Of a stretch of 64,000 nt of DNA, positions 1 through 64,000 are shown one piece after another. The stretch is from the NCBI GenBank assembly GCA_023150835.1, contig JAKLKB010000004.1, positions 62,001 through 126,000 on the forward strand, written 5' to 3'. The notes below the pieces were generated by a model that did not search any database, was not told the DNA's origin, and was given only the letters and a program-made list of their open reading frames with translations. Both the position numbers and the translations under genes were made by a program. The DNA comes from Myxococcota bacterium. Its GTDB lineage: Bacteria; Myxococcota_C; UBA6777. The first letter of the stretch is position 1, and each line of letters starts with the position of its first letter.

Positions 1-22
1 AAGCATGGAGAGAGAGGTAAGG

Positions 23-2410
23 ATGCTGTTTTCCCGTCGATCTTGGTTGCCCGTATTGCTATGGCTAGGGCCTGTGTTTGTCTTTGCGGGCGGACTCAAG
101 GTGTGGAAGTTGCTGCGTGTGGATGATGCTGCTCATCTGTTGGTTCTTTTTGAAGGCTTGCGTTGGGATATCGTCTTCTTTCTTTTGCTTTCGCTGACTT
201 TTCTTGTGTTGCTCGAAGAGATGGCTCGTTGGCGCGGCTACCTGCTGTTCTTGTTGGCCGTCTTGTCGCAGTGTTTGATGCTGCTTGCGGGTACAGAACA
301 CGGCTTCTTTATGATCACAGGCACTCCGGGGGATTGGTTCTTGTTGCAGTACGGGATGCGCAGTCTGGCCGATCCTGCAACCGTTCAAGTCTTTATCAAC
401 CAAGCCAAAGGGCCGCGTATCCTCTTGTTGCTCTTGCCACCGATGTTTCTGTTCTTGCCGATATGGTGGATGCGGCGACCCAAGATCGCAGCGTGGTTAC
501 ACGCAACGGTTCACAAAGACACGCAACATCCAAGTTGGTTCTTTTGTCTGAGCCTCACTATCGGCCTTGCTTGTGCGACGTTGCCCGAACAACAGTTGCG
601 CGGTGATCTTCAAACGCTCTCTCAAAATCTCTACGTCCGCATCGTTGGGGGGATGTTTGAGTATCTGTTCCAAGAAGAACCTGACATCGACCCTGTGGGT
701 TCAAAAAGCCCGCTGTTCCAAGGCGAGCGCTTGCGCCTCTTTCCCACCGCCCGCACCCAAAAGAAAAATGTCGTCTTTGTCCTTCTCGAATCCCAACGCG
801 CCCGCTCCCTCACCCCCTACAGATCCCTCGTTCCAAGGCATCCCTACGAACCCAAGCTCGAAACCACCCCTTTCCTCGCTTCCATCGCCAAAGAAAGCTG
901 GCTCGCAGAACATCTTTCCGCCATCGTCCCCCACACCTCCAAAGCTCTTGTCCCGATCTTGTGCGGAATCTACCCAAAAATAAACGTCGATATCGATGAA
1001 GGAGAACGCAACGGCATCCCCTCACGCTGTCTCCCTACCCTTTTGAAACAAGTCGGCTATCGTAGCGCTTTTTTCCAATCTGCAACCAACCTTTTTGAAA
1101 ATCGCGCACAGATGGTCGCCAATATGGGCTTTGATATCTTGCGCGGCCACGAAGATCTCGACGAACGCGGCTTTGCCAAAACCAACTACTTTGGTTATGA
1201 AGATCGCATCATGCTTCAACCCAGCCTTCGTTGGATCGACCAAAACCGCCAGCGCCCTTTTCTGATGACCTATCTGCTGTTGGTTTCACACCACACTTAC
1301 ACGACTCCCCCCCGATTTCGTAAAAAACACTATACGAATAGCCGCGATCCTGAACTAAACGATTATTATAATTCACTTTTTTATGTCGATGAATTCTTGC
1401 GCGATTTATTCGATGGATTCAAAAAGCGCGGTATGCTCAAAGATACGGTCTTTGTTTTTGTGGGCGATCACGGCGAAGCCTTCGGCGAGCATGGCCGCCG
1501 TCAACACGACAACATCCTGTGGGAAGAGGGGATCCGCATCCCTGCGTGGATCTACGCGCCAAGCCTGATCACACGGCCCAAACAGATCCAAGGGCGCCGA
1601 AGTCAGATCGACCTTGTGCCGACTGTACTGGACTTGCTTGGGCTAGAAGTTCGCGACGGAAAGCTGCCCGGGTTTAGTCTCGCCAAGCCCGTCGAGGCAT
1701 CACGTCCGATCTTCCACAGTTGTTGGTATGAGCATCAGTGTATGGCCTTGCGCGAGGGGGATTACAAATACATCTACCACTACAAGCATCGGCCTTGGGA
1801 GGTGTACGATATCTCCAAAGATCCGCTCGAACAAAGAAATCTGTTTTTTCAAAAAGGCTTTGATCGCAATCCTTTAGAAGAGATCGAGAAACGCCTCTTG
1901 CGTTGGAAAGCCGAAGTCAACCGCATCTACCAAAAAGCCGACAAAGCACGCATCGTTCGTGTTGTTTCGCCGACCATGCCGCGTTTTCAAAAAGCCGTGG
2001 GCGTGGCCTTTGGCGATTATGCTCGTATCGTCGGGTATTCGTTGGCTTCCCCCACCGTCAAAGCAGGGGAAACCCTTCGCATCACTTACATATTTGAAGC
2101 ATTACGCCCCATCCCCGCAAAGTGGAACCTGTTTTTTCACATCGAAACCACACGACCTTTCCACTTTATCAACGGCGATCACAACCCCGCTGGCGGCGTC
2201 CTTACGCCGAATCGCTGGAAGCCGGGGACTTACATCCTCGACGAGCAAGAGATCCACGTCCCCGCCGATCAAGCGGTAGGTTCCGCCGTCAACGTCTTCC
2301 TCGGGATGTGGTCCGAACAAGACGGGCGCCTTGGCTACCGAGATCTCGGGCGCTACCGCACGGATAGCAAAAAGCGCCTGTTGTTGGTTTCCGTACCTGT
2401 GGTGCGCTAA
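23..2410 (+). CDS. LTA-synthase-like (alkaline phosphatase superfamily) sulfatase with N-terminal TM helices and C-terminal Ig-like domain
   Basis: About 5 hydrophobic N-terminal segments; NVVFVLLES metal motif, PHTSKAL (Thr nucleophile position), SHH and GDHGE motifs. Start taken at ATG 23 after GAGG; the ORF track starts at 5. Confidence 0.85.
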   Translation: MLFSRRSWLPVLLWLGPVFVFAGGLKVWKLLRVDDAAHLLVLFEGLRWDIVFFLLLSLTFLVLLEEMARWRGYLLFLLAVLSQCLMLLAGTEHGFFMITGTPGDWFLLQYGMRSLADPATVQVFINQAKGPRILLLLLPPMFLFLPIWWMRRPKIAAWLHATVHKDTQHPSWFFCLSLTIGLACATLPEQQLRGDLQTLSQNLYVRIVGGMFEYLFQEEPDIDPVGSKSPLFQGERLRLFPTARTQKKNVVFVLLESQRARSLTPYRSLVPRHPYEPKLETTPFLASIAKESWLAEHLSAIVPHTSKALVPILCGIYPKINVDIDEGERNGIPSRCLPTLLKQVGYRSAFFQSATNLFENRAQMVANMGFDILRGHEDLDERGFAKTNYFGYEDRIMLQPSLRWIDQNRQRPFLMTYLLLVSHHTYTTPPRFRKKHYTNSRDPELNDYYNSLFYVDEFLRDLFDGFKKRGMLKDTVFVFVGDHGEAFGEHGRRQHDNILWEEGIRIPAWIYAPSLITRPKQIQGRRSQIDLVPTVLDLLGLEVRDGKLPGFSLAKPVEASRPIFHSCWYEHQCMALREGDYKYIYHYKHRPWEVYDISKDPLEQRNLFFQKGFDRNPLEEIEKRLLRWKAEVNRIYQKADKARIVRVVSPTMPRFQKAVGVAFGDYARIVGYSLASPTVKAGETLRITYIFEALRPIPAKWNLFFHIETTRPFHFINGDHNPAGGVLTPNRWKPGTYILDEQEIHVPADQAVGSAVNVFLGMWSEQDGRLGYRDLGRYRTDSKKRLLLVSVPVVR

Positions 2411-2416
2411 TCTTTC

Positions 2417-2555
2417 GCTGACGTCGATCAAGGTATCGCCGACATCTCCGAGATTTCCAGCCGCGTGGACATCGCTCTAGAATCTTAGCTGACGTTGATC
2501 AAGGTATACCCGACATTTCCGGGGTTTCCAGCCGCGTTGATATCGCTCCAGAAGC
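2417..2555. repeat. Diverged tandem duplication (68 bp, 71-bp period) of the 3' end of the 2485-5235 gene
   Basis: 2417-2484 vs 2488-2555 align without gaps at 58/68 identity by hand. Confidence 0.9.
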
Positions 2556-5235
2556 GACGGAAGGTCTCGGGTGGCATGGTCTGACAGCCTGCGCTGCCTG
2601 TGTTGCTGCTGCCGCCTGCGTGGAACAACATACTCTGTCCAGCGCTTGCATAAGCATTGTCGTTGAACAGGCCGTCTTGATTGGTGTCGCGTTCTGCGTT
2701 GGTAGAACGAGTGGGGCGCAGGACGTTGCCAAGCGTCGAGGAATAATCTTTGGTGTACTCATAATAACCTGCGGGCAGGCGGCCTTGGTCAAGGCGGCCA
2801 TCACCGTTGACATCCACGCCCATACGTCCGCGATATTGGGCGCTTGGCTCGGTGTTAGAATCGTACTCTTTGACATGCTTACGACCACTCGAATCGGTCC
2901 ACATCATGTAGGTCTTGTCGTCGTAGCGGCCTTTTCCGTTGTTGATATCGGCGTCGGTTTGACGACGCAACGAGATGATGTTGCGCTTGTTTGGCGAAGA
3001 GTTGATCTTGCCGCCGTTGGCCTCAGCCAATGCCTTGAGATAGTCGTAGCGTTGGGACTCGTTGCTCATCCCCATCAGATCGCGGATCGCGGTGTTTTTG
3101 TTGACTTCGGGGTTTGGTTGGTTCGGGTCGGTCGGCTGCGTTGGGTTTGTCGGCGTGGGGTTGCTGTTTTGGATCGAAGCATTGCGGTTGCTCGCGAGGT
3201 TATTGATATTCAGCCCAAGGCTCTCCGTGAAACGTGATGCGCCATCCCATGTACCATCCGAATTTTTGTAAGCAGCGTTGATCATATCTTGGTTGGTTTT
3301 GACATCAGGATGTTGCGCAAGGAAGTTTCCAAGAGGCGTTGTCGGCTGTGTCGGCTGTGTCGGCTGTGTCGGCTGTGTCGGCTGTGTCGTATTGCGCGGG
3401 AGAGTTGCGTTGCGATGGCTTGCGAGATCGTTGAGATTCAAGCCCAGACCTTGGGTGAAACGCGATGCGCCGTCCCATGAACCGTCCGAATTTTTGTAAG
3501 CGGCGTTGATCATATCTTGGTTGGTTTTCACGTCGGGATGTTGTGCAAGAAAGCCATCCAAGGGAGACTGCGGGGTTGGCTGCGTGGGAGTCGTCGGCTG
3601 TGTGGGTTGTGTGGGAGCCGTCGGCTGTGTGGGTTGTGTATTTTGAGGCGCACTTTTGGCGAGTTGTTCCTGAGCGATAGGAAGAAGTGTATCCCAACGC
3701 AAGAGTCCTTCTTTACGAGAAGCAGGAACATTGATGATGCGACCTCCCGGCCCGACGCTGGTTCCACCGGGATGGAGGGGGTGAGGATTGGAATCGGAGG
3801 GGTTCAACATCCATCCCGATCCGCGTTCATTGGCAGCACGCCCTGCTCCCGGGCCTGCGATATAAGAAAGCGCGGTTCCGGCGATCTCGCCTTGGTTCAT
3901 CTTGCCGTCGACTTGGATGCCTGCGTAGCGAGCGTTGCGCTTGAGATGTTCGGCGGCGATCACGGCGCTTTGGAGGGTGGAGCGTTCGGAGCCTGTGCCG
4001 CGTTCCCACGTTCCGAGGCCATGTTTGGCGAGTTGCTCGTTGCCCCATTGGTCCGAAACATAGCGCGGATCGAGGCCAAAGCCTGATTCTGGTCCGTGTG
4101 TGGAGGCGCGATACGTCCCAAACTGCGACTCATTCCCGTGAAGGGCTGCGACCATCTCCGCAGGAACGCCCGTCAGTTCGGAGGCTTTGCGATAAGCATC
4201 TGCATGTTTGGGGATCTGCGTTTCGGCAAGTTTTCCAAGAGAAGAGGCTTTTGCGCGGCGAAGTGCTTCGGCATTGGTATGAAAGGTCAGTTCGCTTTTG
4301 ATGCCCTGTGCGCCTCCAGTCGCCAGATTGAGCTTTTGCTCAAGAGCCGAAAAGGTGGTTGGTCCCATCTTTCCCGTCTGTTCGATGTTGTTGGCGGCTT
4401 GGAAGTTTTTGAGCGCGGTTTCGGTGGTCGGACCGAATTGGCCGTTGGCTTCGACACCAAAGCCAGCTTTGGTCAAAGCGCGTTGCATATCGTACACAGC
4501 GGCACCTGCATCGCCTTGTTCAAGAACTTTTCCATGACCAACGGTGTGGCGCAAAGCTTCTGCATTCGGACGTTCCGCAGCTTCTGCTTGTTTAAGGGCT
4601 TGCAGCGTGGTGGGTCCCAATTGTCCTGTCTGTTGGACGTTGTGTTGTTTTTGAAAGGCTTGTAGTTCGCGTTCCGTACCGGGGCCGAATTTGCCGTCCA
4701 CTTTAGCGCTGTAACCCAATTGGCTCAGGCGATCTTGGAGCTGCTCCACAGGTTTGCCGCCTTGGCCGCGTTGCATCACCGCACCATTGAGGACATCTCC
4801 TAGGCTTGGGGCTGGTGCGTAACCATCAGGAACGCCCGCTGCTGTCGCCAGATTCGTTGGGATCGCGTTTGTGTTGTTGGTTGAATCGGGTGGGACGGCT
4901 CCCGTGTTTTCTGCGCTGATCGTCGTACGTGGGATGCTGCGCGGGCTGCTGTTGGCGGCTGTACTGGCCGGAGCTGCGGCGAGATCGGGACTTGCGACTT
5001 CTCGCGTCAGGGTGGGGCGTGGAGCGGCTTCTGTACCCCGTTGCAGTGCGGCGCTGGCGTCTGCAAGCGATTCGGTGGTCGCGGGGGCTGCGGGCGCTGC
5101 GCTGCTTGGGGCGGTTGTGGCCGTCGGGGCAGCGCTGCTGGAAGTCGCCGCAGGAGTGGGCGTTGTGGCCTTGGAAGCGGCTGGCTTCTCTTGGGGCGGT
5201 TGGATCGGGGTGTTGCGGTTTTGATCGATCTTCAT
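2485..5235 (-). CDS. Multidomain peptidoglycan-active protein: 2x PG-binding, lysozyme/SLT-like domain, 2 internal repeats, C-terminal His/Cys (L,D-transpeptidase-like) domain
   Basis: Two LQ..L...G....DG.FGP.T..AL..FQ repeats; YRKASELTGVPAEMVAALHGNESQFG (SLT-like Glu); QPT linkers; C-terminal FHAGG..TGSAGCQT. Start MKIDQN follows ACAGGAG. Confidence 0.75.
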   Translation of the reverse strand: MKIDQNRNTPIQPPQEKPAASKATTPTPAATSSSAAPTATTAPSSAAPAAPATTESLADASAALQRGTEAAPRPTLTREVASPDLAAAPASTAANSSPRSIPRTTISAENTGAVPPDSTNNTNAIPTNLATAAGVPDGYAPAPSLGDVLNGAVMQRGQGGKPVEQLQDRLSQLGYSAKVDGKFGPGTERELQAFQKQHNVQQTGQLGPTTLQALKQAEAAERPNAEALRHTVGHGKVLEQGDAGAAVYDMQRALTKAGFGVEANGQFGPTTETALKNFQAANNIEQTGKMGPTTFSALEQKLNLATGGAQGIKSELTFHTNAEALRRAKASSLGKLAETQIPKHADAYRKASELTGVPAEMVAALHGNESQFGTYRASTHGPESGFGLDPRYVSDQWGNEQLAKHGLGTWERGTGSERSTLQSAVIAAEHLKRNARYAGIQVDGKMNQGEIAGTALSYIAGPGAGRAANERGSGWMLNPSDSNPHPLHPGGTSVGPGGRIINVPASRKEGLLRWDTLLPIAQEQLAKSAPQNTQPTQPTAPTQPTQPTTPTQPTPQSPLDGFLAQHPDVKTNQDMINAAYKNSDGSWDGASRFTQGLGLNLNDLASHRNATLPRNTTQPTQPTQPTQPTQPTTPLGNFLAQHPDVKTNQDMINAAYKNSDGTWDGASRFTESLGLNINNLASNRNASIQNSNPTPTNPTQPTDPNQPNPEVNKNTAIRDLMGMSNESQRYDYLKALAEANGGKINSSPNKRNIISLRRQTDADINNGKGRYDDKTYMMWTDSSGRKHVKEYDSNTEPSAQYRGRMGVDVNGDGRLDQGRLPAGYYEYTKDYSSTLGNVLRPTRSTNAERDTNQDGLFNDNAYASAGQSMLFHAGGSSNTGSAGCQTMPPETFRRFWSDINAAGNPGNVGYTLINVS

Positions 5236-5512
5236 CCTGAATACTCCTGTTGTCCGTAAGGCGGCGAGTCCTCTCGCCTGAATCATGGGCCTTCTTCATT
5301 GATTGTTTTCGTCACTGCGTTCAAAAATGTTTCTTTGCTTTTCAAGGGCTTATTTGTGTTCCTATCCAAAAACAAGGAGATGCCTTTGCAAAATTGAACA
5401 CGTTCTATTTCTGCTCGCCCGCATTCTGCGTTCGTGCGTGATCGTTTGTGGCGATCATGTGTCGACTCGGCCTCGGTTTTGCCATCCTTTTTGTTTCCGT
5501 CCCCCCATCCAC

Positions 5513-5534
5513 TTGTCACCCTTGCGTCAAACTT
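5513..5534 (+). promoter_or_regulatory. PHO-box-like direct repeat (GTCA-N7-GTCA) upstream of the TonB operon
   Basis: ttGTCAc-cctt-gcGTCAa-actt with an 11-bp period, ~150 bp upstream of the lipoprotein start. The motif is short and could be chance. Confidence 0.35.
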
Positions 5535-5684
5535 GGCCTCTATGTTTCGCGCCGAAAAAAGAGAGCATCCTGAAGTCCTTTGATTTTGGATGGTTTTTCG
5601 CGTGTTGTGCAAGCCATGTGCGGCGATCCTTGATCATGGAGCAAGCAAAAAGCTTTGCGACATAAACCAAAAGGAGCAAGCAAG

Positions 5685-7106
5685 ATGAAAGCATTTTCTG
5701 GTATGAGATGGCTGTCTTTTGTGAGTATCTTGTGTTTTTTGTACGGAACTACTTTGACTGGATGTCCGGCAACGACGAACACGGAAAAGACCAGCGAACC
5801 GACAGGCGATGGGGGCAATCATCCCGACGGTTCAGGCGGGCGCACGGTCAACGAAAACTGCAACGGAAAGATCTGCACCCTTGAGGGCAAATACACCAAC
5901 GATATCGAACTGAAAGCCGATACAGAATACCTCATCAAAGGCGGCGTCTTTATCGGCCAAGACAGCAAAGATCCGAGCGGCGAGATCAAGGCCACCCTCA
6001 AGATCGAAGCAGGGACCAAGATCTATGCGGATACTGCAACCAAAACCTTTTTGACCGTCGTGCGCGGTTCCAAGATCCTCGCCGAAGGAACGAAAGAAAA
6101 GCCGATCATCTTCACTTCAGCCGCCGAAAAAGGCAAACGCGCCCCCGGTGACTGGGGCGGGATCATCCTCAACGGCAAGGCCAAACTCAACGCCGGAAAA
6201 GAAGCCGAAGGAGAAGGCGGCACAGGCTTTTATGGCGGCGAAGACGATGCCGACAACAGCGGCACTTTGCGCTATGTTCGCATCGAATACGGCGGAAAAC
6301 AGATCACAGGAACCAACGAACTCAATGGCCTCGCGCTCCAAGGCGTCGGCAGCGCAACCACCCTCGAATATATCCAGATCCACATGACAAAAGATGACTG
6401 TATCGAATTCTTCGGTGGTACGGTCAACTTCAAGTACATCCTCTGTACAGGAACGCAAGACGATGGATTAGACTGGACGCAAGGATGGCGTGGAAAAGGT
6501 CAGTTTTTTGTCAGCCAGTTTTACAAAAACGCCGGAAATCACGGCATCGAAGCCGATAACCTCGAAGACGACAACACCGCAACACCACGTTCCAAACCGA
6601 TACTCTCGAATCTGACGTTTATCGGCCACCCTGAATCCGCCGAAGAAGGCTCTGGGATGCTGTTGCGTCGCGGAACAGGGGCCAATATCTCGAATGCGGT
6701 CGTGGTGGGATGGAAAACCTCTTGCTTTACACTAGACAGCCCAGAAACGTTCAAAAATGCGTGGAACAACGGAAAGTTAAGCGGCGATCTCACTGTCACA
6801 AACTCTTACTTTTCTTGCGCAAAACTCGTCAGCGAACCCAAGCCCGACAAAGTCCCCTCCCCCGAATTCAAAGTCGAAGAATTTCTCAAAGCCCTCAACA
6901 GCGACAACAAAACAGACGATCCGATGCTGACGTATGATCCCGCCCAAGACAAAGCACCGGGTTGGCTGCCCAAAGAAGGCTCGCCTGTACTTTCCGGAGC
7001 CAAGATCCCAAGCGATGGCTTTTTCAAACAAGTCTCCTTTGTGGGAGGCGTCGGTCGCGGCGCAGACGATTGGACCCAAGGCTGGACCACCCACGAAGAA
7101 AACTAA
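5685..7106 (+). CDS. Surface lipoprotein, beta-helix-like, of the type encoded beside TonB-dependent receptors
   Basis: Lipobox LTGC; motifs GTKEKPIIFTS, GDWGGIIL, DNSGTLRYVRIEYGG, DDCIEFFGG, GIEADN and C-terminal WTQGWT; AAGGAG RBS. Confidence 0.8.
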   Translation: MKAFSGMRWLSFVSILCFLYGTTLTGCPATTNTEKTSEPTGDGGNHPDGSGGRTVNENCNGKICTLEGKYTNDIELKADTEYLIKGGVFIGQDSKDPSGEIKATLKIEAGTKIYADTATKTFLTVVRGSKILAEGTKEKPIIFTSAAEKGKRAPGDWGGIILNGKAKLNAGKEAEGEGGTGFYGGEDDADNSGTLRYVRIEYGGKQITGTNELNGLALQGVGSATTLEYIQIHMTKDDCIEFFGGTVNFKYILCTGTQDDGLDWTQGWRGKGQFFVSQFYKNAGNHGIEADNLEDDNTATPRSKPILSNLTFIGHPESAEEGSGMLLRRGTGANISNAVVVGWKTSCFTLDSPETFKNAWNNGKLSGDLTVTNSYFSCAKLVSEPKPDKVPSPEFKVEEFLKALNSDNKTDDPMLTYDPAQDKAPGWLPKEGSPVLSGAKIPSDGFFKQVSFVGGVGRGADDWTQGWTTHEEN

Positions 7107-7115
7107 ACACCACGA

Positions 7116-7139
7116 AAAAGGCGCCCACAAGCGCCTTTT
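7116..7139 (+). terminator. Intra-operon hairpin / weak intrinsic terminator
   Basis: AAAAGGCGC-ccacaa-GCGCCTTTT, 10 bp after the lipoprotein stop. Confidence 0.65.
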
Positions 7140-7167
7140 GTCGTTTTGCAGCAGAGCACAAAAACAA

Positions 7168-7932
7168 ATGATACAGCTTCGTCGATGGGTGTGTGGCAGT
7201 GTGTGGCTCTATGGATTGTTCTATTTTTTCCTGCGATCTCAAGCTTTTGCAGAAAGCTCTTTGGCGGTCGAATTGGCTCGACTTCGCGGTGAAGTGGAAG
7301 CCTTGGCAAGCCAAATCGAAGAAAAAAAAGAACATGTGCGCAATCAATTGCGCTCTTTGTCGATGCAACGAAGCGCGCTGGCACTCTCGCTTGACAAAGA
7401 GCGTTTGCGCTTGCGTGCGTTGATGCGACAAATCTCGACACAACGGGCGCGGGTGGCCTCTTCGAAAAAAGAAAGCGAAGAACTTGTATCGGTCGCCAAA
7501 CAAGCCGCCGCTCTTCTTCAAGCACAGATCGCTCGCTCTTTGCCTTTTCGTCTAAAAGAACGTACAGAAGTGATCGAACAAATCCAAAAACAACTTCAGC
7601 TCAAGCTGATCACTTCGCACCAAGCACTCGCTCGACTTTGGCAGGCCGCAGAAGATGAACTGCGGCTTGGCAAAGAAAACGGCCTTTACAACCAGACGAT
7701 CACGCTTGAGGGAAAGGCTCGTCTTGTTCAAGTGGCACGGTTGGGCATGATCTTGTTGTTCTTTAAGACACGCGACGGACGCTATGGAGCCGCCCAGCAA
7801 AAAGGGCAGACGTGGGTCTTTGAAACCTTCCGCTCTCCAGAACAAAACAAACAGGTCGAGGCGCTGTTTGATGGCCTCAAAAAGCAGATCCGATCGGGCT
7901 TTTGGACGATCCCAGACATCTTGCCGCGTTGA
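7168..7932 (+). CDS. DUF3450-family periplasmic coiled-coil protein (TtpB-like)
   Basis: Signal peptide ending AFA, coiled coil, SLPFRLKER and RLGMILLFF motifs; position directly before the long ExbB. Confidence 0.75.
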   Translation: MIQLRRWVCGSVWLYGLFYFFLRSQAFAESSLAVELARLRGEVEALASQIEEKKEHVRNQLRSLSMQRSALALSLDKERLRLRALMRQISTQRARVASSKKESEELVSVAKQAAALLQAQIARSLPFRLKERTEVIEQIQKQLQLKLITSHQALARLWQAAEDELRLGKENGLYNQTITLEGKARLVQVARLGMILLFFKTRDGRYGAAQQKGQTWVFETFRSPEQNKQVEALFDGLKKQIRSGFWTIPDILPR

Positions 7933-7964
7933 GGCAAGGGCGCAAATAGAGAGGAAAGATCGAG

Positions 7965-9428
7965 ATGCGGCGTAGTGCCTTGGTGTGGTGTGGTTGGATG
8001 GGATGGTGTCTTGTGTTCGTCTTTTCCCAGAAAGCCTACGCAGAAGATGCCTTAACAGAAGCATACAAAAAAGAGTTTGCTTTTTTACAAGCGCAGAAAA
8101 CATCTCTTCAAAAACGACTGTTTCAATTAGAAAAAACCTCCGAACAACGTCTCCGCCAAACCAAGGCACGCATCCTCCAAGCCCAAGGGCAACTGTTGCA
8201 CGCTCAAGAACAAGTCGGAAAACTCCAGCAAGCCTTGCAGATGGCCGAGCAATCGGCTCAAAAAGTCGACGAACAAAAAGAGCAACGCGACAAGATCACA
8301 GAGCGCGGCTTGTTGGCTCTACGCGAGGGCGGGCTTGCGATCGACGAAGACGCCCAAAAGCAGAAAACACAAGAAGCCCTCTGGATCGAGATCTTCCGCC
8401 GTGTGTCCTTGCTGCTTGATCGACAAGGGCAAATACGCAAAGAAAAAAGCCGATTTTTCTTACGCGATGGAACCCAAGACACAGGGGATCTGATCCACCT
8501 CGGCCAGATCGCCAGTTTCGCCATCAGCCCACGCTTTCAGGGCGCGCTGGCTCCCGCAGGCGGAGGCCAACTCAAAGTCTGGCCTCAAGATGCCGCCACC
8601 ACCGCGCAAGCTCTGTTTAAAAATTTGCAAACCAAAGACATCAGTCTTTTTCTTTATGAGAATCGAGAAAAAGAAGCCCAGTGGAAAGAGCAACAAACTC
8701 TCTATGCGTGGCTCGATAGTGGCGGCAGCATCGCGTGGGTGATCGTTTGGTTGGGGGCTGCGGGTGCGCTTTTGTTGTTGTTGCGCCTGTTGATCTTGGG
8801 GTGGGCCACGATCCACATCCCCTCTTTGCTGTACAAAGTCGAAGAACGTGTCTTACGCGGCGAAATCAAAGAAGCTTTAGAGATCGTGCGACGTTATCGC
8901 GGTCCTGTCGCAAGAGGATTGGAAACGACGCTGGTACACTTGGACAAACCACGCAGCCAAGTCGAAGAACAATTCGACGAGTGTATGTTGCGCGAAGCCC
9001 CGAAGATCGAGCGATTTGGAACAGCGCTTGGCGTCACAGCAGCGGTGGCCCCGCTGCTTGGGCTTTTGGGAACTGTGACCGGGATGATCGCCACTTTCAA
9101 CGTCTTAACAGAACAAGGCGCAGGTGATCCCAAAGCCCTCGCAGGCGGCATCTCCGAAGCCTTGATCACAACAGAACTGGGCTTGCTCGTGGCGATCCCA
9201 GCTTTGTTGCTGGGCACCTTATTGTCGGGCTATGCTTCCCGTCTGCTCGGCCAGATGGAATGGGCCAGCCTCCATCTCCTTAACGCTATCCAAAATCAAG
9301 CCGCTTCTTTTCCTGAAACAACGATCGACCGAGAAGACTCCATCGATATAACAACAAGCCAAGAATCTTCTTTTGATCTGCCTTCCAAAGCCAAATCTTA
9401 TTCGCCAGATGCCTATGCTTCTTCTTGA
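7965..9428 (+). CDS. Long MotA/TolQ/ExbB proton-channel protein (TtpC-like)
   Basis: Signal peptide and periplasmic domain, then APLLGLLGTVTGMIATF and GGISEALITTELGL. Confidence 0.9.
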   Translation: MRRSALVWCGWMGWCLVFVFSQKAYAEDALTEAYKKEFAFLQAQKTSLQKRLFQLEKTSEQRLRQTKARILQAQGQLLHAQEQVGKLQQALQMAEQSAQKVDEQKEQRDKITERGLLALREGGLAIDEDAQKQKTQEALWIEIFRRVSLLLDRQGQIRKEKSRFFLRDGTQDTGDLIHLGQIASFAISPRFQGALAPAGGGQLKVWPQDAATTAQALFKNLQTKDISLFLYENREKEAQWKEQQTLYAWLDSGGSIAWVIVWLGAAGALLLLLRLLILGWATIHIPSLLYKVEERVLRGEIKEALEIVRRYRGPVARGLETTLVHLDKPRSQVEEQFDECMLREAPKIERFGTALGVTAAVAPLLGLLGTVTGMIATFNVLTEQGAGDPKALAGGISEALITTELGLLVAIPALLLGTLLSGYASRLLGQMEWASLHLLNAIQNQAASFPETTIDREDSIDITTSQESSFDLPSKAKSYSPDAYASS

Positions 9429-9438
9429 TAAAAACCTG

Positions 9439-9603
9439 ATGCAAAATCCGCAGACTGTGTGATCGGCATCTGTAGGGGCAGCCCCCCGTGGCTGCCCAAG
9501 AATAGGACATCGGTAGCGATATGCAAAATCCACAGGCTGTGTGATCGGCATCTGTAGGGGCAGCCCCCCGTGGCTGCCCAAGAATAGGACATCGATAGAA
9601 GAT
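9439..9603 (+). repeat. Two tandem partial copies (~82 bp) of hairpin element family C
   Basis: atgcaaaatcc..tgtgtgatcggcatctGTAGGGGCAGCCCCCCGTGGCTGCCCaagaataggacatcg occurs twice. Confidence 0.9.
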
Positions 9604-9670
9604 CTTGTCGACGTGAGTATCACACATTTCTCGGAAATCGTATTAATCTTAAAAAGAAAAGACCGAGAGC

Positions 9671-10786
9671 ATGAATCTGACAGCCTTTTTTCATTCTACC
9701 CAAGCCTACCTCCACCAAGGGGGGCTTGTGATGTGGCCGTTGGCGGCGGGTGCTTTTTTGCTTTGGTATGCGCTGGGCTATCGCTTTTTGACTTTACGAC
9801 GTGGGACATGGCGCTCTTTGGAGAGCTTGATCAAACAAGCCTTGCAACAGCCTACTCGCCCAACGCATGGTGTGATCGATACGGCTGTATGGAAAAGCGT
9901 ACAGATCAAGAGAACATTTTCGCAAACATCGCTTCGTCAAAAACTGGATGAAGAGATGGAACCTTTTTTACGCGAAATCGAACGTTTTGGACTATTGATT
10001 CAAGTCATCGTCGTTGTCGCTCCGTTGGCGGGGCTGTTGGGAACGGTGACGGGCATGATCGAAACCTTCGATGCACTCGGCGAGATGTCGCTTCACAGCC
10101 AGTCTGGAGGCATCGCGGGCGGCATCTCTCAAGCGCTGTTGACGACACAAATGGGCCTTTCTGTCGCGATCCCGGGGCTGATCATCGGCCAGTTGTTGCG
10201 GCAAAAACAGATCAGCTTATCCAACGAGATCGAACGCCTCAAAGAGCTTTTGTGCGCGTGGCCTCTCTCACTTCCACCGCTGCCCTACGGATCGCAGCCG
10301 TTCCACGCAGCAGCTTCATCGATCCATACGCAAGATCTCACACAATTACCTTTTCAACGTGAAGAAGCCTCTACTACAAAACGAAAAAAAAATCGACGCT
10401 CAAGCACTTCTCCTGCCATCGATATCTCTCCGCTGATTGATATGGTGTTTATTTTGCTGATCTTTTTTATGGTCTCCACCACGTTTGTCAAAGACATGCA
10501 GATCGCGCTCAGCCGCCCCGCCCAAAACAGCGCAAGCACGGCATCCATCAAAGCCATCCGCGTGCTCCTTGACGCAAAAGGCGGGATATCGATGGAAGGA
10601 AACACAGTCCAAGCATGGATGCTACAAAGTCGCCTACGTGCCTTGCGCAAAGAACAAGCCGATCGCCCTGTCTTGGTGATCACCCATCGACTTGTACGCA
10701 CCGAGCGCTTGATCGAGATCGTCGATCAATGTCGCCTTGCGGGTGTCAAAGACGTCGGCGTCTCCAAAGCCGAAGAAGCAGGTTAA
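9671..10786 (+). CDS. ExbB-ExbD fusion protein
   Basis: APLAGLLGTVTGMIETF and GISQALLTTQMGL (ExbB), a linker, then DISPLIDMVFILLIFFMVSTTF (ExbD) in one frame. Confidence 0.85.
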   Translation: MNLTAFFHSTQAYLHQGGLVMWPLAAGAFLLWYALGYRFLTLRRGTWRSLESLIKQALQQPTRPTHGVIDTAVWKSVQIKRTFSQTSLRQKLDEEMEPFLREIERFGLLIQVIVVVAPLAGLLGTVTGMIETFDALGEMSLHSQSGGIAGGISQALLTTQMGLSVAIPGLIIGQLLRQKQISLSNEIERLKELLCAWPLSLPPLPYGSQPFHAAASSIHTQDLTQLPFQREEASTTKRKKNRRSSTSPAIDISPLIDMVFILLIFFMVSTTFVKDMQIALSRPAQNSASTASIKAIRVLLDAKGGISMEGNTVQAWMLQSRLRALRKEQADRPVLVITHRLVRTERLIEIVDQCRLAGVKDVGVSKAEEAG

Positions 10787-10792
10787 ACAAAG

Positions 10793-11194
10793 ATGCGTCG
10801 AAGGCGTACAACAGGAGAGATACAGATCGACATCTCTCCGCTCATTGATATGGTGTTTATTTTGCTGATCTTTTTTATGGTCTCCACCACGTTTGTCAAA
10901 GATATCAAAGTCGAGTTAGAACGCCCCAACGCTGCGAGCGCAGCACGTGCTTCGACCAAGGCTTTGCGCGTCCACATCGATCGCGGCGGTGCCGTTTACG
11001 TCGACGGAGCCACGATCTCTTTGTCGGCGATGGATGGGCGTGTGCGTCAGCTTTTGCAAGAAGACAAAGCTCGCCCGGTCTTGATTATGGCTGATCGGCT
11101 TGTGCATGCAGAAAAACTCTTGGACGTGGTGGACAAGTGTCGCCTTGCTGGAGCAAGAGATATCGGCATCGCTACGCAAGTGACAGAACCTTAA
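10793..11194 (+). CDS. exbD: Biopolymer transport protein ExbD
   Basis: DISPLIDMVFILLIFFMVSTTF TM segment with conserved Asp; C-terminal VVDKCRLAGA. Confidence 0.92.
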   Translation: MRRRRTTGEIQIDISPLIDMVFILLIFFMVSTTFVKDIKVELERPNAASAARASTKALRVHIDRGGAVYVDGATISLSAMDGRVRQLLQEDKARPVLIMADRLVHAEKLLDVVDKCRLAGARDIGIATQVTEP

Positions 11195-11220
11195 CCTCTA
11201 CGCTTTGAGGAGGCGATGCG

Positions 11221-11874
11221 ATGCGCCGTTCTCTCTTTCCTTTTTTTCGACAGATCGGAGCGTTGGCCGCGATGTGTTTGGGCGGCTTTTCGATCTTGGG
11301 CCTGATGGTGGCGATGAACGTGGACCAAGCTCCCAAAAAGACGGCCTCTTCCCAAAAAGCGCAACACTTCGATCTTCAGCCTCCCCGCCGTCGCCCTCCG
11401 AAACGCAGCACGCCTCGAACCCGCCCACGCCCCCGCCCTGCCACACCAACGCCACGCGCACCCATGCCTCAACTCGCCGCTCATCTCTCAGGATTCAGCT
11501 TTGGGATCCCCGGCCTTACCCACACAGGCATCGAAGAGGCATCAAACCGTCTACTCGGCCAAACCACCGACGCCTCCAAGCTTGTGATGACAGAAGATGC
11601 CGTCGATACGCCGCCACAAGCAATCCACCGCGTCGCAGCCGCATATCCCCCACGCGCACGCGCACGCAATCTCACAGGCCACGTCAGACTCCGTCTCTTG
11701 ATCGATGCTCACGGAAACGTTCAAGAAGCCGAAGTGATCGAGGCCCAACCCACAGGCGTCTTTGAACAATCCGCCCTCACCGCCATCCGCCAATGGCGGT
11801 TCTCTCCCGCGCTCTACAAAGGAAAAGCTGTTCAACTGCGCGCCACCCAAACCATTCAATTCACCTTGGAATAA
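11221..11874 (+). CDS. tonB: Energy transducer TonB
   Basis: N-terminal TM, Pro/Arg-rich linker, TonB_C motif YPPRARARNLTGHVRLRLLID...AIRQWRFSP. Confidence 0.9.
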   Translation: MRRSLFPFFRQIGALAAMCLGGFSILGLMVAMNVDQAPKKTASSQKAQHFDLQPPRRRPPKRSTPRTRPRPRPATPTPRAPMPQLAAHLSGFSFGIPGLTHTGIEEASNRLLGQTTDASKLVMTEDAVDTPPQAIHRVAAAYPPRARARNLTGHVRLRLLIDAHGNVQEAEVIEAQPTGVFEQSALTAIRQWRFSPALYKGKAVQLRATQTIQFTLE

Positions 11875-11910
11875 AAACCGTGTATTCTCCCTATTTCAAC
11901 GACATACAAA

Positions 11911-12080
11911 TAAGACTCAAGCCGTCAGAAGGTGTTTGTGGGGTTCCACCCCACACCCCGCAAGGGAGCACCGCTCCCTTGACCCCTTATCGGCGAAACG
12001 ACCAGAAGTTTTTCAAACGAACATCTCTGACGCTTGAAACACCGCGAATGTGTCCTTCCTTTTTCAACCACGTCACTCCT
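11911..12080 (-). mobile_element. Degenerate MITE-like element, family B
   Basis: Ends taagactcaagccgt and ttttcaaccacgtcactcct resemble the AGGACTTACGCAGTT TIR; internal CAAGGGAGC..GCTCCCTTGACCCC hairpin shared with 13395, 34329, 43601 and 47250. Confidence 0.7.
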
Positions 12081-13277
12081 GCGCAAAGTAAAGCGAGATG
12101 CTTTTTAGGAGCGCCACTTCGGTATGGAGTCTTGCTGTGCTTGTTCTTTCAGATCACAAGCCTCCACCAAAAAGCTCATGCCAAAACTCCCTCAAAAAAC
12201 CAAGTCGACCGCCTTGCACTCGCCGCATTGTTGATCAAAGATGGACACTTTGACCGTGCGGATGCCGTTTTGTCTGAAATCGACTTACGCCAAAAAAATG
12301 TTTCTCTTGCACGTTATTATAGCCTTCGAGGAGCCATCGGCTTACATACAAAAGCTTATGTCAAAGCAGCCCTTTACCTTAGAAAAGCCGTCGAGCAAAA
12401 GGGCGTCGATCCGATGGTGTGGCTGTTTTTGGCGCAAGCCCGTTTTCAATTGGGACGTTATGCCAAAGCCCTTGAGGCGCTGCAACACGCTCCCCCTCAA
12501 GCCTTCAACCTCGGGGGGACTTTGCTGTTGCAAGCGCAATCTCTGTGGAAACTCAAGCGCTTTCATGCAGCGTATCAAGCCATCGAACAAGGCTCGAAGC
12601 GTTTTTCCAAAGAAGATGGATTCCTTCGATTAAAAGTATTGTGGTTATTAGAAAAAAACCTGATTGAACAAGCCCACGTTCTCGGATGGCATTATCTACA
12701 GGCTCCGAGGCGAAGTGCGGAGGATCATCTGGGATTGGCCGAAGCCATGCGGCGACGTAAACAACCGTCGTATGCGGCCTTGTGGCTTGAACAAGCCCTC
12801 CTTCGCTTTCCGAGTCATCCACAAATCTTGATGCTCTTAGCACGTTGCTACCTCGAAAACAGAAAAACCCTGACCGCAGCGATCTTTTTGGAACGTGCCG
12901 CCCAAAAAGACCGCAAGCTACTCGTCGAGGCAGCAGAGTTGTATCGGCGTGCAGGGCAGCCTTGGAAAGCGTTGTATCTCAATGCGCAAGTGGCCGATCA
13001 AAAGGCCAAGATCAAACAACGACTGGGGTTGCTAATCGAGATGAAGCGGTATGAAGAGGCCGCTGTGATGGGGTCTCGGTTGTCGCGCCTCGATCTGCTT
13101 GAAGATCAGCGCGTGCTTTATGCCCTCGGTTTTGCGGCTTTTCAGATCGGGCGCTACAAAACAGCGCATTCTTGGCTCGCGCAGATCACCGACCCATCGC
13201 TCTTTCAACGCTCCATCGCTTTGCGCAAAACCATGCAAAGCTGCCTCAAAGAACAAGAAGCTTGGTGGTGCCCATGA
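12048..13277 (+). CDS. Exported TPR-repeat protein (TtpD-like)
   Basis: Signal-like segment ending AHA, repeated helical TPR patterns, position after tonB. Start codon uncertain. Confidence 0.75.
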   Translation: MCPSFFNHVTPAQSKARCFLGAPLRYGVLLCLFFQITSLHQKAHAKTPSKNQVDRLALAALLIKDGHFDRADAVLSEIDLRQKNVSLARYYSLRGAIGLHTKAYVKAALYLRKAVEQKGVDPMVWLFLAQARFQLGRYAKALEALQHAPPQAFNLGGTLLLQAQSLWKLKRFHAAYQAIEQGSKRFSKEDGFLRLKVLWLLEKNLIEQAHVLGWHYLQAPRRSAEDHLGLAEAMRRRKQPSYAALWLEQALLRFPSHPQILMLLARCYLENRKTLTAAIFLERAAQKDRKLLVEAAELYRRAGQPWKALYLNAQVADQKAKIKQRLGLLIEMKRYEEAAVMGSRLSRLDLLEDQRVLYALGFAAFQIGRYKTAHSWLAQITDPSLFQRSIALRKTMQSCLKEQEAWWCP

Positions 13278-13394
13278 AGCTGCGGTTTGACGGACGCGAC
13301 CGAACGAAGCAACGGTTCCAAAAAGCAAGAAGCTTGGGGGTATCCATCCTGCCCTCCCATCCCAACAACCACGATGACATAGAAGACAAAAAAA

Positions 13395-13512
13395 CCCCCG
13401 TGTTCGCAAAGATTCAAGCGGCACCGCTGTTGTTTTGCAAAGCACCTGTTCGCCCCGCCGATACGGGGTCAAGGGAGCCGCGCTCCCTTGCAGGGCGTGG
13501 GGCAGCGCCCCA
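13395..13512 (+). mobile_element. MITE/REP-like element family B core
   Basis: ccgtgttcgc..ttcaagcg...GGGGTCAAGGGAGCCGCGCTCCCTTG..GGGGCAGCGCCCC, collinear with the 43601 copy. Confidence 0.75.
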
Positions 13513-13603
13513 TAGCACAAATTTCACAACCTCATTCTTACAACAAAAAACAAAAAACATACATGACAACACACACTTCTTACAAAGATTTTAGAGAAAA
13601 GCA

Positions 13604-16600
13604 ATGTATGACATCAAAAGCCTCGCGATACCTCGATGGGTGTGGTTTGAGTGGAAAATTCTCTGGATTTCGCTTGGCCTTGCCTTTTGTACTCCGCTCA
13701 ACGCCTACGCAAAAGCCTCGCAAGAAACGGGCGTCTTGCGGGGAATCGTCTTTGAAAAAGAGACAGGGCGGCCCTTACCCGAAGTGTGGGTCGGCATCCA
13801 AGGCTTCTCCGCCCAACAGACAGATCGAGACGGTGCTTATTGGTTTCGTCTGCCTACGGGTCATCATCGCCTTCGCCTTTGGGGAAAGGGGATCGCACAA
13901 CGCATTACAAAGCCGATTCCTGTTCTCAAAAAAGAAGTGACTGAAGCTCTTTTAACGATTTTTCTGAAAACAAAAGAAACAAATACCTCGATTGAAACTG
14001 CGATTCGTCACTACCGAACTCATCAAAAAAGCCTTTCGACTGAATTGACGATCTCTGTAATCGGGCGAGTGCAAACAGCAAAAACCAACCAGCCGATCGC
14101 CAAGGCGCAGATCTTTGTCAAAGGGCAGACAGAGGAAGCCGAAAGCCTTGTGGATGGGACGTTTACACTGCGCTTGCCGCTTGGCGAACATCTGCTCACG
14201 GTGATCCATCCGTCCTATTCGACGACACGCAAACAAGTCGCGATCCGCCGCAAGATTCCGCCCATTGTGTTTTCCATGATGCCGGCCTCGATCCAACTTC
14301 AGACATTCACTGTGTCCGCGCCTCGAATCATCGGAAATACAGATGAACTTATGAAGCAACGACACCAAGCCTCCGGTGTCGCCGAGATGCTTGGTGCGGA
14401 GCAGATGGCCAAGTCGGGCGATAGCAACGCCGCTGCTGCGCTTCAACGCGTTTCTGGTGTGACGATCGTGGGCGGGCGTTTTGTGTATGTGCGCGGCCTT
14501 GGAGACCGCTACGCAAGCACCCTCTTCAACGGCGCGACCTTGCCGAGTCCTGAGCCTGAAAACCGCGTCATCCCGCTGAACTTGTTTCCCTCGGGCATCC
14601 TCGAAAAACTGGTGATCGAAAAAACGTATATGCCCTACCTTCCTGCTGAATTTGGTGGTGGTTCGGTCCAGTTGTTTACAAGATCTTTTCCCAAAAAATT
14701 CCACGCCGCTTTATCCCTTCAAGTCGGCTACCGCCAAGGTACGACCTTCGAGCAAGGGCAGCATTATAACGGCGGCGGATCAGACTTTTTAACACTCGGA
14801 CTGCCTACACGCGGCCTGCCTCAAGAAGTACGAAAAGCCTCTGAAAAAACCTTGCTTCTCCCACAAAATCGATTCAATCCAGAAGTGGGTTATCCACGCG
14901 CTGAACTGGAGCGGTTTGGCGAGCTTTTGCCCAATGTATGGAACACGCAAAGCACGCTGATTCCGCCCCAGATCAAGCTCTCGGCGACTCTTGGAGATTC
15001 TTTCTCTCTAGGCGGCGAGACGCGAACAGGTTATTTTCTGTATCTTAATTACGACAACAACTGGCAACATCGCGTACATGAAGAAAATGCTTTTGAAAGA
15101 CAAAATGTGCTGAAACTGTATTTTCTTGGCGCAAGAAAAAAGCTGGAATTAAACAACGATTACAAGCTTACGCAGCTTGAAAATGGGATCAATCTCGGTG
15201 GGATGTTGGTCTGGGGGATCGCGTTTGGAAGCGCGCACAAACTTCGCTTGACCTCGTTGCTCAATCGCATCGTGTCGAATGAAACGCGCATCGTCGAGGG
15301 CTACAACGCCAACGTGCTTGGCGATATCCGTTTGACGCGGTTTCGTTGGATCGAGCAAACGCTCAGTTCAACGCAACTTTGGGGCGAACATATCCTCTCC
15401 AAAACCAGCGGGTTCACGCTATCATGGCGCTACACCTATTCTTTGGCTCTGCGTGCCGAACCTGATCGGCGGGAAACGCGATACGATAAAACGGCAGAAG
15501 GCACCTATCAACTGTCTGATCTACCAGAAGGCAATCTGCGCTTTTTTTCGGATCTGCTCGACAACAACCACGATCTCGCGGTCGACATGAAACTGCCTTT
15601 TCGCCAATGGTCAGGGCTTCAAGCCGAAGCGCGCTTTGGTGGGCTATTTGCCTACAAAGATCGCAACGTCGACACGCGCCGCTATAAGTATCAAATGCGC
15701 GGAGATGCGAACATCTACCGCTCTCCAGACCTGATCTCGCAATCCCCCGAATCGATCTTTTCTCCCAAACATATCAGCCCTGATGGATACCAATTCGAGG
15801 AGATCACTCGCGAAACCGACAACTACCGCGCACGCCAATACATCGGTGCGATGTATCTGATGGCCCGCCTTCCGCTGCTCAATACGCTGCGCTTGGAAGG
15901 CGGAGCGCGATTCGAGTACAGCACACAAGACGTCGAGACGTTCGAGCTCTTCCGCCCCAACAAAACCCCGATCCGTTCAGCCCTTGTGACGCCAGACCTT
16001 TTGCCTGCGCTGTCTCTTTCGTGGGAGATACGACCGAATATGGTCTTGCGTGGCGCAGGAGCGATGACGGTTTCAAGACCAGACTTTCGTGAGCTATCTC
16101 CTGCAACTTTTGACGCTGTTGCAGGTGGACGACAGCTTTTTGGGAATCCGAATCTTGAACGTGCTTTGATCACCCATGCGGATCTACGTTGGGAGTGGTA
16201 TCCAGAAAGCGGTGAGTCATTGTCGATCGGCTTGTTTTACAAGCACTTTTATCGACCGATCGAAACCAAGCTGATCGTCAGCGCCAACCAATCGATCACC
16301 TTTGCCAACGCCGATGGCGGCGCAAACAACGTCGGCGCAGAACTGGATTTTCGCAAACGGCTCGGCTTTTTGCATGGCTTTTTGCGCGATATCTATGTGG
16401 CCGGAAACCTTACCTTGGTCTGGTCGCAGATCCAGCTACCCGCCGAGAGCATCGAAACCAACAAGATCCGCCCGATGCAAGGCCAATCTCCCTATGTGAT
16501 CAACTTGGCCGTCGGCTATGACAACGCCGATACGGGGACTTCTGTGGCCCTTCTGTACAACGTTTTTGGGCCGCGCATCGCGGAAGTCGGCGCAGACGGC

Positions 16601-16798
16601 ATCCCCGATACATACGAAGAACCCTTCCATCAACTCGATCTCGTGATCCGACAACGCTTTGCACAACGCTGGCTTCTGACGTTTCGCGCAAGAAATCTGA
16701 TCAATGCCCCCAAGATCTTCACCCTCGGCGATCAAGTCGCCCGCCTTTTTTACCGCAACCGCGATCTGACCCTCAGTCTCAGCTACACCTTCGATTAA
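13604..16798 (+). CDS. TonB-dependent receptor with two N-terminal carboxypeptidase-regulatory-like domains
   Basis: Plug motifs ALQRVSGV, VYVRGLGDRY, LPSPEP; beta-barrel pattern; C-terminal LSLSYTFD. Confidence 0.93.
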   Translation: MYDIKSLAIPRWVWFEWKILWISLGLAFCTPLNAYAKASQETGVLRGIVFEKETGRPLPEVWVGIQGFSAQQTDRDGAYWFRLPTGHHRLRLWGKGIAQRITKPIPVLKKEVTEALLTIFLKTKETNTSIETAIRHYRTHQKSLSTELTISVIGRVQTAKTNQPIAKAQIFVKGQTEEAESLVDGTFTLRLPLGEHLLTVIHPSYSTTRKQVAIRRKIPPIVFSMMPASIQLQTFTVSAPRIIGNTDELMKQRHQASGVAEMLGAEQMAKSGDSNAAAALQRVSGVTIVGGRFVYVRGLGDRYASTLFNGATLPSPEPENRVIPLNLFPSGILEKLVIEKTYMPYLPAEFGGGSVQLFTRSFPKKFHAALSLQVGYRQGTTFEQGQHYNGGGSDFLTLGLPTRGLPQEVRKASEKTLLLPQNRFNPEVGYPRAELERFGELLPNVWNTQSTLIPPQIKLSATLGDSFSLGGETRTGYFLYLNYDNNWQHRVHEENAFERQNVLKLYFLGARKKLELNNDYKLTQLENGINLGGMLVWGIAFGSAHKLRLTSLLNRIVSNETRIVEGYNANVLGDIRLTRFRWIEQTLSSTQLWGEHILSKTSGFTLSWRYTYSLALRAEPDRRETRYDKTAEGTYQLSDLPEGNLRFFSDLLDNNHDLAVDMKLPFRQWSGLQAEARFGGLFAYKDRNVDTRRYKYQMRGDANIYRSPDLISQSPESIFSPKHISPDGYQFEEITRETDNYRARQYIGAMYLMARLPLLNTLRLEGGARFEYSTQDVETFELFRPNKTPIRSALVTPDLLPALSLSWEIRPNMVLRGAGAMTVSRPDFRELSPATFDAVAGGRQLFGNPNLERALITHADLRWEWYPESGESLSIGLFYKHFYRPIETKLIVSANQSITFANADGGANNVGAELDFRKRLGFLHGFLRDIYVAGNLTLVWSQIQLPAESIETNKIRPMQGQSPYVINLAVGYDNADTGTSVALLYNVFGPRIAEVGADGIPDTYEEPFHQLDLVIRQRFAQRWLLTFRARNLINAPKIFTLGDQVARLFYRNRDLTLSLSYTFD

Positions 16799-16892
16799 GC
16801 TCCTTCGCTCTTGAGGTGAACCCTCACGTGTGTTTTGCTGTCCTTGGTTTTTTCCGACGACGTGTGACCGATTGAAAACCAAGGAGAGATCG

Positions 16893-17378
16893 ATGTTACG
16901 ACCTGTTGAGTCCCAAGATATCGAAGCCATCGCAAAGATCTACAACCACTACATCGAACACACGGTGATCACGTTTGAAGAACAAGCCGTCTCTTGCGAA
17001 GAGATGAGCGATCGCATCCAAGAGATCGCGTCTGTTGCGCTGCCTTGGTGGGTGGCTTGCGAAGAACATCGCGTCGTGGGATTTGCTTATGCAAGCAAGT
17101 GGAAAGGCCGATGTGCCTACCGCTATTCTGCGGAATCAACGGTGTATCTGGCTCCTGACGCCGTAGGGCGCGGGTATGGAACGGCTCTCTACGGCACATT
17201 GTTCTCTCTGTTGCGCGAAAAGTCGTACCATGTTGTCATGGGGGGAATCGCCTTGCCCAATGCAGCGAGCGTTGCGTTGCACGAGCGTTTGGGATTTGAA
17301 AAAGTCGCTCATTTTAGAGAAGTAGGTTATAAATTTGAGAGATGGATCGATGTGGGTTATTGGCAATTGTTCTTATAA
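16893..17378 (+). CDS. GNAT N-acetyltransferase, Pat/YncA/ArsN1-like
   Basis: IYNHYIEHTVITFEE, AESTVYL, GRGYGTALY, NAASVALHERLGF, GYKFERWIDVGYWQ. Confidence 0.9.
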   Translation: MLRPVESQDIEAIAKIYNHYIEHTVITFEEQAVSCEEMSDRIQEIASVALPWWVACEEHRVVGFAYASKWKGRCAYRYSAESTVYLAPDAVGRGYGTALYGTLFSLLREKSYHVVMGGIALPNAASVALHERLGFEKVAHFREVGYKFERWIDVGYWQLFL

Positions 17379-17494
17379 TAGGACTTACGCAGTTGAAAAG
17401 GGAAACCCTGAGATATCAGAACGTTGTAGGGGCGGTTCGCGAACCGCTCACGCCCGAACATCTGCCTTTTTCGTATCGAACTGCGTAAGTCCTA
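17379..17494. mobile_element. MITE family A with perfect terminal inverted repeats
   Basis: TA-GGACTTACGCAGTT...AACTGCGTAAGTCC-TA directly after the GNAT stop; internal GTAGGGGCGGTTCGCGAACCGC REP-like palindrome. Confidence 0.88.
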
Positions 17495-17529
17495 TATAAA
17501 AAGATTTCCATTTCTGCATAAAAAAAGAA

Positions 17530-17639
17530 AAAGTCGAAAATGTGTTCCCGTAGGATAGTGCGTAGACACCCGATTGTTGGTCCAAGTGCATACCTGTCTG
17601 CCCCTACGTTTTGCGATCACACACCCTGCGGATCTCGTA
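17530..17639 (-). mobile_element. Degenerate family C element
   Basis: gtagacacccg...gcccctacgttttgcgatcacac..gcggatctcgta; left end eroded. Confidence 0.7.
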
Positions 17640-17913
17640 TTATACGATGGCCGAGGGGTTGGCTGATCTCAACTGTTTTTCAAAATGCCCGTTGTTGCAG
17701 CCTTTGTGGTCGGAGCCTGAATTTGTGGATCTGCACGCCAAGGTTCAGGCCCGCGTCCAAAAAGCACGACAACTCGCTTGAGCCGCTGTTGGATATCGGG
17801 CCTTGCCTTGTTGGGCGTCTTGTGCAAGGTTGCAGGAGAGTTCAGTTTTTGGGTGCCGTAATGCCTTCAAGCAGCGTGGCATCGGGAAAGTCGGCACGAT
17901 ATCGGAGCGTCGC

Positions 17914-19632
17914 ATGGAACGAAAAAAGGATCAGCGCAACAAGCCTTGGCAGCGGGTGTTTGTAAGCGTGTGGGTGTGTGCGGTTTGTATCGGGATGTGT
18001 GGCTTTGCGCAAAAAGCAAGAGCATGGGGGGAGATCGAAGACGACGGATTCCCTTTGTGGCAGGAGGTGTTGCAGTTGGTTCTCACCAACCGCGTTCGAC
18101 AGGATACTGCCCAAGCCAAAACGGATTACAGCGATCCGAACGCTCCCAAAAACAAGACGTGGAAAGACAAGGATTATCCCGTCTGCCCGCCTGTGGTCTT
18201 TCACAACATCGTCGCAAAAGCCGCACGGCTACACAGCCGCGATATGGACGTGCAAAACTATTTCGATCACACCGCCAAAGACGGATCCTCTCCCGGAGAG
18301 CGCGTCAAGCGGCAGTTGGGAACGAGCGTCCCCACAGGCGAAAACATTGCAGTGGGCTACGGCACCTCCGAAAAAGTCACCATCGGCTGGCTCAATAGCG
18401 ATGGACACCGCGAGAATATCTTTAACTGCACATGGACACACTTGGGCGTCGGTTTTAGCAAGATCAACCGCGATTATTGGACGCAAAACTTTATCAAGAT
18501 CAGCTTGGAGCGCCCGTTGGTCCACGCAGGCATCCATTTTCCGCAGTCCGTCTCAGCAGGCCAAGACGTGAACTTCTTTGCGAACTACTACCACAAAAAC
18601 GGCGATGCGCCGCAAGAAGCCAAAGTCGTCGTCAATGGCCGATGCTACGATATGCGCGTTGAATACGGCACCGCAGGCAACGGAAACTACGCGCTCAAAG
18701 CCCAACTCTCCGAAGGCTGCCAAAGTTATTACTTCCGCTTTCGTGGTTCAGACGGCAAACTAGAGCTTTTTCCGACACGCGGATCGTACCAAGTCGGCGT
18801 TGGTGCAGAGTGCGACAAGCTCTATATAGCCAACCAAGTGGACGCCCAATGCGATCAAGGTTGCAGCAAAGACGACCAATGCGCTTCACACCAAGAATGC
18901 AAAGAAAGCAAGTGCGTCGATACGCGCCGTTGCAAGGGCAACGCAGACTGCCCCACAGGTACTTCGTGCCGAGAACAACATTGCCAACCCAACGCCAAGA
19001 TGTGGGAAGCCTGTGGCGCAGGGACTTCGTGTACTTCTCCGCTCTCGTGTATGAAGCATAACGGAGAAGATCGCTGTAGTGTCTCTTGTCAAAAGTATGT
19101 ACCCTGCCCGCAAGGTTTCGCCTGTGCATTAAGTGGAACCCAAGGCGTCTGCACACCGCGAACCGATTGCAGCAGCGACTTCGATTGCGCCGCCTACCAC
19201 ACTTGCAAAGAAGGCAAGTGCATCGAACGTGGGCCTTGTGTCAAACACGCCGATTGTCCGCAAGGAACGATGTGCAAAGAAAAACTCTGCATCGATCCCG
19301 GGACGCTCGGCGTCGCCTGCCAAGGCGAGCGCGACTGCGACACAGGCTCGTCCTGCATCCCGTGGAGTATCGAAGGACAAACGCAGCGCGCTTGTGGTTT
19401 TGCTTGCAAGGCCGCCGAAGATTGCCCCAAAGGATCGACTTGTAAGGAATTTGGAGGAGGAGACAGCTATTGTTTCGGAAAGCCAGAACCTCCACCTCCC
19501 CCCCAGAAAAAGCCCGAAGAACCGCCCAAAACAGGCTGCTCTTCTCGCCCTGTTCCCGTCGACTCCAGCTTCGCCCTTTTCGGCTTGTTGTTCTTGCTGT
19601 TGCGCAAACGCCGAAAGGCTCGCTCTCTTTGA
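17914..19632 (+). CDS. CAP (SCP)-domain surface protein with Cys-rich repeats and MYXO-CTERM-like sorting signal
   Basis: GENIAVG, WLNSDGHRENI, LGVGF..YWTQNF; Cys repeats; C-terminal TGCSS...FALFGLLFLLLRKRRK. Confidence 0.85.
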   Translation: MERKKDQRNKPWQRVFVSVWVCAVCIGMCGFAQKARAWGEIEDDGFPLWQEVLQLVLTNRVRQDTAQAKTDYSDPNAPKNKTWKDKDYPVCPPVVFHNIVAKAARLHSRDMDVQNYFDHTAKDGSSPGERVKRQLGTSVPTGENIAVGYGTSEKVTIGWLNSDGHRENIFNCTWTHLGVGFSKINRDYWTQNFIKISLERPLVHAGIHFPQSVSAGQDVNFFANYYHKNGDAPQEAKVVVNGRCYDMRVEYGTAGNGNYALKAQLSEGCQSYYFRFRGSDGKLELFPTRGSYQVGVGAECDKLYIANQVDAQCDQGCSKDDQCASHQECKESKCVDTRRCKGNADCPTGTSCREQHCQPNAKMWEACGAGTSCTSPLSCMKHNGEDRCSVSCQKYVPCPQGFACALSGTQGVCTPRTDCSSDFDCAAYHTCKEGKCIERGPCVKHADCPQGTMCKEKLCIDPGTLGVACQGERDCDTGSSCIPWSIEGQTQRACGFACKAAEDCPKGSTCKEFGGGDSYCFGKPEPPPPPQKKPEEPPKTGCSSRPVPVDSSFALFGLLFLLLRKRRKARSL

Positions 19633-19793
19633 GCGGCAGCACGCGGAGAATCAAAACTCCGACACCGAGGCGAGGTCTGAACATTGCGGAAGATGCGGGT
19701 AGCTGCGAATACAACGGGAACAGAAGACAGAAAGAATACGACAACAGACAGCAAAAACATCAGCAAGGTTCACAAGCTCGAAGGAGACCAGTG

Positions 19794-21329
19794 ATGCAGG
19801 CATTTCAACGGTTTGGGATAGTGGTTCTGTTGTGGGTAGTGGCGATGTTGTGGCAGGGCGGATGCGGTCCCAACGGGGATTGCAACAGCGATAACGAATG
19901 CACCACAGGATTCAACTGCCAACTCGTCGAAGGCACCAAGCGATGTATCCGTCCCGCTTGCGTCCCTGCTTGTGTGGCGGGTCAAGAGTGTATCTTGAGC
20001 CGATGTATTCAGACCGAATCTGCCCCACAAGATGGCGGAAACAACGAAACTTCCAGCGAAAACCCCACCGAACAGCCTTGCCAAGGACTCGGATGTGCTT
20101 GTCAAAAAGATGCAGACTGTCAAGCCAATCAGCGATGCGCCTCTGGCTTCTGTATCCTGCGTACAACCGAAGGAGCAAACGAGACCCCGACCGCTGAGGC
20201 TGGTCCTGACGAACCGATCACAGAAACCACACTCACCGAAGAACAGCCAAACTCTGAGACTTCCACAGAAAATATCCCAGAAGATCCGATCCGCGAAACA
20301 CTCTCTGAGCAAGAATCCACCGAAGAAAAACCCACCACCGAAACCATCTCCGAAACGCCCGAGAATACGGACTCTTCGACGCCTCCCGACACCAACGCTT
20401 GCCAAAAAGACAGCGATTGCAAAGCGGGCTACCTCTGCCAACAAGGCGTGTGTGTGCTGGCTCCGCCCGTCGTGTGCAATCCCTCCTGCGCAGCCACACA
20501 ACAATGCACCCCGAGCGGTTGTGTAAGCGAAACCACCGCAGGGATCGGTGAAGAGTGTTCGGCTCAAAAACCCTGCGCCCAAGGACTCGGATGTGTGCAA
20601 GTTAGCAGCAGCGTCTCCCGCTGTTTCCAGCCCTGCCAAGGCCCACAAGACTGTCAACAAAATGCCCTGCGCAAAGCGTGTTATTTTCTCGGTGGAAGCA
20701 AGAGTTATTGTATCCAAGAAGCAGGAAACGGCCAATCCTGCGGGCTGTCGGGAAAGATCCAAGCACTCTGCAACAGCGCCACCGTCTGCCAAGAAAGTAT
20801 CTGCCAAGTCCCCACCACAGTCGCCCCCAACGCACGCTGCGGCATCCAAGGGAAGATCTGCCCCCAAGATCATCCCTGCATCGGATTTCCCGATGGCAAC
20901 GGAGGTTTCATCCGCTACTGCATGAGATCATGCACCTACAACAGCAGTGATCCCAAAAGCGACTGCCCCAACCTCTTCACATGCGAAGAACTCAGCGGAA
21001 CAAGGGGCTTTTGCACCCCCAACGGAACCGCGCAAGTCGATGATCTGTGCGGTGGAACCCAAAGCGGCAACACCTTCGATCCCTCCAAAGCCTGCGCCCC
21101 CGACCTGAGTTGTGTAGGACTCGCTCGCTCGATCTGCCTGCCTTTGGCAGACGGCGATTGCACAAGCTCTGGCCTACAATGCGCAAGTGGCCGTCAATGT
21201 AGCGTGATCTACGGTGGAGGAAAAAGCTACTCGATCTGTAGCCAAGTGTGTAGCGCATCCAATATCTGCAATAAGTCTTATCTTCAATGTGACACCAGTC
21301 GCAAACTGTGTTTCCCAAACAACCCTTGA
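19794..21329 (+). CDS. Cys-rich lipoprotein with Glu/Thr/Pro linker
   Basis: Signal ending QGGC; repeated C..D.DC...C..G.C units; AAGGAG RBS. Confidence 0.75.
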   Translation: MQAFQRFGIVVLLWVVAMLWQGGCGPNGDCNSDNECTTGFNCQLVEGTKRCIRPACVPACVAGQECILSRCIQTESAPQDGGNNETSSENPTEQPCQGLGCACQKDADCQANQRCASGFCILRTTEGANETPTAEAGPDEPITETTLTEEQPNSETSTENIPEDPIRETLSEQESTEEKPTTETISETPENTDSSTPPDTNACQKDSDCKAGYLCQQGVCVLAPPVVCNPSCAATQQCTPSGCVSETTAGIGEECSAQKPCAQGLGCVQVSSSVSRCFQPCQGPQDCQQNALRKACYFLGGSKSYCIQEAGNGQSCGLSGKIQALCNSATVCQESICQVPTTVAPNARCGIQGKICPQDHPCIGFPDGNGGFIRYCMRSCTYNSSDPKSDCPNLFTCEELSGTRGFCTPNGTAQVDDLCGGTQSGNTFDPSKACAPDLSCVGLARSICLPLADGDCTSSGLQCASGRQCSVIYGGGKSYSICSQVCSASNICNKSYLQCDTSRKLCFPNNP

Positions 21330-21382
21330 TTCGCGTAGCGATGCAACAGCAGATCGAAACAAAGACCCAAAAGGAGGAAAGA

Positions 21383-22222
21383 ATGCTACAACACAAAGGA
21401 AACAACTCTCTGCATATGCGCCGACTGTGTGCGTTGTTTGTGGGGTGGGTGGTGGGACTGGCCCTCGCCGCCCCTACCCACGCACAAGATGCGATGTGCG
21501 AAGAACCCGGGTTTTACAGCGTCTTGTGTGGACCTTATCAAGTCAAAAAAGAGCAACATGCCGATAGAACACGCGAGACGACGTTGGTAAGCCCGACGGG
21601 AGCGCAAGTGATCTACCAAGTCATCCCCTTTGCCTATTTTCCTGACCAACGCGGCTCTCTCAAGCAAGTGATCGAATTTTATCGGCAAAAGCTCACGCAA
21701 GCCAAAGGCAGCGCCCCGCAAGAAAAATGGTACCTCCACCAAGGCAGAATCCGCTTTTACCAGATGTATTTCCCTCCGAACATCGGACTGTGGATGACAT
21801 CGACCGCAGGCGGCTACTTGGCGATCTTTGCGACATGGAAAGATCCCAAAGATCCGTTGATGCAACACATCGACACGACCCGTTATGCTGCCCGCCCGAT
21901 CAACGAAACCATCGCACCGCCTTCTGCTCCCCCCTCCAACGCTGTCGGCCAAGGCCAATGGTTTTGCAAAGCCCAAGGTGTCGTACAGCATTGCCGAAAA
22001 AATCGCGGTTCCTATTACACGCCTTGCACCTCGCTCACAGCTTTTGGCGGGGGCATCGGCGCAACACGCGATGCAGCCGCATCTGCCGCGCTCCGGAAGT
22101 GCATGATGAACCGAACGAGCCTCTATATTCGAGGGAATTTCCCATCAGGCTCGTCCCACTACTACAATTTCAGCCGTTATGCGGGGCCGTGTACGGTGAC
22201 GCATTGCAGTCTGTCTCGCTGA
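21383..22222 (+). CDS. Exported hypothetical protein with Cys-containing C-terminal domain
   Basis: AGGAGG RBS; signal ending THA-QD; Pro linker before the second domain. Confidence 0.65.
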   Translation: MLQHKGNNSLHMRRLCALFVGWVVGLALAAPTHAQDAMCEEPGFYSVLCGPYQVKKEQHADRTRETTLVSPTGAQVIYQVIPFAYFPDQRGSLKQVIEFYRQKLTQAKGSAPQEKWYLHQGRIRFYQMYFPPNIGLWMTSTAGGYLAIFATWKDPKDPLMQHIDTTRYAARPINETIAPPSAPPSNAVGQGQWFCKAQGVVQHCRKNRGSYYTPCTSLTAFGGGIGATRDAAASAALRKCMMNRTSLYIRGNFPSGSSHYYNFSRYAGPCTVTHCSLSR

Positions 22223-22325
22223 TGCGAGAGTCCGTATCTTCGGGGGAGATCCGTCGATTTGAGGAGACCACATTGGGAGAGAGAAGCGGAGGGGCCAAGG
22301 ATGCGGGGAGGCGCGATAGGACGGA

Positions 22326-22703
22326 TCATGAGGGATTTTGCGCAAGGGCAAAGGGAGGTTCGAGGGGAGGAAGCCCCCAACGTGCGCGGGCTTTGTCACA
22401 ATCGGGGTGGTGTTCTCCGTTGGCCCACGAATAAGGAAAGGCACGACAAGTCGTCGAACGCTGCGCGTAGATCGAACAGTGAACGCTTTTTCCGATCTCT
22501 CCTTGAAGCGCAACGCATCGGGGGTTGGGCTGATTGGTGCCTTTCATCACGCGACGGTAAGGAGGAAGATCCTCCACAAGCTCCGTTGGAACGGTACCGC
22601 CTTCGCAATCGCTACCTTCTCCCCAATAGAAGGCTACCTGAAAAAAAGCACAACAAGCCCCACAAGAGACACAAGGATTCAATTCGGGGAACACGGATGA
22701 CAT
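22326..22703 (-). CDS. YkgJ-family cysteine-cluster (Zn/Fe-chelating) protein
   Basis: NPCVSCGACCAFFQVAFYW...RCVALQG...CSIYAQRSTTCRAF...CDKARARWGL. Confidence 0.88.
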   Translation of the reverse strand: MSSVFPELNPCVSCGACCAFFQVAFYWGEGSDCEGGTVPTELVEDLPPYRRVMKGTNQPNPRCVALQGEIGKSVHCSIYAQRSTTCRAFPYSWANGEHHPDCDKARARWGLPPLEPPFALAQNPS

Positions 22704-22964
22704 AGCCGAGACCTCCACGCAAAGCACGCGCAGGCAAATTGTCGACTGCGTAATTCCTACAGACCTTGGACGAGGGAAATGCACGAAAGAAACGACGTGC
22801 AGAGGCGTCCTAGCACAAGCGAAAACAGGACGCAAGATCACAAAAGAGCCAAGGCATCGAAGCAAGCCCCCTTGTCAAGATCGCAGCGATCCCACACAAC
22901 AAGCGCCGCCTTTTTCGGGGGCGCAGCTCGCGTCGTGGATCTGTTGGCGAGAGGAGAAAGAAAC

Positions 22965-24155
22965 ATGAAGGCAGTGGTACGGTTGAAAACGGCAGGAGAG
23001 CGTTCGGTAGAGCGCCGCCACCCGTGGCTTTTTACGGGGGCATTGGACAAGATCGAAGGAAAGCCGAAGAGCGGTGAAACGGTCGGCGTATTGAATACAA
23101 AAGGCGAGATCTTGGGGTTTGGAGCGTATTCGCCCCAGTCACAGATCGCCGTTCGGATGTGGCATCATTCGCCCGCTCGTGGGGTCGATCATGCTTTTTT
23201 TATGGAGCGTTTTCGTGCAGCGATCACGATGCGCTCGAAAGTGTTGCCGCCCGATGCACAAGGCGCGTGTCGGCTGATCTATGGTGAATCCGATGGATTT
23301 CCCGGTCTGATCGTCGATCGATATGGAGATTATCTGGTGATGCAGTGCCTTTCGGCAGGAGCGGAGTTTTGGAAGCGAGCATGGGCGGAGATGTTGCAAT
23401 CCTTGTTGGAAGTGCGCGGAGTCTTCGAGCGATCGGAAAGCGATGTCCGAAAGAAAGAAGGATTGGACCAAGTGACGGGCGTCTTGAAAGGAGAAGCGCC
23501 ACCAAATCCGCTCACGATCGAAGAGGGCGGATTGCGCTATCTCGTGGATGTGTATGAAGGCCACAAGACGGGATTTTACCTCGACCAGCGGGCCAATCGT
23601 GCGATGCTGCGGTCTTTGGTGCAGGGCGCAGAAGTGCTGAATTGCTTTGCTTATACGGGAGGGTTTGGTTTGTCCGCGCTCAAGGGAGGGGCCGCGCACG
23701 TTACGCAGATCGAAGCCTCCGCAAAAGCCCTTGAGGTCGCTCGTCAGCACGTCGCCTTCAACGGCTTTGACGCCCAACGCAGCACACTGATCGAAGGCGA
23801 TGTGTTTGCGGAGCTTCGGCGGTTTCAGAAGGAACAGCGGATGTTTGATGTGATCGTCCTCGACCCACCGAAGTTTGCAGAGTCCAAGGCCCAACTCGAT
23901 CGAGCCTGCCGAGGCTACAAAGATATCAATCTTCAAGCCTTCAAGCTTTTGCGCCCGGGAGGCTTGCTGTTGACCTTCTCTTGTTCAGGACAGATGACGA
24001 CGCCTCTGTTTCAAAAGATCGTGGCGGATGCTGCGCTAGATGCCGGACGCACCGCCCAGATCTTGCGGCGGCTTGAACAAGACGTCGATCACCCGACGCT
24101 GTTGTCCTTCCCCGAAGGAACTTACCTCAAAGGCTTGTTGTGTCGGGCAGAATAA
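22965..24155 (+). CDS. rlmI: 23S rRNA m5C1962 methyltransferase RlmI-like
   Basis: RRHPWLFTGA PUA domain, ESDGFPGLIVDRY, GHKTGFYLDQR, LNCFAYTGGF, LDPPKF, DHP..FPEGTYLKG. Confidence 0.92.
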   Translation: MKAVVRLKTAGERSVERRHPWLFTGALDKIEGKPKSGETVGVLNTKGEILGFGAYSPQSQIAVRMWHHSPARGVDHAFFMERFRAAITMRSKVLPPDAQGACRLIYGESDGFPGLIVDRYGDYLVMQCLSAGAEFWKRAWAEMLQSLLEVRGVFERSESDVRKKEGLDQVTGVLKGEAPPNPLTIEEGGLRYLVDVYEGHKTGFYLDQRANRAMLRSLVQGAEVLNCFAYTGGFGLSALKGGAAHVTQIEASAKALEVARQHVAFNGFDAQRSTLIEGDVFAELRRFQKEQRMFDVIVLDPPKFAESKAQLDRACRGYKDINLQAFKLLRPGGLLLTFSCSGQMTTPLFQKIVADAALDAGRTAQILRRLEQDVDHPTLLSFPEGTYLKGLLCRAE

Positions 24156-24201
24156 GCACTCGATCGAGGGCTTGTTGTGTCAGGCAGAATAAGCACTCGA
24201 T
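24132..24201. repeat. Tandem 33-bp duplication spanning the rlmI stop codon
   Basis: ggcttgttgtgtc(g/a)ggcagaataagcactcgat at 24132-24164 and 24169-24201. Confidence 0.92.
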
Positions 24202-24210
24202 ATAAGCGCT

Positions 24211-25815
24211 CTATTCTTCTTCTCGAAACAACACAAACCACCCAAACACCGCCGTTCCAAGCAAGACAATCAACGCCAGCAACCAACGCAGCGAGTCCAC
24301 CCAAGGCGCATTGCCCAAGATCACCCGCAAGCCAAAGATCGCAGGAAGTGAAGTCGCCAAAAATCCACCGAGCCGCATACTCCATTCGATCTGTTGCCGC
24401 GAACGATCTTGGAGGTATGTGTTGAGTTCGGAGGATTGATCGTTGACTTCACGCATCAGCTTTTCGACCTCAAAGACGCCTTGCCACCGACGCCACAGCA
24501 CCAAGCCGCGTTCGCGGTGCGTGATCTGGCTAAACCAACTCTGGTTCTTAAACAGCAACACGGCTTTGCGCAAACGCCGCAAGATCTGTTGGCTCTCCCA
24601 ACTCAACGCCGTCAACGAACGGATATCCGAAAGTCGTTCAAACAACAGCAGCAACGCCGTTCGTTGGAGCGAAGCCAACAAAAAGATATCGAAATAATAA
24701 CTGCCGTGATATTGGCCGAGAAACACGCGATTGAACTCGTCCACATCAAAAGCCACAAGGGAACTGCCTTCTTTCGAGATGCTTTGCCAACGCCGTGTCA
24801 GCCATTGTTGCGTCTCATCTTCGTTCTCCGAGCCGATACGACCGCTCAGATCGTCATCAAATCGCGAAAAAGCATACCGTTCAAGCTGTCGCCGAGCGCG
24901 CTCACGATCCGCCAAGCAGGTCCGATGATCGATGCAGCTAAAGGTGTACACCATCATCCGATCATCGTAGCTCGGGCGCACAGGAAGTTGCAAACGTTGT
25001 TCGTAGCGATGGGGCGGCGCGATCGGTCGCAACGCATCAAAGTCTGCAAGCAGATGCGCAAGAAGCTGGTTGATCTGAAAAGATTGATCTGCCACCGACA
25101 TCGTTGGCATCGAAAATCCCCGATAGATCGGTGCAAGCAATCGAAAAAACAAGGTTGCGTGCATCTGATCCATATAGGTCGGACGATCCCCCGAACAGCG
25201 CAATCGAAAGATCAAAAAGCCCACCCGTAGGCTGCTTACAAGCAATTGTACTTCGTCCAACAGCATCGCGTGACGGTAGTTGCGTTTGTCGCGGTCGTCT
25301 TGCCCGGACAACCAAAAAGGCAAACAGCCTTGTGCATCGGTGGGGCCAAGCGTATCCAGATCAAGCCGATAATGCTGCAACGTCGGTACAGAAAAATCCT
25401 CATGCGGATCGAATCCTTGGCGATCTTCATACAGCGAAGGGAAAAGAAATCTCTTCACATAAGGCAAGAAATATTCTGTGCGATCCACGTCTTCGGGATC
25501 GTCTTCTGAAAAAACGCGCCGCTTCCAACGCGACGATTTACGCAGGCGCATAAAGCTGTTGCCATCGTCCTCATGGAAAGTGAACGGAAACACACAAAGG
25601 CTGTAATGCCCCGTCAGTTGGAACGGCTGCTCGCCTTTTTCCGCCTCCAAGGTCTCGCTCAAACACGCCCCGGGCGCACAAGGTAGCGCGCTCTCCTCGG
25701 TGGATGAGGCGGTTGCGTCCTCCAGCGGTTTTGCACAGATCGCGCAGCGCTTGCCGCGCTTTGGCGTTGGATTCGTCGGATGCGAGAGCGCAGCAGAGAT
25801 CAGATCGTCGTTCAA
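24211..25815 (-). CDS. CorA-like 2-TM membrane protein resembling type III CRISPR-associated CorA effectors
   Basis: HYSLCVFPF, EYFLPYV, VGFLIF, DDRMMVY, LLASLQRTALL, FKNQSWFSQIT..ERGL.LW, long stalk helix, two C-terminal TMs; no GMN motif. TTG start after AAGGAGG. Confidence 0.7.
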   Translation of the reverse strand: MNDDLISAALSHPTNPTPKRGKRCAICAKPLEDATASSTEESALPCAPGACLSETLEAEKGEQPFQLTGHYSLCVFPFTFHEDDGNSFMRLRKSSRWKRRVFSEDDPEDVDRTEYFLPYVKRFLFPSLYEDRQGFDPHEDFSVPTLQHYRLDLDTLGPTDAQGCLPFWLSGQDDRDKRNYRHAMLLDEVQLLVSSLRVGFLIFRLRCSGDRPTYMDQMHATLFFRLLAPIYRGFSMPTMSVADQSFQINQLLAHLLADFDALRPIAPPHRYEQRLQLPVRPSYDDRMMVYTFSCIDHRTCLADRERARRQLERYAFSRFDDDLSGRIGSENEDETQQWLTRRWQSISKEGSSLVAFDVDEFNRVFLGQYHGSYYFDIFLLASLQRTALLLLFERLSDIRSLTALSWESQQILRRLRKAVLLFKNQSWFSQITHRERGLVLWRRWQGVFEVEKLMREVNDQSSELNTYLQDRSRQQIEWSMRLGGFLATSLPAIFGLRVILGNAPWVDSLRWLLALIVLLGTAVFGWFVLFREEE

Positions 25816-25917
25816 GGTAGCCTCCTTACAGATCGCAGGACTTAGGGAGAAAAGGGACAGGTTGGATTTTTTGTGGGGCGAGGTGTCAAACTCCGCCATA
25901 GACTCTCGCCCCTTGGC

Positions 25918-26030
25918 CACCTATCGGCGAGCTTGCAGAGGTACATTTCGTGTGACTCCCTGAGGCGGCTGCGCCCATCGTACCGCAATCGCACCTATCG
26001 GCGAGCTTGCAGAGGTACATTTCGTGTGAC
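25918..26030. repeat. Two perfect 39-bp direct repeats separated by a unique 35-bp spacer
   Basis: CACCTATCGGCGAGCTTGCAGAGGTACATTTCGTGTGAC at 25918-25956 and 25992-26030. Confidence 0.92.
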
Positions 26031-26128
26031 CCTCACCCCCCAACCCCCTCTTCTTTCCCCTCGCGGCAGCAGCGAGGCTTTGCGAGCGTCGCAGGGAGAT
26101 GGGTGTCGCGCAGCGACGGGGTGAGGGT
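26029..26128. repeat. CCCTCACCCC-type palindromic element
   Basis: 11-bp inverted repeat ACCCTCACCCC...GGGGTGAGGGT enclosing smaller hairpins. Confidence 0.7.
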
Positions 26129-26217
26129 GAGCCAGCACGTACCCCTCCTGTCGGGAGTGATTCTTTTCAAGCGTAATCTACCCACCGAGAAAAAAGAAGC
26201 CCCATCCCTGAAATCGC

Positions 26218-28230
26218 TTACATCGGCGCAGGGAGCCACACCACAAACGACTCTTCCAACAAGATCCATAACGCCGAAGCCATCGTATCTTCCCACCAAT
26301 CTTCGATAGCCTTTCCTGAAGCCACCGCTTGTAGCACAGTTTCCATCTCCGCATCCAACGGCAACAGCTTCATCGCCTCTGCGTGATGGATCACCGCCAA
26401 CATCCGAGGCGCAGCTCCCGCGCTTTCCTGCGCAGACGCCGCACGAAAACGCTCCCACAACAACGCATCCATCTCTTCTTGCGACTCTGCCTCGGGCCGC
26501 TCGTCCAAGACTTCTTCGGCCAACCACCCCGACCACAGCGCATAGCGCAAGGTCCGATGCAACCGCAAAACCCCCGCCGCTTCCAACAGATCCCCCACAT
26601 CGTCAGGCAACGCTGCGAAGTCTTCGGCCTCTTCGTCTTTACGCGGCTCTTCTTGCGACCACGCCAAAAACCGCGCCATCTCACGCCAAGGAGCCGAAAC
26701 ATCCGAACGGGACGCCAGCCACGCAGACCACCGCACCATCAACCGCCCATGCTCCCCAAACGCCGAAGAATGCGCAAACTCCGCAAGGCTCTCTTCGGAC
26801 AACACAGCCCCTCGCTGCGTCAACGAACCATCCAAAAAGAACCACGATGCTGCACTTTGTATCCCTTCGCGCAAGATCGCAGCCCCGCCCCCCAACCATG
26901 CTTCTCGCGACTTGCCCGTGATCGCTTGCATCTGCGGCCACATCACCCCCGTTGCACCAAGGCCGATCGCACGCTCACCCATCCCCGCCATCCGCGCTGG
27001 AACGGCGGCCCGAACCGCTTCTTCCCATGCCGAAAACACCCCATATCCCGACGTCAGATCCGCATCCGCAGACAACAACGCCCGACAACGCGCTCCCATC
27101 GACTCCAACACAGGCCACAAGATCCGCTCGGCTCGCTGGGCCTGCATCGAACCTTCCTCCATCCATTCCAACGCAAGCAACGTCCGATACCCAAGATCCT
27201 GCAACAATCGCCGTTGCAACATCCGTTGACACTTCCCTGCATCGATCTCGATATCTCCCATCAATAGGCCCGATGCGACACTCAAATGGTGCTCCATCAA
27301 CCCCGCCACCGTAGAAAAAACATCCACCCCTTCAAGCAAAAACAATTCGACCCACGAGCCAAAGCTCCATGCCGTCAAACGCGGCCAATGACCGTAGACA
27401 TAACCCATCGCATCGCTCGATGCATCCAGATATCCCCGTGGCGAGACGATCCGACGACCGCTCTCCAACTCCCGAAGACAAACCGACCACTCCGAAAAGA
27501 AATGCTCGCGTGCCGATTCTGCATGACGCAGTGCGTCTTCACGCGCTCCTACCCGATCGTACCCCGCCTCACGCTGCCAATAGGCCCGCCCTTCCGCCTC
27601 ACACGCCACGCAAAAAGATCGCAACGGCCCACCATGCCGATGTTCCGCACAACGCGGTCGAAAAACCTCGTCCCAACCGTACCAATGCACCACCGGCAAC
27701 AACTCGTTCACTCGCGCCGAAAGATACAGCGAAAAACGATTCATCTGCGGATGCCAAAAAAATCGCAACAACCCATGCAACAATTCATGCGCACGCCATT
27801 TTCTCCGATAATTCGGGTTATACGGCGCAAGCGGTGCCTCTTGAAAAAAAGAAAAGTACTTGGGTTCCATCCGCACCCCCGCCCCCCACACAGGCACCGT
27901 CTCACCTTCCCAAACCGCACGCTCTGGCTCTAAACCCTCGGGCATCGCGATCGCACCGCGCAGTTCGTGATGGAAAAATCCTCGCCCCTCTCCCGCAGAC
28001 CACAACCCCACCCGCGCACTCATCGGCGTCACCAATAGATCCAACGCCGGTACACCCAAACCTGCAAACACTTCTTCCAATCCCGCAACAGGGCCCGCTT
28101 CGATCGTCGAAGCGACACTCTCCACCCACGCCTCTGATGACGGCCACCACGACGAAGGCGGCACCTCTAATCTCAACTTTTCTCTCTGCTCTTTCCCCGA
28201 TAATCCCGAACTCAACCGAATCTTTTCCAT
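26218..28230 (-). CDS. Hypothetical protein with HExxH and Cys/His motifs
   Basis: 670-aa ORF with GGAG RBS; RAHELLH with a downstream Glu (NELLP); CAEH...CVAC. Confidence 0.75.
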   Translation of the reverse strand: MEKIRLSSGLSGKEQREKLRLEVPPSSWWPSSEAWVESVASTIEAGPVAGLEEVFAGLGVPALDLLVTPMSARVGLWSAGEGRGFFHHELRGAIAMPEGLEPERAVWEGETVPVWGAGVRMEPKYFSFFQEAPLAPYNPNYRRKWRAHELLHGLLRFFWHPQMNRFSLYLSARVNELLPVVHWYGWDEVFRPRCAEHRHGGPLRSFCVACEAEGRAYWQREAGYDRVGAREDALRHAESAREHFFSEWSVCLRELESGRRIVSPRGYLDASSDAMGYVYGHWPRLTAWSFGSWVELFLLEGVDVFSTVAGLMEHHLSVASGLLMGDIEIDAGKCQRMLQRRLLQDLGYRTLLALEWMEEGSMQAQRAERILWPVLESMGARCRALLSADADLTSGYGVFSAWEEAVRAAVPARMAGMGERAIGLGATGVMWPQMQAITGKSREAWLGGGAAILREGIQSAASWFFLDGSLTQRGAVLSEESLAEFAHSSAFGEHGRLMVRWSAWLASRSDVSAPWREMARFLAWSQEEPRKDEEAEDFAALPDDVGDLLEAAGVLRLHRTLRYALWSGWLAEEVLDERPEAESQEEMDALLWERFRAASAQESAGAAPRMLAVIHHAEAMKLLPLDAEMETVLQAVASGKAIEDWWEDTMASALWILLEESFVVWLPAPM

Positions 28231-28393
28231 CTCCCGCTCCTTTTCTTCTACGCTTCGCTTGTTTCAAAAAAAATCACACTCTTGACACGTTTTGACAGGA
28301 CACCTTTTCATATCCTCCCACGTTACACTGTTGGATGCTACGTCGGATCAGCCGCCACCCCAACCCCCCCTATCCACCCAAAAGGATCTTCTG

Positions 28394-30952
28394 ATGTTGC
28401 CCTTTTTCAAACGAGCTTTTTTTTCTTTGACTGCCTGTTGCCTTCTTTTTGCCTTCAACCTCTTCTTCACCCATTGCGGTCCCGAAAAACGCGCATGCAC
28501 CGACAACAGCGCTTGCCTCGGCGATGAGATCTGCAACCAAGGCTTTTGCAAAACCCCCTGCCAAAGCAACAATGACTGCCTTGGCGATCAGACCTGCACA
28601 AGCGGCATTTGCCGAAACGCTTGCAGCAGCAGCAACGATTGTCTCGGCGATCAAGCCTGCATCGCGGGCCTCTGCCAAGATGCCCTCGGCGACGGCGGTC
28701 TCCCAGACGGATCATGCCAACCCACCACCTGCAACAAAGAAGGTAAGAATTGCGGCCAGATCTCCGATCGTTGTGGTGGTACGATCTCTTGTGGCGATTG
28801 CAAACAGGGCGAAACGTGCGGAGGCTCCGGCACGCCCAACCTTTGCGGGGTGGGGACTTGTACGCCCAAAGACTGCCAAGCACAAGGTATCTCTTGCGGG
28901 CAAGCCAACGATGGTTGCGGCAATCTCCTCAACTGCGGGTCTTGTGATGTCTGCGATCCATCATGCCCGCAAAGCTACTCGTGCAAACAAGGCGTCTGCA
29001 TCGAAGGCGACCCGAACAACCTCAAACTCGAAGCCAGATCTTACAACATCGGAGGAAGTGTGCTCTTGAATGGCGAAACACCCCGCATTATCGGCGCGCA
29101 CTGCACTCCCGAATCCGAAGATGAAGCCATCCTTGTGCGCTTTCTCGAAGACACTTTCAAGTACAACACCTTCACAACGATCTCTTGCAAACAACTCTTC
29201 ACCCAAAAAGCCGCACTCTTCTCGATCGCCCTCTATCCCGGGACGTACCGCGTGCAAGTCGGTGGCCGCAACCAAAGCACACACTTTCCCCAAGCCGAAC
29301 AGGTCATCCTTACCGCCTTCAAAGTCGAACAGCACAAAAGCGATCTCAAACTCGAAGCCAGATCTTACAACATCGGAGGAAGTGTGCTCTTGAATGGCGA
29401 AACACCCCGCATTATCGGCACGCACTGCACTCCAGAATCCGAAGATGAAGCCATCCTTGTGCGCTTTCTCGAAGACACCTTCAAGTACAACACCTTCACA
29501 ACGATCTCTTGCAAGCAACTCTTCACCCAAAAAGCCGCACTCTTCTCGATCGCCCTCTATCCCGGGACTTATCGGGTACAAGTCGGTGGCCGCAACCAAA
29601 GCACAAACTTTCCCCAAGCTGAACAGGTCATCCTTACCGCCTTCAAAGTCGAACAACACAAAAACGATCTCAAACTCGAAGCCAGATCCTACAACATCGG
29701 TGGCAGTGTTCTGCTCAACAACGAGATGCCCCGCATTATCGGGGCGCACTGCACTCCCGAATCTGAAGATGAAGCCATCCTTGTGCGCTTTCTCGAAGAC
29801 ACGTTCAAGTACAACACCTTCACAACGATCTCTTGCAAACAACTCTTCGCCCAAAAAGCTGCCCTCTTCTCGATCGCCCTCTATCCCGGGACGTATCGGG
29901 TACAAGTCGGTGGCCGAAACCAAAGCACAAACTTTCCCCAAGCCGAACAAGTCATCCTTACCGCCTTCAAAGTCGAGCAACACAAAAACGATCTCAAACT
30001 CGAAGCCAGATCCTACAACATCGGAGGAAGTGTTCTGCTCAACAACGAGATGCCCCGCATTATCGGGGCGCACTGCACTCCCGAATCCGAAGATGAAGCC
30101 ATCCTTGTGCGCTTTCTCGAAGACACTTTCAAATACAACACCTTCACAACAATCTCTTGCAAACAACTCTTCGCCCAAAAAGCTGCCCTCTTCTCGATCG
30201 CCCTGTACCCGGGGACGTATCGGGTACAAGTCGGTGGCCGAAACCAAAGCACCCATTTTCCCCAAGCCGAACAGGTCGTCCTCACCGCCTTCAAAGTCGA
30301 GCAGCACAAAAGCGATCTCAAACTCGAAGCCAGATCTTACAACATCGGAGGAAGTGTGCTCTTAAACGGCGAAACACCCCGCATTATCGGGGCGCATTGC
30401 ACCCCCGAATCCGAAGATGAAGCCATCCTTGTGCGCTTTCTCGAAGACACTTTCAAGTACAACACCTTCACAACGATCTCTTGCAAGCAACTCTTCGCCC
30501 AAAAAGCTGCCCTCTTCTCGATCGCCCTGTATCCCGGGACGTACCGCGTACAAGTCGGTGGCCGAAACCAAAGCACTCATTTTCCCCAAGCCGAACAGGT
30601 CGTCCTCACCGCCTTCAAAATCGAGCAACACAAAAGCGATCTCAAGCTCGAAGCCAAGAGCCACAACGTCAACGGAAGTGTGCTCTTGAATGGCGAAACA
30701 CCCCGCATTATCGGCGCGCACTGCACTCCCGAATCCGAAGATGAAGCCATCCTTGTGCGCTTTCTCGAAGACACCTTCAAGTACAACACCTTCACGACGA
30801 TCTCTTGCAAGCAACTCTTCACCCAAAAAGCCGCCCTCTTCTCGATCGCCCTCTATCCCGGCATCTACCGCGTGCAAGTCGGTGGTCGCAACCAAAGCAC
30901 ACACTTTCCCCAAGCCGAACAGGTGATCGTGACACGGCTACGCATCCCTTGA
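28394..30952 (+). CDS. Cys-rich lipoprotein with six near-identical 108-aa Ig-like repeats
   Basis: Signal ending FTHC; Cys-rich N-terminus; LKLEARSYNIGGSVLLNG...LYPGTYRVQVGG six times. Confidence 0.85.
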   Translation: MLPFFKRAFFSLTACCLLFAFNLFFTHCGPEKRACTDNSACLGDEICNQGFCKTPCQSNNDCLGDQTCTSGICRNACSSSNDCLGDQACIAGLCQDALGDGGLPDGSCQPTTCNKEGKNCGQISDRCGGTISCGDCKQGETCGGSGTPNLCGVGTCTPKDCQAQGISCGQANDGCGNLLNCGSCDVCDPSCPQSYSCKQGVCIEGDPNNLKLEARSYNIGGSVLLNGETPRIIGAHCTPESEDEAILVRFLEDTFKYNTFTTISCKQLFTQKAALFSIALYPGTYRVQVGGRNQSTHFPQAEQVILTAFKVEQHKSDLKLEARSYNIGGSVLLNGETPRIIGTHCTPESEDEAILVRFLEDTFKYNTFTTISCKQLFTQKAALFSIALYPGTYRVQVGGRNQSTNFPQAEQVILTAFKVEQHKNDLKLEARSYNIGGSVLLNNEMPRIIGAHCTPESEDEAILVRFLEDTFKYNTFTTISCKQLFAQKAALFSIALYPGTYRVQVGGRNQSTNFPQAEQVILTAFKVEQHKNDLKLEARSYNIGGSVLLNNEMPRIIGAHCTPESEDEAILVRFLEDTFKYNTFTTISCKQLFAQKAALFSIALYPGTYRVQVGGRNQSTHFPQAEQVVLTAFKVEQHKSDLKLEARSYNIGGSVLLNGETPRIIGAHCTPESEDEAILVRFLEDTFKYNTFTTISCKQLFAQKAALFSIALYPGTYRVQVGGRNQSTHFPQAEQVVLTAFKIEQHKSDLKLEAKSHNVNGSVLLNGETPRIIGAHCTPESEDEAILVRFLEDTFKYNTFTTISCKQLFTQKAALFSIALYPGIYRVQVGGRNQSTHFPQAEQVIVTRLRIP
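29021..30949 (+). repeat. Six 324-bp tandem coding repeats
   Basis: Units start at 29021, 29345, 29669, 29993, 30317 and 30641. Confidence 0.95.
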
Positions 30953-30996
30953 TTGCGGAAAAAAGCCCCACAAACACCCTCCCACCGCGAATTCCC

Positions 30997-32724
30997 CTAT
31001 CCATGACGATGAACCAACAGCACTCCTTCAAACGGTCGCAATCGCGTAGGTCTCGACACAAGCAGCGCAGCCTCGGACAACATCGGCAACGCCACACCGC
31101 GATCCAACCAAGCCACTTCCTCGACGCTCGCCTCCAAAGAAGAAAACCAAGCCAAAGGCGCATCTCCCACAGGTAACGCCTGTTCTTGTGTTCCAAAGTT
31201 TAACCAGATCTCCGCCCGCCAAGCCTCTCCCGCCAAGCTTCGCTCATAACCAAGCAACATCCGCCGACTGCGTTGATCTTCGAACAAGCGCATCTCACCC
31301 CGCGCCAAACAAGGCAACAGCCGCCGCCAATGCAACAAGCGGCGATAACACCACAGCAACGAATTCGGATCTTTGCGCTGCGCTTCGACGTTGACGCGCC
31401 GAAAGTTCGGATGCACAGGAAGCCACGTCTTTTCTTTCGTACCAGAAAAGCCCGCGTGATGGCCATCTTCCCATTGCATCGGACTACGGCAGACGTCGCG
31501 ATGGACAAACAATCCCATCCGCTTCATCCAAGGCCACAACAGATCAGGCACCCAGCCATAATGATGCGCCAGCGGATCGAGCGAAGACGAAAACGGCGTA
31601 TCCAGCGATGTCATCCCGATCTCTTCGCCGTAGTAAAGAAACGGCACACCACGCGCCGTCAACTGCACAAAGGCCAATAGCGCCGCCCGACGGGGATCTC
31701 CGTCAAGTCGATCGATCGATCGTGCGCGATCATGGTTCCCAAACACCCATGTCGGCAACAGCGGCGGCGCAAAGTGTTGTTCGTACTCCGCAATCAACGC
31801 TCGAAACGCTTCTGCTCGAAACGCCGTTCGCATCGCTCGAAACAAAAAGACCAGATGCAAACCATCGGCATGTTCGCCACAATAACGCTTGAGCGCTTCG
31901 GGAGAGCCAAAGACTTCGCCGACCAAAAAGCGCGAAGGATGGCTGTAGCTATCTAACACAGCCCGAAGCTCTTTGGAAAAAGCCAAGGTATCGGGATGAT
32001 CGATGGTGTGCAGCGGTCGTTGGAAAAATCCTTCGGGGCTGTCTTCGCTTGGAAAAGGTCGCCAAGATCGCGGATTATCCGCAAAAGAAGCATCTTTGAA
32101 GATCGCATTAAAGATATCCAACCTGAAACCATCGACGCCTTGATCCAACCAAAAACGCACATGATCCAACATGGCCCGTTTGACTACAGGATTCCGATAA
32201 TTCAGATCAGGCTGAAAAGGTAAAAAAGTGGCCCAATACCACTGCTCGGTTTGTTCTTCGTAATGCCATCCACTGCCGCCGATCATCGAACGCCAGTTGT
32301 TGGGGGGCTTTTTCCCGTCTTTCCCGCGCCCATCGCGCCACAAATACCAATCGCGCTTGGGATCATCGCGGTGACTGCGTGATGCCTCAAACCAAGCAGA
32401 ATCCGAGGATGTGTGGTTCATCACCATGTCCATCACCAAACGCATCCCTTGTGCATGAACGGCCTCGATCAGCCGCTTCATCGACTCCATCGTCCCATAT
32501 TCGGGCGCGATCGCTCGATAGTCGCTGATATCATAACCAAAGTCGCGTTGTGGACTCGCATACACGGGCGACAACCACAGCGTCTCGACTCCCAACCACT
32601 TGAGATATCCCAGACGCTGCAAGATCCCTTCGATATCCCCGATGCCATCGCCATCTGCATCCATAAACGAACGCGGGTAGATCTGATACACCGTCGTGGC
32701 TTTCCAGTCCTCACGCACTTCCAT
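30997..32724 (-). CDS. GH13 alpha-glucosidase / oligo-1,6-glucosidase
   Basis: YQIYPRSFMD, DMVMNHTS, QPDLNY, GFRLD, GEVFG, GNHD, YYGEEIGM. Confidence 0.93.
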   Translation of the reverse strand: MEVREDWKATTVYQIYPRSFMDADGDGIGDIEGILQRLGYLKWLGVETLWLSPVYASPQRDFGYDISDYRAIAPEYGTMESMKRLIEAVHAQGMRLVMDMVMNHTSSDSAWFEASRSHRDDPKRDWYLWRDGRGKDGKKPPNNWRSMIGGSGWHYEEQTEQWYWATFLPFQPDLNYRNPVVKRAMLDHVRFWLDQGVDGFRLDIFNAIFKDASFADNPRSWRPFPSEDSPEGFFQRPLHTIDHPDTLAFSKELRAVLDSYSHPSRFLVGEVFGSPEALKRYCGEHADGLHLVFLFRAMRTAFRAEAFRALIAEYEQHFAPPLLPTWVFGNHDRARSIDRLDGDPRRAALLAFVQLTARGVPFLYYGEEIGMTSLDTPFSSSLDPLAHHYGWVPDLLWPWMKRMGLFVHRDVCRSPMQWEDGHHAGFSGTKEKTWLPVHPNFRRVNVEAQRKDPNSLLWCYRRLLHWRRLLPCLARGEMRLFEDQRSRRMLLGYERSLAGEAWRAEIWLNFGTQEQALPVGDAPLAWFSSLEASVEEVAWLDRGVALPMLSEAALLVSRPTRLRPFEGVLLVHRHG

Positions 32725-32783
32725 GCTCGCACCTTTCCTTCTGTGTGCTACAATACCGCCTTGAAAGAAGGAGATCTCTCAAA

Positions 32784-34124
32784 ATGGCCCAGACCTACTT
32801 TGCTACCACGCTACCCGGCTTAGAAGAAGCCCTCCAACTCGAACTGCGCGCCATGCGCTGCAAACATACGCAGATCGTCTTGGGCGGTGTCGAGTTTGAA
32901 GCCACCCGAAAGGGCCTCTACACCGCCCTTTACACCACACGTTGCGCGCATCGGATACTGCTGCGCCTTGATGATTTTCGCGCAGGCGACCTCTTCACCC
33001 TCCATCGCAAAACCCAACGCATCGAATGGTCGCGTTATCTCCCGCCCCATGCGCCTTTGCAACTGCACATCACCAGCCACCGTTCCCGCCTCCACAGCCG
33101 CGATGCCATCGAACGCACCCTGATCGACGCCCTCCAAGACGCCCTCCCCAAAGCCCCGCCGATCCCGTCTCGTTCTTTGGAGGACGACGCATCGCCTCAT
33201 CTCTCTTCGGACGAAGCCAATCTATCGGACACAACAAACCCTTCGCGCTCCTTGCAAAACGCCGACGCATCGCCTCATCCACGCTCCTTGCAAAACGCCG
33301 ACGCATCGCCTCATCCACGCTCCTTGCAAAACGCCGACGCATCGCCTCATCCACGCTCCGCCCAACAAGACAGCCCATTCGGTTTGTGGGTTCGTGTCGA
33401 AGAAGACCGCTGCACCTTGAGTTTCGATACAACAGGGCCGTTGCTCTACCAACGCGGTTGGCGCACAGCCACAGGCGAAGCACCCCTGCGCGAATCCATC
33501 GCTTGCGCTTTGTTGTGGCTGCTTGGTTGGACGCCTGCGCAGCCTCTTGTCGACCCTGTCTGCGGCTCGGGAACTTTTCTGATCGAAGCAGCCCGCCTAC
33601 AAGCCGCCCTCCCTCCGCGCTTACCGCGTCCTTATCTTGTCCAGCGTTGGCCTGACTTTGACCCCGCCCTCTGGGAAGAAGTCTTGCGCGCTCCGTTGCT
33701 TCTTCCGCGCTGGAAAGCGCACAACCCACCGCCAACCGAACCCTCGCAACTGTGGGGATTCGACCACGATCCCAACGTCATCGGATACGCCAAGCAAAAC
33801 GCTCTTCGTGCCGAGGTTTCCCCGCTCACCCAGTTCTCGACGCGCTCCCTTGACGCCCTGCTCCCCCCCACCCCAAACGCAGGCTTCCTGATCGCCAACC
33901 CCCCTTACGGAAGACGCCTCTCCCGAAAAACACCACAACAAAAAGGCGCAGAGCAAGTCTTACTTCGACGCTTTGCTGACCACTTCACGGGATGGCGGAT
34001 GGGCTTGCTCTTGCCCCGCGATATCACGCCACAACACCCCGCCCTCCAAGCCCAAGAGATCGCTCGCTTTCGCAACGGTGGTTTCCCCGTGACCTTTTGG
34101 CGGCTCTCTCACCCACCCTCATAA
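32784..34124 (+). CDS. THUMP-domain RNA methyltransferase (RlmL/YpsC-like) with internal tandem-repeat insertion
   Basis: ATTLPGLE, LYQRGWR..GEAPLRES, DPVCGSGTFLIEA, NPPYGRRL. Confidence 0.88.
   Translation: MAQTYFATTLPGLEEALQLELRAMRCKHTQIVLGGVEFEATRKGLYTALYTTRCAHRILLRLDDFRAGDLFTLHRKTQRIEWSRYLPPHAPLQLHITSHRSRLHSRDAIERTLIDALQDALPKAPPIPSRSLEDDASPHLSSDEANLSDTTNPSRSLQNADASPHPRSLQNADASPHPRSLQNADASPHPRSAQQDSPFGLWVRVEEDRCTLSFDTTGPLLYQRGWRTATGEAPLRESIACALLWLLGWTPAQPLVDPVCGSGTFLIEAARLQAALPPRLPRPYLVQRWPDFDPALWEEVLRAPLLLPRWKAHNPPPTEPSQLWGFDHDPNVIGYAKQNALRAEVSPLTQFSTRSLDALLPPTPNAGFLIANPPYGRRLSRKTPQQKGAEQVLLRRFADHFTGWRMGLLLPRDITPQHPALQAQEIARFRNGGFPVTFWRLSHPPS
33246..33359 (+). repeat. 36-bp in-frame VNTR (RSLQNADASPHP x3)
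   Basis: Three perfect copies plus a degenerate copy at ~33171. Confidence 0.95.
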
Positions 34125-34194
34125 GGAGATCGCTGTGTATCGACGCCTATTCTTTCTTTCTCGCTCACTTTTCCGTATCATCCATTCCGATCGT

Positions 34195-34361
34195 ACCCCT
34201 TTTTCTGGGGCGCTGCCCCACACCCCTTTTTCTGGGGCGCTGCCCCACACCCCTTTTTCTGGGGCGCTGCCCCACACCCCTTTTTCTGGGGCGCTGCCCC
34301 ACACCCCTTTTTCTGGGGCGCTGCCCCATTCCCCGCAAGGGAGCGCGGCTCCCTTGACCCC
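34195..34361 (-). repeat. Five 27-bp tandem hairpin units fused to a family B element core
   Basis: ACCCCTTTTTCTGGGGCGCTGCCCCAC x5, then CCCCGCAAGGGAGCGCGGCTCCCTTGACCCC. Confidence 0.93.
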
Positions 34362-35036
34362 GTGCATGGCTTTTTTTATTTATTACTTCAAGTCTGTTAT
34401 TTCATAAGATTTTTTCTTGTATTATTCTTTTTCCTGCCTCCAACCGCCGTCTCTGCAAAAGGTCTATTGGCCGACTGCCTCAAACGCTGCACAGACCGAC
34501 AACAACAACGCTATCTCCGTTGCTTGCAAGATCAGCCTTCTTCTCCCACCTCCCCATGCCTTCGACCTTCCGAAGCTCTCTGCCACTCACGCTGCCAACA
34601 ATACGTCGCCCACTCCCGCGACCGCGAGCGCCATCTTTGTACGCAACAATACATCCTGCGGATGCGCTTGTGCCAAGATCTCCGCCCCTCCGAACAGCGC
34701 GCCTGTCGGCAATTTGCCATCCAACAAAAACGCCGTTGCCTCAAACCTTGTCTCCCTGCCCCCGCAGAATCCGACGTTTTGCGATGCCTCAGATATTGCA
34801 ACCAGTTCCAGTCCAAAAAGCTGCTTCGATGCAAACGCTTGCGCCTCTTGCCCCGCTTGCGCCGCCTCTGCGAACAACGCTACCGCGAAGAATACGACCG
34901 TTGCATCCACCTCTGCAAGCGCCCGTCTGCCCTCACCCCGCCCACTTCCCTTCCCTCCCCCACTTCCCTTCCCTCCCCCACTTCCCTTCCCCTGCGCGCT
35001 CTTCCGTCCTCCCCCACCTCCCGACCTGTGTGGTGA
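34362..35036 (+). CDS. Exported cationic Cys-rich protein (CxxxC helical repeats)
   Basis: Hydrophobic N-terminus ending VSA; CLKRC, CHSRC, CLRYC, CIHLC; Arg-rich; PTSLPS x3 tail. Start uncertain. Confidence 0.6.
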   Translation: MHGFFYLLLQVCYFIRFFLVLFFFLPPTAVSAKGLLADCLKRCTDRQQQRYLRCLQDQPSSPTSPCLRPSEALCHSRCQQYVAHSRDRERHLCTQQYILRMRLCQDLRPSEQRACRQFAIQQKRRCLKPCLPAPAESDVLRCLRYCNQFQSKKLLRCKRLRLLPRLRRLCEQRYREEYDRCIHLCKRPSALTPPTSLPSPTSLPSPTSLPLRALPSSPTSRPVW

Positions 35037-35039
35037 TCC

Positions 35040-36545
35040 ATGAAAACAAAGCTTACCTTCGTCCTGTTGCTAAGCGTGTGTTTGTTCCATTGCAGCGAAC
35101 ATCTCCCCGTTTGTCGGTCTTCGATGGACTGCCACGCGGGCTTTGTTTGCGCAGAGGCCCAAGGTTCGACGCGGTTGCTTTGCGTGAGACTGCCCGCCCC
35201 CTCCGTATCGTCTCACAACCCTCCCGCTACCTCCCACAATCGCCGCCGCTCACAAATGCCCAACCCACCGCCCAGATCAGCTACATCTCCACCATCTCGC
35301 CAAACCGCCCCTCTGCCGTCTCCCCCAAATCAAACCGCCCCTCTGCCCTCCGCTTCTCCCAACGCGCTTTCGCCTGTGTCTCTCGCAGAAGACGCCCCGC
35401 CTTCCAACGCAAACGCTGCGGTCGATTGCTTGCCCTCACCCTACCTCCCCCCACAAGAGGCCGAAAACGGCGGCCGCACCGTCCACATCGACGCGCAAGA
35501 TCAAGCGTTGTTTCGCACCTTGCGCTTGCTTTATCACGTCGGCCAACGTTGCAGCGCGAAGATCTGGTCCGAGAGCTTTCGCATCGACCGCATCCCGAGC
35601 TACTTCGTCAACATCGGAGCCTCTTCTCCCGAGCAACAACGGCCCCTTCGAGGCTTTTTGATCAACCATCCCAACCCCCCTTCGGACGCGATCCTCGTCG
35701 ACTCACGCCAAGCCCAAGGTCTCACCAACGTGTACCTTTACAACACCCAAAAAAGGCAGATCCCCGCCCCCGGGTTCACTTTTCAGCTTCGGATCCACGA
35801 GATACCAAGCTACGCCATGCTTTATGGCGCACAAAAAAGCCTGCGCGCAGAAAGCCACTCTTTCAAACGCCTGTTGGTTCACGAGATCTTCCACCGCGCA
35901 CAGATCATCGAAAAAGCGTGGAGATACCCACACGGCATCCAAAACCGATCAGGCTATGCCTTTGACTCCCAAAGCATCGCGCTGGCTCTTTTGGAAAACC
36001 GCCTCCTTGCACGAGGACTCCAAAGCCCCCAACCTGAGCGCTTTCTGTTGCTTTTTTATGCGGTGCGTTCTTCGCGGATCATGCGAAATCCTGACCGACA
36101 AAATCGCATCGAAGACTACGACAATTATCAAGAATGGCTGGAAGGTACCGCCATGTTTGTGGAGCATCAATTCTCTCTTTATGCGGGCTTCCCATTCCAA
36201 CACAACGATCTAGAAAGCATCTCCCAACGCCTCTTGATCTTTGAACAAAACCATCGCGACCTCGACTCTAGTTTCGTGCGCGAAGGTCTTTTTGCGCGAT
36301 TTTATGGAACAGGCGCAGCCATCGGTCTTTTGCTTGATCGGTTGGGCGACACACGCTGGCGTCATGCTTGCCGCGAAGGGCGCACACTCTATCAACATCT
36401 GCAAGCTCGGTGGGGCCGTCTCTCCACCCAAAAACAGCGCGCCCTCCTTCGAGAAGCGCAACATCAACACGGAATGACCGAACTTCAACACATCGCCCAA
36501 AGCTTTTCAAAGAGGCTGCGAAGCCGTCACACCGACAACGAGTGA
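35040..36545 (+). CDS. Putative gluzincin-type metallopeptidase lipoprotein
   Basis: Signal ending LFHC; Pro linker; LVHEIFH and a downstream WLEGTA. Confidence 0.7.
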   Translation: MKTKLTFVLLLSVCLFHCSEHLPVCRSSMDCHAGFVCAEAQGSTRLLCVRLPAPSVSSHNPPATSHNRRRSQMPNPPPRSATSPPSRQTAPLPSPPNQTAPLPSASPNALSPVSLAEDAPPSNANAAVDCLPSPYLPPQEAENGGRTVHIDAQDQALFRTLRLLYHVGQRCSAKIWSESFRIDRIPSYFVNIGASSPEQQRPLRGFLINHPNPPSDAILVDSRQAQGLTNVYLYNTQKRQIPAPGFTFQLRIHEIPSYAMLYGAQKSLRAESHSFKRLLVHEIFHRAQIIEKAWRYPHGIQNRSGYAFDSQSIALALLENRLLARGLQSPQPERFLLLFYAVRSSRIMRNPDRQNRIEDYDNYQEWLEGTAMFVEHQFSLYAGFPFQHNDLESISQRLLIFEQNHRDLDSSFVREGLFARFYGTGAAIGLLLDRLGDTRWRHACREGRTLYQHLQARWGRLSTQKQRALLREAQHQHGMTELQHIAQSFSKRLRSRHTDNE

Positions 36546-36677
36546 CGTCGTCGACAAAAAAACCCCATGCTCGCGCCCGTTGCGAGCGACAAAGTTGTGG
36601 GTGTGAAAGACCCGTGATCTTTTCACCCCACAAACACGATCCAACCCTTCGCGTGCAAGAATCATAAGGAGAAGAAA

Positions 36678-39623
36678 ATGATCCGATGGAAACGACACCT
36701 TGGGCTGCTTGGCCCCTTGGTGCTGTGGTGGTGGATGGCCGCTTGTGGCTCTCCCATCGGCACTTGCCAACAAGACAGCGAATGTAGCGGCGGCCAAAAG
36801 TGCCTCGAAAAGCTCTGCCGTTGTCCCGATGCTTCCGCTCGTTGCGCAAATACTTGTGTTTCTTTGCTCAACGACAACGCCCATTGCGGCGCTTGCACCT
36901 GCAAGTCGGGCGAAAAGTGTGCGGCAGGTCGTTGTGTCGTCGCCTGTCCTGCCCTCACTCCCGACGCTTGCGGCGATGCCTGTATCTCCCTTCAAACCAA
37001 CGTCAACCATTGCGGCTCTTGCAACAAAGCCTGTTCTGCCGGTCAAACCTGTCAAAATGGTCAATGCCTTTGTCCTTCGGGCCAGCGCGATTGTGGCGGT
37101 GCTTGCGTCGATGTCGTGCTTTCGCCCAAACATTGCGGCGCTTGCAACAACGCCTGTCCAAGCGGCCAATCCTGCGCGATCGGCGAATGTGTTCAACAAT
37201 GCCCCGCATCGACTCCCACGCTTTGCCTTGGAAGCTGCGTCGATATGACCCGTGATGCCGCCCATTGCGGCGCGTGTGGAAGCGCCTGTCCTACGGGTCA
37301 ACGCTGCCAAGAAGGGCGCTGCACATGCCCCGATGGAAGCACCCTATGCGCGGGACGTTGCGTCGATCTACAAAGCAGCGGCCAGCATTGCGGTGTGTGC
37401 GACAATCCCTGCGCAAGCGGCAGCGTTTGCGCCGAAGGTCTGTGCATCCCGTCCTGTCCGAGTGCGACCTCCGCTTCTTGTTTTGGTGGATGCGTCTCGA
37501 CGCAGACCAACGCCGATCATTGCGGTGGATGCGGGAAAGCTTGCAAAGAAGGAGAAGTCTGCAACAGCGGAAGCTGCGCTTGTCCGAGCGGTATGCTGTC
37601 GTGCGATGGAGCCTGCCTCGATCCAAAAGTCAATCGCCTACACTGCGGGGCGTGCAACAGCCTGTGCAAAGCAGGAGAAGTCTGTGCAGGCGGTAGTTGC
37701 GTGCAATCGTGTCCTACCGTCACCAACACCGCCTGTTATGGAGGATGTTTCGACATCCAACAAGACGCCCGTCATTGCGGCAAATGCGGCATCGCTTGTC
37801 GCGTCGGCCTTGTTTGCAAGGCGGGTGTGTGTACTTGTCCAAACGAACAAGCCTCTTGTCGTGGCCGTTGCACCGATCTCCAAACCGACAACCAAAACTG
37901 CGGTGGGTGCGGCAAGATCTGCCGTTCCACCGAGTCTTGCGACAAAGGCCAATGCGTCTTACGTTGCACCTCTCCGACCCAAGCCTGCAACGGCGCTTGT
38001 GTCGATACCAAAACCAACAACCAACACTGCGGAAGTTGCGGGAATGGCTGTGCGAGTACCCAACAATGCAAAGATGGAAAATGCGTTTGTGGCGAAGGGC
38101 GCGCAGATTGTGGCGATGGGCGATGTGTCGATACACTCTATAATGCCCGTCACTGCGGAGCTTGCAACAATGCTTGCCAAAGTGATCAGACCTGTGCGCA
38201 AGGCAAATGCTTGTGCCGCCCAGACGGCTGTCACTTTGCGCTGCACAGCCCGGGCAGCGATCCCATGAGCGAAGCGCGTATCGTGCAGATGGCCGATGGT
38301 CGCAACAAAGAAGTCATCTATGCCTTTTCGTATCGAGGCGGAGCTTTTACCTTCGCAGGAAAAACCTTCCCTGCCTCCCCGAGCGCACAATCTTTTGCGA
38401 TCGCCGCGCTCGACGAAAACAACAAGCTCCTCTGGAGCCAAGACGTCGCTGGAAAAGGCAACCAAGGAGCCAAAACCACCGATCTCTTCGTCGCTCCCAA
38501 CGGAGATATCTTCGTCTTCGGCCAATTCACCAGCGAGCTTACCCTCGGTGCGCAAACGCTCAAACCTACAGACTCCTCCGTACAGCCGTACGACCTCTTG
38601 GGATTCATCGCCAAACTCAACGCCCAAGGGCAATGGCAAGGCGCACAGATCCTTGAGATATCACGGCTCCCCTCGTTGGAAAGCCCCTTTGTTGAACTCC
38701 ATTCGATAGCCCGCGCAAGCAACGGGGATCTGTACCTGAGTGGTTCTTATCAAGGAAAACTGCGCTTTCTGACCTCTTCTATCGATAATCTCGCACGCCA
38801 AGCCTTTGTCTTGCGCATCAACAGCCAACTCCAAAGCCCGCTTTTTGCGCGAACAATATCTGGTGCAACCCCCAGCACCGTCGACTACACCAGCCTTGTC
38901 ATCGACGAAAACGACAAAACCTACCTCCTCGGCCAAGCCAACGGAGAAGTGGTGTTTGGCACACACAAACTCACCCCCAGCAGCACCAAAGCTCCAACTG
39001 GCTTTTTGGTGCGCTTCGATCTCCAAGTCGCCGATCCTTGGGTGGTCGCTCCTTATGCTTTGCCGCCGTGGCCTTTTTCAAACAACCATGCCAACGTGGC
39101 GACGGCAGCGACGGGCGGCGGTGTGGTGTGGGCCGGCTCCTACACAAAAGCTTTCCAGATCAGCAACATCAGACGCCCTGATCCCCCACGCTCCACCGCA
39201 TACATCGCCTCCATCGACGGCAGCGGCACCATGCGCTGGCTAAAAGAATCGACCGGCCCCTCCGACACAGAAAGCTCTTTCGTTCGCCGCTCCCCCACCA
39301 AGGAACTCCAATGGGTCGTTCAAGCCAACGATGCCATACAATTCGGTCGATCCACCCACCCCTATCCGTACCAAGGAGGCGACGCCCCCCATCATGTCGC
39401 TTTTTTCCTCAACGAGAACGGCGATCTCCAAGCCTCAAAAACCCTGTGGCTCGGTGAATTATTACTCTCTGGCCTCCGTATCGGGATCCGCTCCGTCCTC
39501 TTGCGCTCCGAAAGTGCTTTGATCGGCGGCTCCATCCAAGGCAGCGGCTTCACTCTCTACGGCAAAACATACCAACCTACCGGAACAGAAGACGTTTTTC
39601 TTTTCCGAAGCTTCTACCGCTAA
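36678..39623 (+). CDS. Cys-rich (Stig1/MXAN_6577-like) repeat lipoprotein with C-terminal beta-propeller-like domain
   Basis: Lipobox MAAC; about 13 repeats of CVD...D..HCG.C...C..G..C..G.C; beta-rich C-terminal half. Confidence 0.85.
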   Translation: MIRWKRHLGLLGPLVLWWWMAACGSPIGTCQQDSECSGGQKCLEKLCRCPDASARCANTCVSLLNDNAHCGACTCKSGEKCAAGRCVVACPALTPDACGDACISLQTNVNHCGSCNKACSAGQTCQNGQCLCPSGQRDCGGACVDVVLSPKHCGACNNACPSGQSCAIGECVQQCPASTPTLCLGSCVDMTRDAAHCGACGSACPTGQRCQEGRCTCPDGSTLCAGRCVDLQSSGQHCGVCDNPCASGSVCAEGLCIPSCPSATSASCFGGCVSTQTNADHCGGCGKACKEGEVCNSGSCACPSGMLSCDGACLDPKVNRLHCGACNSLCKAGEVCAGGSCVQSCPTVTNTACYGGCFDIQQDARHCGKCGIACRVGLVCKAGVCTCPNEQASCRGRCTDLQTDNQNCGGCGKICRSTESCDKGQCVLRCTSPTQACNGACVDTKTNNQHCGSCGNGCASTQQCKDGKCVCGEGRADCGDGRCVDTLYNARHCGACNNACQSDQTCAQGKCLCRPDGCHFALHSPGSDPMSEARIVQMADGRNKEVIYAFSYRGGAFTFAGKTFPASPSAQSFAIAALDENNKLLWSQDVAGKGNQGAKTTDLFVAPNGDIFVFGQFTSELTLGAQTLKPTDSSVQPYDLLGFIAKLNAQGQWQGAQILEISRLPSLESPFVELHSIARASNGDLYLSGSYQGKLRFLTSSIDNLARQAFVLRINSQLQSPLFARTISGATPSTVDYTSLVIDENDKTYLLGQANGEVVFGTHKLTPSSTKAPTGFLVRFDLQVADPWVVAPYALPPWPFSNNHANVATAATGGGVVWAGSYTKAFQISNIRRPDPPRSTAYIASIDGSGTMRWLKESTGPSDTESSFVRRSPTKELQWVVQANDAIQFGRSTHPYPYQGGDAPHHVAFFLNENGDLQASKTLWLGELLLSGLRIGIRSVLLRSESALIGGSIQGSGFTLYGKTYQPTGTEDVFLFRSFYR

Positions 39624-39652
39624 TCCTCGGCTACTTCGATCTCCCTCTCCTT

Positions 39653-42600
39653 TTGTCTCCCTTAGATATGGCAGCTTTCTATTCTTGCAATCGGTTCATG
39701 CCTCGCCTACAATCACGAAGATCCACCGCGCAAAAGTCTCCGCCCGCAAGCGCACCCAAACACAACACTCGACAAGGAGCTGATCTTCTCTTGCTCGATC
39801 AAAGCCGCCTCCCTCAGTCATTCCCAACACGCCTACCGCAAACGCGGTGTGTCGGACTCTTCTGCGCTTGCCTTTCGGCTTGCTTGCTTTGGCTTGCTTG
39901 GTCGATCTGCCCCCACGATGCCTTGTCTTCTCCGTTGCCTCAACCTTTTTCTTCCGCACTGACCCAAAAAGACCGCCCCTCTAAGGAGATCCTCCTTGAT
40001 GCTCGTGCACCCTTCGTTTCGCTCGGTCGCCAAGTAGAGATCCTTCCCGATACTCTAGGTAAATACACCTTTCAAGAGGTACAACAACCCCCGCTTTTTC
40101 GCGCCTTCCAGCCCTCCACCCAAGATATCGTCAGCTTCGGGCAAACCAAAACAACCTACTGGCTGCGCTTTCGTATCCACCAAACGACCGATACTCCGCG
40201 ACTTTGGTATCTCGTCACTCCGCGTTGGTGGCTTCAACTCGCCCTCCACGACCCCACCCAAAATCGCCCGACACACCTCGCCATCCGCCGCTATGATCGC
40301 CCTTTTCACGAACGCCTGTTCCCTTACTACGGAGCCGTGTTCCCCCTTGAACTCCCTCCCCTCAAAGCCCACCACTTCCGCTCTTTTCCCAACGCTTCCT
40401 CCTCCTTGCCGCATCCGCTTTCTACCACCACCCCTCCTTCTACCACCCGACCCCATCCGCTTTCTACCACCCCCCCTCCTTCTACCACCCGACCCGCTCC
40501 AAGTCCTCCTCCCCTCGCTCTATCGGCCACACACACCTTTTATCTGCGCGCACAAACCGACTTTGGCTCCATGAGCGTACCTCTGGCGCTCTGGCAACCT
40601 CATGCCCTCCGAAGCCAGTTGCTCCTCGAATACGTCCTCTGGGGGCTGTTTTTCGGAACACTTTTTTCCCTTCTTTTCTACAATCTTTTCTTGTATCTCT
40701 CTTTGCACGAACGCCCCTACCTCGACTACGTGATCTATATCGGTGGATTGGCCCTCTACATGGCCTCCAACAATGGCCTTGCCTTCCAATACCTCTGGCC
40801 GAACGCGCCTTGGTGGAACCAACGGGCGGCCTTGTTTTTTGTAGGCTTTGCACTCTTTGGAGCGGTGCGCTTCATCGCAGGATTTTTGGACACCAAACAT
40901 CATCTGCCTCGACACCACCGCTTCTTACAAGCGCTGATGCTTGGCTGCTTGTGTTTGATCGCCTCTTCGCTCGTGGATGCGGGCATCGCCAACCAACTCT
41001 CTACATGGCTTGCGTTGCTCACGGCCCTGTTTGCTCTCACAGCGATCATTCGATGCGCCCACAAACGCCACCGCAGCGCTTACTTTGTCCTCGCAGGATG
41101 GGGCGCGTTGCTTGGTGGAGGAGCCCTGTATGCGTGCGCGATTATGGGATGGCTGCCTTTCTCACCCATCACACAAAACGGCCTACTCTTCGGAGCCGTC
41201 ATCGAAGCGCTGCTGCTTTCCTTTGCGCTCGCCGATCGCGTCCACACGCTCAACCAAACCCTCGACACCCAAAAACACCAACTCTCCAAACAAAACGCCA
41301 CCCTTGCTCGCCTCGACCAACTCAAAGACGAACTGATCGCCAACACTTCTCACGAGCTACGCACTCCCCTCAACGGCATGATCGGCTTGACCGAAGCCCT
41401 GCTCGAAGATTACGCAGAAGCCCTTCCTGCCGATGCCCAACAAGATCTTCAGCTACTCGCTCAAAGCAGCCGACGCCTTGCCGCGCTTGTCAACGATCTC
41501 CTCGATTTCTCCAGCCTCAAACAAAACCACCTAACCCTCCAAACCGCCCCCGTCGATCTTGCCCATGCCGCCGAGACCGTCATCGCCCTCTCCCAACAAG
41601 CAGCCCACAAAAAACAGATCTCTCTCCATAACCAGATCTCTCCAAAAGCACCGCTCGTCGAAGCCGATCCCAACAGACTCCAACAGATCCTCCATAACCT
41701 CGTCCACAACGCGATCAAGTTCACTCCTTGCGGACACATCACCCTCTCCGCACACACACAAAGCGATGCCCTCGCAATATCCGTCGAAGACACAGGCATC
41801 GGCATCAAAGAACAAGATCAGACCCGTATCTTCCGCTCTTTTGAACAAGTCGATGGCTCCCACAAACGCCCCCACGAAGGTCTCGGTCTTGGGCTTGCCA
41901 TCACCAAACAACTTGTCAACCTCCACGGCGGTGAGATATCCGTCCGCTCGATCCTCGGACAAGGCACCCGCTTTACCTTCACCCTCCCGATCGCCCAAAC
42001 CCCAACCGCCCTCTCGCCTGCCACCACTTCTTCTCTCGATATCGCCCCATCTACCTCCTCTCCCGATACCCCCCAAACCACTCCCGCTTATCCCTCCAAC
42101 CAAACCGCTCCTGCTCTCGATATCGCCCCATCCACCTCCTCTCTCGATATCGCCCCATCCACCTCCTCTCTCGATATCGCCCCATCCACCTCCTCTCTCG
42201 ATATCGCCCCATCCACCGAAGAAACTCCTCAAAACAAAATCCGACTCACAACCGATCCTCCCCAAACCACCACACCCGAAAGCGTGTCCACCCCGCTCTC
42301 TCACGAGGACGAACCTATGCGCCAACCTGTGCGCATCCTCGCCGTAGACGACGACCCCATGAATCTCCGCGTGCTCCAAGCCCAACTTCGCCCTCCCGCC
42401 TACCTTCTCACGCTCGTCCAAAGTGGCCCCCAAGCCCTCCAACAGATCGAACAACACGGCCCTTTTGATATCGTTCTCATGGACATCATGATGCCCTATA
42501 TGTCCGGCTATGAAGTCGTTCAAACACTTCGGCAACATCACCCTCCCCACCAACTCCCCATCCTTATGCTCTCCGCCAAAAACCAAGTCAAAGACTTCGC

Positions 42601-42709
42601 GGCTGCTTTTCAAGCAGGAGCCAACGATTACATCGCCAAACCTTACGCAAAGTCCGAACTGATCGCCCGCATCCAACGCCATCTCACCTCTCCCCAAAGC
42701 GACGGATAA
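39653..42709 (+). CDS. Hybrid histidine kinase: 7TMR-DISMED2, 7TM, HisKA, HATPase, receiver
   Basis: YWLRF; 7 TMs ending SFALADR; SHELRTPLNG; NAIKFT; DTGIG; GLGLGL; AVDDD..MDIMMP..GANDYIAKP. Start uncertain. Confidence 0.92.
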   Translation: MSPLDMAAFYSCNRFMPRLQSRRSTAQKSPPASAPKHNTRQGADLLLLDQSRLPQSFPTRLPQTRCVGLFCACLSACLLWLAWSICPHDALSSPLPQPFSSALTQKDRPSKEILLDARAPFVSLGRQVEILPDTLGKYTFQEVQQPPLFRAFQPSTQDIVSFGQTKTTYWLRFRIHQTTDTPRLWYLVTPRWWLQLALHDPTQNRPTHLAIRRYDRPFHERLFPYYGAVFPLELPPLKAHHFRSFPNASSSLPHPLSTTTPPSTTRPHPLSTTPPPSTTRPAPSPPPLALSATHTFYLRAQTDFGSMSVPLALWQPHALRSQLLLEYVLWGLFFGTLFSLLFYNLFLYLSLHERPYLDYVIYIGGLALYMASNNGLAFQYLWPNAPWWNQRAALFFVGFALFGAVRFIAGFLDTKHHLPRHHRFLQALMLGCLCLIASSLVDAGIANQLSTWLALLTALFALTAIIRCAHKRHRSAYFVLAGWGALLGGGALYACAIMGWLPFSPITQNGLLFGAVIEALLLSFALADRVHTLNQTLDTQKHQLSKQNATLARLDQLKDELIANTSHELRTPLNGMIGLTEALLEDYAEALPADAQQDLQLLAQSSRRLAALVNDLLDFSSLKQNHLTLQTAPVDLAHAAETVIALSQQAAHKKQISLHNQISPKAPLVEADPNRLQQILHNLVHNAIKFTPCGHITLSAHTQSDALAISVEDTGIGIKEQDQTRIFRSFEQVDGSHKRPHEGLGLGLAITKQLVNLHGGEISVRSILGQGTRFTFTLPIAQTPTALSPATTSSLDIAPSTSSPDTPQTTPAYPSNQTAPALDIAPSTSSLDIAPSTSSLDIAPSTSSLDIAPSTEETPQNKIRLTTDPPQTTTPESVSTPLSHEDEPMRQPVRILAVDDDPMNLRVLQAQLRPPAYLLTLVQSGPQALQQIEQHGPFDIVLMDIMMPYMSGYEVVQTLRQHHPPHQLPILMLSAKNQVKDFAAAFQAGANDYIAKPYAKSELIARIQRHLTSPQSDG
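42114..42216 (+). repeat. 27-bp in-frame VNTR (LDIAPSTSS) in the kinase-receiver linker
   Basis: ctctcgatatcgccccatccacctcct, ~3.8 copies, plus a copy at ~42032. Confidence 0.93.
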
Positions 42710-42822
42710 TACGAAATCCGCTCGTTGTGTGATCGTAAAAATGTAGGAGCAGCCTCCTGTGGCTGCCCAAGCACAGGGCGTCTACGCGCTCGCCTTCGAT
42801 CACAGATCACTCGGATATCGTA
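42710..42822 (+). mobile_element. Family C hairpin element (complete)
   Basis: TACGAAATCCG...CGGATATCGTA ends, directly after the kinase TAA; nested tgtgatcg/cgatcaca, gtag/ctac and gcagcc/ggctgc stems. Confidence 0.88.
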
Positions 42823-43092
42823 TACGATGCCGCCAATTTGTATTTTTTCCCATACACCTCCCGATCTCAGATATCTGAAAGCCTCCGCCTGTAGAGGAAT
42901 CCCCGCCATTCAAGGACATCTGCATAAACACTTGATTATAAAAACAAAATAAACAATCGTTGTGTTGGCCTATTTTTTGGAGAAAGACTCCACAACAAGA
43001 TCGCAACGCGCCAGCACGCAACCAAACAAGCGTACCGCTGACGCGAACTGTATCCACACAACCAAACCTTCCGAATCCAAAAGGAGTTTCCG

Positions 43093-43581
43093 ATGAAAAC
43101 CAACACCATCCTGTCTTTGCTGTTTTCCGCCTTGCTGTTCTCGCACCTCACGGCTTGTGGGCCAGACAACCGCGTACAAACCACCGCTCTCCAACAAAGC
43201 GCTTGCCTCTCCAACCAAGCCCAACCCGATCCCGGTAAAGAGCCGCCCAACCCCTACAACACCAAGCCCGAGATCGCCGTCACCAAAGCCACCAGCACGC
43301 TCAACGTGATGTACAAAAATGTACGCTTTCGATGCGAACAAAAAACCTTGATCGAAGCCTTTCTTGACGGACAAATCCTCCGCGTCGTCGCCCGTCCCAT
43401 CGAGATGAACCCAAGCGTTGTCGCTGGCTGCGACTGCATCTACGATCTCGGCGCACAAGTCGGCCCGCTACCCGTTGGAAAATATACCCTCAAAGTTCAG
43501 CGCCAAACCGACAACTACGGTGGAAAAAGTGAAACCTCCGACCTTCACACCCAAGAGATCGAACTCGGCAATCCACGATAA
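43093..43581 (+). CDS. Lipoprotein of unknown function (paralog 1)
   Basis: Lipobox LTAC; QQSACL, RCEQK, CDCIYDLG; AAGGAG RBS. Confidence 0.8.
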   Translation: MKTNTILSLLFSALLFSHLTACGPDNRVQTTALQQSACLSNQAQPDPGKEPPNPYNTKPEIAVTKATSTLNVMYKNVRFRCEQKTLIEAFLDGQILRVVARPIEMNPSVVAGCDCIYDLGAQVGPLPVGKYTLKVQRQTDNYGGKSETSDLHTQEIELGNPR

Positions 43582-43600
43582 CAATCTCTCTCTTTTCTCA

Positions 43601-43768
43601 TAAGACTTACGCAGTCGCCAAAAAAAGCCGTGTTCGCGACACTTCAAGCGACAGAGTCGTTGTTTTGAAAAACCGTGATCTGTTCGCCCCTCTCGGGGTC
43701 AAGGGGCGACAGTCTATGGCGGGGCGTGGGGTGACACCCCACAAAATAAGCCCAACTGCGGAACTCCG
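43601..43768 (+). mobile_element. MITE family B (family A-type TIRs, different cargo)
   Basis: taAGACTTACGCAGT...AACTGCGgaactcc ends; internal GGGGTCAAGGGG..GGGGTGACACCCC. Confidence 0.8.
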
Positions 43769-43794
43769 ATCTTACATAAAAGGAGATTTTCCTA

Positions 43795-44256
43795 ATGAAA
43801 AAGTGTTTTCTACTTCTTGGAAATATCTGGCTATTTTCATTTTTCGCTTGTGCGACTCCGACAGGAACCGCGCTCCAAGCAACCGCTATCCAACAAAGCG
43901 CTTGCTTGCCCAACTCCCAAACCCAAGATCCCGCCAAAACGGACGGAAAAGAAGCCTTTACGGTGGCGGCCAACGGCGACCAAGTGGAGATCAGCTTTAA
44001 AAACGCACATCTTCGCTGCGAACAAAAAGTGACGTGGGAAGCCTCGCTTGATGGACAGATCCTGACTGCTGTGGTGCGCCCCCAAGAGATGAACCCCACC
44101 ACCGTCCCTCGCTGCGACTGCCGCTACGATCTCGGCGTCAAGATCGGTCCGCTCAACAAAGGCAAATACACCGTCAAGATCCAGCAAAAGTCTGATAACT
44201 ACGGCAGCCCCAGCACCACCAAAGACGTACACACCAGCGAAGTCACCATCCCTTAA
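43795..44256 (+). CDS. Lipoprotein of unknown function (paralog 2)
   Basis: Lipobox FFAC; collinear with the 43093 protein (QQSACL, RCEQK, CDCRYDLG, GKYT, DNYG). Confidence 0.8.
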   Translation: MKKCFLLLGNIWLFSFFACATPTGTALQATAIQQSACLPNSQTQDPAKTDGKEAFTVAANGDQVEISFKNAHLRCEQKVTWEASLDGQILTAVVRPQEMNPTTVPRCDCRYDLGVKIGPLNKGKYTVKIQQKSDNYGSPSTTKDVHTSEVTIP

Positions 44257-44319
44257 AACTCCCTCTCCCCCATCCACCCCCTCGCCATCTACCTTATCGC
44301 TCGCTCTTGAATCGGGTTA

Positions 44320-44423
44320 TACGATATCCGAGTGGCGTACACAGCAAAGGAGAATACGTAAGTGCCCGATTATTGGGCAGCTGCTCCTACCTCTTTACGG
44401 TAACGCAACGGGCGGATTTCGTG
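44320..44423 (-). mobile_element. Family C element directly after the sodN stop
   Basis: TACGATATCCG...CGGATTTCGTG abutting the stop at 44424-44426. Confidence 0.85.
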
Positions 44424-44894
44424 TTATTTCTTCGGAGTCCAGTCGCCTGCGATGCCGTCGATGGCTTTGTGAAGTCCTTCTGCTGCGCTCAGGGATGCTT
44501 GTTGTTTGGTGAACATCGCAGCTCGCATCACGGCATGATGGCGCGCCAGCTTCGCAAGATACGCGCTGTGGTCTTTGTGACCGGCTGGAACAGGGGCGAT
44601 CTTTTGGGTCAAGAAATACTCTGCAATCACTTTGATGATATTTGAGGCATGAGCTTCTTTTGTCATCACCCAACGCACCAACTGATTCTTGCTTTGTGCA
44701 TCTGTTTTATCGCTAAGTGCAAGAATATTTTTGATGGCTTTGGTGATGGTTTGGCTGTCTTCATACAAGGCATGAACACGCGCATGATCATCATAAATCC
44801 CGCAAGGTACTTGGCAGTGCGCGTCCACTTTTTGAGAACCGACAGTCGTCATCCCCAACACCAGAAACCAGATCACGCTCCATCGCTTGATCAT
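44424..44894 (-). CDS. sodN: Nickel superoxide dismutase with signal peptide
   Basis: Ni-hook HCQVPCGIYD preceded by MIKRWSVIWFLVLGMTTVGSQKVDA; NQLVRWVMTKEAHA. Confidence 0.93.
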   Translation of the reverse strand: MIKRWSVIWFLVLGMTTVGSQKVDAHCQVPCGIYDDHARVHALYEDSQTITKAIKNILALSDKTDAQSKNQLVRWVMTKEAHASNIIKVIAEYFLTQKIAPVPAGHKDHSAYLAKLARHHAVMRAAMFTKQQASLSAAEGLHKAIDGIAGDWTPKK

Positions 44895-44984
44895 TTTTTT
44901 CTCCTTTTTCTGTGCTTGCCTGTTTGCCCAGTTGCGCCTGCTCGCTCGGATACTCGGGGGTGCGAGACGGAACACAACGGCGGC

Positions 44985-45013
44985 ATCCTAGGCCCGACGG
45001 TTTTTTCTGTCAA
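44985..45013 (-). promoter_or_regulatory. Sigma70-type promoter for sodN
   Basis: Minus strand TTGACA-17 bp-TAGGAT, ~90 bp upstream of the ATG. Confidence 0.7.
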
Positions 45014-45045
45014 GGCAACCGCTGTGGCGTGTCCCCTAGGCCTTA

Positions 45046-45166
45046 TACGATATCCGAAAGATGTGTGCTCGAAGGGCAGCTGCGATCCGCTGTAACTGCC
45101 CTGTCCTTGGGCAGCCACAGGGGGCTGCCCCTACGTTTTACGATCACACAATGGGCGGATTCCGTA
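45046..45166 (-). mobile_element. Family C element upstream of sodN
   Basis: TACGATATCCG...GGGCAGCCACAGGGGGCTGCCCCTAC...CGGATTCCGTA. Confidence 0.88.
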
Positions 45167-45456
45167 TTATCCATCCGATGCCACCTCATGCCTCGTGATC
45201 TTCGACCTCTCGCGCCGCCCTCAACGCCTCGCTGCCGCTCGCCTACAAAGCCACCTTTGGCAGAAAAAAAGAACGACGCTACAAAACAGCCCGCCAAATC
45301 AAACGTACTTATCGGGGTTCTTCCACCCAGACGCGAGCTCTCTTGACAACGATCATCCTGATGGAATATAAACAACACAGTTCGCACAAACGTTGTATCA
45401 AAGTTCTTAATTTCATCAGAAATTATACTAAAGCGTGTATGCCTACAGTGAACAAT

Positions 45457-46092
45457 ATGATTCCAAAAGACTTAAAGATTTACCACATCGTTCATCTGGA
45501 CAGACTGGTGTCGATTATCAGCGAGGGCTGTTTGTGGAGTGATGCGGCAGGTCAAGCAAAAAATTTGGGCGGAACCATGATCGGAATGTCCCATATCAAA
45601 CAGAGGCGTATGACCAACAGCATATCAAGTCACCAAGGATTAACCGTCGGACAATGCGTGCCGTTCTACTTCTGCCCACGTTCTATCATGCTCTACATCA
45701 TTTCACAACAAAGCCATGAGAATATCTCGTATCGAGGTGGGCAACAACCCATTATTCACCTGCAAGCTGATCTGAATCGGGTTATCTGCTGGGCACAGCA
45801 GAACAATAAACGGTGGGCTTTTACAGATTCAAACGCAGGGTCTTTCTACTTCAACGATTATTGCACTTTAGGTGATCTGAAACGAATTGATTGGAACGCG
45901 GTAAATGCCTACTCATGGTCGCGATGTAAAGAACAAAAACAGGCTGAATTTCTACTGGAAGAACAATTCCCGTGGACGCTGATTGAAGCGGTCGGCGTCT
46001 ATTCGCAGACGCAAGATCAGCAAGTCAGAGCTAGATTGAATTCAGCAGGGCATCGACCGCCCATTTCAATTCAGCGCGACTGGTATCACTAA
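45457..46092 (+). CDS. darT: DNA ADP-ribosyltransferase toxin DarT (DUF4433)
   Basis: KIYHIVH, VPFYFCPRSIMLY, FTDSNAG, KQAEFL (catalytic Glu), C-terminal WY. Start at 45439 or 45457. Confidence 0.92.
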   Translation: MIPKDLKIYHIVHLDRLVSIISEGCLWSDAAGQAKNLGGTMIGMSHIKQRRMTNSISSHQGLTVGQCVPFYFCPRSIMLYIISQQSHENISYRGGQQPIIHLQADLNRVICWAQQNNKRWAFTDSNAGSFYFNDYCTLGDLKRIDWNAVNAYSWSRCKEQKQAEFLLEEQFPWTLIEAVGVYSQTQDQQVRARLNSAGHRPPISIQRDWYH

Positions 46093-46106
46093 AGGAGGAC
46101 GCTCAG

Positions 46107-47150
46107 GTGATTACCTACAAAACAGGCGATATTTTTAAAGAAGAAGCAGATGCGATAGTCAACACGGTAAATTGTGTAGGCATCATGGGGCGTGGCATCG
46201 CGTTGCAGTTCAAGAAGTGGTTTCCCGAAAACTTCAAAGTTTACGCGGCTGCCTGCAAACACAAGAAAGTCGTGCCCGGAAGAATGTTTGTGCATGAAAC
46301 AGGCTCCCTGATGGGGCCTAAATACGTCATCAATTTTCCGACCAAACGGCACTGGCGTGGAGCCAGCCGCATGGAAGATATCGAGTCTGGCCTTCAAAAT
46401 TTGGCAGAGGTTATACCGACCCTGAATATCGAATCCATCGCTCTTCCGCCGCTCGGCTGCGGGTTAGGCGGGCTAAACTGGGATGAGGTTCGAGAGCGTA
46501 TCGAAAATACGCTTTCTCATTTGTCAGATACGCGAGTCATCGTTTTTGAACCTCAAGGGGCACCCGAAGCGAAAGAGATGGCAAAGAACCGCAAGGCACC
46601 GAAGATAACCGCCGGCAGAGCTGCGTTGGTCGAATTGGTGCATCGCTACCTTGGCGGTCTACTCGATCCTTTTATTTCTCTGCTTGAGATTCAAAAACTA
46701 CTGTATTTTTTGCAAGAAAGTGGTGAACCTCTCCATTTGAACTATCAGAAAAATATCTATGGTCCTTATGCTGAAAATTTGCGCCATGTATTGAATGCCG
46801 TTGAAAACCACCTGCTTTCTGGCTACGCAGATGGTGGCGACAGACCAGACAAAGAACTCAGGCTGGTTTCGGGAGCCTACGAAGCCGCGTCAAAGTTCAT
46901 GGCGGAGCATCCCCAGACAAAGCAGCGTTTCGATAAAGTTTCTGATCTAGTTGAAGGCTTTGAATCTCCCTTTGGGATGGAGCTACTTGCGACAGTTCAC
47001 TGGGTTGCCACAAAAGAAAGTGCCAAAACGAAAGATCGGGTCGTCTCAGGAGTTCACGGATGGAATGATCGTAAGAAGCAATTTACGCCTCGCCAGATTG
47101 GGTTGGCTTTCGACGTTTTATCAGAAAAAGGCTGGATTGATCAAGATTGA
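46107..47150 (+). CDS. darG: Macrodomain antitoxin DarG
   Basis: VNTVNCVGIMGRGIALQFK, INFPTKRHWR, PPLGCGLGGL, QKLLYFLQ, YGPYA, ELLATVHW; AGGAGG RBS. Confidence 0.94.
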   Translation: MITYKTGDIFKEEADAIVNTVNCVGIMGRGIALQFKKWFPENFKVYAAACKHKKVVPGRMFVHETGSLMGPKYVINFPTKRHWRGASRMEDIESGLQNLAEVIPTLNIESIALPPLGCGLGGLNWDEVRERIENTLSHLSDTRVIVFEPQGAPEAKEMAKNRKAPKITAGRAALVELVHRYLGGLLDPFISLLEIQKLLYFLQESGEPLHLNYQKNIYGPYAENLRHVLNAVENHLLSGYADGGDRPDKELRLVSGAYEAASKFMAEHPQTKQRFDKVSDLVEGFESPFGMELLATVHWVATKESAKTKDRVVSGVHGWNDRKKQFTPRQIGLAFDVLSEKGWIDQD

Positions 47151-47249
47151 CGTCCTCCCTCCACCAAACCAAGAGACGAAGCTTGCGCAACGTCTCAAAG
47201 GTTGTGGTGGGAGCCTTCCCGCTCGTCTTGGGTAAACGTGGTGTTGGAG

Positions 47250-47371
47250 GCGTTCGTCGCTCGCGGTACTTCAAGCGACAGAGTTGTTGGCGTAAAAAGC
47301 GATGACTTCTTCGCCAACGCGGGGCCAAGGGGACCGTGTCAAGGAATTGGGGCGTGGAGCCGCGCTCCAAA
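47250..47371 (+). mobile_element. Degenerate family B element core
   Basis: tcgcggtacttcaagcgacagagttgt...ggggccaagggg...ggggcgtggagccgcgctcca aligns with the 43601 copy. Confidence 0.7.
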
Positions 47372-47449
47372 CCATCCAACAAGCCGATCCTGTACTCTCC
47401 AAACAACAGGAATGCGATCCATTCCCTTCACACGAACAGGAGTTCCACG

Positions 47450-48715
47450 ATGATCGCGATACCCTCATCCACCACGACAAACCGCTCATGGTTCGGTGGC
47501 CTTGCGCTCTCGGTGCTTTGCTTTGCCCTGCTTCCGTGGGCCTACGGAAGCCCACCCACCACCCAGCCCTCACGCCTCACTTCTACAACAGCGCCATCCA
47601 AACAGCCCTCTGTTTCGCGCCGTTCGCTCGCCCCTCAGCCTCTGCCCACGCCGCCACAGGGCTACATCCCCGCCTCCCCTCGCCAACTTACCTCCCAAGG
47701 GGTCAACGGAGAGGCCTATTTTTCACCCGATGGAAAAAAACTGATCTTTCAATCCTACGGAAGAAAAGAACACGCCCATACACAAATCTACATCCTTGAC
47801 CTCCAAAATGGAAAAGAAACGCGCCTTACCAACCATGACGGCGATGATACATGTTCTTATTTCCATCCAAACGGAAAGAGTATCCTTTACGCCTCGACCG
47901 TTGATGAAGTCAGAGAATCTTACCACTTCCGTTTTTTCGCCCCCTCTTGGGTCGCCAAGCACCGCGCACAACGCGAACAAGCTGCCAAGTCCCAAAAATG
48001 GGGCAAAAAAAACCGCGCAAAACACAAACGAACCTACACTTGGGTCTACAAACCCTACGAGATCTATCTTGCGGGGCTTGATGGCAAAAATCCCCGACGC
48101 CTGACCCACGCCAACGGCTATGATGCCGAAGGAACCTACAGCACCGATGGAAAGCATATCATCTTTAGCTCCCACCGCGACGGCGACCAAGAGCTTTACT
48201 TGATGAACGCAGACGGCACAGCCCAACGCCGCCTCACTTGGCGCAAAGGCAACGATGGTGGCCCCTTCCTCTCCCCCAGCGGAAAAGCCGTGACTTGGCG
48301 CTCTTTTGACGTCAAAGGCAATTCCCAGATCTTTGTGGCCGACCTGCAAGACGCAACACTCCGCAATATCCGCCAATTGACCTTCAAATCGGGCATCCAC
48401 TGGGCACCCTTCTGGCATCCCTCCGAAAAATGGGTTCTTTTCAGCGCCAACAGCGACGACCGCAAAAACTTTGAACTCTATCTCGTCAACACCGAAGGAA
48501 CCTGCCTCAAACGCCTGACTTACAGCCACGCTCAAGATGTCTTGCCCGTCTTCTCCCCTGATGGGAAACAGATCGCTTTTACAGCCCGAAAAGGCCGATA
48601 CAGCCAGCTTTACATCATGCCTTTTGTGATGCCCAGCCACTGCGAAGATCCTCGCCTCCACCGCACTCCCCAAAGCCTTCTCCACTTCCCTCCACCCCCA
48701 CCTCAAAAACACTAA
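47450..48715 (+). CDS. Exported TolB-like PD40 beta-propeller protein
   Basis: GEAYFSPDGKKLIFQS, YDAEGTYSTDG, DGGPFLSPSG, WAPFWHP, LPVFSPDG. Confidence 0.88.
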   Translation: MIAIPSSTTTNRSWFGGLALSVLCFALLPWAYGSPPTTQPSRLTSTTAPSKQPSVSRRSLAPQPLPTPPQGYIPASPRQLTSQGVNGEAYFSPDGKKLIFQSYGRKEHAHTQIYILDLQNGKETRLTNHDGDDTCSYFHPNGKSILYASTVDEVRESYHFRFFAPSWVAKHRAQREQAAKSQKWGKKNRAKHKRTYTWVYKPYEIYLAGLDGKNPRRLTHANGYDAEGTYSTDGKHIIFSSHRDGDQELYLMNADGTAQRRLTWRKGNDGGPFLSPSGKAVTWRSFDVKGNSQIFVADLQDATLRNIRQLTFKSGIHWAPFWHPSEKWVLFSANSDDRKNFELYLVNTEGTCLKRLTYSHAQDVLPVFSPDGKQIAFTARKGRYSQLYIMPFVMPSHCEDPRLHRTPQSLLHFPPPPPQKH

Positions 48716-48769
48716 ACTCCGCTCCCACACAAACACCCCAACCACGAGACACAAAGAAAGGCAGCCTCC

Positions 48770-50797
48770 ATGCCCAACTCAACACGCACCAACCCCCATC
48801 GTCCCCTCCCCCCCGCGCCCAACACACCTCACCTCTCCAACACCGCTCCCGTCGCCCCCACCCCAAGCCCTGCCTCCACCCGCGATCCACACCGCTTTGA
48901 GCGTCCCGCTCCAAGTCCCACCAACCCGCACACGCCCCCCGCACACACACCCGCCACTCCTGCCGAACGCTACATGCAGCCCCTTGATCACGGCTTTTGG
49001 AAAGATCCCCAAAGCACCGCACCCATCGGCAAGATCAACGGCTACATCGACTTTGCCGTCCAAAACTACGAGTACCACAAAAAGATGGCTGTCGAAGTCC
49101 AAGTCGAGCGCGAAGACGGAAGCACCGAGCGTTACCTCTATCGCCCCCAATACAAAGGCAAACTCCCCGATGGCCGCGAAAAATGGGGCGTCGATCCGAT
49201 CTCCATCTTCCCCGATATCCCGGGCCGATCTGCTGTCAAAGAAGTCCGCTTTTCTTATAAGGTACAAGCCGACGTCGATCACGACGGACAACGCGACCTT
49301 TGCGTCTCCCACAACTTCTACAAGATCGCCGACGCCAACGCGCTGCGGACTCCCTCCACACAACTTGGCTCACCCGCTCCCACCGCTCAAAATCCCGAAG
49401 CCATCGCCCCTCTCGCCGATCCCTCACGCATCCACAACGCCGCAGCTTCCCTCAAAGACACCGTCCCACCCGTCGAAGTCTACTTCGCTCCCTACCAACA
49501 CCCCGAACGCGCTTTGATCGCCGAGATCGACAAAGTCATCCAAGCCAAACGCCTTGACCCACAAAGCCACCACAGCATCCATGCTTCTGTCTTCAACATC
49601 AACGACCCCGAGATCGCAAACAAACTGATCGAAGCCCATCAAACTGGCGTGGAGGTCAAACTGCTCACCGCCGCCCACCAGATGGATCCCAACAAAGCCT
49701 ATCAACTCGAATACAAGCGACTCCAACAAGCCGGTGTCCCCGTCATCGGCATCGCACGCGACGAGATGTTTGCCTCCAATCATACAAAGTTTGCGATCTT
49801 TGACGGACACACCGTGACTACAGGTTCTTACAATTGGGAAAGCCGCTCGAACGACGAAAACAATGAAAATATGATGATCTTGCGTTCTCCTGCCGTCGCG
49901 GCTCTCTACGAAGATATCTTCCGAGGCGTCGCGGGTGAAGCCCAAGTCGACCGCTCCATCCAACCTCTCGACAAAGTCAACGTCCTCTACTCCCAGCAAC
50001 ACAACGTCCCCAAAGCCATCTACGACGAGATCGAAAAAGCCAAAGACAGCATCACCCTCTCGATGTTCACCTTGCGCTCCCTCCAATTCGAGGACGCAGG
50101 ACAGCACAAAGATATCCTTGATGCACTGATCCGCGCTCAACAACGCGGTGTCAAAGTCTCGATCCTTCTTGAGAAAAATATTGCAGATGCGGGTGAATAT
50201 TACGGACGCCTTACAGAAAATGATCCGACCGACGAACGCCTTGCACAACACGGCATCGAGATCGTCAAGATCAAAACCAACTTCAACAACAACCCCTATG
50301 CGGCCATGCACCACAAGTTCGCCGTGTTTGACGGCCAAACCACCATGACGGGAGCCTACAATTGGTACGCAGGGAGCCAAGTGTCCGACGACGACTTGAT
50401 CGTGATCCGCGACACCGATATCGCCCAACGCTACCTCGGCGAAGTCACCAACCTACGCCGACACTACGATCCCGACTTCGATCCAAGCAGCGTCCCCCAC
50501 ACCCAAGTCGCCTTCTCCGTCCAACACCCCCACACCCGACCCGGAGACCAAGTCTACCTCGTCGGCGATATCCCCGAGCTTGGCGGATGGGATCTCGACA
50601 AGGGCATCCGCCTCAACGCAAACGACTGGCCCGACTGGAAGGTCGCTCTCGATATCCCCGCAGGTACGCACTTTGAGTACAAGTTTGTCGTCAAAAACCC
50701 TTGGAGTGGCCGCGTCTGGGAAGCCGGCGCAAACCGCGAACATACCGCCAACTCCAACCAACCCAAGGATGCCCTCTTCGAGCATTTTCGCGGATAG
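48770..50797 (+). CDS. Phospholipase D-family protein (2 HKD motifs) with C-terminal CBM20
   Basis: HTKFAIFD..TGSYNW and HHKFAVFD..TGAYNW; C-terminal TRPGDQVYLVGDIPELGGWD...FEYKF...WEAGANR. Confidence 0.88.
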   Translation: MPNSTRTNPHRPLPPAPNTPHLSNTAPVAPTPSPASTRDPHRFERPAPSPTNPHTPPAHTPATPAERYMQPLDHGFWKDPQSTAPIGKINGYIDFAVQNYEYHKKMAVEVQVEREDGSTERYLYRPQYKGKLPDGREKWGVDPISIFPDIPGRSAVKEVRFSYKVQADVDHDGQRDLCVSHNFYKIADANALRTPSTQLGSPAPTAQNPEAIAPLADPSRIHNAAASLKDTVPPVEVYFAPYQHPERALIAEIDKVIQAKRLDPQSHHSIHASVFNINDPEIANKLIEAHQTGVEVKLLTAAHQMDPNKAYQLEYKRLQQAGVPVIGIARDEMFASNHTKFAIFDGHTVTTGSYNWESRSNDENNENMMILRSPAVAALYEDIFRGVAGEAQVDRSIQPLDKVNVLYSQQHNVPKAIYDEIEKAKDSITLSMFTLRSLQFEDAGQHKDILDALIRAQQRGVKVSILLEKNIADAGEYYGRLTENDPTDERLAQHGIEIVKIKTNFNNNPYAAMHHKFAVFDGQTTMTGAYNWYAGSQVSDDDLIVIRDTDIAQRYLGEVTNLRRHYDPDFDPSSVPHTQVAFSVQHPHTRPGDQVYLVGDIPELGGWDLDKGIRLNANDWPDWKVALDIPAGTHFEYKFVVKNPWSGRVWEAGANREHTANSNQPKDALFEHFRG

Positions 50798-50799
50798 AT

Positions 50800-50919
50800 T
50801 ATGAAATCCGCCCATCGCGTGCGCCGACACGTAGGGGCAGCCCCCTGTGGCTGCCCAACCATAGGGCGTCTACAGCGGATCACACCTACCCTTCGTGTAC
50901 ACTTCTCTCGGATATCGTA
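50800..50919 (+). mobile_element. Family C element after the PLD stop
   Basis: TATGAAATCCG...GTAGGGGCAGCCCCCTGTGGCTGCCC...CGGATATCGTA. Confidence 0.88.
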
Positions 50920-50958
50920 AAATATCGCGCCTCACCACAAACAGCCCCTCATCCCCTC

Positions 50959-52557
50959 TCACAACAACGAGCAGATCCCCACAACACAGACTTTGAACAA
51001 GCCCGAACATTTGTTTCCACAACGACCACAGTTGTTCGGATCCGTAAGAAATGTCACACACTTACCGCCGCAGTCACGAGGTTGAAGAAGCGGGCATTCG
51101 CACTTGCCCTTCTCACAGGACTGATTACTGTGACACGCCGCACCGCACCTTCCGCAATGCCGCGTATCATCGCGCAGATTCACACAAGCCTCTCCGCAAC
51201 GTGTGAGTCCCTCTCGGCAAACACACTGCCCTGCTCCACAAACTTCTAGTTTCGAGCAGACTTTGTCACAGGCCCCGCAATGATCGGGATCTTTTTGTAG
51301 ATCGCGGCACGCACCGCCACACGACACATACCCATCCCTGCATCGACAAGCCCCCTGATCACAGATCTGATTTTCCGCGCACTTCGTCGTGCAATCCCCG
51401 CAATGTTGCGGATCGCTTTTCAAATCGACGCATCGCCCATCGCATGAAGACTTGCCCTCTGAACAAGAAAGTACACACTTGCCTTCTTGGCAGCTTTGCT
51501 CGGCCCCACACACCACACCACAACGACCGCAATTCGACGGATCCAACGAGAGATCCGCACAGCGAACTCCGCACAGCGTCCGCCCCACCGCGCAACGGCA
51601 CTCGCTTGGACAAAAAGCCCCTTGACATGCCGAATCGATCGGCAAACAGACCTCTTCGTTTGCACAAAGATTCCCGCACGATCCACAATGCTTTGGCCCC
51701 CATGCCGTCAAGCAGCGCTGCTCACAAACCACCGTGTCACAGCCGCAATCTTCGTCCACCACTCCGTCACAATCGTCGTCCAATCCGTTGCATTTTTCGC
51801 TAGGCAACGGCAAGACTTCGCCTTCGCAAACATCGGACCATTCATTGTTTTCCTTGCAACGCTGCTTGCCTTGTTGGCAGATCCCCACCCCCGCAAACCG
51901 CAGATCTCCCGAATAGCAAGGCCGCTCTTCTCCTGCCTTACAATCGCAGCTTTTGTCTTTCGGGTTGTCGATCTTTCCGTCGCAATCTGTATCCAAACCA
52001 TCGCATTTTTCGGGGCTTGGCAGCACTTGTCCCAAACAGTTCCCCCACCGAAACACCCCATCTTCGGCCACTTCGCAAAGCTGGATCCCTGCGCGACACG
52101 ATCCGACAGGCTCACTCTGCCCCACCAACAAAGGCCCCGCATAACAAGGTCGCTGCGCCCCCAGCGCAAGGCATGTACAAGCGTTGTTTCCGACGTTGTC
52201 GATCTTCCCGTCACAGTCGTTGTCGATCCGATCGCAGATCTCGGCTGTTGGGGTGACTTCACCTTTGCAAACCGACCACACCCCGTCTCTTCCACAAAAC
52301 CGCTCTCCCCACCGACAAGGCGATGTATCGGCGGTTTGTGGAGAGCTGCTGCACCGCTCGATATCACCCGCAACGCACTCCGCCACTTCGCAGGTCTTGT
52401 ATGCGGCATTCGGCAAGTTCAAACAATGCACCGCAGGCGCACTCCCCCTACAGTCTTCGGCTGTTTCGCAAGCTCTCTTCACTTTACCGATGCACCCTCC
52501 CCACAACAACGAGACACTCCACAACACCACACATCCGATCCGCACACCACCACGCAT
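50959..52557 (-). CDS. Cys-rich lipoprotein with putative metal-binding (EICD..DNDCDG) and Stig1-like repeats
   Basis: Signal ending WGGC; three E.C[DN]..D.DCDG..D units; CVDL..DP.HCG.C repeats. Confidence 0.85.
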   Translation of the reverse strand: MRGGVRIGCVVLWSVSLLWGGCIGKVKRACETAEDCRGSAPAVHCLNLPNAAYKTCEVAECVAGDIERCSSSPQTADTSPCRWGERFCGRDGVWSVCKGEVTPTAEICDRIDNDCDGKIDNVGNNACTCLALGAQRPCYAGPLLVGQSEPVGSCRAGIQLCEVAEDGVFRWGNCLGQVLPSPEKCDGLDTDCDGKIDNPKDKSCDCKAGEERPCYSGDLRFAGVGICQQGKQRCKENNEWSDVCEGEVLPLPSEKCNGLDDDCDGVVDEDCGCDTVVCEQRCLTAWGPKHCGSCGNLCANEEVCLPIDSACQGAFCPSECRCAVGRTLCGVRCADLSLDPSNCGRCGVVCGAEQSCQEGKCVLSCSEGKSSCDGRCVDLKSDPQHCGDCTTKCAENQICDQGACRCRDGYVSCGGACRDLQKDPDHCGACDKVCSKLEVCGAGQCVCREGLTRCGEACVNLRDDTRHCGRCGAACHSNQSCEKGKCECPLLQPRDCGGKCVTFLTDPNNCGRCGNKCSGLFKVCVVGICSLL

Positions 52558-52903
52558 CCATCACCTCGCTCCACACTCGCCTCACAAACAAACCATGCCA
52601 CCACACACCCCAAGCATCCGCGATCTTCGACCACTTGCACCTTTACCACATCGCTCACAAACAAGCCAAGCCGTCACACACCAAGCATCCCCCAAAAAAC
52701 ACCTCTTCACAAGGCTTTACAAAAAACAGGCGCGATCGCACACTCCAGCCCGCAGGAAAGGTCTGTACAACACCGCACACGCCCCCCCACAAGACCAAAG
52801 ACCACAAGACCAGACCCTCTGCACACCACCCATGCCCGCAAACAAGGCCCGTCCTCTTCACAGCGACGCGCTCCTGCGCGGCTTTTGCAAACGAGAAAAA
52901 AAC

Positions 52904-54940
52904 ATGTCCGCCCCACGCACACGTTCTTTAACCGACTGGCTTCCCACCACCCCCAAAGAGGCCCAACTTCGCGGCTGGGATGAACTCGATGTGATCTTGG
53001 TTTCGGGTGATGCCTATATCGATCACCCCGCGTTTGGCACCGCTGTGATCGGTCGCCTCATCGAAAGTATGGGCCTGCGTATCGCTCTCGTCTGCCAACC
53101 CAACTGGAAAGACGATCTGCGCGACTTCAAAAAGTTTGGCCCACCTCGCCTTTTCTTCGGTGTCACCGCTGGCTGCATGGACTCCATGGTCAACAAATAC
53201 ACCGCAGGCAAACGCCTTCGCTCCAACGACGCCTACACACCAAGCGGTGAATCGGGCTTTCGCCCTGACTACGCAGCCACCGCCTACTCCCGCATCCTCA
53301 AACAACTCTACCCCGAAACACCCGTACTGATCGGCGGGATCGAAGCCTCCCTTCGGCGCGTCACTCACTACGACTATTGGTCCGATCAAGTCAAACCCTC
53401 CATCCTGATCGACAGCAACGCCGACCTCCTTGTCTACGGCATGGGCGAACAACCCCTCCGCGAGATCGTCCGCCTCCTCCAAAAAGGCGTCCCCTTTGAA
53501 AGCCTCAAAACCATCCCCCAAACCGCTTTCGCTCAACCTCGCCAAGAAGCCCTCCCCAAACACAAACAATGGCAAAGCTTCGCCCTCGCAAGCCACGAAG
53601 ATTGCCTCAACAACAAAAAAGTGTACGCCCGTAACTTTAAATACGTCGAGCAAGAATCCAATAAACAATTTGCTCGACGTCTGACACAAGATTGCGGTGA
53701 GTCGACGGTGGTGATCAACCCACCCTTTCAAACCATGACCGAAAAAGAGATCGATACCTCTTTCGATCTGCCTTATACCCGACTCCCTCACCCCAAATAC
53801 GCCAAACGCGGGCCGATCCCTGCCTACGAGATGATCAAGTTTTCCGTCAATATGCACCGTGGATGCTTCGGTGGCTGTAGCTTTTGCACCATATCTGCCC
53901 ACCAAGGCAAGTTTATCGCCAGCCGCTCGAAAGAATCGATCCTTAAAGAAGTCGATGCCATCACCAAGATGGAGGACTTTCGCGGATACATCAGCGATCT
54001 CGGCGGTCCTTCCGCCAATATGTACAAGATGAAAGGAAAAGTCCAAGAGATCTGCGACCGCTGCGTCAGCCCTTCTTGTATCTTCCCTGTCGTCTGCCAC
54101 AACCTCGACACCAACCACCGACCCATGCTCGAAGTCTATCGCGCAGTCGCTCAACACCCCGATGTCAAAAAAGCCATCGTATCAAGCGGTATCCGATACG
54201 ATCTGTTCATCGACAAAGACCCCGAAGAAGACGCCCAAAACGGCTATACCGCCTACCTCGAACAACTCGTCACCCAACACGTCTCAGGCCGCCTCAAGGT
54301 CGCCCCCGAACATACCTCCGACAACGTCCTCAAGATGATGAGAAAACCTTCGTTCCAGCTTTTCCACAAGTTCAAAGCCCGATTCGACGCCATCTGTGAA
54401 CGCGAACAGATCAACCAACAACTCATCCCCTATTTCATCTCCAGCCACCCCGGCTGCGACCTCAAGGATATGGCCCACCTTGCCGCTGAAACCAAAGAAC
54501 TCGGCTTCCAACTCGAACAAGTCCAAGACTTTACGCCCACCCCCATGACCGTCGCCACCGAGATCTATTACTCTGGTTATCATCCTTACACGCTCAAGGA
54601 GATCAGTACGGCACGCACACACCAACAAAAGACACTTCAACGCCGCTTTTTCTTTTGGCATGAGAAAGAAAATCACTCATGGATCCGCCAAGCCCTCCAA
54701 GAGATCAAGATGGAAAGTCTCGCCAAAAAACTGCTTGATGAACCCTCCCCAACGGCTCCCACTACTTCTGCGATCTCCCGCCCCGCCCACCGCAGCCAAG
54801 AGTCCCCTCCAACAACGCCGCCCAAAGATCGCCCCGCCTCGACCTCCCGCCAAGTCCCCTACCGCGCCCCTCACCCCAAGGCCAAACATCGCGCCCTCCA
54901 AAGTCATCGCTCTCCCCGTCCTCACGGCCCAGAAAGATAA
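52904..54940 (+). CDS. YgiQ-family radical SAM protein (UPF0313)
   Basis: GDAYIDHPAFG, GGIEASLRR, HRGCFGGCSFC, DLGGPSANMY, LKVAPEH, QVQDFTPTP. Confidence 0.93.
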   Translation: MSAPRTRSLTDWLPTTPKEAQLRGWDELDVILVSGDAYIDHPAFGTAVIGRLIESMGLRIALVCQPNWKDDLRDFKKFGPPRLFFGVTAGCMDSMVNKYTAGKRLRSNDAYTPSGESGFRPDYAATAYSRILKQLYPETPVLIGGIEASLRRVTHYDYWSDQVKPSILIDSNADLLVYGMGEQPLREIVRLLQKGVPFESLKTIPQTAFAQPRQEALPKHKQWQSFALASHEDCLNNKKVYARNFKYVEQESNKQFARRLTQDCGESTVVINPPFQTMTEKEIDTSFDLPYTRLPHPKYAKRGPIPAYEMIKFSVNMHRGCFGGCSFCTISAHQGKFIASRSKESILKEVDAITKMEDFRGYISDLGGPSANMYKMKGKVQEICDRCVSPSCIFPVVCHNLDTNHRPMLEVYRAVAQHPDVKKAIVSSGIRYDLFIDKDPEEDAQNGYTAYLEQLVTQHVSGRLKVAPEHTSDNVLKMMRKPSFQLFHKFKARFDAICEREQINQQLIPYFISSHPGCDLKDMAHLAAETKELGFQLEQVQDFTPTPMTVATEIYYSGYHPYTLKEISTARTHQQKTLQRRFFFWHEKENHSWIRQALQEIKMESLAKKLLDEPSPTAPTTSAISRPAHRSQESPPTTPPKDRPASTSRQVPYRAPHPKAKHRALQSHRSPRPHGPER

Positions 54941-57900
54941 ACGTACACCAAAAAGATCAACAGCAAAAACACCGCACCCAACCCCAACGCTTTGATTCCA
55001 CCACTAATCTCAGGCCCCGAAGCCGCAGGATTTCGGGCTTTTTCAGCGGCGAGGCTGCGTTTTTCGCCTGTTTTGCTCGGCGTCGTGGGATGGCCTGCGC
55101 TTGGCCTTGAAGGAGAGGCCAAAGACGCAGACGGCGGAGGCGGCGTACCCGCGACAACAGGCGATCGCCCCCCTGCTGACGCAGCAGGGCGGCCTGCGGC
55201 GGCAGGCGAAGTCTGAGCGGACGAGCGGGGCGCGATCTTTTGCGCTTCTTGCGTATAAGCACCGGGCGGCATCGGCTGAAACAGCGGGATCTTGGACAAA
55301 ACTTCGACAGGTGCAAGCAAGATCTCATCAGGCGGCAAGATCCCACCACCCGCAGGTTTGTGCTGTGGAGCGTGCTGTTGCAGCAAAGCTTGTGCAACAA
55401 ACCGAATCATCGGGCTTTCATCCGCCAGTAGCTTTTGCATCATGGTGCGCCGCCAAACGCCATGCCCGCGTTGCCACAAGGTGTACATCAATTGAAAGCG
55501 CAGCTTTTCGCCAAGCATCGAAGCAGCGGGCGAAAACAGAGCTTCTTCAAACAGCGCACGCCCTTCTTCGGGAGGCAAACAACCGATCATCCAAACCGCG
55601 TGGTGGCGTTGGGCAGCAGGGCGATTGGCATGAAAGATCTCCGAACGCAAAAACCCCGAGGCATCGAATCCTTGCGTTCTCGCCCATGCGGAAAAGACCA
55701 TCTCTTCGATGAACGGGATAAAAGCGAGAGCGCGCTGCCGCAAGCACTGATCCAGCCACCACTGCAAACGCGGCGAAGGATGCAACAACGCTTGGGTCAC
55801 CCACAGATGAAAACTGCGCGGAGATTGCTCGTATTGGAGGTGATCGAGGATCATCGACTCAAGGATATCGGGCGCACAACTCCGCGCAAGATCACAAAAG
55901 ATCTGCCACATCTCCAAAGAAGGCGGATGGTGGTCAAAATACTCAAAGATGATGTGAAACGCCGAAGCAACGCGGGCTTTGTCTGCACGCAATGCGACTT
56001 GGGCAAAGATCTCGGCTTGTTGTTCGCGCAAAGGACCTTCTGGACTCTTGATCAAAAAGCGCGCACACAACGGCAACGACTCAGGAGCCAACTCCGCCAA
56101 CAAGGCCCGCGCCTCTTCTCCGTGTGGGTGCATCCCTTCACGCAAGATATGCGTCATGCGGTGGCGGGTCTTGAGATGGCCGAGCATCTCACGCAGACTC
56201 AACTGGATACGACGCGAGGGATTTTCTTGCGCAATCTTCTCTAAAAAAGAAACCATTTGGCGAACGGATCTCCAATCCGTTGTCTGAAGCTGTGCATCGA
56301 CGATGTCTTTGGAAAGAGAAAGGGCGCTTTCCAAAAGTTCGCGGTTGGGGCTGTCTTGGATCTTGGTGATCAGATCGCGCTGGACGTGTTGAATCGTATC
56401 GGGAGACAACACACGCAACAAACCGCGCCGAACGGCCTTTCCAAACGCATCGGAAGACGAGGCTTGCAACCAATACTGCGCGATCAACGACTCATCCAAC
56501 GCAGCGATCTGTTGGAGGACGCCCAAGACAAATTGCTTGCGCAGAGCATCTTCTTGGATCTGGCCGACCGCTTCGCCAAAACGGGAGAGATCTTCTTGGA
56601 TGGTCTGTTGAGTGACGGGCGCGACAAGATGTTTTGGATCGCGCTGCGACGCTGCGTAAGTCTGCAAACCACGCAATGAGGCTTGCACATAACGCGGAAA
56701 GTTCGGCTGCTGCATCAATTCGCCGAAACGCTGCGAGCGAACGATCTCTTCGATACGCAAAGACTTGGGCCACCGATCGAGCGGAACGTTCGCGGCTTGG
56801 TTCCAATCGATATCGTCGAACGACGGCAACGGCGCAGCGTAGCCCGAAGCATGAGCCTCCACCACAAGCCCCTGCCCTGTCGGGGTCGCCCCACGCGACT
56901 CCACCATTGAGCGCGCATCGCTCGCGCTAAGGTGATCTAACGAAGCCGTCACATCGACAAATCCGCCAAAGTCTTGTTGCGATCCGCTGACGTCGACGCC
57001 TGCGATCGACATACTTTCTTCGCCCTGTCGGGTGACATCAAACATCTCGACCGAATGCGTCGAGGCATCCACCCGATGCCCCGTGATCTGCAACGGATCT
57101 GCCGTTTCCGCAGATCCACTACGAGCCGCAACATCCGATGCAGCGGGAGCCACAACAACCGACGGAACGCCTCCTGAGCGATCCAAAGATCGGCTGTTCT
57201 GGCCTTGTTGTGCGGGTTGAGGTTGCGCGGTACGCAACGCTTGCGCCAACTGCTCTTGCCATGTCAACAAACGGGCGAGTGCTTCGGCGGCTTCGACGCT
57301 CATCTCTTGTTCTTGAGCAGCGCGAGTGTCTCGTTCCGCAGCCGCCAAAAGCTCCGAAAGAGACGGAAGCTGTAGCGGTTCCCCCACTCCACCGATCCCT
57401 TGGGGGCCTTTTGCGGAAAACAGATCTTGGCGTTGCGCCATCGCGTTGGACAACGCATCCAACATGGGATCCGCAGCGGCAGATTCTTCGGCTGCAAACC
57501 CCGATTCGGCTTGCGCGGGTGGGATGTCGGCGAACAATTCGTTGGGCAAAAACTGCGATGGATCGAGGGGTATCGGAACGCTGGTCACGCCTTGCGTATG
57601 CAACACTCCACCCGCTTTGGCGGGCATCTCACCCTGCCAAGGGAGCGGTGCGCCCGAGCCTTCAAAAAAGGGCTGGAGCGGCGCGGGAGCCGCCGCTTCT
57701 TTTTCCATCGTGCGCTTGTTCTGTGGCCCTGCGATCCCCTCCGAAAGCACCTCCAACAACCCACGCGATCCAGATCGCGGCAGAGAGATATCCTCCGAAA
57801 CAGGCATCCCTTCGAGAACTTCAAGCCCCTTCGGAGGAGCCTGCATCCCGCTTCCACTTGAGAATGGCCTTGCACTCGGGGCTTGCCCTTGACTTCCAGA

Positions 57901-58860
57901 AAAACCTGTTGTCGGCCCTTGGCTTCCAGAAAAGCCCGCCATCTGTCCTTGACTGGTCGAAAGAGCTGCCATCTGCCCTTGACTTGCAGAAAGAGCAGCA
58001 CGGCTTGGCACCGTCGAGAGGCGAGCAGAAGTCCCCGCAGCGTGAGAGGCTCCGGCTTTTGTTTGGCGCAACGCCCGTTCTCGGCGATAACGCGTGTCTC
58101 GTTTGATCAAGGTGAAAGCGAAAAGTCCCGAACGAACGGCATCTTCGAGATGCTGTTCTTGTTTGGCGACGTTTGGATCAACCGATCCCTGCATCGCTTC
58201 TGACGGTGCTTCGGGCGACTGTGCGTTCGGCTGTTCGAGCGCTTCCAAAAATTCGGGGGCCAGTTGCTCATCTTCAAGCCCCAGTTCTTTCAACAACGAA
58301 TCGCGATCCATCGATGCCATGATCTCGCGCACAGACAGCTTGTCGCGCACCTGCTCGCTGGCGTGTCGAGTGACGACTTGCCGATTCAACTGAAGGTGCG
58401 GAAAATGCGACTGTTGCAGATCGACACGAAAGGAAGCATCGTCGTCTTCGACATCTTGGCGGCTGATAAAACGCAACCACTCGGCAAATTCTTGAACCTG
58501 TGTCGTTCGATCGTACACCACCGTCTTGACACCACGCGCAACAAAGATCTTGGCGAGTTCTTGTGCAAGCCGAGACTCGGCGACGTTGCGCGGAACAGGC
58601 TCGCCGTTGAATTCGATGTTGTCCGATGCAAAGTTCAAGACCAATTGCCCAAGCGAGTCACACAACGCCCCCATCCCACGCGCAAAACGTTCGACGCTGC
58701 GCTGGATCATCTGGTTTCCGGGCGGGTACATCCGAAACGCATTGATCACGGCGCGCAACAGTCGCACTAGCTCGATAGAGTCCGCAATACGGGGCTTTGC
58801 GAGGTCTTGAAGATGGATGACTTGTGCGTCGACTTGGAGCAGGCCCTGTTGCGTACTCAT
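54922..58860 (-). CDS. Large hypothetical helical (HEAT-like) protein with C-terminal TM anchor
   Basis: 1312-aa ORF; RMYPPGN N-terminal domain; low-complexity middle; single C-terminal TM; start overlaps the upstream stop (ATGA). Confidence 0.75.
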   Translation of the reverse strand: MSTQQGLLQVDAQVIHLQDLAKPRIADSIELVRLLRAVINAFRMYPPGNQMIQRSVERFARGMGALCDSLGQLVLNFASDNIEFNGEPVPRNVAESRLAQELAKIFVARGVKTVVYDRTTQVQEFAEWLRFISRQDVEDDDASFRVDLQQSHFPHLQLNRQVVTRHASEQVRDKLSVREIMASMDRDSLLKELGLEDEQLAPEFLEALEQPNAQSPEAPSEAMQGSVDPNVAKQEQHLEDAVRSGLFAFTLIKRDTRYRRERALRQTKAGASHAAGTSARLSTVPSRAALSASQGQMAALSTSQGQMAGFSGSQGPTTGFSGSQGQAPSARPFSSGSGMQAPPKGLEVLEGMPVSEDISLPRSGSRGLLEVLSEGIAGPQNKRTMEKEAAAPAPLQPFFEGSGAPLPWQGEMPAKAGGVLHTQGVTSVPIPLDPSQFLPNELFADIPPAQAESGFAAEESAAADPMLDALSNAMAQRQDLFSAKGPQGIGGVGEPLQLPSLSELLAAAERDTRAAQEQEMSVEAAEALARLLTWQEQLAQALRTAQPQPAQQGQNSRSLDRSGGVPSVVVAPAASDVAARSGSAETADPLQITGHRVDASTHSVEMFDVTRQGEESMSIAGVDVSGSQQDFGGFVDVTASLDHLSASDARSMVESRGATPTGQGLVVEAHASGYAAPLPSFDDIDWNQAANVPLDRWPKSLRIEEIVRSQRFGELMQQPNFPRYVQASLRGLQTYAASQRDPKHLVAPVTQQTIQEDLSRFGEAVGQIQEDALRKQFVLGVLQQIAALDESLIAQYWLQASSSDAFGKAVRRGLLRVLSPDTIQHVQRDLITKIQDSPNRELLESALSLSKDIVDAQLQTTDWRSVRQMVSFLEKIAQENPSRRIQLSLREMLGHLKTRHRMTHILREGMHPHGEEARALLAELAPESLPLCARFLIKSPEGPLREQQAEIFAQVALRADKARVASAFHIIFEYFDHHPPSLEMWQIFCDLARSCAPDILESMILDHLQYEQSPRSFHLWVTQALLHPSPRLQWWLDQCLRQRALAFIPFIEEMVFSAWARTQGFDASGFLRSEIFHANRPAAQRHHAVWMIGCLPPEEGRALFEEALFSPAASMLGEKLRFQLMYTLWQRGHGVWRRTMMQKLLADESPMIRFVAQALLQQHAPQHKPAGGGILPPDEILLAPVEVLSKIPLFQPMPPGAYTQEAQKIAPRSSAQTSPAAAGRPAASAGGRSPVVAGTPPPPSASLASPSRPSAGHPTTPSKTGEKRSLAAEKARNPAASGPEISGGIKALGLGAVFLLLIFLVYVYLSGP

Positions 58861-60944
58861 CGCCCCTCCTTCTTTTGGTGCGACTTGCCTTTCTTGCGGC
58901 GAATTTTGTTCGGACGCTTTCGGCTTTTTGGACGGCGTTTTTTGGCCCGCGAACGGGGAAAAGAAGAACGGCGCTTGAGTCGACGGCGTATCGGCTTTTT
59001 TCGCCTTTTTGCGGACTCAACCGCAGGTTCGTTTGCGTCATTCGTGGAATCACGCTCCCGACTAGGCAAAGCTCGGTTCTCTGTAGGCTCATCGCGTCGG
59101 GCCGGCGCTTCGCCTGGTGGCAAAGGACGAGCTGCCGAAGGTACGATCGCTTTATTCGTCCGCATATCGGGTGGAATCAAACGCCGACGCGGTACAGCAA
59201 CAGATTCATCTGTCGTACCCGAGCGCAGATACCAGCCGATCAAAGCCGTCAGTCCAAGCAACACCACCAAAAGGCCAACGATGGCCCGCCACGCCCTTCT
59301 TTTTGTAGAAGCTCTCTTCTCAGAAATCGCGTTCATCTCGATATCATCGAGATCTTGTGACCTCGGCGAAGCATGATGCAAAGAAGCATCAGGGGGAGAA
59401 AGCTTGCGCCCCTTTTCTTCGGGGCCTTGCTGGATCTGTGCAAGGCCGGGCAGTCGGGCCTCTAATTCGGAAAGAGACAAGATCTCCTTGGCTGCCAACG
59501 CCTGCACACTTTGACTCTTGTTGCCCGCCCCTTTCTCCGCCATCTCTTGCGTTAAAGCGCGGAAACGACCCGTACGCTGTGCCCCTGAAGCCTCGCCTAA
59601 CCGCCCAAGACGCGCCATCGCTTGACGCGCACGCTGCGCATCGGGGATCTGCTCGACCAACCCACGCGACAACGCCGAGGAGCCGCTGCGCTGCATGTGA
59701 AACGACAACAGATCCACCCATGCCCCTTCTTCTCGTAGCTTTTTCTGACTCGCCTCCGAGATCGCCCCCTCCCCAAAAGTCCCCAACGCACCTCGATCGA
59801 TCCAACCATCCAACTGCGCACGCAACGATGCCGGAACATAGGGCAATATCAACTGCCACGCTTCGAGATGATCCGCCATCCCGAACAGTCCCAAACGCCC
59901 GCCCCCCACAGCGTGCGCCCTGTCTGGAGGCAACTCACGCGGGATCTCCACAGGGATCTCCGCAACGATCGGCGGCGTCCACAACGCAACCGCCTCTTGC
60001 CAACGCTCCAACACCTCTTGCATCGACGCGGGCCGATGAATCGGGTCTTTTTGCAACATCTGCTCAACCAATGTTTCCAACGCCTCAGGAAACGAGATCT
60101 GCGGCGCGATCTGCGACAGACGCGGAGGCTTCATCACCTCATGACGCTCACGCCAATCCAAATGCGGCTGCCGCTCCCGCTCTCGTTCCCCCCCCACCAT
60201 CGGCACATCCAAAGGATGTTGGCCTGTCAACATCTCAAACAACAACAGCCCCGATGTGTAGATATCGCTCCGATGATCCGATGGTTCCGCACCACGCACT
60301 TGCTCTGGAGACCGATACTTCAAGCCAAACGAACCGCTACAACAAGCGATCATCTCCGCCGTCTCACGCCCAATCCAACGCGGCACACCAAACCAACCCA
60401 CCCGCACCTCAGACCAACCCCGACCCGACGGCCACCACAGCGCAGACGGACTCAAATAACCATGCGCAAGCCCCTTGCGATGCGAAAAATGCAACGCCTC
60501 ACAAAAAGACGGCCACAGCTTCACGATCTGCTCCCGCGACAAGGCCCCCCAACTCCCCATCATCGACCGCAAACTATGCCCCAAACAAGCCTCAGACACC
60601 ACAAAACTACCCAACCCCTCTTCTTTTCCAACATGCAGCAGCGACAAGATGTGCGGATGTTGCAACGTCGCAGCAACCCGAATCTCTCGCTCGAAACGCT
60701 CTTCCACTTCGCTGTCGGTACTGACTTGATAAGGATACAAACGCACCCACACGCGCTGATGACGCGCACGATCCACCGCCCCATACACCAACCCCAACGC
60801 CTCTTCAGCGATCCACTTCTCTAAATAAAATCGCCCCTCCAACAACCGCCCCGCATGGACGCCACGTTGGGCCTCGTCTTCTCCGACGGCCCGCCCTTCC
60901 CGTCCTTTCTCCTGAGAAAAAGAACCCTGTTGCAATACACTCAT
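58857..60944 (-). CDS. Membrane Ser/Thr kinase-like protein with degenerate catalytic motifs
   Basis: RFEREIRVAATLQHPHI, YRSPEQ, SDIYTSG..FEMLTGQHP retained; VWVRL, HGYLSP and GWFG replace VAIK, HRDLKP and DFG. Start uncertain. Confidence 0.85.
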   Translation of the reverse strand: MSVLQQGSFSQEKGREGRAVGEDEAQRGVHAGRLLEGRFYLEKWIAEEALGLVYGAVDRARHQRVWVRLYPYQVSTDSEVEERFEREIRVAATLQHPHILSLLHVGKEEGLGSFVVSEACLGHSLRSMMGSWGALSREQIVKLWPSFCEALHFSHRKGLAHGYLSPSALWWPSGRGWSEVRVGWFGVPRWIGRETAEMIACCSGSFGLKYRSPEQVRGAEPSDHRSDIYTSGLLLFEMLTGQHPLDVPMVGGERERERQPHLDWRERHEVMKPPRLSQIAPQISFPEALETLVEQMLQKDPIHRPASMQEVLERWQEAVALWTPPIVAEIPVEIPRELPPDRAHAVGGGRLGLFGMADHLEAWQLILPYVPASLRAQLDGWIDRGALGTFGEGAISEASQKKLREEGAWVDLLSFHMQRSGSSALSRGLVEQIPDAQRARQAMARLGRLGEASGAQRTGRFRALTQEMAEKGAGNKSQSVQALAAKEILSLSELEARLPGLAQIQQGPEEKGRKLSPPDASLHHASPRSQDLDDIEMNAISEKRASTKRRAWRAIVGLLVVLLGLTALIGWYLRSGTTDESVAVPRRRLIPPDMRTNKAIVPSAARPLPPGEAPARRDEPTENRALPSRERDSTNDANEPAVESAKRRKKPIRRRLKRRSSFPRSRAKKRRPKSRKRPNKIRRKKGKSHQKKEGR

Positions 60945-61185
60945 ACCGAACGTCCCGTGAAGGTGGGCCACTTCGCCTTCTCTCTCTCGTATGCCCCAAC
61001 GCATCGAAACGTAGCCCTTGCTTCGCTGCGGCGCGGCATCCTCTCCGCATCCAGATCTTCCAAGCAAACCACAGGTCAACCACCAAAGCAAGGTTTCCTT
61101 TCTCTCCCCCTTGTCACGCTATCCCCTCCCGCACTAGCATCACTCTCTCTTGCGTTATTTCACCTTCCACCTTGTGAGCGACACC

Positions 61186-62379
61186 ATGCCATCTTCCGAT
61201 CTCGAAGCACTTCCTGCCTCTCTCTCCGAAGCCATCCATGCCGTCGCCAAAGACCCCGCTTCTCTCGATGAACGCACGGCCCTCGCCGCCCTCCTCCAAT
61301 CCAAGGCCCACCCCCAAGCCAACGCGGCTTGGGAAGCCGTCGCTTTTCTTGCCGCTGCTCGCGGCGAGTTCTTCCACAGCCTTTTGCTCACCCGCCTACA
61401 CCTCGACGACGAACAGCAGCGCCGCGTCCTTCAAACCATCCTCCCTTACTTTCTCGCCCCCCCTTCCGACAACACCGCCCCTTGGAATCCTCAACTCCCC
61501 CCCCTCTCTCTCCAGATCCCTCCCTCTCCCTCCGCTCAACTCGCTCTCGCCTTTCAACTGATCCGCGACCTCAAAGGCGTCAAACTCACCGCAGCCCTCC
61601 CCAAACCTGCCTTGGCGATCTTTAGCGACCTCCCCGAAAAACTCCTGCTCCATCTCCTCCGAAAAATGGAAGCCGTCCCTCTCCTCGAAGGCGATCACCT
61701 CCTTCAACAGGGCCAAAATGAACAAGCCTGCTACCTCCTCACTCACGGACGGGTTCGCCTCTTTCAGCGCCGAAACAACGGCCAAGAGATCCCTCTCTCT
61801 CGCCTCCGCGCACCCGCCTTACTCGGAGCCGCCTCTCTGCTCACCACTTCTCCCCACCGTATCACTCTCTCCGCCGACGAACCCTCGATCGCATGGCGCA
61901 TCGACCTCGCTCTGTTCACCTCCCTCGCACAACGACACCAAGTCCTCGTTCATAAACTTCGCAGCTTTGTCCGCGAATATCTCCAAACACTTCTTCTTCG
62001 CTTTTACCCACAACTCATGTCTTTGTCTGAACCCGAACGAGATCTGTTATTACAAACCTTTTTGCTTCAATCCATCGAACCCAACGGAACCATCCTCCAA
62101 CAAGGAGCCCCCTCTCCCGGCCTCTTTATCCCCGCCTACGGCGAAGCTCTGGTCTTTACCTCCCAAGGCGGGGCCATGCAAGTCTGGGTGGCCGAACTCC
62201 CCGAAGGCGATATCTGCGGCGCACGCGCCTTTTGGCAACAAACCCCCTCCCCCTACACCATCCTCATGCCCGAAGGTGGCTTTGTCTTTCACCTCGGCTC
62301 CCGCGAACTTCAACTCCTCCAACAACAAGCCCCCAACCTCTTCCACAAACTCTCCGAACTCCGACAACTCCCCTACTGA
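61186..62379 (+). CDS. Protein with two degenerate cyclic-nucleotide-binding domains
   Basis: GDHLLQQGQ..CYLLTHGRV and GTILQQGAPSPGLFI..GEALV..ELPEGDICG. Confidence 0.8.
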   Translation: MPSSDLEALPASLSEAIHAVAKDPASLDERTALAALLQSKAHPQANAAWEAVAFLAAARGEFFHSLLLTRLHLDDEQQRRVLQTILPYFLAPPSDNTAPWNPQLPPLSLQIPPSPSAQLALAFQLIRDLKGVKLTAALPKPALAIFSDLPEKLLLHLLRKMEAVPLLEGDHLLQQGQNEQACYLLTHGRVRLFQRRNNGQEIPLSRLRAPALLGAASLLTTSPHRITLSADEPSIAWRIDLALFTSLAQRHQVLVHKLRSFVREYLQTLLLRFYPQLMSLSEPERDLLLQTFLLQSIEPNGTILQQGAPSPGLFIPAYGEALVFTSQGGAMQVWVAELPEGDICGARAFWQQTPSPYTILMPEGGFVFHLGSRELQLLQQQAPNLFHKLSELRQLPY

Positions 62380-62380
62380 G

Positions 62381-62483
62381 AGGACTTACGCAGTTCGATA
62401 CGAAAAAGGCCCATGTTCGGGCGCGGGCGGTTCGCGAACCGCCCCTACAACGGGTTGATTCTTCACGCTTTCCCTTTTCAACT
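62381..62483. mobile_element. Family A MITE with one end replaced by a duplication of the flanking gene end
   Basis: Reverse-complement homolog of 17379-17494. ACTCCGACAACTCCCCTACTGA occurs at 62358-62379 and again at 62481-62502, where the right TIR should be. Confidence 0.85.
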
Positions 62484-62502
62484 CCGACAACTCCCCTACT
62501 GA

Positions 62503-62615
62503 TACGGGATCCGAAAGATCTGCGATCGTCGGATCGTGCGTAAACGCCCTGCTATCGGGCAGCCACTTGTGGCTGCACCTACCTCTTTACGATCACACAA
62601 CGGGCGGATTTTGTA
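62503..62615 (-). mobile_element. Family C element downstream of the ECF-like gene
   Basis: TACGGGATCCG...GGGCAGCCACTTGTGGCTGCACCTAC...CGGATTTTGTA. Confidence 0.85.
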
Positions 62616-62640
62616 GAACGCACCCTACACCTCCAAAGCT

Positions 62641-63585
62641 TCAGTCCGATGTATCCTGCTCCTGCAATGAAGTATCCGAATCTCCCGTCTCTTCGGACTT
62701 TAACAAACGGTGCAGACTCAGATCCAAGCGGCTGCGGATCATCTCCATCAAGCTGTCGAATTCTTCTTGCGGCAGTTTTAGCCGCGCCAACAGCGCATCG
62801 CGTGTGCGTGCAAGCAAGACCTCTCGCGCACGAGCGATCCGACGTGCAGCTGTCGCCCGATGGATGTGATAGATCGCCCCGATCTGATCGATCGAAAGAC
62901 CTGCGATCAGGTTTTGCCGCAGCAGATTCCGCTCGCCGCTGCTCAACGATCGCATCGCCTCCTCGAAAGCTTCTTTGAACTGGTTTCGATACTCACGCTT
63001 CAAAAAGTCCAACTCGACATCGGTTTGCAGGTCAGGAGCGTTCATCAACCGATCATCGTCCGCCCCATGCTCGCGTTTTTGCTGCGCACCGCTACGCACA
63101 CAATCCAAAAAAGTCCGCGTGGCGGTCACCCGCAACCAACTGTGAAACGGCCCTTGTCCCGCATAATGCCGAATCCGCGCATCTCGCTGCGGTGTATCCA
63201 CAAATAACTTTTCGCGCAAGATCTGGAGCAGATCTTCTTCGGGATGTGCTTGACTCGCAAAACGCCTTGCGATCTGACGCACCATCGAAGCGTGTTGGCG
63301 CTCCAACATCTCGATGGCTTCGGCGTCTTGTTGGGTACAAGCAAAGGCAAGATACAGATCCGAAGCATACAACCGAGAAAACCACGCATCCAAGGGCATA
63401 TTCGACGCATGGCTCACATAACTCTGCGCCAAATGCCTCACAAACGCCGAAGAATCCATAAGGATCGTTGGCCAACATTGCTGCGCTTGCTGCATATGCC
63501 CTTGCAGGCGCGCTTCGAGATCAAAGATGGCTTGGGCTTGCTTGCCTAAGGTAGGACCGAGAGCTTGCACAAAGATTTCTTGCAT
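62641..63585 (-). CDS. Myxobacterial ECF-like sigma-70 factor
   Basis: SDLYLAFAC, YAGQGPFHSWLRVTATR, HTH LSIDQIGAIYHIHRATAARRI, SRLDLSL. Confidence 0.85.
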   Translation of the reverse strand: MQEIFVQALGPTLGKQAQAIFDLEARLQGHMQQAQQCWPTILMDSSAFVRHLAQSYVSHASNMPLDAWFSRLYASDLYLAFACTQQDAEAIEMLERQHASMVRQIARRFASQAHPEEDLLQILREKLFVDTPQRDARIRHYAGQGPFHSWLRVTATRTFLDCVRSGAQQKREHGADDDRLMNAPDLQTDVELDFLKREYRNQFKEAFEEAMRSLSSGERNLLRQNLIAGLSIDQIGAIYHIHRATAARRIARAREVLLARTRDALLARLKLPQEEFDSLMEMIRSRLDLSLHRLLKSEETGDSDTSLQEQDTSD

Positions 63586-63637
63586 CCAATACTCCGAGAG
63601 ATCCGCGCAATACAAAACAACCACACCAAAACAGTCA

Positions 63638-63749
63638 TACGCGATCCGAGTGATGTGTACACAAAGGAGAGTACCTAGACGCCCGATTATAGGGCATCCC
63701 CCTGTGGCTACCCCTGCCTTTCACGATCGCACAACGGGCGGATCTCGTA
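63638..63749 (-). mobile_element. Family C element upstream of the ECF-like gene
   Basis: TACGCGATCCG...GGGCATCCCCCTGTGGCTACCCCTGC...CGGATCTCGTA. Confidence 0.83.
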
Positions 63750-64000
63750 TCACTCGCCAAACGCCGGGCACAGCGTTGCAAAAAAAACAGTCGCTCACGA
63801 AAGATGCGCCAGACGTCGTGTTGCGTTAAGATACCCCAGACCTTGCAGAAGCGAAAGATCGCAGCGCCAAACTCCACACCCTCGACGCTCGAAACGCTCG
63901 TTTCGCAAGATCCACACACGGAGGTCTGTATGCCCGCACCAAAAAAGCCTTCGCTCCGACCTCTCGGACTCGAAAGCACAAACGAAGCCACGACCACACC

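Follow-up and report, generated by a model that had tools for sequence, protein, structure and literature searches.

The window analysed here, a stretch of 64,000 nucleotides, carries a gene for a CorA-like membrane protein with an N-terminal zinc ribbon, which neighbours the genes for an RlmI-like methyltransferase and for an unassigned 670-aa protein. The gene, its upstream elements and the segments of its product are arranged as follows:

25837..26133, minus strand: insertion of about 297 bp directly upstream of the ribosome site, recognized by alignment as missing in the closest relative (L002)
25821..25827, minus strand: Shine-Dalgarno sequence AAGGAGG, from sequence reading, 6 nt upstream of the TTG and kept in L002
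24211..25815, minus strand: coding sequence of the zinc-ribbon CorA-like protein (ORF call; 534 aa plus stop; TTG start)
25663..25746, minus strand: N-terminal four-cysteine zinc ribbon (C24, C27, C46, C51), from Cys conservation in 32 sequences
24700..25632, minus strand: sensor-like alpha/beta domain on the cytoplasmic side (residues 62-372), whose homology to the N-terminal domain of CRISPR-associated CorA is shown by PADLOC and hhalign
25141..25143, minus strand: R225, invariant; in CRISPR-type CorAs the aligned residue is the first Arg of an 'RR' motif (GRRIYP)
24958..24966, minus strand: D284-D285-R286, an invariant DDR aligning with the DDRM/DERM of CRISPR-type CorAs
24502..24552, minus strand: FKNQSWFSQITHRERGL, the top-conserved motif of the clade, found superfamily-wide in the looser form F..N..WF.Q.TN...G
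24313..24390, minus strand: membrane helix 1 with the final part of the stalk helix before it, about residues 476-501 (hydropathy; AF2 helix 450-494)
24325..24333, minus strand: G495-L496-R497 at the CorA G-M-N position, aligned with the FGMNV of Arcobacter CorA and the GMN of other CRISPR-type CorAs
24226..24285, minus strand: membrane helix 2, about residues 511-530 (hydropathy; AF2 helix 504-531)

On comparative grounds the reading frame is a genuine gene, since it has 102 homologs that are 37-96% identical to it, and the columns of a 32-sequence alignment average 48% identity. The TTG is likely to be its start codon, given the ribosome-binding sequence 6 nt upstream and the length of 535 aa in close homologs; counted from the first GTG, the frame would span 24211-25920 on the minus strand and encode 569 aa. 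Within the upstream insertion, an exact 39-nt direct repeat occurs twice (at 25918-25956 and 25992-26030) and nowhere else in the genome; in sludge runs, the segment 26057-26103 of the insertion stands out by a depth excess of 10-20x and numerous loose ends. A sigma-70 promoter scan upstream of the gene returned no sites, and no sigma-54 consensus was seen by eye in the same upstream sequence. RNA-Seq contigs from one sample span the gene at 100% identity, with poor coverage of 26191-27000, and provide at most a weak hint of transcription, because contigs from RNA libraries do not prove it.

In the protein, the zinc ribbon is followed by a cytoplasmic domain of about 310 residues and a stalk helix that leads to two membrane helices at the C-terminus. 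All the motifs on which the first-pass annotation had built its reading (HYSLCVFPF, EYFLPYV, VGFLIF, DDRMMVY, LQRTALL, FKNQSWFSQIT and ERGLVLW) are found in the translation, and so is the extra N-terminal CxxC...CxxxxC that it had reported, with the spacing C24-x2-C27 ... C46-x4-C51; across 32 sequences, no change is seen at C24, C27 or C46, and conservation of C51 reaches at least 90%. Judging from the structural model, the ribbon probably sits on a flexible tether formed by residues 1-61, which are predicted with low confidence (pLDDT 37-55); the sensor-like domain (residues 62-372) is modelled at a pLDDT of 82.6. Both R225 and D284-D285-R286 are invariant in 32/32 clade sequences, with loss of the second Arg of the RR motif, and FKNQSWFSQITHRERGL aligns through hhalign with FLNKLYFKEVTAQDQGIEL of the Arcobacter NrN-CorA protein. 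The stalk helix and two transmembrane segments proposed earlier are borne out by hydropathy and AF2 helices alike, with hydrophobic C-terminal segments at about 476-501 and 511-530 (hydropathy peaks at 482-503 and 505-533) following a long helix. The earlier remark that the protein lacks the GMN Mg2+ motif also holds, G495-L496-R497 standing in its place, and residue 497 varies among the 32 clade sequences (D in 13, E in 9, P in 4, R in 3, G in 2 and N in 1). A four-copy complex prediction for residues 360-532, run from a 15-row alignment, gave 'no answer' with a score of 0.01 and counts neither way on oligomerisation.

Profile comparisons place the protein with the CorA effectors of type III CRISPR systems. 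The PADLOC CorA model PDLC01043 matches it with an E-value of 4.1e-27 and 93 bits over profile positions 34-428 of 457, and the family profile aligns by hhalign with the NrN-CorA fusion of an Arcobacter plasmid (probability 91.8%, E 7e-7, 383 columns, residues 71-501) in a register where DDRM, the R of RR, F.N..F..TxxxxG and FG(M/L) all coincide. By these alignments, the window protein is genuinely homologous to the type III CRISPR CorA family along its full length, N-terminal sensor domain included, as the first-pass annotation had proposed from motif order. The alternative placement that it had allowed for, among ordinary CorA/ZntB transporters, does not apply: Pfam assigns no family at E<=0.01, PF01544 included, and the canonical CorA of the genome is a separate gene, the sole match of a whole-genome PF01544 search (213 bits, contig C160). 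By these sequence criteria, the protein is not an ordinary CorA/ZntB. NCBIfam holds no family for it, and a PDB sequence search with it gave no matches. Structure searches place it less sharply. With the full model, the best Foldseek matches are all CorA structures, at weak scores (E 3e-3, TM about 0.15), and VIA-align returned an uninformative list of mostly helical hairpins; the model of residues 62-372 yielded no Foldseek hit at E<=1e-3, and its best VIA match of any kind had a Z of 4.3, the soluble domain of A. fulgidus CorA ranking 29 with a Z of 3.1. Its nearest ESM Atlas clusters are labelled 'hypothetical', one of them carrying PF01544 on 23% of its members, which is a lead only. A tblastn search of plasmids matched just the C-terminal 134 residues, on three Arcobacter plasmids (E 2e-5), which served as a reference of verified gene context rather than as near relatives, and no relative was found among 2.9 million viral contigs.

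To our knowledge, the sole known receptor of SAM-AMP is the CRISPR-associated CorA, for whose sensor domain the PDB copy searched here yielded no solved structure. The window protein resembles the type III-B CorA, SAM-AMP-activated in B. fragilis (PDLC01043/PDLC01174), in its two-part build, with a uniquely folded sensor domain at the N-terminus and a stalk plus two membrane helices at the C-terminus, and shares with it the motifs PF, W, EYF.P, GVGFL, R (of RR), DDR and F.N..WF.Q.TN...G. It differs in its score on the PADLOC model (93 bits, against 250-400 for true members), in its added zinc ribbon, in the G-L-R that it carries where many of those proteins have G-M-N, and in a gene that lies without adjacent cas10, NrN, DEDD or lyase, in carriers that are mostly Cas10-less. 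The NrN-CorA fusions of type III-B loci (Arcobacter plasmid CP134857, WNL35163.1; A. butzleri type) align along their entire CorA part, but WNL35163.1 has 793 aa, carries a DHH phosphodiesterase at its N-terminus and has its gene immediately upstream of cmr/cas10/cas1/cas2, whereas the window protein has the zinc ribbon in place of the DHH domain and no such context. The CorA of type VI-B1 RT-Cas1 systems of Prevotella muris is a CRISPR-type CorA outside type III and without Cas10, reported to conduct divalent cations; compared here by its description, it differs in belonging to a CRISPR locus (cas13b) of the Bacteroidota, and no zinc ribbon is reported for it there (PMC11662929). The housekeeping CorA/ZntB proteins (PF01544; T. 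maritima CorA structures) have the C-terminal stalk helix and two membrane helices in common with the window protein, which has no PF01544 match, no G-M-N and a larger, probably different cytoplasmic domain.

The closest homologs form a sharply bounded group. At or above 450 bits against the family HMM, 106 stored proteins are recovered, the lowest of them a fragment at 482, and the next protein scores 232; the group is monophyletic in a FastTree phylogeny of 112 rows (starred support of 100, stem 0.98). The zinc-ribbon motif is present in 87/88 of its members with a covered N-terminus and in 0/88 other superfamily members. By these sequence-based measures, it is a discrete clade, not named before, within the CRISPR-type CorA-like superfamily and is termed here the ZnR clade. 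Its gene is found in 5/6 genomes of the small GTDB phylum to which the window belongs, which together with the 48% mean column identity points to a clade that is conserved rather than engaged in an arms race. In the Planctomycetota, the gene occurs in 1/401 sampled genomes, that one being the centre itself, and at two loci (L040 and L041) it is interrupted by a recombinase element; this patchiness and this disruption fit an accessory or defence-like gene. Among the nearest outgroups (208 bits; tree) is the CorA-like protein P0116 (L013, L043), encoded in a cassette that runs Mrr, HD, REase-ARP, a protein of about 1120 aa, the CorA-like protein and a zinc-ribbon protein of about 860 aa. Like the clade gene, it is encoded without cas10, and its genome has no Cas10 match; it differs in having the ribbon on the downstream gene instead of its own and in forming a tight three-gene operon within a region resembling a defence island. 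The window's genome encodes no homolog of its partners, and a PDB sequence search with the two partner proteins from L013 gave no matches.

Gene neighbourhoods were compared at 22 clade loci (the window, L002-L012, L031-L038, L040 and L041), with 140 flanking ORFs scanned at the 21 non-window loci, PADLOC run on 91 of them (L002-L012) and the window ORFs scanned separately. Neither cas genes nor genuine defence genes or defence islands were found beside the clade gene at any locus (0/22 in both cases). The PADLOC matches among the 91 ORFs are generic only (methyltransferase, AAA+ sigma-54 activator, Ser/Thr kinase, WD40, radical SAM), and the neighbours are housekeeping genes such as those for tRNA synthetases, RuvB, UvrC, MoaA/E and RlmI. 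Synteny with RlmI is kept within close kin, beyond which no neighbour is conserved. At L005 and L011, the clade gene has a divergent sigma-54 activator gene upstream, an adjacency judged to be chance because such genes are common in those phyla. In the window, Pfam and PADLOC detect no Cas family in any ORF and no SAM-AMP-degrading enzyme, DEDD and lyase included, next to the CorA-like gene; a DarT/DarG pair lies 19.5 kb away from it. The earlier observation that no cas genes are nearby is therefore confirmed, all Cas10 and Cas1 matches of the genome falling on other contigs, but the suggestion that the gene belongs to an undescribed defence module finds no support in these neighbourhoods. The first-pass annotation had itself named a lack of association between homologs and defence genes as speaking against its reading, and that lack is what the 22 loci display.

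Several explanations compete for a protein with these properties. One takes it for a diverged member of the CorA/ZntB superfamily that moves divalent metals in the ordinary, ungated way, its likeness to CRISPR-type CorA being functionally meaningless. The weak full-model Foldseek matches, all of them to CorA, and the housekeeping gene context are consistent with such a role, as is the reported movement of Zn2+, Ni2+ and Cd2+ by a CRISPR-type CorA linked to type VI-B (PMC11662929). Against it stand the failure of Pfam to recognize a CorA domain, the replacement of the G-M-N Asn (by D or E in 22/32 members) and the canonical CorA already present in the genome. The 310-residue domain, moreover, is of the CRISPR-CorA sensor type, with a Z of only 3.1 to a CorA soluble domain, and an invariant R and DDR occupy, by inferred mapping, the sites described as needed for B. 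fragilis CorA signalling (PMC10600005), so that an ungated transporter appears quite improbable. Self-contained abortive infection, in which the ribbon or the sensor would detect a phage component directly, open the pore and stop the infected cell with no separate synthase involved, is unlikely on balance. Several observations favour it: descent from a radiation in which the characterised proteins act as antiviral effectors, the toxicity in E. coli described for B. fragilis CorA when expressed alone (PMC10600005), the patchy occurrence in the Planctomycetota, the mobile element that disrupts the gene in L040/L041, the Mrr/HD/REase-ARP cassette of the nearest outgroup in its Cas10-less genome, and the DarT/DarG pair in the window. 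The lack of any defence island among the 22 loci with their housekeeping neighbours, the fact that 5/6 genomes of the window's phylum carry the gene and that close kin keep it syntenic with RlmI, the high sequence conservation and the empty search of viral contigs all argue the other way.

The remaining alternative, activation in trans, follows the first-pass annotation in supposing that the channel is opened by a messenger (SAM-AMP or other) made elsewhere, here by the Cas10 of the genome's type III-B (C111) or type III-D (C44) system. Besides a complete Cmr1-6/Cas10/Cas6 locus on C111 and the III-D locus on C44, the genome holds four cas1 genes (contigs C149, C183, C237 and C138) and four long CRISPR arrays. 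Both Cas10 proteins keep an intact GGDD and have no N-terminal extension for an HD domain, starting where the HD-less Arcobacter Cas10 starts, and with two such type III systems trans-activation is possible in this genome. No known ancillary effector was recognized within 20 kb around either locus, a gap that a trans-acting effector would fill, and NCBIfam has no family for the unassigned genes beside the two cas10 genes; both loci are located at contig ends, however, so their own effectors may be unassembled. The retention of R225 and the DDR motif is in keeping with a messenger of this kind, whereas the lack of an adjacent SAM-AMP-degrading enzyme departs from the obligate pairing described for CRISPR CorAs (PMC10600005). 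NrN was also not found in the genome with the PADLOC DHH_CorA model, a weak point against trans-activation, since no control genome matched either. In a three-sequence alignment at about 20% identity, the position at which the CorA-linked Arcobacter Cas10 carries Asp (presumed D70 equivalent) is occupied by Asn in the III-B Cas10, which would weakly suggest an acceptor site of the cOA type. Across carrier genomes, Cas10 (TIGR02577) is present in 5/13 and escapes detection in 8/13, six of the latter among the eight carriers outside the window's phylum, yet the protein is strongly conserved throughout; the background in the 401-genome Planctomycetota sample is 58/401 at E<=1e-3 and 25/401 over the cut-off. 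Within the window's phylum, the three fullest carriers (93-94% complete) all have Cas10, and co-occurrence is possible there because the two carriers without it are less complete (64% and 86%). Trans-activation hence cannot explain the ZnR clade as a whole, and the earlier proposal finds no support as a general rule; for this genome alone it is possible but distinctly unlikely.

The reading preferred here, with a probability of roughly 0.45, is that the gene encodes a stand-alone, CRISPR-independent, signal-gated channel of the inner membrane that belongs to the CRISPR-CorA lineage. The ZnR clade as a whole looks CRISPR-independent, and such a reading has a precedent in the type VI-B-linked CRISPR-type CorA, which in a setting without Cas10 is described as transporting metals in proteoliposomes (PMC11662929). 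In the stand-alone channel, R225 and D284-D285-R286 are probable counterparts of residues whose mutation abolished immunity by B. fragilis CorA, for which D219/D220 are stated to be required (PMC10600005); the mapping onto R152/R153 and D219/D220 of that protein was made through motif and spacing in stand-in sequences rather than on its own sequence. The protein would oligomerise as CorA does, as a pentamer by analogy, and its cytoplasmic domain would bind a small ligand, probably of the adenine or SAM type, in the pocket marked by R225 and D284-D285-R286. Ligand binding would then open the pore, letting cations pass or depolarising the membrane, and gating might be modulated by a partner held via the tethered zinc ribbon. 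The channel would not be Mg2+-selective, its trigger would be something other than a Cas10 product in most carriers, and its role would more likely lie in a stress or physiological response than in a classical defence-island system. A more specific version, which would have the SAM-AMP sensor domain used outside CRISPR and gated by a SAM- or adenine-derived or other new messenger from an unlinked non-Cas10 enzyme, with the ribbon docking that enzyme or a regulator, is a long shot.

A conserved clade of this lineage without cas10 or a degrading enzyme, in a housekeeping context, suggests either that its sensor reads another signal or that the channel has been domesticated for physiology. For annotation, a CorA-profile match outside a CRISPR locus should not by default be labelled a CRISPR effector or enter the tally of defence genes. 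Ligand work on residues 62-372 would help clarify what is recognized by the CorA sensor fold, and, should the sensor prove to be used outside CRISPR, SAM-AMP-like signalling would be a general second-messenger pathway in the Planctomycetota and their neighbours, reaching beyond CRISPR.

The 534-residue window protein, a CorA-like product with an N-terminal zinc ribbon, has no assigned Pfam or NCBIfam family and its sequence matches no PDB chain; both 'CorA-like' models of PADLOC, which derive from CRISPR-associated CorAs, match it (E 4e-27 and 3e-21). The first aligns over profile positions 34-428 of 457, so that the match spans the sensor domain and the membrane part. Since this model also matches in five of 14 control genomes, independent support was sought. 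A family profile run against 1.84 billion representative proteins recovered 1399 relatives (E<=1e-3), some scoring 250-400 bits on the PADLOC CorA models and one carrying the PADLOC 'DHH_CorA' nuclease domain. A group of 800-900 residues among them, with weak N-terminal DHH matches in 5/13 scanned long (>700 aa) proteins, is of the NrN-CorA fusion type described, in the accessible text of PMC10600005, for type III-B loci. Searching plasmids with tblastn identified such a fusion in Arcobacter (plasmid CP134857, WNL35163.1), annotated CorA and lying directly upstream of cmr/cas10/cas1/cas2. Profile alignment with hhalign pairs window protein residues 71-501 with Arcobacter residues 258-695 (91.8% probability, E 7e-7, 383 columns), placing FFRLLAPIY against FGRRIYPQY, YDDRMMV against IIDDRMFV, FKNQSWFSQITHRERGL against FLNKLYFKEVTAQDQGI and FGLRV against FGMNV. 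With these motifs in register against a homolog of verified context, the order that the first-pass annotation had matched to type III CRISPR CorA effectors is borne out by computation.

The open frame, counted from GTG, occupies 24211-25920 on the minus strand, and translation probably begins at the TTG at 25815, which is preceded by AAGGAGG (25821-25827) and gives a length close to the 535 residues of the closest homologs. Every motif quoted in the first-pass annotation occurs in the resulting translation. The following anatomy emerges from 32 aligned homologs together with an AlphaFold model (mean pLDDT 82.8, pTM 0.79):

Residues 1-61: poorly ordered N-terminal segment with four conserved cysteines, C24-x2-C27 ... 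C46-x4-C51
Residues about 62-372: alpha/beta domain
Up to residue 494: helices, the last (450-494) a 45-residue stalk
C-terminus: two hydrophobic helices

R112, R225, D284, D285, R286, N424, Q425 and G437 are invariant in 32/32 sequences. G495-L496-R497 occupies the G-M-N position of CorA channels and lacks its Asn; the third residue of this site is D/E in 22/32 clade sequences and N in 1/32. Because G[MILV]N near the C-terminus is also missing in 68/88 proteins of the wider superfamily, its absence is not particular to the clade. Immunity is lost when Bacteroides fragilis CorA carries R152A/R153A or D219A/D220A, according to the available text of PMC10600005. Judged by the motifs and their spacing in CRISPR-type stand-ins, these positions would correspond to R225(-L226) and D284-D285, in which case the window protein would retain three of the four residues.

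The zinc-ribbon proteins form a sharply bounded clade: 106 stored proteins reach at least 450 bits on the family HMM (the lowest, a fragment, scores 482) and the next protein scores 232. In a FastTree phylogeny of 112 rows, rooted at the midpoint only and comprising 24 of the 106 members (sampled to limit tree size) and all 88 other profile-covering proteins, with fragments excluded, the clade is a single branch (starred support of 100, stem 0.98), nested in a group of equal starred support with PADLOC-high CRISPR CorAs and DHH-fused proteins; its nearest neighbours there, with support of just 85, are unfused proteins of 460-530 residues. The four-cysteine motif is present in 87/88 clade members with a covered N-terminus versus 0/88 of the others, and is apparently missing from a basal trio (P0093, P0094 and P0107).

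The first-pass annotation had noted the absence of cas genes nearby, and the 64-kb window indeed contains no Cas family. The immediate surroundings of the window gene are as follows:

22779-24155: RlmI-like rRNA methyltransferase gene, convergent with the window gene
24211-25815, minus strand: window gene, preceded by a 670-residue gene without family match

Elsewhere the window carries unremarkable genes, among them those for ExbB/ExbD/TonB, a TonB-dependent receptor, an amylase, RlmL, a hybrid histidine kinase and NiSOD. Clade loci were collected from species-representative genomes (11) and metagenomes (11, with L039 lacking any flank and L040 nearly identical to L041). An all-against-all comparison of neighbours across the window, the 11 genome-derived loci and L013, the locus of a related CorA-like protein, found RlmI recurring in three loci and no partner conserved beyond close kin. 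Flanking ORFs were scanned with Pfam (91 + 49) and PADLOC (the first 91), with one metagenome-flank scan taking 60/66 ORFs and leaving out six from L041 that duplicate L040. They encode tRNA synthetases, RuvB, UvrC, MoaA/MoaE, AIM24 triplets, peptidases, sigma-54 activators, Ser/Thr kinases and similar proteins, of which PADLOC matched only generic domains. With cas genes in 0/22 clade loci, this survey does not bear out the defence module that the first-pass annotation proposed, and viral contigs yielded no relative. In L040 (7001-10028) and L041 (3053-6080), the clade member breaks off near residue 425, at the point where a gene for a large serine recombinase (Resolvase/Recombinase/Zn_ribbon_recom domains) starts on the opposite strand; an integrative element has apparently disrupted the clade gene. 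Genes for Fic, AAA_25 and DUF4062-TPR proteins are found close by in L040.

Several other features of the window were recorded. DarT is a ssDNA thymidine ADP-ribosyltransferase, and a DarT/DarG toxin-antitoxin pair (DarT E 4e-61, followed by a Macro-domain gene) occupies 45343-47150, 19.5 kb from the window gene. The closest relative, L002, lacks about 297 bp (25837-26133) that in the window lie immediately upstream of the ribosome site of the window gene. This stretch contains two exact direct repeats of 39 nt each (25918-25956, 25992-26030), which occur nowhere else in the genome, and a segment (26057-26103) where sludge DNA and RNA contigs show a 10-20x excess of depth and numerous loose ends. 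It resembles a small dispersed repeat or a MITE-like insertion into the promoter region. Most 2-kb intervals between 26001 and 64000 show strongly negative GC skew (mostly -0.2 to -0.4; -0.05 to -0.09 at 36-38, 44-48 and 56-60 kb) despite genes on both strands. Two secreted-type proteins are unusual for a bacterium, one of 981 aa with many STIG1-like Cys-rich repeats (36678-39623, E 5e-52) and one of 609 aa with CAP/DUF7107 domains (17803-19632).

The clade gene is found in 5/6 genomes of the window's own phylum; among 401 genomes sampled from the phylum to which another carrier, G006, belongs, only the sample centre itself has it. Carriers are labelled Myxococcota/Myxococcales, Planctomycetia, Gemmataceae, Pirellulales and Fuerstiella, plus two Alcaligenaceae MAGs. 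The public runs containing the stretch are from activated sludge. In one sample, RNA-Seq contigs match the window gene over its full length at 100% identity, which is no more than a faint indication that it is expressed.

P0116, a CorA-like protein among the nearest outgroups of the clade, lies in a conserved cassette (L013:3939-14042, with identical DNA in L042; L043:913-10981, with the same match figures in L044) ordered as Mrr_cat nuclease, HD protein, REase-ARP nuclease, a ~1120-aa protein without family, P0116 and a ~860-aa protein whose N-terminus bears a double zinc ribbon. Upstream of the cassette is a sigma-54 activator, and L013 additionally has an integrase downstream. Between L013 and L043, identity is 77-90% for flanking genes versus just 45-57% for the three-gene core. 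The L013 genome, G010, shows no Cas10 match, and the cassette could represent a defence system that acts through a CorA-like effector and needs no Cas10.

A role as the cell's Mg2+ channel is ruled out for the window protein, since the sole PF01544 gene of its genome (213 bits, contig C160) is a different one. Foldseek matches to the full model are all CorA structures, and weak (E 3e-3). The sensor domain modelled separately (pLDDT 82.6) gives nothing at E<=1e-3, and with a second aligner every chain stays at Z <=4.3 (CorA soluble domain, Z 3.1), in agreement with the 'unique fold' ascribed to CRISPR CorA in the consulted portion of PMC10600005; fold searches thus contribute little to the assignment.

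The first-pass annotation had envisaged activation in trans, and cas10 is indeed present in the window genome (7.56 Mb, 93% complete), at two loci off the window contig:

C111:62361-82360: type III-B locus, with complete Cmr1-6/Cas10/Cas6 and genes of 368 and 133 aa without family just upstream of cas10
C44:4524-24523: type III-D locus, with a 324-aa gene without family just upstream of cas10

Four cas1 genes and four long CRISPR arrays are likewise located off the window contig, and the surroundings of the III-D locus include a HipA-like pair and a LonB/LonC-like protease. GGDD is retained in both Cas10s, neither of which has an N-terminal extension for an HD domain, and no known ancillary effector was recognised in the 20 kb covering either locus, although each locus reaches a contig end. 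In this genome, activation in trans is therefore conceivable. NrN was not found there, weak evidence because the search also matched no control genome. As a further weak indication, a thin three-sequence alignment pairs Asn of the III-B Cas10 with an Asp of the CorA-linked Arcobacter Cas10 that is taken to be the D70 equivalent; Asp at this position is said to mark SAM-AMP synthases. Scored by TIGR02577, which among controls matched only genomes known to have type III systems, Cas10 is present in just 5/13 carriers, against the proposal: 3/5 in the window's small GTDB phylum (the two lacking it are 64% and 86% complete) and 2/8 in other lineages, the background being 58/401 at E<=1e-3 and 25/401 over cut-off in the phylum to which one of these eight belongs. 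Absence from six large genomes through assembly accident is unlikely, and the clade protein is equally well conserved in these, so that its function cannot in general depend on Cas10. As an account of the window protein in this genome, a type III effector activated in trans is unlikely.

The reading tentatively preferred, at a probability of roughly 0.45, is a gated channel that works independently of CRISPR and is triggered by something other than a Cas10 product. A self-contained abortive-infection sensor-effector is a doubtful alternative. A plain metal transporter is improbable. The CorA of type VI-B1 loci conducts Zn2+, Ni2+ and Cd2+, as the available text of PMC11662929 states. Under the preferred reading of a gated channel, the window protein would oligomerise in the manner of CorA, a small ligand would bind its cytoplasmic domain at the R225/DDR site, binding would open a cation-conducting or depolarising pore, and the tethered zinc ribbon may serve as a clade-specific regulatory or docking module. 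In the accessible parts of the literature, CorA is treated as a CRISPR-locus signature (PMC10600005, PMC11229360, bioRxiv 10.1101/270033, PMC13294483, PMC11662929, PMC12255297, PMC12669027) and a stand-alone or zinc-ribbon CorA-like clade is not described, although the supplementary CorA trees of PMC11229360, 10.1101/270033 and PMC11662929 could include such sequences. The type VI-B1 CorA, as far as the available text of PMC11662929 goes, provides a published precedent for the CorA family leaving type III control.
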